DNA of 6,665 nt, taken from IMG/VR virus record IMGVR_UViG_2698536401_000007; one strand, 5' to 3'. The position numbers and the translations under genes are program-made. Below the pieces are notes generated by a model. The model had not been told where the DNA came from, did not search any database, and worked only from the letters and a program-made list of their open reading frames with translations. Below, one piece after another: positions 1 to 6,665 of this stretch. The DNA comes from a virus (lineage: Duplodnaviria > Heunggongvirae > Uroviricota > Caudoviricetes). Within the stretch, counting starts at the first letter, position 1. Each line of letters begins with the position of its first letter.

Positions 1-86
1 TGCTCCGTTGACGCTTACTGTTATTCAGCGATCTGTTCAAATGTTATTACCCGATCTCGATGGAAGTTATTGAGTGATCTCCTTTC

Positions 87-1460
87 ATGAAAATACGCAC
101 GTATGACCTTGCTAACGGGAAATACACTGCACAGGACGCCACCACAGCGCGAAAAGGTCTTGTCCAGCTCAGTAGCGTCACCAACAGCGATTCTGAAACG
201 CTTGCGGCAACGCCAAAGGCGGTAAAGGCCGCGTATGACCTTGCTAACGGGAAATACACTGCACAGGATGCCACCACGGCGCGAAAAGGGCTTGTCCAGC
301 TCAGTAGCGCCACTAACAGTGATTCTGAAACGCTGGCCGCAACACCAAAAGCGGTGAAGTCTGCCTATGACAATGCTGAAAAACGTCTTCAGAAAGATCA
401 GAACGGTGCGGATATTCCGGGAAAGGATACCTTCACGAAAAATATCGGTGCCTGTCGTGCTTATAGCGGCGCTTTGAGCACTGAAGCCGGAAACTGGACA
501 ACCGCTCAGTTTATTGAATGGCTGGATTCCCGTGGTGCATTTAATCATCCGTACTGGATGTGCAAAGGCTCCTGGTCATATGCAAATAACAAAATCATTA
601 CGGATACCGGATGTGGTGATATCCACCTGGCTGGTTGTGTCGTCGAGGTCATGGGAACTAAATCTGCAATCACTATCCGAGTGACCACGCCGACAACATC
701 AAGCGGTGGCGGTACAACCAGCGCACAATTCACTTACATTAATCATGGGGACGCCTACTCCCCCGGCTGGCGTCGTGACTGGAATCGTCAGGGCGACGCA
801 ATGACCGGAACGATTAATCAGGACGGCGGAAGCCAGAATACCTATATGTCTACGGCCTTATGTTCAGGCACCAGAGGCGGCAAAAAATATCTCAGAAAGT
901 TTCGTGGTGGAGAAGGAGACACTATCTGGCATGAAACAGTACAGGGTGGGGTAGTTCGCTGGGCGACTGGTAATACTGATGCTCAGGAAGAATTATCACT
1001 CAGCTCCGCTTATGGTCTCCGTTCAAGAGGTGAGATTACATCACTCAGTGCCAATGGTCTGCGCATTGCTTATGGCAATTATGGATTCTTTATCAGGAAT
1101 GATGGTGGTAGCACATATTTAATGCTGACGGCCTCTGGCGATAAATTTGGAACATGGAACGGTTTAAGACCGCTGACTATCAATAACGCCAATGGCGGAG
1201 TGTCAATGGGGCATGGCCTGAGTGTTACTGGACGTGTTACCCCATCAGATTACGGAAATTTTGATTCCCGCTATGTGAAAGATGTTCGCCTGGGTACGCG
1301 TGTTGTTCAGACCATGCAAAAAGGCGTGATGTATGAGAAATCAGGCCATGTAATTACAGGGCTTGGCATTGTCGGCGAAGTTGATGGCGATGATCCGGCA
1401 GTATTCAGACCTATACAAAAATACATTAATGGCACATGGTATAATGTCGCACAGGTGTAA
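87..1460 (+). CDS. H: Phage tail fibre protein, P2 gpH-like; 457 aa as called from ATG 87, true N-terminus uncertain
   Basis: Long ORF in the six-frame track. Two tandem 44-aa units YDLANGKYTAQDATTARKGLVQLSS(V/A)TNSDSETLAATPKAVK typical of phage tail fibre repeats. C-terminus ...GNFDSRYVKDVRLGTRVVQ...PIQKYINGTWYNVAQV matches my recollection of P2-type H proteins. A G-like chaperone follows 3 nt downstream. No strong SD before ATG 87, and the ATG overlaps a TGA (88..90) ending a frame that is open from the window start. Confidence 0.85.
   Translation: MKIRTYDLANGKYTAQDATTARKGLVQLSSVTNSDSETLAATPKAVKAAYDLANGKYTAQDATTARKGLVQLSSATNSDSETLAATPKAVKSAYDNAEKRLQKDQNGADIPGKDTFTKNIGACRAYSGALSTEAGNWTTAQFIEWLDSRGAFNHPYWMCKGSWSYANNKIITDTGCGDIHLAGCVVEVMGTKSAITIRVTTPTTSSGGGTTSAQFTYINHGDAYSPGWRRDWNRQGDAMTGTINQDGGSQNTYMSTALCSGTRGGKKYLRKFRGGEGDTIWHETVQGGVVRWATGNTDAQEELSLSSAYGLRSRGEITSLSANGLRIAYGNYGFFIRNDGGSTYLMLTASGDKFGTWNGLRPLTINNANGGVSMGHGLSVTGRVTPSDYGNFDSRYVKDVRLGTRVVQTMQKGVMYEKSGHVITGLGIVGEVDGDDPAVFRPIQKYINGTWYNVAQV
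102..365 (+). repeat. Tandem direct repeat, 2 x 132 bp (2 x 44 codons), inside the tail fibre gene; a third unit starts at 366 but diverges after YD
   Basis: Copy 1 (102..233) and copy 2 (234..365) both begin tatgaccttgctaacgggaaatacactgcacagga and are near-identical for the first ~70 bp, with more synonymous and a few non-synonymous changes later. Seen directly in the sequence. Confidence 0.9.
1453..1457 (+). promoter_or_regulatory. Shine-Dalgarno (AGGTG) for the G-like gene
   Basis: AGGTG lies 6 nt upstream of ATG 1464 and just before the H stop codon TAA (1458..1460). Confidence 0.6.
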
Positions 1461-1463
1461 TTT

Positions 1464-1991
1464 ATGCTGCATTTAAAAAATATTACTGCGGGTAATCCCA
1501 AAACTGTTGCCCAATATCAACTGACAAAAAATTTTGATGTTATCTGGTTATGGTCTGAAGACGGAAAAAACTGGTATGAGGAAGTAAGTAATTTTCAGGA
1601 AGACACGATAAAGATTGTTTACGACGAGAATAATATAATTGTCGGCATCACCAGAGATGCTTCAACGCTTAACCCTGAAGGTTTTAGCGTTGTCGAGGTT
1701 CCTGATATTACCGCCAACCGACGTGCGGATGACTCAGGTAAATGGATGTTTAAGGATGGTGCCGTGATTAAGCGGATTTATACGACAGACGAACAGCAGC
1801 AACTGGCAGAATCACAAAAGGCAACTTTACTTTCCGAAGCGGAATCCGTGATTTTGCCGCTGGAGCGCGCTGTCAGGCTGAATATGGCAACAGATGAGGA
1901 GCGCAGCCGACTGGAAGCATGGGAACGCTACAGCGTTCTGGTCAGTCGTGTGGATCCTGCAAATCCTGAATGGCCGGAAATGCCGCAATAA
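1464..1991 (+). CDS. G: Tail fibre assembly chaperone, P2 gpG-like, 175 aa
   Basis: ORF immediately downstream of the tail fibre gene, with an SD and the size expected for P2 G. The C-terminal segment ...[31 protein letters not shown] is characteristic of tail fibre assembly proteins as I recall them. Synteny H-G. Confidence 0.9.
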
Positions 1992-2269
1992 GTTGTATGA
2001 GCTTACATACCTATAGCACAGAGTAAAGCCTAATCTGACAGTCCGCTCTGTGCCAAAAAGGGACGTTGCTAGGAGCATTAACCTTTAGTCGAAATGTGGT
2101 GTGAAAAAGAAAAACAGAATAGTTGTGCCGGACTCAGAATCTTCTGGTCTCGCACATTTACCTTTCTTCAAGTCTATAGGGGAAAGATTTTCAATGACTA
2201 ATCAATCAGTTTATATAAAACTCGTGTTTAGATTTTGAGCATTATTTACGATAGGTTTCTCAGGATATT

Positions 2270-2287
2270 GGCCCCCAGTAAGGGGCC
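2270..2287. other. GC-rich hairpin (GGCCCC-cagtaa-GGGGCC) between convergent genes; possible transcription stop or RNA stabiliser, no U-tract
   Basis: Perfect 6-bp GC stem with a 6-nt loop, 20 bp beyond the stop of the minus-strand operon (2307). No T-run follows on either strand, so it is not a canonical intrinsic terminator. Confidence 0.25.
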
Positions 2288-2306
2288 GTCAACCGCTGAC
2301 TAGCAA

Positions 2307-2900
2307 TTAGTTAATGCGTGTCAGCTCGTAATGACCTACTGTTTTACGGCTTGTAAAGTAGTTCCCATTTAACACGTCTTTATCATTAAGATTTAGCTTG
2401 AGAATAGCTGTGCCCATGTAAGGATCTTGTGGACCAAAACCTGCCTTATGCTTGGGGGTTGTTAAAAAAACGTAGTAAAGTTCTGGTCGCCCCGTTTCGG
2501 TATCCTTTTTAGGCTTAGCCACCAATGTCTGAGAATCGGAGTCGTCAGCTTCGACATCCATTCCAATTTTAAGAAAATCCTGCTTTATAGTTGCTTGTGC
2601 GTGGGATGTGCCTTTTTTATCTTCCCATTCCCAATGAATAACCATATCCCAGGTTCCGTTCAAATCAGGGAAGAGTAGGTTATTTAGTTTAGGGAACCAT
2701 TGCCATAACTTTCGCCACCCAAAGAAAAAAATTGATATCACAATAGTATTAAGAATAAACAAACCTCCAGATGCAACTGATAGGACTGTCATGAAAGTTG
2801 TGTTTTCATCATATATGCCCAATAAAATCAGACCGCAGACAGTCGCATAGATAACGGAGATTCTTGAGATTATTTTCCATATTGGGAGAAGGTTTATCAT
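2307..2900 (-). CDS. Membrane protein, 197 aa: two N-terminal TM helices plus a beta-rich C-terminal domain; candidate membrane-disrupting effector
   Basis: ORF with a strong SD (GAGGAG; plus-strand ctcctc at 2906..2911) 5 nt upstream of the ATG. Its start overlaps the stop of the upstream gene as ATGA (2897..2900). Hydrophobic stretches at about residues 11-30 and 36-62, then a domain with alternating hydrophobic/polar patterning (TWDMVIHWEW, ELYYVFLTT, GTAILKLNL, GHYELTRI). Topology called by eye. Confidence 0.8.
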   Translation of the reverse strand: MINLLPIWKIISRISVIYATVCGLILLGIYDENTTFMTVLSVASGGLFILNTIVISIFFFGWRKLWQWFPKLNNLLFPDLNGTWDMVIHWEWEDKKGTSHAQATIKQDFLKIGMDVEADDSDSQTLVAKPKKDTETGRPELYYVFLTTPKHKAGFGPQDPYMGTAILKLNLNDKDVLNGNYFTSRKTVGHYELTRIN

Positions 2901-3334
2901 TGCAACTCCTCGTAATAAACTTCTTTACCAGCCTCAAATATAGAAAGACGACCTCTTTCGCCTACAATCCCTGTAAGTTTAATCTCGTCAATGCAAGAGC
3001 CATAAAGGGCAGCAACAAAACGTCCACCGACGAGTCTTGAACTGTCAAAACTGATGTTCTCTATGATTGGTGGTGAGAAATATTGTGCGGTATAAGTAAC
3101 ATTTCCTGCTTCATCTAAGATGTGAAAGCCATCATGGTATTCGCTATTTTTATTGGAAATTCTTGATAATAATTCTAATGTGGAATCATTCTGTATGGGG
3201 TCTATATTCCGAAGACTTGTGATGGGAAGGCTATCAGGGTTATTACATATAATAACGCCTATGCCAGAAAAATAAGCACGACTGGATTTTTTCCAAATAT
3301 CATATAGTAATTTATATAATTTCTCTTTTGTCAT
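2897..3334 (-). CDS. Small soluble protein, 145 aa, with DisA_N / diadenylate-cyclase (DAC)-like motif pattern; candidate nucleotide cyclase or nucleotide-binding partner
   Basis: ORF with an SD (AGGAAG; plus-strand cttcct at 3344..3349) 9 nt upstream of ATG 3334. Residues GIGVII (24-29), HDG (67-69), YFSPP (85-89), GGRFVAA (103-109) and TGIVGERGRLSIF (121-133) follow the order and spacing of the DAC consensus GALIV ... HDGA ... LPLS ... GTRHRAA ... VSEETG as I recall it. H and the second R of the canonical RHR are replaced (GRFV). Confidence 0.8.
   Translation of the reverse strand: MTKEKLYKLLYDIWKKSSRAYFSGIGVIICNNPDSLPITSLRNIDPIQNDSTLELLSRISNKNSEYHDGFHILDEAGNVTYTAQYFSPPIIENISFDSSRLVGGRFVAALYGSCIDEIKLTGIVGERGRLSIFEAGKEVYYEELQ
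2906..2911 (-). promoter_or_regulatory. Shine-Dalgarno (GAGGAG on the minus strand) for the 197-aa gene, inside the 3' end of the upstream gene
   Basis: The reverse complement of plus-strand ctcctc (2906..2911) is GAGGAG, 5 nt from the ATG at 2900. Consistent with translational coupling. Confidence 0.6.
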
Positions 3335-3865
3335 CGTTCATTTCTTCCTGATTTTAGTTATTAACTACAAAAAATCAAACAGTAATATCAATAAAGACGA
3401 TTATCCAATAATTTTCTTTGCAATGGAAGATTTGATAATCAAGTATAAAGATTTGTAGAAACAATGAAATGAGGTTTGACGGCAGGCCTCAGAGCTCGAT
3501 GCAGTTTTAGCTAACCTCAATAAAAGGAAGGTGTTCGTTTTTTGCTCAATACTACCCGTCAACTTTGTGCCGCAAGCAGAGGCTGCAAACCTCAGCATAT
3601 GTAAGTCAATGGGGGATGTTACTAATACATTCGACCGAAACACTAAAAATTTCATTACATTTTATTGAGATAGGCATTTGAAATGTTGCAAGAAATGTAT
3701 AAATAATGTATTTATTCAGAATAATCGGGGTTCTGTTCATGGACGAGCCCCAAAAAGCTGATTATACCTAGGCAAGCGTCTGGTTGCTGATAGCTATTAT
3801 GGCAAAAGAAAGGACTGTTTGTTGATATAAATGAATAAACATCCGATTTGGTTTAGGGAGTCTGG
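3335..3865. promoter_or_regulatory. Divergent intergenic control region (531 bp) expected to hold promoters for the minus-strand operon and the plus-strand 633-aa gene; contains imperfect inverted repeats
   Basis: Lies between divergently oriented start codons (3334 minus, 3866 plus). AT-rich ends with -35/-10-like hexamers, e.g. TTGCAA (3686..3691), 17 bp, TATTTA (3709..3714) on plus, and TTGATT-16-TAAAAT on minus within 3350..3385. None is validated. Central GC-richer segment has inverted repeat arms at 3471..3495 and 3572..3596. Confidence 0.4.
3855..3860 (+). promoter_or_regulatory. Shine-Dalgarno (AGGGAG) for the 633-aa gene
   Basis: AGGGAG lies 5 nt upstream of ATG 3866. Confidence 0.65.
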
Positions 3866-5767
3866 ATGAAGCTAAGAATAAGTAAAATATCATTAAAAAA
3901 CTTCAAAAGTTTTAAAAATATTACTATCGTTCCCAATCCTGATTTTAATATAATCATTGGGGAAAATAGTGCTGGGAAGTCAACTGTTTTTGAAGCTATT
4001 CATTTATGGGAGAAATGTTATAAAACATATATCCTTGCTTCAAGGAAAGGGTTTTATAAAGTTAAGAAGTCAACAAACAGATATGTTAATTATCAAGAGC
4101 TGGATTTTTTGCGAATCACAAGTGATGAGGATCTTTTTCACGACCCAAGAGATCCTAATCTAGGAAAATGCTCTGAAATAACTCTGACATTAAAAAATGA
4201 AGAGGAGAATGATAAGAGCTGGGAGCTTGGATTCAAAGTTACATGCCCAACATCAATCGAAAATGCTTTTTTCCGCGTTCAACCAATAGATGAAAATCAG
4301 TTTACTAATTTTGCGGAAGAATTTTGTAAAGGAGGGGCATTTTTGGATGAAGCTATCTTTATTTACCAGACGAGACCAGTAGCAGGAGTTCATCAATTTG
4401 AGCCGTACTATAATGAGGCTCAGATTAAGAGAAAAATACAAAAAGGTTATTCACACGAGGTTCTTAGAAACAAAATTATCTCTAAAAGAAAGTCAATATC
4501 AGATTTGGAATTAAGCATATCTGAAATACTTGAGAAAGATGTCAAGTTCAATATTCCTTCGGATGCAAGAAAAAATAAAGATGAATTCATTAAACTTGAT
4601 GTTTCAATCAATAGTTCAAAATATTATGATCTTCACCTTCAAGGAAGTGGTTTTCTTCAAATTGTGGAAATACTATCTACAGTTGAATTTATTGATGCTC
4701 CTCTCAAGTTACTGCTTGTTGACGAACCTGACTCACACATCCACACAAAGCTACAACATAATCTTCTCGCCCATTTAAAAAAAATAGATCACAATCAGTT
4801 TTTTATTATCAGTCATAACGATCAATTTGTGACCAGCGCAGGAGAAGGTGAAGTATTCTTCCTAAACGAAGACGCTAAATTAAGTGGTCACCTAGAAGCA
4901 ATCAACCCAAATAGTTTCGATATTATAAAAAACTCATTGGGGGGGGTAATTTTATCTCTCGAGAGACTTAATAATGCAAAACTAATCGCATTTGTTGAAG
5001 GTGAGGACGATGAAAAATATCTAAAGAAACTTAACCAAAAGATCAAAGAAATTACTAACCCAATTGGTTGTTTGAAAAATGTAGTTTTCTTTCCGTTACG
5101 AGGAAAAGATAATATTCTCCAAAAGGTTGAGTATAATAAGAGAACTTTAAATTCGATTCTAAATGGCAAATCGTGGTATGTTATTTTTGATCGGGATTTT
5201 TCTACAGACACTGTTGATCATTATCTTAAGGAAAATATTACTAAGAAACGGTTCACTCCATATAGTCATGTGGGGTATTGTATTGAGTCAGTGTTATTTT
5301 CGGATCTGAGTATTTTTAAAAAGTATTTGTATTCCTTGGCTCCATTTATTGCTGAAGACGAATTTTCAACACACATTGATACCTTAATTGATGAATTAAA
5401 GGATTCTGTCAATAATTTAACCTCCTCACTAAACAAAGAAATAGAGGCTAGATTCAATAGTCAAAAGAAAAACCGACCAGAATTTGCTAATCTTAATTTT
5501 GTGGATGTCGTTAGATCATGGTGCGAAGATGGAGTATTCAAACCTGAGCGAGTAATGTCAAAACCTCTTATCCAAAAGTTTGTTACAGATCTGGAAAATA
5601 AAATAGGTGTTTCTCTCTTCCTGCGAGAATCAAATGTAGATGAAGAAGTAGCATCAAAGTTATTATTTAAATACTTTGACTTCATTCAGACAATTGATGA
5701 TTTGTATCCATCATTTCGAGACTTGATGAAACAGCTAGATGTGCTGCCAAGAAATGAAGTTGAATAA
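3866..5767 (+). CDS. ABC/AAA15-type ATPase fused to a Toprim-like nuclease domain, 633 aa; OLD-family or fused PARIS (AriA-AriB)-like anti-phage candidate
   Basis: Walker A GENSAGKST (residues 32-40). Signature-like LQGSGF. Walker B with D- and H-loop LLLVDEPDSHIH (about 282-293). C-terminal FVEGEDDEKY (Glu about 378) and VIFDRDF (Asp about 442/444) match the Toprim E...DxD pattern of OLD/DUF4435 proteins. Good SD. Very AT-rich coding sequence. A roughly 160-aa C-terminal tail has no recognisable motif. Confidence 0.9.
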   Translation: MKLRISKISLKNFKSFKNITIVPNPDFNIIIGENSAGKSTVFEAIHLWEKCYKTYILASRKGFYKVKKSTNRYVNYQELDFLRITSDEDLFHDPRDPNLGKCSEITLTLKNEEENDKSWELGFKVTCPTSIENAFFRVQPIDENQFTNFAEEFCKGGAFLDEAIFIYQTRPVAGVHQFEPYYNEAQIKRKIQKGYSHEVLRNKIISKRKSISDLELSISEILEKDVKFNIPSDARKNKDEFIKLDVSINSSKYYDLHLQGSGFLQIVEILSTVEFIDAPLKLLLVDEPDSHIHTKLQHNLLAHLKKIDHNQFFIISHNDQFVTSAGEGEVFFLNEDAKLSGHLEAINPNSFDIIKNSLGGVILSLERLNNAKLIAFVEGEDDEKYLKKLNQKIKEITNPIGCLKNVVFFPLRGKDNILQKVEYNKRTLNSILNGKSWYVIFDRDFSTDTVDHYLKENITKKRFTPYSHVGYCIESVLFSDLSIFKKYLYSLAPFIAEDEFSTHIDTLIDELKDSVNNLTSSLNKEIEARFNSQKKNRPEFANLNFVDVVRSWCEDGVFKPERVMSKPLIQKFVTDLENKIGVSLFLRESNVDEEVASKLLFKYFDFIQTIDDLYPSFRDLMKQLDVLPRNEVE

Positions 5768-5960
5768 TATTATCGCGTTTCAAAATATAGAACGGTGGGT
5801 AAGGTAATGAATGACAAAATACACATTGAATCGCCACGAACCAAGCAATAAGCATATCAGCTCAGCCCTTATGGGCTGATGATCTGTTCCTCGCTCAAAG
5901 CAAGCTTTCAGATTTGATAACAAATTGTCAGTTGGAAACTGAGTGAGTACAAATCAAGGC

Positions 5961-5988
5961 AGGCGGGCTGATTGCCCGCCTTTTCTTT
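5961..5988 (+). terminator. Rho-independent terminator
   Basis: Stem AGGCGGGC (5961..5968), loop TGATT, stem GCCCGCCT (5974..5981), running into T-tract TTTTCTTT (5981..5988). About 190 bp downstream of the 633-aa gene stop, upstream of FI. Confidence 0.7.
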
Positions 5989-6073
5989 ATCTGTTGTTTC
6001 ATCCACTGACCAGTCAGGTCAAATAGCGTCTCATGCACTGCCCAACAGAAAATACCACTCACCCATTAACCAC

Positions 6074-6077
6074 GGAG
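6074..6077 (+). promoter_or_regulatory. Shine-Dalgarno (GGAG) for FI
   Basis: GGAG lies 8 nt upstream of ATG 6086. Confidence 0.6.
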
Positions 6078-6085
6078 TTAAACGG

Positions 6086-6665
6086 ATGAGTGACTATCAT
6101 CATGGCGTGCAGGTGCTGGAGATTAACGACGGCACCCGCGTCATTTCCACCGTATCCACCGCCATTGTCGGCATGGTCTGCACGGCCAGCGATGCGGATG
6201 CGGAAATCTTCCCCCTCAATAAACCGGTGCTGATTACCAATGTGCAGAGCGCAATTGCAAAGGCCGGTAAAAAAGGCACGCTGGCGGCGTCGCTGCAGGC
6301 CATCGCCGACCAGTCAAAACCGGTCACCGTTGTTGTGCGCGTGGAAGACGGCACCGGCGACGACGAGGAAACGAAACTTGCGCAGACCGTTTCCAATATC
6401 ATCGGCACCACCGACGAAAACGGTCAGTACACCGGACTGAAAGCCCTGCTGGCGGCGGAGTCAGTAACCGGTGTTAAACCGCGTATTCTCGGCGTGCCGG
6501 GACTGGACACCAAAGAGGTGGCTGTTGCATTGGCATCAGTCTGTCAGAAGCTGCGCGCTTTCGGATATATCAGCGCATGGGGCTGTAAGACCATTTCCGA
6601 GGTGAAAGCCTACCGCCAGAATTTCAGCCAGCGTGAACTGATGGTTATCTGGCCGGATTTCCTCG
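6086..6665 (+). CDS. FI: Phage tail sheath protein FI (P2 gpFI-like), 5' partial; first 193 codons, continues beyond the window
   Basis: Translation [83 protein letters not shown]... closely matches the N-terminus of P2 tail sheath FI as I recall it. The frame is open from ATG 6086 to the window end. GC-rich, unlike the cargo. Absent from the ORF track only because no stop is reached. Confidence 0.95.

Follow-up and report, generated by a model that had tools for sequence, protein, structure and literature searches.

A Panoptoo/PanDA-type operon, panS-panE, in the cargo of a P2-like prophage

Introduction

Two bioRxiv preprints of 11 August 2026, neither of them peer reviewed, describe a two-gene phage defence system under the names Panoptoo (Ragucci, Haley, Kranzusch; PMC13640738; PDB 37jy) and PanDA (Nabhani et al., Whiteley/Morehouse; PMC13640721). 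According to the abstracts of both, the synthase PanS makes its nucleotide constitutively and the nucleotide represses the effector PanE (PMC13640738, PMC13640721). When a phage nucleotide sponge such as Acb4 uses up the signal, PanE is freed and permeabilises the membrane; the reported phage defence depends on the phage sponge (PMC13640738, PMC13640721). The Panoptoo abstract states that PanS enzymes make 3'3'-cUA or 3'3'-c-di-AMP (PMC13640738), while the PanDA abstract names 3'3'-c-di-AMP as the signal and Acb4 as the trigger (PMC13640721). An older relative in logic is Panoptes, OptS-OptE (Sullivan et al., Nature 2025, PMC12657218; also PMC12657230), in which a small constitutive synthase is followed by an S-2TMbeta effector silenced by the nucleotide. 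Panoptes guards against phage nucleotide sponges and often lies beside CBASS (PMC12657218).

Here we describe a panS-panE locus (panSE) in a 6,665-nucleotide stretch of a virus record (IMGVR_UViG_2698536401_000007), referred to below as the window. An earlier note, made from the letters of the window, had drawn attention to this pair of genes. The folds, family membership, operon anatomy, conservation of the pair and prophage-cargo context come directly from the present analysis. For constitutive synthesis, the identities of the nucleotides, the repression of PanE, Acb4 as its trigger and the permeabilisation of the membrane we rely on the two preprint abstracts.

Organization of the operon

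The open reading frame list places panS at 2897..3334 (minus strand, 145 aa) and panE at 2307..2900 (minus strand, 197 aa). The panE start codon ATG (2900-2898) and the panS stop codon TGA (2899-2897) overlap in the minus-strand sequence ATGA at 2897..2900, an arrangement of translational coupling. A GAGGAG Shine-Dalgarno sequence for panE (2906..2911, minus strand) lies within the panS coding sequence, 5 nt 5' of the ATG. The earlier note had read the two minus-strand genes, the overlap and the internal GAGGAG in the same way, and its reading is exact in both the open reading frames and the sequence. The panS gene has its own Shine-Dalgarno sequence, AGGAAG (3344..3349, minus strand), 9 nt 5' of its ATG. 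With both genes on the same strand, panS first, and the ATGA overlap between them, panS and panE form one operon.

The signals that would delimit the transcript are less clear. A consensus scan gave a weak sigma-70-like promoter candidate, TTGATT-16-TAAAAT (3351..3378, minus strand; 9/12 matches), which is doubtful because it abuts the panS Shine-Dalgarno sequence. In the promoter and terminator scan of the window, the number of sites was not above the shuffled expectation, and none was convincing for panSE. A GC hairpin, GGCCCC-CAGTAA-GGGGCC (2270..2287, no strand assigned), lies ~20 nt past the panE stop codon, between the convergent gene G and panE; it has no U-tract and was not called in the terminator scan. 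An inverted-repeat search of three non-coding stretches gave weak AT-rich pairs only, and an Rfam search of the window at E<=1 gave no match.

PanS is a minimal diadenylate cyclase domain protein

The AlphaFold (AF2) model of PanS is confident across all 145 residues (pLDDT 93.1). A Foldseek search with this model retrieved 48 PDB chains at E<=1e-3, all of them DAC domains with TM-scores of 0.56-0.67; CdaA, DacM and DisA were the sole structures at this threshold, and the next match had an E value of 0.5. The sequence matches PDB 37jy, "Panoptoo PanS synthase", over residues 6-142 with E 1.6e-30 and 41% identity, and the family profile retrieves 37jy from the PDB sequences at E 3.4e-46. The same profile search did not retrieve CdaA or DisA at E<=1; the next entries after 37jy were MYST/KAT8 acetyltransferases at E ~0.02, which we discard as chance. 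The DAC-like character that the note had ascribed to the 145-aa protein is thus borne out by the model, the DAC-only Foldseek result and the match to 37jy. Its expectation of a match to the Pfam DAC family PF02457 was realised in part: the match is found (E 3.6e-5), but its 23.8 bits fall short of the gathering score, which is 27. PF02457 matches are precomputed for some close PanS homologues.

Beyond DAC, the only Pfam match of PanS at E<=1 was a chance-level one to Big_3_2, and neither Pfam nor the model shows a sensor, regulatory, transmembrane, HhH or other partner domain. PanS is a stand-alone minimal DAC-domain protein consisting of the catalytic core alone, and the lack of an added sensor or regulatory domain fits an unregulated enzyme. 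No model in NCBIfam, PADLOC v2 (2023) or PHROGs matched PanS; the NCBI product names are 'diadenylate cyclase' and 'DisA nucleotide-binding domain protein'. PanS differs from WP_112922947.1 by E65K alone.

Three motifs are invariant in 29 homologues and identical in 37jy. These are H67-D68-G69-F70-H71 (3122..3136, minus strand), the family-specific Q84-Y85-F86-S87-P88 (3071..3085, minus strand) and G103-G104-R105 (3020..3028, minus strand). D68 and R105 had been singled out in advance as the residues to mutate, and both are among the invariant positions. HDGFH, QYFSP and GGR are presumed to be catalytic. The order of secondary structure elements and the spacing suggest that HDGFH is the counterpart of the 'DGA' motif of DAC enzymes, and G103-G104-R105 would correspond to the 'G-T-R' of the GTRHRAA motif; in the AF2 model a helix starts at residue 104. 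On this mapping DGA would become D68-G69-F70 and RHR would become R105-F106-V107, with only the D, the G and the first R kept. An hhalign comparison of the PanS family with the B. subtilis DisA N-domain (an approximate sequence) gave a 15-column local match with a probability of 0.26%, and this match was rejected because its register conflicts with the motif spacing. Residue 106, which adjoins the invariant R105, is F here, in other Enterobacterales and in most other aligned homologues, and Y in the clade of the crystallised protein.

PanE is a membrane effector of the Cap15 family

PanE consists of two N-terminal transmembrane helices and a Cap15-type beta-barrel, which is the S-2TMbeta effector architecture. 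The first helix (aa 7-29; 2814..2882, minus strand) is an AF2 helix with Kyte-Doolittle values >=1.6 at residues 9-30, and the second (aa 36-60; 2721..2795, minus strand) an AF2 helix with values >=1.6 at 36-62. The Cap15-type cyclic-dinucleotide receptor barrel (aa 77-195; 2316..2672, minus strand) is supported by Pfam, AF2 and the Cap15 structure 7N34. It matches Cap15_CD_rec (PF18153) over residues 77-195 at E 8.4e-20, and the model has eight strands over residues 82-195 with a pLDDT of ~90. The family profile matches Cap15 7N34 at E 9.7e-10, and the model superposes on it with a Foldseek TM-score of 0.85 (normalised to the target) and an rmsd of 2.1 A. The PADLOC CBASS '2TM effector' models also recognise PanE, the best at 3.1e-31, while NCBIfam has no model for it. 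PanE is identical to one of the homologues found (P0073). The two helices and beta-rich domain predicted in the note therefore agree with the hydropathy, the model and the eight-strand domain matching Cap15, and its proposed order of a synthase followed by a Cap15/S-2TMbeta-type membrane effector is confirmed in folds and in gene order.

Conservation and distribution

Homologues number 72 for PanS and 119 for PanE, and sequence comparison confirms panS and panE as genes far beyond chance. The pair is kept in ~20 of 26 loci of other species, and the panS-panE order spans Enterobacterales, Rhizobiales, Bacteroidota and Acidobacteria with varying flanking genes. The exact 4-nt overlap, as ATGA or GTGA, recurs in 16 of 20 homologous loci, and Shine-Dalgarno sequences like that of panE (GAGGAG, GAGGAA or GAGGGG) are present in loci L001-L007. 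In two natural fusions, P0330 and P0355, Cap15_CD_rec and DAC occur in a single chain.

The PanS family is tiny: clustered at 50% identity, it accounts for 330 clusters in a set of 1.84 billion representatives. It is sporadic, occurs on mobile elements, and is almost always coupled to a Cap15-type effector. All the E. coli-labelled PanS sequences that were found, including this one, fall in one cluster of at least 90% identity. Megablast and blastn searches found no panSE operon in 5,426 complete RefSeq E. coli genomes, and tblastn found no PanS in 50,697 phage records. Elsewhere, panSE directly adjoins a type II CBASS in Vibrio sp. YIC-376 (L007) and a dGTPase-like HD gene with an IS in K. 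oxytoca, and homologues are carried on plasmids of Rhizobium, Agrobacterium, Shewanella and Acinetobacter. The crystallised PanS is closest to that of Ciceribacter naphthalenivorans (L013), at 87%.

Identity with Panoptoo/PanDA

The locus has a minimal DAC protein as PanS, an S-2TMbeta protein as PanE, both in one operon, and the invariant residues. Therefore, panSE is an already described and named system, Panoptoo/PanDA of the August 2026 preprints, and is no longer new. The earlier note had held that the pair could not be placed in a named system, and had itself named a match to an already named family as grounds for giving up its reading; the match to 37jy and to Panoptoo/PanDA overturns that claim. 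Its proposal of an anti-phage role is supported. The reading of the raw sequence had thus recovered a real defence system with correct component assignments.

The PanDA text contains 'EcPanS' 45 times and Enterobacter never, and an E. coli PanS is studied there (PMC13640721). Since the E. coli-labelled PanS sequences form one cluster, the characterised EcPanS is probably the present PanS or nearly identical to it. The literature search found no mention of six NCBI accessions of the PanS cluster.

The prophage cargo island

A blastn alignment with Yersinia phage P37, in which the site is empty, shows that homology stops at 1991 and restarts at 5961. The intervening segment (1992..5960, no strand assigned) has a GC content of 0.31-0.41 versus 0.47-0.57 in the flanks, and holds panSE together with a gene for a 633-aa protein. 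This low-GC island lies in a P2-like prophage between the tail genes G and FI, where it separates the stop codon of gpG from the gpG terminator. The prophage location that the note had proposed is thereby supported, the site being one of cargo. In one locus (L027) the panSE cargo persists in a degraded prophage remnant from which most P2 genes are gone.

PARIS has been defined by an AAA_15/AAA_21 ATPase together with DUF4435/Toprim, at thresholds of 32, 27 and 27 bits (Rousset et al. 2022, PMC9122126), and its AriA-AriB components occur as two genes or as one fused gene (PMC9122126). The 633-aa product (3866-5767) scores 44.1 bits for AAA_15, 40.4 for AAA_21 and 28.1 for DUF4435 in Pfam, so by its predicted domains it has the PARIS composition in a single fused protein; we will use the term "PARIS-like" for it. 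The PADLOC fused AriAB model matches it at 4.5e-19, and the best 25 of its 109 PADLOC matches are ABC-ATPase defence families. Neither Pfam, which gives the ATPase and DUF4435 domains, nor those best 25 of 109 matches includes a cyclase. The fused PARIS-like gene is the constant neighbour of the E. coli panSE copies. The note had also stated that the island has no CD-NTase, and this holds in Pfam and in those PADLOC matches as well as in the DAC fold of PanS.

Tentatively, and with considerable doubt, panSE and the PARIS-like gene of P2-like prophages can be read as a joint guard-type cargo against phages with anti-defence functions. PARIS responds to anti-restriction proteins, Ocr among them, and PanSE would respond to the nucleotide sponges with which phages counter CBASS; the two modules might act together, or PanSE might also serve addiction and so hold the cargo in place. 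If this is true, the prophage would arm its host specifically against phages with anti-defence genes. The abstracts of the two preprints make no mention of such a combined island (PMC13640738, PMC13640721). As a search string, 'P2-like' is absent from the Panoptoo and PanDA texts, and 'prophage' occurs once in the PanDA text.

Proposed mechanism and alternatives

We consider it very probable that the locus is a Panoptoo/PanDA-type PanS-PanE operon, carried as cargo of a P2-like prophage, that works by inverse (decoy) signalling. PanS would make a cyclic dinucleotide constitutively; for an E. coli PanS this is most probably 3'3'-c-di-AMP, with 3'3'-cUA as a possibility. The nucleotide would bind PanE, which crosses the inner membrane twice, at its cytoplasmic Cap15-type beta-barrel and keep the protein inactive. 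To evade CBASS-type immunity, an infecting phage may make a protein that binds up or degrades cyclic nucleotides, the sponge Acb4 being one example. The level of the decoy signal would then drop and the freed PanE would permeabilise the membrane, and the infected cell would die or stop growing before phage release. With panS as the first gene, the ATGA coupling would keep PanE from being made in the absence of the synthase that represses it. We infer that the present allele behaves as the systems of the preprints do.

The signal molecule is where this picture might need changing. The locus could be a Panoptoo member whose allele signals through 3'3'-cUA or another mixed dinucleotide instead of 3'3'-c-di-AMP, which we regard as unlikely. 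The Panoptoo abstract allows for either product (PMC13640738), and residue 106 follows clade in being F here and Y in the clade of the crystallised protein. At 41% identity between the present PanS and that protein, either nucleotide may be the product. On the other hand, the PanDA preprint, which works with 'EcPanS', reports 3'3'-c-di-AMP (PMC13640721), and the two abstracts offer no residue as a determinant of specificity.

A different function has also been considered for the same parts. Inverse signalling is formally a toxin with an enzymatic antitoxin, so panSE could chiefly serve addiction, in the manner of a toxin-antitoxin pair, and stabilise the P2-like prophage or the cargo it carries, phage defence being secondary; if panS were lost or its product diluted, PanE would be set free and cells that had lost the prophage would be killed. 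The persistence of the cargo in the degraded remnant L027 and the plasmid-borne homologues of Rhizobium, Agrobacterium, Shewanella and Acinetobacter are in keeping with this. However, when the whole operon is lost panE goes with it, and killing would then depend on PanE persisting longer than the nucleotide. In other genomes the adjacent genes serve defence rather than maintenance, and the preprint abstracts describe sponge-dependent phage defence (PMC13640738, PMC13640721). We therefore hold this explanation to be improbable.

Positive signalling as in CBASS, with PanS silent until infection and its product then activating PanE, has very little probability in our view, and we reject it. PanE belongs to the same family as the ligand-activated Cap15 (PMC12657218), and the order of synthase then effector is that of CBASS. 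But the AF2 model of PanS has no sensor or regulatory domain, both preprint abstracts report constitutive synthesis and repression of PanE (PMC13640738, PMC13640721), and the mCpol-based Panoptes combines inverse logic with the same effector family (PMC12657218). The activation logic of CBASS and Pycsar that the note had favoured is thus the reverse of what the preprints report, which is repression released by phage sponges.

The last alternative, that PanS supplies c-di-AMP as a housekeeping enzyme of osmotic or cell-wall homeostasis and has a membrane-protein neighbour by chance, has the DAC fold and the NCBI names in its favour and is rejected as having almost no probability: the family is tiny, sporadic, borne on mobile elements and almost always accompanied by a Cap15-type effector, it is absent from all 5,426 complete RefSeq E. 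coli genomes, and PanS lacks the membrane and DNA-binding domains of CdaA and DisA. Native c-di-AMP signalling is not known in E. coli, which also counts against this alternative.

The Panoptoo/PanDA systems recruit a housekeeping-type enzyme fold, the diadenylate cyclase, for immunity, and show that bacteria can sense a phage when a decoy signal disappears, instead of waiting for an alarm signal to arise. The present locus contributes context only, in that the E. coli copy is exchangeable cargo in the G/FI site of P2-like prophages, and the same cassette is found elsewhere beside CBASS or other defence genes, or on plasmids.

Comparison with known systems

With Panoptoo/PanDA the locus shares a minimal stand-alone DAC protein of ~145 aa followed by an S-2TMbeta effector, in the same order. 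There is no difference in kind; the identity to the crystallised PanS is 41%. Relative to the abstracts of the two preprints, the G/FI cargo site and the fused PARIS-like neighbour are added context.

Panoptes resembles panSE in its two genes, its small constitutive synthase and its nucleotide-silenced S-2TMbeta effector (PMC12657218), and its frequent position beside CBASS is matched by panSE in the Vibrio locus. The effector 3' of the synthase is of the Panoptes kind in panSE as well. The synthases differ: OptS is an mCpol (Cas10 palm) enzyme making 2',3'-c-di-AMP and related nucleotides, whereas PanS, whose Foldseek matches at E<=1e-3 are DAC domains without exception, has no mCpol fold and, by the preprint abstracts, makes 3'3'-linked dinucleotides. 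The reported triggers also differ, Acb2 for Panoptes and Acb4 for PanDA.

The Cap15 of type I CBASS from Yersinia aleksiciae (PDB 7N34/7N35) has the same effector architecture and beta-barrel receptor fold as PanE, which is a Cap15-type 2TM effector by PADLOC and PF18153. Both are parts of membrane-disruption modules controlled by cyclic dinucleotides. In contrast to CBASS, panSE has no CD-NTase (SMODS, cGAS/DncV-like), the fold of PanS being DAC and not Pol-beta NTase, and Cap15 is activated by its ligand (PMC12657218) whereas PanE is reportedly repressed.

With the canonical enzymes CdaA/DacA, DacM/CdaM and DisA (PF02457), PanS has the catalytic fold in common (Foldseek probability 1.0) and, according to the motif mapping above, would keep the Asp-Gly of DGA and the first Arg of RHR. 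It differs from them in its identity of only 15-26% and its Pfam score under the gathering threshold, and also in role, since the canonical enzymes serve homeostasis whereas PanS, as the preprint abstracts would have it, serves immune decoy signalling.

Identity of the panSE pair

The operon panSE, which encodes a DAC-fold synthase (PanS) and a two-transmembrane (2TM) effector (PanE), is a clear member of the Panoptoo/PanDA system, since all of the defining features of that system that can be read from sequence are present. The earlier note had correctly assigned the components as a DAC-like synthase and a 2TM beta-rich effector, but its placement of the pair outside named systems no longer holds. 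The same architecture is described in the abstracts of two bioRxiv preprints of 11 August 2026, as Panoptoo (Ragucci, Haley, Kranzusch; PMC13640738) and as PanDA (Nabhani et al., Whiteley and Morehouse laboratories; PMC13640721). The system is thus already known, only since August 2026, as preprints and one PDB entry. Term counts in the PanDA text give "EcPanS" 45 times, "EcPanE" 12 times, and "Enterobacter" 0 times (PMC13640721), and all E. coli-labelled PanS sequences in a collection of 5.8 billion clusters, the window PanS included, fall into one cluster of at least 90% identity. As a result, the characterised E. coli PanS is probably the window protein or a nearly identical one. Ciceribacter naphthalenivorans has a PanS that shares 87% identity with the crystallised PanS (37jy).

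The PanS synthase

PanS (2897..3334, minus strand, 145 aa) retrieves the Pfam DAC family PF02457, as had been expected, with a score below the cut-off (E 3.6e-5, 23.8 bits against 27), and no model in PADLOC v2, NCBIfam or PHROGs matches it. The single strong match among PDB sequences is 37jy, "Panoptoo PanS synthase" (147 aa; E 1.6e-30, residues 6-142, 41% identity). In an alignment of 29 of the 72 homologues found, the invariant residues are F22, G24, G26, H67-D68-G69-F70-H71, Q84-Y85-F86-S87-P88, G103-G104-R105, A109, G112-S113, G122, F133, and G136, and the HDGFH, QYFSP, and GGR motifs are all present in 37jy. Residue 106, beside R105, is Phe in the window protein and most other aligned homologues, and Tyr in the clade holding 37jy.

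The AlphaFold model built on this alignment (pLDDT 93.1, pTM 0.89) matches 48 PDB chains at E<=1e-3 in Foldseek, all of them DAC domains (DacM, CdaA/DacA, DisA; TM 0.56–0.67), and the first match beyond this set has an E of 0.5. Together with the 37jy match, this bears out the proposed DAC fold. Judging by secondary-structure order and spacing, D68-G69-F70 would take the place of the DAC "DGA" motif and G103-G104-R105-F106-V107 that of "G-T-R-H-R", in which case PanS would keep only the first Arg of RHR. An hhalign comparison of the PanS family with an approximate DisA sequence gave no usable alignment. Since the confident model spans all 145 residues, PanS has no sensor, membrane or DNA-binding domain.

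The PanE effector

PanE (2307..2900, minus strand, 197 aa) matches Pfam Cap15_CD_rec (PF18153) over residues 77-195 (E 8.4e-20) and 17 PADLOC CBASS "2TM effector" models (best 3.1e-31). The two N-terminal transmembrane helices and beta-rich domain anticipated for this protein are recovered. Kyte-Doolittle windows give two hydrophobic segments (9-30 and 36-62), and in the AlphaFold model (pLDDT 83.5) residues 7-29 and 36-60 form helices and residues 82-195 contain eight strands. When this beta domain is superposed on Cap15 of Yersinia aleksiciae (7N34), the TM-score is 0.85 (normalised to Cap15) and the rmsd 2.1 Å, and the PanE family profile matches Cap15 with an E of 9.7e-10.

Operon organization and conservation

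ORF calling and the minus-strand sequence confirm the gene coordinates, ATGA overlap, and GAGGAG reported earlier, so this anatomy is real. The panE ATG (2900-2898) overlaps the panS TGA (2899-2897), GAGGAG (2906-2911) lies inside panS 5 nt upstream of the panE ATG, and AGGAAG lies 9 nt upstream of the panS ATG. Such panS-first translational coupling would keep unrepressed PanE from harming the cell.

Scanning a single genome for each species gave 26 loci with a PanS relative, about 20 of which carry a PanE-like two-TM gene directly after it. These pairs span Enterobacterales, Vibrio, Betaproteobacteria, Rhizobiales, Sphingomonadales, Acidobacteria, and Bacteroidota, and 16 of 20 have a 4-nt ATGA/GTGA overlap. 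The neighbours of panSE vary between genomes, which identifies it as a self-contained cassette. PanE shows higher conservation than PanS when the pairs compared are distant (65% vs 48% for Vibrio). Two single chains, P0330 (393 aa) and P0355 (382 aa), carry an N-terminal Cap15_CD_rec followed by a C-terminal DAC, a fusion that argues for functional coupling. The PanS family is small, with 330 clusters at 50% identity (profile search of 1.84 billion representatives, E<=1e-3), and nearly all members have 140–165 aa.

At the loci of the most divergent relatives (L022-L026, <35% identity), the neighbours are genes other than panE; they include one for a 404-aa protein in which eight segments are hydrophobic and TM-like (L025) and ones for soluble proteins of 386 and 232 aa (L023, L026). 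At L016 and L018 (below about 36% identity) the next gene encodes a 229–234-aa two-TM protein with no phmmer match to PanE. All of these loci may represent further DAC-based systems. Other fusions in the PanS family carry a SAM-methyltransferase (P0272, P0321), a metallophosphoesterase (P0288) or a TPP-enzyme C-terminal domain (P0301, P0348); these could represent either additional DAC-based systems or merged gene calls.

Proposed mechanism

The PanDA abstract reports that PanS constitutively synthesizes 3'3'-c-di-AMP, which binds and represses PanE, and that Acb4, a phage sponge, switches PanE on and makes the membrane permeable (PMC13640721). The Panoptoo abstract describes decoy signalling that detects phage immune-evasion proteins (PMC13640738). 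Following these abstracts, PanS would make a cyclic dinucleotide constitutively, in the window allele either c-di-AMP or cUA, the nucleotide would repress PanE, and sponges would release PanE, leading to membrane permeabilization. The window allele presumably behaves like the preprint systems, and c-di-AMP would be an orthogonal signal in E. coli, which is not known to have native DAC enzymes. The main rival is the CBASS-like logic of the earlier note, in which the PanS product activates PanE; it is disfavoured because the modelled PanS lacks any sensor domain and the abstracts of both preprints report otherwise (PMC13640738, PMC13640721). Our own observations concern the folds, family membership, operon coupling, co-conservation, fusions, and mobile defence-type context.

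The prophage cargo site

The flanks of the window match P2-like Peduovirus genomes at 92–97%, while the middle has no match. ORF calling and Pfam place a gpH-type tail fibre gene at 87-1460 and a gpG-type tail-fibre assembly gene at 1464-1991; a tail-sheath (FI) gene begins at 6086 and is cut short by the end of the window. Within the tail-fibre gene, an internal tandem duplication (100-377) gives two Phage_fiber_2 repeat copies (YDLANGKYTAQDATTARKGLVQLSS...); blast shows it as self-similar segments and Pfam as two stretches. Yersinia phage P37 represents the empty site: its homology ends at the G stop codon (1991) and returns at 5961, where the G terminator GGCGGGC...GCCCGCCTTTTCTTT lies, which defines the cargo as 1992-5960. 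The GC content is 0.31–0.41 in the cargo and 0.47–0.57 in the flanks. We take the G/FI site to be the Z/fun moron site of P2. It differs from the old/tin hotspot near cos that Rousset et al. 2022 analysed (PMC9122126).

Draft genomes of E. coli encode an identical PanE at this site; the prophages are P2-like and intact, apart from one degraded remnant (GCA_028028825.1, L027). This remnant keeps a truncated tail-fibre gene, gpG, the panSE and 633-aa cargo, ogr, an integrase, and an HTH_3 gene; as it has lost all other head and tail genes, the cargo has outlived the phage. The P2-like phage vB_EcoM-12474II has a different cargo (a SMEK-domain gene) and shares the cargo-flank sequences 1992-2067 and 5875-5960, so that homology reaches ~76 nt (left) and ~86 nt (right) into the island past the empty-site junctions 1991/5961. 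These flanks could be adapter sequences for cargo exchange by recombination.

Between the gpG and panE stops lie 315 bp of non-coding cargo (1992-2306), with a 45-aa GTG ORF (2101-2238, plus strand; uncalled in the E. coli copies) and a GC hairpin (2270-2287) without a U-tract. A 531-bp AT-rich spacer (3335-3865) separates panS from the divergent gene for a 633-aa protein. It has no gene called in any of eight E. coli copies and no Rfam match, and its promoter-like sites and inverted repeats are all weak; an 84-aa ORF within it (3401-3655, minus strand) is probably spurious.

The 633-aa protein (3866-5767, plus strand) joins an ABC-type ATPase (AAA_15/AAA_21, about residues 5-321) to DUF4435/Toprim (372-534) in a single chain. 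It matches PADLOC AriAB (4.5e-19) and NsnB (3.4e-20), its Pfam scores exceed the thresholds of Rousset et al. 2022 (PMC9122126), and it resembles a PARIS (AriAB) fused into a single gene. The gene is divergently upstream of panSE in all 8 E. coli places listed, and adjoins it at 0 of the 26 loci in other species. To judge by the preprint abstracts and term probes, what is still unreported is modest: the location in the P2 G/FI cargo site, the constant presence in E. coli of the fused PARIS-like gene beside panSE, and the short sequences shared at the cargo flanks.

Distribution and comparison with known systems

None of 50,697 phage records encodes a PanS relative, and the operon is found in 0 of 5,426 complete RefSeq E. 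coli genomes. Plasmids of Rhizobium, Agrobacterium, Mesorhizobium, Shewanella, Azospirillum, and Acinetobacter carry PanS relatives. In K. oxytoca, panSE is flanked by an IS630-type transposase on one side and an HD/HD_assoc dGTPase-like gene on the other. In Vibrio sp. YIC-376 (L007, 7163-10620) it directly adjoins a type II CBASS that encodes a DncV-like CD-NTase, a ThiF/E2 (E1/E2) Cap2, and a JAB Cap3, mirroring the reported adjacency of Panoptes and CBASS (PMC12657218). Panoptes has an mCpol-based synthase and uses the inverse logic that the preprints report for panSE, with the same effector family (PMC12657218).

What the first reader, a model, noticed from the sequence alone, without database searches (positions are those of the whole stretch)
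2897..3334. DAC-like protein with the canonical RHR motif replaced (GGRFVAA instead of GTRHRAA)
If the alignment to the DAC fold is right, the catalytic DGA-region Asp (HDG, residues 67-69) is kept, but the RHR phosphate-contacting motif is R-F-V. That suggests altered substrate or product, a regulated enzyme, or a nucleotide-binding sensor rather than a synthase. The protein is also a bare ~145-aa domain with no TM anchor and no regulatory extension, unlike housekeeping CdaA/DisA.
Basis: inference. Interest (0 to 1): 0.7.

Follow-up and report, generated by a model that had tools for sequence, protein, structure and literature searches.

The report
Prophage decoy-signal defence: minimal DAC PanS
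The flagged gene is a real, stripped-down diadenylate-cyclase-fold enzyme that, with the membrane-toxin gene overlapping its end, forms a two-gene "Panoptoo/PanDA" anti-phage guard system described in two August 2026 preprints, here carried as cargo in a P2-like prophage of E. coli.

Summary
Window 3334..2897 (minus strand) encodes a 145-aa protein with a confidently modelled DAC fold. HDG is kept at residues 67-69, and G-G-R-F-V-A-A (103-109) aligns to canonical G-T-R-H-R-A-A. The changed motif is a family hallmark (R invariant, His replaced by Tyr/Phe), not decay. The gene overlaps by 4 nt a 197-aa gene with two TM helices and a Cap15-type cyclic-dinucleotide-binding barrel. The protein matches PDB 37jy "Panoptoo PanS synthase" at E=1.6e-30 (about 40% identity). 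Two August 2026 preprints report that PanS constitutively makes 3'3'-c-di-AMP or 3'3'-cUA, that this signal represses the PanE membrane effector, and that phage nucleotide sponges release PanE. The pair is adjacent in 26 of 29 species genomes, fused in two proteins, and moves as a ~1.45-kb cassette, here inserted between the tail-fibre-assembly and sheath genes of a P2-like prophage. The "altered product" reading fits. "Sensor rather than synthase" and "regulated enzyme" do not. This is a new member of a known, very recently described kind. The product and trigger of this ortholog are untested.

The parts
2897..3334 (-). panS: 145-aa minimal DAC-fold nucleotide synthase. HDG is encoded at 3128-3136 and GGRFVAA at 3008-3028.
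   Evidence: ORF. PDB 37jy 'Panoptoo PanS synthase' E=1.6e-30. AF2 pLDDT 93.7. All top 50 Foldseek hits are DACs. Motif mapping to CdaA. Column conservation.
2307..2900 (-). panE: 197-aa effector with two N-terminal TM helices (centres near residues 20 and 49) and a Cap15-type cyclic-dinucleotide receptor beta-barrel (residues ~71-197).
   Evidence: Pfam Cap15_CD_rec 8.4e-20, 71.7 bits against a 31.2 cut-off. PADLOC CBASS '2TM' effector 3.1e-31. Family profile hits PDB Cap15 7n34 at E=6.4e-14. Hydropathy.
2897..2900 (-). ATGA overlap: the panS stop codon TGA (2899-2897) overlaps the panE start ATG (2900-2898), which suggests translational coupling.
   Evidence: Read from the sequence. The same 4-nt overlap occurs in the E. 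coli, Serratia and distant metagenomic loci.
2906..2910 (-). AGGAG Shine-Dalgarno for panE, with a 5-nt spacer, lying inside the 3' end of panS.
   Evidence: Sequence. Assignment as a ribosome-binding site is inference.
3344..3349 (-). AGGAAG Shine-Dalgarno for panS, with a 9-nt spacer.
   Evidence: Sequence. Assignment as a ribosome-binding site is inference.
3335..3580 (-). Upstream leader that travels with the cassette and presumably holds its promoter. A weak sigma-70-like site, TTGATT-16-TAAAAT, lies at 3378..3351.
   Evidence: 88-92% DNA identity to the Serratia and Klebsiella oxytoca loci ends at about 3529-3580 although the flanks are unrelated. The promoter scan is not enriched over shuffles, 14 found against 14.9 expected, so the promoter itself is inferred.
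2139..2306 (-). Downstream tail of the cassette, with a GC-rich hairpin GGCCCC-N6-GGGGCC at 2270-2287 and no T-run. It may act as a terminator or insulator.
   Evidence: The conserved block starts at 2139-2144. The hairpin was read from the sequence. It was not called by the terminator scan.

Best explanation
The 145-aa protein is PanS, the signal synthase of a two-gene Panoptoo/PanDA anti-phage guard system. The overlapping 197-aa gene is PanE, its membrane effector. The proposed mechanism is inferred by homology and was not tested on this ortholog. PanS is a minimal DAC domain with no sensor or regulatory part, so it continuously condenses two NTPs into a 3'3' cyclic dinucleotide, either 3'3'-c-di-AMP or 3'3'-cUMP-AMP. 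To my knowledge E. coli does not otherwise make either molecule. The dinucleotide binds the cytosolic beta-barrel of PanE and holds this two-TM protein inactive. When an infecting phage expresses a cyclic-nucleotide sponge or nuclease meant to blunt CBASS-type immunity, the decoy pool is depleted. Ligand-free PanE then permeabilises the inner membrane and aborts the infection. The divergent active site keeps HDG, the first Arg and the base-stacking Tyr, and changes Thr to Gly, His to Phe and the second Arg to Val. This is the family's normal catalytic configuration, linked in the literature to a broken active-site symmetry and product choice. It is not a sign of lost activity. Here the ~1.45-kb cassette is prophage cargo at the variable locus between the tail-fibre-assembly and sheath genes of a P2-like prophage, where it would protect the lysogen from superinfecting phages.
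For: Shown here. (1) The fold is DAC and the motifs are mapped. (2) The protein is homologous to the crystallised PanS at E=1.6e-30 alone and 3.6e-46 with the family profile, 40-42% identity over 137 residues. It falls in the same proteobacterial two-gene clade. (3) The partner is a 2TM plus Cap15-type receptor. (4) The linkage is tight. The 4-nt overlap is kept in the E. coli prophage, the Serratia chromosome and a 33%-identical metagenomic genome, while the neighbours differ. 26 of 29 species-representative loci have an adjacent same-strand PanE-like ORF. Two proteins are natural Cap15_CD_rec + DAC fusions. The cassette 2139-3580 is shared at 88-92% DNA identity between unrelated flanks. (5) The catalytic residues are under strong constraint: H67, D68, G69, F70 and R105 are near-invariant, position 106 is Y/F in 104 of 149, and Y85 is Y/F in 148 of 149. 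(6) The setting is typical of defence cargo: an AT-rich island (31-41% GC against 50-57% in the flanks) between tail genes. 1,661 E. coli genomes share the flanks but carry other cargo there. One distant homolog pair sits beside two CD-NTases and a patatin gene. From the literature: the abstracts of Ragucci, Haley and Kranzusch 2026 (PMC13640738) and Nabhani et al. 2026 (PMC13640721) report constitutive synthesis, repression of PanE and triggering by the sponge Acb4. The Panoptes precedent is PMC12657218.
Against: Nothing was tested on this ortholog. It is only about 40% identical to the crystallised PanS, which is 87% identical to a Rhizobiaceae homolog. I could read only the abstracts of the two preprints, so I do not know which homologs were assayed or which residues set the product. 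Cap15-family effectors exist in both polarities: Cap15 is activated by ligand and OptE is inhibited by it. Sequence does not tell me which polarity this PanE has. Related Bacteroidota operons carry Cap2/Cap3-like genes, which suggests that some DAC + Cap15-like systems may signal in the positive, CBASS-like direction. The position aligned near CdaA E223/E224 is not conserved. No convincing promoter was found.
Confidence: 0.8

Rival explanations
1. CBASS-like positive signalling. The minimal DAC is silent until phage infection activates it. Its cyclic dinucleotide then activates the Cap15-like effector, as in the CdnE-Cap15 type of CBASS.
For: The partner is a bona fide Cap15-family receptor, and Cap15 itself is activated by ligand. 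In Flavobacterium and Kaistella, a DAC-like gene is the last gene of a Cap2-like / Cap3-like / Cap15-like operon, a layout typical of regulated type II CBASS.
Against: PanS has no sensor or regulatory extension and no accessory genes travel with this cassette. Both preprints report constitutive synthesis and negative regulation for two-gene PanS-PanE systems. The window protein clusters with that two-gene clade and not with the Cap2/Cap3-linked clade.
Confidence: 0.1
2. A catalytically dead DAC fold that acts as a nucleotide-binding sensor or regulator of the membrane protein. This was one of the first reader's alternatives.
For: RHR, which is essential in canonical DACs (AAA mutants abolish c-di-AMP synthesis; PMC4568413), is reduced to a single Arg. 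The phosphate-contacting Thr is Gly, and the region of CdaA E223/E224 is not conserved.
Against: The ribose-contacting HDG, the first Arg and the base-stacking Tyr are near-invariant over 149 cluster representatives. The 40%-identical homolog with the equivalent R-Y-L motif is deposited as a synthase, and the preprint abstract reports a PanS crystal structure with bound product and measured activity.
Confidence: 0.03
3. An ordinary housekeeping diadenylate cyclase for osmotic or cell-wall homeostasis, as the database name 'diadenylate cyclase / DisA nucleotide-binding domain protein' would suggest.
For: Public annotation and the DAC fold.
Against: It lacks the CdaA TM anchor, the DisA DNA-binding domains and the CdaS N-terminal helices. 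It sits in a horizontally mobile, AT-rich prophage island, operonic with a membrane toxin. It is absent from all 5,426 complete E. coli genomes searched. The family profile does not retrieve canonical DACs: only 330 clusters reach E<=1e-3, and CdaA scores E=0.57 in the PDB search.
Confidence: 0.02

Closest known systems
Panoptoo (Ragucci, Haley & Kranzusch, bioRxiv Aug 2026; PDB 37jy PanS) = PanDA (Nabhani ... Whiteley & Morehouse, bioRxiv Aug 2026)
   Same: Both have a minimal ~145-aa DAC-fold synthase followed by an S-2TM-beta/Cap15-like effector in a two-gene operon. They share the invariant blocks FSGxG, YHDGFH, QYFSPP and GGR[Y/F]xAAxxGS. Sequence homology to the window protein is E=1.6e-30.
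   Different: The window protein is only about 40% identical to the crystallised protein and belongs to a separate enterobacterial sub-clade with R-F-V instead of R-Y-L. Its product (cUA or c-di-AMP) and trigger are unknown. It is carried at a P2-like prophage variable locus. The word 'prophage' occurs 0 and 1 times in the two preprints' texts.
Panoptes (OptS mCpol + OptE 2TM-beta; PMC12657218, PMC12657230)
   Same: Same logic and same effector family: a constitutive decoy cyclic nucleotide represses a 2TM-beta effector, and phage sponges such as Acb2 release it.
   Different: The synthase fold is unrelated. OptS is a Cas10-type Palm (mCpol) domain that makes 2',3'-c-di-AMP, whereas this protein has a DAC fold and gave no mCpol hit in Pfam.
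CBASS with a Cap15 effector (CD-NTase + Cap15; PDB 7n34/7n35)
   Same: The effector is homologous: two TM helices plus a cyclic-dinucleotide-binding beta-barrel, with E=6.4e-14 to the Cap15 structure and a PADLOC CBASS 2TM effector model at 3e-31.
   Different: There is no CD-NTase/SMODS enzyme in the island. The expected polarity is reversed, with ligand inhibiting rather than activating.
Canonical diadenylate cyclases CdaA/DacA, DisA, CdaS (Pfam PF02457)
   Same: Same alpha/beta fold (TM 0.58-0.70). The HDG ribose-contacting motif, the first Arg of RHR and the CdaA-type base-stacking Tyr are conserved.
   Different: T-R-H-R has become G-R-F-V. There is no TM anchor, HhH domain or autoinhibitory helices. 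The Pfam score is sub-threshold (23.8 against 27 bits). The role is immune decoy signalling rather than osmotic, cell-wall or DNA-integrity signalling.

Membership tests
DAC domain superfamily (PF02457) | Mixed alpha/beta DAC fold | tested here: met
   AF2 pLDDT 93.7. The 50 best PDB Foldseek hits are all DACs, with E down to 2.6e-7 and TM 0.58-0.70.
DAC domain superfamily (PF02457) | Pfam profile score above the gathering threshold | tested here: not met
   23.8 bits against a 27-bit cut-off, E=3.6e-5. 20 of 31 family members hit DAC at E<=0.01. This is a divergent clade, and membership rests on fold.
DAC domain superfamily (PF02457) | (H)DGA motif contacting the ribose | tested here: met
   H67-D68-G69 aligns to CdaA H170-D171-G172 and is near-invariant. 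Ala is replaced by Phe. The motif's role is taken from PMC6368335.
DAC domain superfamily (PF02457) | RHR motif | tested here: not met
   R105-F106-V107 aligns to R203-H204-R205. Across the family, R is invariant, His is replaced by Y (82), F (22) or kept as H (14), and the third position varies.
Panoptoo/PanDA PanS | Sequence homology to experimentally defined PanS | tested here: met
   PDB 37jy_A 'Panoptoo PanS synthase': E=1.6e-30 over residues 6-142, profile E=3.6e-46, 40-42% identity.
Panoptoo/PanDA PanS | Minimal stand-alone DAC domain with no TM or regulatory domain | tested here: met
   145 aa, a single domain in the model, and no hydrophobic segment.
Panoptoo/PanDA PanS | Operonic S-2TM-beta effector (PanE) | tested here: met
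   The overlapping 197-aa gene has two TM helices and Cap15_CD_rec. It is adjacent in 26 of 29 loci.
Panoptoo/PanDA PanS | Constitutive synthesis of 3'3'-c-di-AMP or 3'3'-cUA | not testable with these tools
   Known only from the preprint abstracts for homologs.
Panoptoo/PanDA PanS | The signal represses PanE, and phage sponges (Acb4 and similar) trigger defence | not testable with these tools
   Preprint abstracts. Needs genetics and phage assays.
CBASS | CD-NTase (SMODS) signal synthase | tested here: not met
   No CD-NTase hit for any island protein in Pfam or PADLOC.
Panoptes (mCpol type) | mCpol / Cas10 Palm synthase | tested here: not met
   Pfam gave only DAC, and the fold search returns only DACs.
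Housekeeping CdaA / DisA / CdaS | N-terminal TM anchor (CdaA), HhH DNA-binding domain (DisA) or autoinhibitory N-terminal helices (CdaS) | tested here: not met
   145 aa with one short N-terminal helix (residues 3-16) and no TM segment.

The most novel reading that the evidence does not exclude
The enterobacterial R-F-V sub-clade of PanS, which is prophage- and island-borne and about 40% identical to the characterised enzyme, might make a signal other than the two reported (3'3'-c-di-AMP, 3'3'-cUA) or respond to a different set of phage counter-defence proteins. Together with the adjacent ABC-ATPase/DUF4435 gene (PARIS-like domain content), the P2 tail-locus island might be a dedicated 'counter-counter-defence' module, with which a prophage excludes superinfecting phages that carry anti-immune genes.
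Probability: 0.15. Interest if true: 0.55.

Novelty: new member of a known kind. Interest (0 to 1): 0.3.

Why it matters
It shows that a raw-sequence reader can pick out a real active-site oddity that turns out to be the hallmark of a defence family described only weeks before the database snapshot. For biology, it places a Panoptoo/PanDA guard system inside a P2-like prophage of E. coli, a host that to my knowledge has no native c-di-AMP signalling. That makes it a convenient native model for three questions: how prophages police superinfecting phages that carry nucleotide sponges, which product the R-F-V active site makes, and how one Cap15-type effector family can be wired to respond to either the presence or the absence of ligand. 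Public annotation as a plain 'diadenylate cyclase' is misleading and could be corrected.

Tried and rejected
- Direct BLASTP of the protein against L. monocytogenes CdaA gave no alignment.
- The family profile against PDB sequences reached CdaA only at E=0.57, behind spurious KAT8 hits at E~0.02. The link to canonical DACs therefore rests on Pfam, hhalign and fold.
- The hhalign probability was only 11% (E=0.0028). I use it for residue registration, not as proof of homology.
- NCBIfam, PHROGs and PADLOC have no model for PanS.
- The full texts of both preprints could not be opened by DOI, PubMed id or PMC id. Only the abstracts were readable. I used term counts from full-text search as a weak proxy.
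- No paper names the accessions of these E. coli proteins.
- The cassette gave no hit in 5,426 complete E. coli genomes or in 50,697 phage records.
- The promoter scan was not enriched over shuffles and the terminator scan found nothing after panE.
- Rfam gave no hit, so no cyclic-dinucleotide riboswitch is present.
- The repeats in the island are short two-copy matches, consistent with chance.
- PanE alone gave only noise against PDB sequences. A family profile was needed to reach Cap15.

Full report
**1. What is in the window.**

The window is the tail region of a P2-like prophage. It holds:
- a tail-fibre gene at 87-1460 (Phage_fiber_2, Gp34_trimer);
- a tail-fibre-assembly gene at 1464-1991 (Caudo_TAP);
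- the 5' part of a tail-sheath gene from 6086.

Between them lies an island of about 4 kb with 31-41% GC. The flanks have 50-57% GC. The island holds two divergent units:
- a minus-strand pair, 3334..2897 (145 aa) and 2900..2307 (197 aa);
- a plus-strand 633-aa gene at 3866-5767.

A contig from an E. coli assembly (L001) is 99.8% identical over 1263-6665. It shows the full P2-type tail module around the island: baseplate J/W/V, tail fibre, sheath, tube, gpE and tape measure. In 1,661 of 5,426 complete E. coli genomes only the flanks match, and the same position carries other cargo such as an HNH endonuclease or a DUF2971 protein. So this is a variable cargo locus. P2-like phages are known to have variable loci that hold anti-phage genes (PMC9122126).

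**2. Check of the observation.**

HDG is residues 67-69 (DNA 3128-3136) and GGRFVAA is residues 103-109 (DNA 3008-3028).
- Pfam DAC matches just below threshold, at 23.8 against 27 bits and E=3.6e-5.
- BLASTP to CdaA finds nothing, so fold evidence was needed.
- An AlphaFold2 model built on 31 homologs has pLDDT 93.7.
- Its 50 best PDB matches are all diadenylate cyclases.

I verified a reference CdaA sequence against PDB 6hvl/4rv7 at 100% identity. The profile alignment then pairs H67-D68-G69-F70 with H170-D171-G172-A173. It pairs G-G-R-F-V-A-A with G201-T202-R203-H204-R205-A206-A207, and Y85 with the adenine-stacking Y187.

In canonical DACs the motifs have these roles:
- the HDG Asp and Gly contact the ribose;
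- the Thr before RHR contacts phosphate;
- the Tyr stacks on the base (PMC6368335);
- DGA and RHR are required for c-di-AMP synthesis (PMC4568413 and PMC8573169).

PanS therefore keeps the ribose and base contacts and the first Arg. It changes Thr to Gly, His to Phe and the second Arg to Val.

**3. The motif change is a family trait.**

Across 149 cluster representatives the counts are as follows:

| Position | Residues observed |
|---|---|
| H67 | 146 of 149 |
| D68 | 148 of 149 |
| G69 | 148 of 149 |
| F70 | 144 of 149 |
| R105 | 143 of 143 non-gap |
| 106 | Y 82, F 22, H 14 |
| 107 | M, R, L, V or A |
| S113 | 133 of 149 |

Further blocks, FSGxG and QYFSPP, are also conserved. The family is small and well bounded, with 330 clusters at E<=1e-3 among 1.84 billion representatives. 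It does not pull in canonical DACs.

**4. What it is.**

The protein matches one solved structure by sequence: 37jy_A, "Panoptoo PanS synthase", at E=1.6e-30 and E=3.6e-46 with the family profile. Two preprints dated 11 August 2026 describe the system.
- Ragucci, Haley and Kranzusch name it Panoptoo. [quoted passage not shown] A 1.5 Å structure with 3'3'-cUA explains a symmetry break in the DAC active site.
- Nabhani et al. name it PanDA. PanS makes 3'3'-c-di-AMP, which represses PanE, and the phage sponge Acb4 releases it.

I could read only the abstracts.

The partner gene in the window fits PanE:
- two hydrophobic segments in the first ~60 residues;
- Pfam Cap15_CD_rec at 71.7 bits;
- a PADLOC CBASS 2TM effector model at 3e-31;
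- a family profile that hits the Cap15 crystal structure 7n34 at 6.4e-14.

**5. Linkage evidence generated here.**

- The panS stop and panE start overlap (ATGA), with an AGGAG 5 nt upstream of the panE start.
- The same 4-nt overlap is found in the Serratia chromosome, next to a SIR2_2 gene, and in a 33%-identical metagenomic genome, next to two CD-NTases, a patatin gene and an AAA_21 gene.
- Of 29 species-representative loci, 26 have an adjacent same-strand PanE-like ORF. The loci span Gamma-, Beta- and Alphaproteobacteria, Bacteroidota and Acidobacteria. PanE is downstream in 22 loci and upstream only in 4.
- Two representatives are single-chain Cap15_CD_rec + DAC fusions.
- At the DNA level, window 2139-3580 is 88-92% identical to Serratia and Klebsiella oxytoca loci whose flanks are unrelated. 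The mobile unit is therefore panS, panE, about 245 bp upstream and about 165 bp downstream. The 633-aa gene is not part of it.

**6. Mechanism and its status.**

Shown here:
- the fold and the conserved catalytic core;
- the effector architecture;
- operon coupling;
- cassette mobility;
- the location in a prophage cargo locus.

Inferred from homologs:
- constitutive synthesis;
- the identity of the product;
- inhibitory binding to PanE;
- triggering by sponges;
- membrane permeabilisation.

The window protein is 40-42% identical to the crystallised PanS, which is itself 87% identical to a Ciceribacter homolog. In a neighbour-joining tree the window protein lies in the same proteobacterial two-gene clade. 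Its sub-clade carries R-F-V and the crystallised one carries R-Y-L. I cannot say which product this enzyme makes.

**7. Rivals.**

- A CBASS-like positive circuit is the main alternative. Cap15 effectors can work in either polarity, and some Bacteroidota relatives have Cap2/Cap3-like genes. The absence of any regulatory part or accessory gene in this cassette, together with the preprints' results, argues against it.
- A dead-enzyme sensor and a housekeeping cyclase are both unlikely, for the reasons listed under the rival explanations.

**8. Novelty and score.**

The kind of system is known, through two preprints and a PDB entry. Public databases already label the two proteins at domain level, as "diadenylate cyclase" and [quoted passage not shown]. 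What is new is modest. This is an uncharacterised enterobacterial sub-clade, it is carried at a P2-like prophage tail locus, and I have defined the cassette boundaries. The cassette is rare in E. coli. It is absent from the complete-genome set and from phage records, although the exact protein occurs on 82 contigs. I rate it a new member of a known kind, with interest 0.3.

Noticed in passing
window 3866-5767 (+): A 633-aa single-chain ABC/SMC-type ATPase (AAA_15/21/23, residues ~1-350) fused to DUF4435, a Toprim-like domain (residues 372-534). It is divergently oriented from panSE and is not part of the mobile cassette. PADLOC gives partial hits to NsnB (3.4e-20), AriAB, the fused PARIS model (4.5e-19), PtuA and GajA. 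It matches PHROG 9802 (1.5e-133, unknown function). Only weak PDB hits to PtuA and AriA, and no hit in phage records. It is probably a second, separate defence gene with PARIS-like domain content.
   Followed up: partly
L036 1150-4447 (Flavobacterium sp. ST-75); L040 983-4381 (Kaistella MAG): A four-gene same-strand operon: Prok-E2_B + ThiF (Cap2-like, 576-584 aa), Prok-JAB (Cap3-like), a 2TM + Cap15_CD_rec effector, and a PanS-like minimal DAC. This is a type II CBASS layout with a DAC in place of the CD-NTase. The words 'Cap2' and 'Cap3' occur 0 times in both preprints' texts.
   Followed up: partly
L037 3935-4426, L038, L039 3911-4456; proteins P0153, P0202, P0124, P0172, P0139: A divergent sub-clade of the same DAC-like family has no PanE neighbour. 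It sits between a class IV aminotransferase and an FMN-dependent dehydrogenase. Related proteins are fused to TPP_enzyme_C, SAM-methyltransferase or metallophosphoesterase domains. This suggests a role unrelated to Panoptoo, although some fusions may be gene-calling artefacts.
   Followed up: no
proteins P0182 (393 aa) and P0205 (382 aa): Natural single-chain fusions of an N-terminal Cap15_CD_rec effector with a C-terminal DAC-like domain. Their motifs are altered to HDGF[F/C] and GTRSY.
   Followed up: no
L009-L011, 825-7148: In a distant metagenomic genome the PanS/PanE-like pair lies directly beside two CD-NTase genes, a patatin (CapV-like) gene and an AAA_21 ATPase. This fits the idea that these guard systems accompany CBASS.
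   Followed up: no
L022, L023, L024 (Sphingomonas) and L033: These loci have two PanE-like ORFs, one upstream and one downstream of the PanS-like gene.
   Followed up: no
window 87-1262: The tail-fibre gene starts with two tandem copies of a ~44-aa Phage_fiber_2 repeat (YDLANGKYTAQDATTARKGLVQLSS...AATPKAVK). Against the otherwise 99.8%-identical E. coli contig L001, the window is only 88% identical over 102-780 and unalignable over 781-1262. This indicates a swapped, mosaic tail-fibre segment, possibly affecting host range.
   Followed up: partly
window 5961-5981: A strong bidirectional terminator-like hairpin (AGGCGGGC-N5-GCCCGCCT with T-runs on both strands) lies between the 633-aa gene and the sheath gene, at the right-hand edge of the island.
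   Followed up: no

What the first reader, a model, noticed from the sequence alone, without database searches (positions are those of the whole stretch)
2307..2900. Candidate membrane effector: two N-terminal TM helices followed by a small beta-rich domain
About 197 aa, with hydrophobic helices at roughly residues 11-30 and 36-62 and then a ~130-aa domain of beta-strand-like alternation. This is the size and layout of minimal beta-barrel membrane-disrupting effectors in cyclic-nucleotide defence systems (Cap15-like), where ligand binding drives oligomerisation and membrane permeabilisation. It is the downstream, translationally coupled partner of the DAC-like gene.
Basis: inference. Interest (0 to 1): 0.65.

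Follow-up and report, generated by a model that had tools for sequence, protein, structure and literature searches.

The report
Prophage-borne PanE membrane effector (Panoptes-like)
This gene encodes a small inner-membrane "suicide" protein of the Cap15/2TM-beta family that pairs with a minimal cyclic-di-AMP-type synthase. Two preprints from August 2026 described this two-gene anti-phage guard system, so the gene is real and intact but belongs to a kind that is already published.

Summary
The minus-strand ORF 2900..2307 encodes 197 aa with two N-terminal TM helices and an eight-stranded beta-barrel. It overlaps the stop of the upstream 145-aa gene by 4 bp (ATGA).

The partner is a diverged diadenylate-cyclase fold. 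It is a clear homologue of PDB 37jy, "Panoptoo PanS synthase" (E 1.6e-30).

In 40 of 40 related loci with room upstream, the effector follows a PanS gene. Its relatives that follow mCpol (Panoptes OptE) or CD-NTases (CBASS Cap15) form separate clades.

The locus is therefore a PanS–PanE system (Panoptoo/PanDA, two August 2026 preprints). In the tested homologues the synthase constitutively makes 3'3'-c-di-AMP or 3'3'-cUA. That nucleotide represses the effector, and phage nucleotide sponges relieve the repression and cause membrane permeabilisation.

The implied ligand-activated logic is probably the reverse of what happens.

The local context has some novelty. The system lies in the Z-region of an E. 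coli P2-like prophage, next to a fused PARIS-like ATPase–DUF4435 gene. It is absent from 5,426 complete E. coli genomes.

The parts
2307..2900 (-). panE-like CDS, 197 aa (stop TAA at 2307-2309): S-2TM-beta / Cap15-family membrane effector
   Evidence: ORF. Pfam Cap15_CD_rec E 8.4e-20. PADLOC 2TM effector models. 119 homologous clusters. AF2 model with pLDDT 85.7.
2814..2888 (-). TM helix 1 (residues 5-29)
   Evidence: Hydropathy and AF2 helix 5-29.
2697..2795 (-). TM helix 2 and its extension (residues 36-68)
   Evidence: Hydropathy peak at 39-60 and AF2 helix 36-68.
2316..2672 (-). Cytoplasmic eight-stranded beta-barrel, the predicted cyclic-dinucleotide receptor (residues 77-195)
2897..2900 (-). 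ATGA stop/start overlap that couples panS and panE
   Evidence: Read directly from the sequence. The same overlap is found in 25 of 40 related loci.
2906..2911 (-). GAGGAG Shine-Dalgarno sequence for panE, inside the 3' end of panS
   Evidence: Read directly from the sequence.
2897..3334 (-). panS-like CDS, 145 aa: minimal diadenylate-cyclase-fold synthase
   Evidence: phmmer against PDB 37jy 'Panoptoo PanS synthase' E 1.6e-30; family profile E 1.7e-46. Pfam DAC at 23.8 bits, below the cut-off of 27. AF2 pLDDT 94.3. The top 50 Foldseek hits are all DacM/CdaA/DacA/DisA.
3122..3139 (-). Invariant YHDGFH motif of PanS (residues 66-71). It corresponds to the DGA catalytic motif of canonical DACs.
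   Evidence: Invariant in the 35-sequence alignment A3 and shared with 37jy in the printed alignment. The equivalence to DGA is my inference from knowledge of the DAC family.
3020..3028 (-). GGR of the GGRFVAA motif of PanS (residues 103-105). G103 and R105 are invariant and G104 is at least 90% conserved. It corresponds to GTRHRAA in canonical DACs.
   Evidence: Alignment A3. 37jy has GGRYLAA.
3351..3378 (-). Candidate sigma-70 promoter for the panSE operon (TTGATT-16-TAAAAT)
   Evidence: Consensus scan only, and the number of sites in the region is no higher than in shuffled sequence. Weak evidence.
2000..2070 (+). Left boundary of the cargo island: matches the 'left inverted repeat' of the P2 Z-region
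   Evidence: Megablast matches to AJ512681 and other P2-ECxx Z-region records. Annotation of AJ512681. GC content drops from about 50% to 31-41% across 2000-5900.

Best explanation
The gene is the effector (PanE) of a two-gene PanS-PanE guard system, called Panoptoo or PanDA in the preprints, carried as cargo in the Z-region of an E. coli P2-like prophage.

Proposed mechanism:
1. PanE inserts into the inner membrane through two N-terminal helices, with its Cap15-type beta-barrel in the cytoplasm.
2. PanS, a 145-aa protein that is only a DAC catalytic domain with no sensor domain, constitutively makes a 3'3' cyclic dinucleotide (c-di-AMP or cUMP-AMP).
3. The barrel binds this nucleotide, which holds PanE in a non-oligomeric, harmless state.
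4. An infecting phage that expresses a cyclic-nucleotide sponge or nuclease to disarm CBASS-type immunity drains the decoy nucleotide.
5. Apo-PanE oligomerises, permeabilises the inner membrane and aborts the infection, which protects the lysogen population.

Shown here: gene structure, membrane-plus-barrel architecture, Cap15 fold, DAC fold and PanS homology of the partner, strict PanS-PanE gene linkage, a separate effector clade, and the prophage context.

Inferred by homology to published experiments: constitutive synthesis, repression by the ligand, the sponge trigger and membrane killing.
For: Architecture and family of the effector.

Partner: it is a homologue of the solved 'Panoptoo PanS synthase' 37jy and has a DAC fold. 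It is a bare 145-aa catalytic domain.

Linkage: a PanS-like ORF lies immediately upstream in 40 of 40 related loci that have room for one. The genes overlap or abut in 38 of these 40.

Clades: effectors that follow mCpol (5 loci) or CBASS cyclases (10 loci confirmed with PADLOC; an eleventh, L055, rests only on a sub-threshold Pfam SMODS match) fall in separate clades of an NJ tree. This protein sits inside the DAC-linked clade.

Mechanism in homologues: the abstracts of PMC13640738 and PMC13640721 report that PanS is constitutive, that 3'3'-cUA or 3'3'-c-di-AMP represses PanE, and that the Acb4 sponge activates membrane permeabilisation. The same logic was shown for the sister effector OptE/2TM-beta.

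Independent support for a role guarding cyclic-nucleotide immunity: 17 of 40 PanS-linked loci carry a CD-NTase within 6 kb. In L007 and L038 the pair directly follows a complete CBASS operon.

Integrity: all 17 invariant PanE columns and all 21 invariant PanS columns are present in the window's proteins.
Against: No experiment exists on this allele.

Only the abstracts of the two preprints could be read, so I cannot tell how close the tested systems are to this one. The crystallised PanS is about 87% identical to the Ciceribacter homologue (L039). From the printed alignment it is less than half identical to this PanS; that identity was not computed (one search compared 37jy only with the other homologues).

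The polarity of regulation cannot be read from sequence or fold. Cap15 and OptE share the fold but respond in opposite directions.

PanS lacks the canonical DGA and RHR motifs (it has DGF and GRF), and Pfam DAC scores below its cut-off. These changes are family-wide and shared with the crystallised PanS.

No CBASS lies in the window, so what the system guards in this host is unknown.
Confidence: 0.8

Rival explanations
1. Classical CBASS-like positive signalling. The DAC-like enzyme is switched on by infection, and its dinucleotide activates the Cap15-like effector to oligomerise and permeabilise the membrane.
For: The barrel is a Cap15_CD_rec domain and superposes on Cap15, which is ligand-activated. 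PADLOC's best matches are CBASS 2TM effector models.
Against: The synthase is a bare catalytic domain with nowhere to sense infection. It is homologous to PanS, which is reported to be constitutive and to have a repressing product. The effector lies outside the CD-NTase-linked Cap15 clade. No CD-NTase is present in the window.
Confidence: 0.1
2. Primarily an addiction or stabilisation module (a nucleotide-antitoxin toxin-antitoxin pair) that keeps the Z-region cargo or the prophage in the lineage. Anti-phage activity would be incidental.
For: The toxin/antitoxin-like logic of Panoptes-type pairs is noted explicitly for mCpol-2TM-beta. The cargo persists in a decayed P2 remnant, L062.
Against: Homologous systems were shown to defend against phage and to respond specifically to sponge proteins. 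The frequent adjacency to CBASS points to a guard role. Retention in a single remnant is anecdotal.
Confidence: 0.06
3. A P2 lysis or holin-type accessory protein, or a lysogenic-conversion membrane protein unrelated to nucleotide signalling.
For: It is a small two-TM protein on a prophage. The Z-region ORFs of other P2 isolates are annotated as 'putative lysogenic conversion protein'.
Against: There are no holin matches in Pfam or PHROGs, only one PHROG of unknown function. Intact copies of the prophage already carry the P2 holin and lysis cassette. Homologues are mostly chromosomal, not in phage genomes (one search found none in 50,697 phage records), and are always linked to PanS.
Confidence: 0.02

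Closest known systems
PanE of the Panoptoo / PanDA system (PanS minimal DAC + PanE S-2TM-beta). Ragucci, Haley & Kranzusch 2026, PMC13640738; Nabhani et al. 2026, PMC13640721. PanS structure: PDB 37jy.
   Same: The two-gene operon is the same: a synthase of about 145 aa with a DAC fold, followed by an effector of about 197 aa with two TM helices and a beta-barrel. The partner hits 37jy at E 1.6e-30. The effector lies in the DAC-linked clade.
   Different: This allele sits in an E. coli P2-like prophage Z-region beside a PARIS-like gene. Neither preprint's indexed text contains 'prophage' or 'P2-like'. Its nucleotide product (c-di-AMP or cUA) and its trigger are untested. From the printed alignment, its PanS is less than half identical to the crystallised one (identity not computed).
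OptE / 2TM-beta of Panoptes (mCpol + S-2TM-beta), PMC12657218 and PMC12657230
   Same: Same effector architecture and fold. Same guard logic is expected: a constitutive decoy dinucleotide represses the effector and a phage sponge releases it. Both are frequently adjacent to CBASS.
   Different: The synthase is an unrelated fold (Cas10-palm mCpol making 2'3'-c-di-AMP, versus a DAC fold here). The window's partner has no mCpol match. mCpol-linked effectors form a separate clade with about 28-32% identity.
Cap15 of CBASS (Yersinia aleksiciae, PDB 7n34/7n35)
   Different: Cap15 is paired with a CD-NTase and is activated by its ligand. Here there is no CD-NTase, the effector clade is separate, and the ligand is expected to repress.

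Membership tests
S-2TM-beta / Cap15_CD_rec superfamily (Pfam PF18153) | Two N-terminal transmembrane helices fused to the receptor domain | tested here: met
   Hydropathy. AF2 helices 5-29 and 36-68.
S-2TM-beta / Cap15_CD_rec superfamily (Pfam PF18153) | C-terminal domain matches the Cap15 cyclic-dinucleotide receptor profile above the curated cut-off | tested here: met
   71.7 bits against a cut-off of 31.2, residues 77-195, profile positions 3-122 of 122. Family profile against 7n34 at E 1.5e-9.
S-2TM-beta / Cap15_CD_rec superfamily (Pfam PF18153) | Eight-stranded beta-barrel fold like the Cap15 crystal structure | tested here: met
Panoptoo/PanDA PanE | Encoded directly downstream of, and in an operon with, a minimal DAC-domain synthase homologous to PanS | tested here: met
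   ATGA overlap. Partner against PDB 37jy PanS at E 1.6e-30. DAC fold.
Panoptoo/PanDA PanE | Belongs to the effector lineage that co-occurs with PanS rather than with mCpol or CD-NTase | tested here: met
   PanS linkage in 40 of 40 loci. The NJ tree partitions cleanly by synthase type. Neighbour identities.
Panoptoo/PanDA PanE | The synthase constitutively produces 3'3'-c-di-AMP or 3'3'-cUA | not testable with these tools
   Reported for homologues. Here only the conserved motifs and the lack of a sensor domain can be seen.
Panoptoo/PanDA PanE | The dinucleotide represses the effector: the effector alone is toxic and is rescued by active synthase | not testable with these tools
   Reported for homologues. 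Requires expression experiments.
Panoptoo/PanDA PanE | Activated by phage nucleotide-sponge proteins (for example Acb4), giving membrane permeabilisation and defence | not testable with these tools
   Reported for homologues.
CBASS Cap15 | Operon partner is a CD-NTase (SMODS) cyclase | tested here: not met
   No CD-NTase or SMODS match to any ORF of the window. The partner has a DAC fold. Genuine CD-NTase-linked relatives form another clade.
Panoptes OptE | Operon partner is an mCpol (PF18182) synthase | tested here: not met
   The partner gives no mCpol hit at E <= 1. mCpol partners of distant relatives score 80-96 bits.
Phage holin | Match to a holin family, or a position in the lysis cassette | tested here: not met
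   No holin hit in Pfam or PHROGs. The P2 lysis cassette lies elsewhere in the intact prophage.

The most novel reading that the evidence does not exclude
The P2 Z-region cargo may be a dedicated cassette that senses phage counter-defences through two independent tripwires, each set off by a phage anti-defence protein rather than by the phage itself. PanS-PanE would fire when a cyclic-nucleotide sponge or nuclease appears. The adjacent fused ATPase-DUF4435 (PARIS-like) gene would fire when an Ocr-type anti-restriction protein appears. The two would have been co-selected on a temperate phage to exclude superinfecting phages that have already beaten the host's first-line immunity. A second untested possibility is that the enterobacterial PanS clade makes a nucleotide other than the two reported.
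Probability: 0.3. Interest if true: 0.5.

Novelty: new member of a known kind. Interest (0 to 1): 0.35.

Why it matters
This finding would have been a discovery a few months earlier. A DAC-fold enzyme, previously known only for housekeeping c-di-AMP signalling, is used here for immunity together with a Cap15-like killer that works in reverse. That is now published (two August 2026 preprints and PDB 37jy), so the main value is correct annotation.

- NCBI names these proteins 'diadenylate cyclase' and 'Cap15 family... domain-containing protein' or 'hypothetical'. PADLOC 2.0 would call the effector a CBASS 2TM effector with no cyclase.
- Reading it as CBASS predicts the wrong phenotype: the effector would be expected to be harmless alone.

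Three things remain of interest:
- An E. coli allele that travels on a P2-like prophage, which is directly usable in the standard coliphage model.
- Its pairing with a PARIS-like gene.
- The comparative result that S-2TM-beta effectors split into three clades that track three unrelated synthase folds. This offers a clean system for asking which residues set the sign of ligand control.

Tried and rejected
- **Single-sequence search of PanE against PDB sequences.** It found nothing meaningful. A family profile was needed to reach Cap15.
- **Reading the two preprints.** Look-ups by DOI and PubMed id failed. Only the abstracts are held under the PMC ids. The tested organisms, ligand-binding residues and any mention of this allele could therefore not be checked. 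Term counts in the indexed full text show 0 uses of 'prophage' or 'P2-like'.
- **Cap15 paper.** A search for the original Cap15 paper found nothing in the library.
- **Megablast and blastn of the cargo against 5,426 complete E. coli genomes.** Only the 72-bp Z-region repeat matched and the panSE region itself gave no hit. Megablast against the phage records likewise matched only that repeat.
- **tblastn of PanE.** No match in 50,697 phage records. One match in plasmids, in Rhizobium etli at 39% identity.
- **Rfam scan of the window.** Nothing.
- **Promoter and terminator scan.** Counts were no higher than in shuffled sequence, so the promoter call is weak.
- **Inverted-repeat search for a right-hand Z-region repeat.** Only short chance-level pairs were found.
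- **The 84-aa ORF at 3401-3655.** It has no credible family match and I treat it as spurious.
- **Holin or transporter-fragment reading.** Rejected.
- **mCpol identity of the partner.** Rejected.
- **P2 context in other species.** A tblastn search for tail genes near other species' panSE loci found none, so the P2 context is specific to the E. coli allele.

Full report
**The observation**

The window carries a 594-nt ORF on the minus strand, from ATG at 2900 to TAA at 2307-2309, encoding 197 aa.

- Hydropathy windows above 1.2 are confined to residues about 1-32 and 34-66.
- An AlphaFold2 model built on 56 homologues (mean pLDDT 85.7, pTM 0.76) gives helices 5-29 and 36-68, a short helix 71-75, and eight strands between 82 and 195.
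- Basic residues flank the cytoplasmic ends of both helices and acidic residues sit in the short loop. This places the barrel in the cytoplasm.
- The start codon overlaps the stop of the upstream 145-aa gene as ATGA (2897-2900), and a GAGGAG Shine-Dalgarno sequence sits 5 nt upstream.

**What the effector is**

- Pfam assigns residues 77-195 to Cap15_CD_rec (PF18153) at E 8.4e-20, 71.7 bits against a cut-off of 31.2, covering the whole profile.
- Seventeen PADLOC CBASS '2TM effector' models match, the best at 3e-31.
- A single-sequence search of PDB sequences finds nothing. A profile of the family hits Cap15 (7n34) at 1.5e-9 over the whole barrel.
- There is no holin or transporter match in Pfam, NCBIfam or PHROGs.

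**What the partner is**

- The 145-aa upstream protein scores below threshold on Pfam DAC (23.8 bits against 27). It is nevertheless a clear homologue of PDB 37jy, deposited as 'Panoptoo PanS synthase': E 1.6e-30 with the single sequence and 1.7e-46 with the family profile.
- Its model (pLDDT 94.3) retrieves only diadenylate cyclases (DacM, CdaA, DacA, DisA) among the top 50 Foldseek hits, with TM 0.6-0.69.
- The family keeps invariant FSGxG, YHDGFH, QYFSPP and AAxxGS motifs and a GGR motif (G103 and R105 invariant, G104 at least 90% conserved). These are diverged forms of the canonical DGA and GTRHRAA motifs and are shared with the crystallised PanS.
- The protein is a catalytic domain only. 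It has no room for a sensor.

**Linkage and phylogeny**

A scan of one genome per species returned 61 loci. HMM searches of their ORFs gave the following pattern.

- Every locus whose effector scores at least about 135 bits has a PanS-like ORF immediately upstream: 40 loci. The only exceptions are L020 and L027, where the effector lies at a contig edge.
- The spacing is a 4-bp overlap in 25 loci and zero in 9.
- The more distant effectors follow either an mCpol gene (5 loci, 80-96 bits on PF18182) or a CBASS cyclase (10 loci, PADLOC E down to 1e-136).
- A neighbour-joining tree splits the effectors into three clean clades that match the three synthase types. The window's protein sits in an enterobacterial branch of the DAC-linked clade.
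- An exhaustive HMMER search of 1.84 billion representatives finds 585 relatives at E <= 1e-3. Only 43 reach E <= 1e-30, so the DAC-linked lineage is small.

**Mechanism**

Two preprints of 11 August 2026 describe this pairing.

- Ragucci, Haley & Kranzusch (PMC13640738) name it Panoptoo. [quoted passage not shown] The system detects phage proteins that inhibit nucleotide signals.
- Nabhani et al. (PMC13640721) name it PanDA. 3'3'-c-di-AMP binds and represses PanE. The phage sponge Acb4 activates PanE and induces membrane permeability.
- This is the logic already shown for Panoptes. mCpol-made 2'3'-c-di-AMP prevents toxic oligomerisation of 2TM-beta/OptE, whereas Cap15, with the same fold, oligomerises when it binds its ligand.

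I therefore assign the window's gene as a PanE. I expect it to be toxic when unliganded and silenced by its partner's product.

Gene neighbourhoods give independent support for a role guarding cyclic-nucleotide immunity. Seventeen of the 40 PanS-linked loci carry a CD-NTase within 6 kb. In Psychrobacter (L007) and Pseudomonas (L038) the pair directly follows complete type I and type II CBASS operons.

The steps that remain inferred for this allele are constitutive synthesis, the identity of the nucleotide, repression, and the trigger.

**Context in the window**

- Positions 100-6665 are 100% identical to P2-like prophages in E. coli draft genomes.
- The exact PanE protein always lies between the tail-fibre assembly gene (Caudo_TAP) and the tail sheath gene, together with the same 633-aa gene.
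- Window 2000-2070 matches the 'left inverted repeat' of the P2 Z-region in the P2-ECxx records.
- GC content falls from 50-57% in the backbone to 31-41% in the cargo.
- This locus is different from the gpA-gpQ (old/tin) hotspot analysed by Rousset et al..
- The panSE DNA has no match in 5,426 complete RefSeq E. coli genomes, even with sensitive blastn. PanE has no tblastn match in 50,697 phage records.
- Relatives in other species are not in P2 contexts. In Klebsiella oxytoca the pair sits beside an IS630-type transposase, an HD-domain protein and an Mrr-like nuclease.

**Comparison and novelty**

The protein works like OptE and is a structural relative of Cap15. It fails the defining partner test for both: no mCpol and no CD-NTase. 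It meets every testable criterion for PanE.

It is a new member of a kind that has been known for only a few months. Two aspects go beyond what I could see in the literature. One is carriage in the prophage Z-region together with a PARIS-like gene. The other is the three-clade structure of S-2TM-beta effectors that follows three unrelated synthase folds.

**Verdict**

- Confidence in the PanE guard mechanism is 0.8.
- Interest is 0.35.

Noticed in passing
window 3866-5767 (+): A 633-aa protein with an N-terminal ABC/SMC-type ATPase (AAA_15 44.1 bits, AAA_21 40.4 bits) and a C-terminal DUF4435 (28.1 bits). It matches the PADLOC AriAB model at 4.5e-19. It meets the Pfam thresholds that Rousset et al. 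set for two-gene PARIS, so it is probably a single-gene fused PARIS, an anti-anti-restriction system. It always travels with panSE in the E. coli prophages. Both cargo systems would then be triggered by phage counter-defence proteins.
   Followed up: partly
window 2000-5900: The cargo occupies the P2 Z-region (Z/fun locus, between tail-fibre assembly gene G and sheath gene FI). This is not the gpA-gpQ old/tin hotspot surveyed for defence systems. The left inverted repeat is recognisable at 2000-2070, and GC content is 31-41% against 50-57% in the backbone. No matching right-hand repeat was found.
   Followed up: partly
window 1-99: The first 99 bases are not collinear with the intact prophages, where the tail-fibre gene encodes 696 aa. 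Bases 19-99 match a stretch near the start of L068 (positions 47-127), downstream of the tail-tube gene; by comparison with the gene spacing in the intact prophages I infer this is the tail-chaperone (gpE-type) gene. The tail-fibre ORF therefore starts artificially at 87 with 457 aa. This points to a rearranged or defective prophage copy, or to an assembly join.
   Followed up: partly
window 100-380: The tail-fibre gene has tandem copies of a unit of about 132 nt (44 aa), YDLANGKYTAQDATTARKGLVQLSS.TNSDSETLAATPKAVK.A. The self-matches at 84-90% identity are visible. These look like collar or fibre repeats, and they may be where the rearrangement at about position 100 occurred.
   Followed up: no
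L007 3918-6597; L038 1208-6594: In Psychrobacter maritimus and Pseudomonas sp. B22129, panS-panE directly follows a complete CBASS operon. L007 has cyclase + 2TM effector. L038 has 2TM effector + cyclase + E1-E2 + JAB. Overall, 17 of 40 PanS-linked loci have a CD-NTase within 6 kb.
   Followed up: yes
L062 6409-13937: A decayed P2 remnant retains Ogr, the 633-aa gene, panSE, gene G, a truncated tail-fibre gene, the repressor and the integrase. It has lost the tail and head genes. The cargo has outlived the phage.
   Followed up: no
window 3335-3865, including ORF 3401-3655 (-): A 530-bp AT-rich divergent intergenic region lies between panS and the 633-aa gene. Its 84-aa ORF has no credible homologue and the region has no Rfam match. 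It presumably holds both promoters, but the consensus scan was not above chance.
   Followed up: partly
NC_021909.1 604190-604774 (Rhizobium etli bv. mimosae Mim1 conjugative plasmid): This is the only plasmid-borne PanE-like gene in PLSDB, at 39% identity. It shows a second type of mobile carrier for the family.
   Followed up: no
L039 1320-1763 (Ciceribacter naphthalenivorans): This PanS is 87% identical to the crystallised PanS of PDB 37jy. The solved enzyme therefore comes from a close alphaproteobacterial relative, far from the enterobacterial allele in the window.
   Followed up: partly
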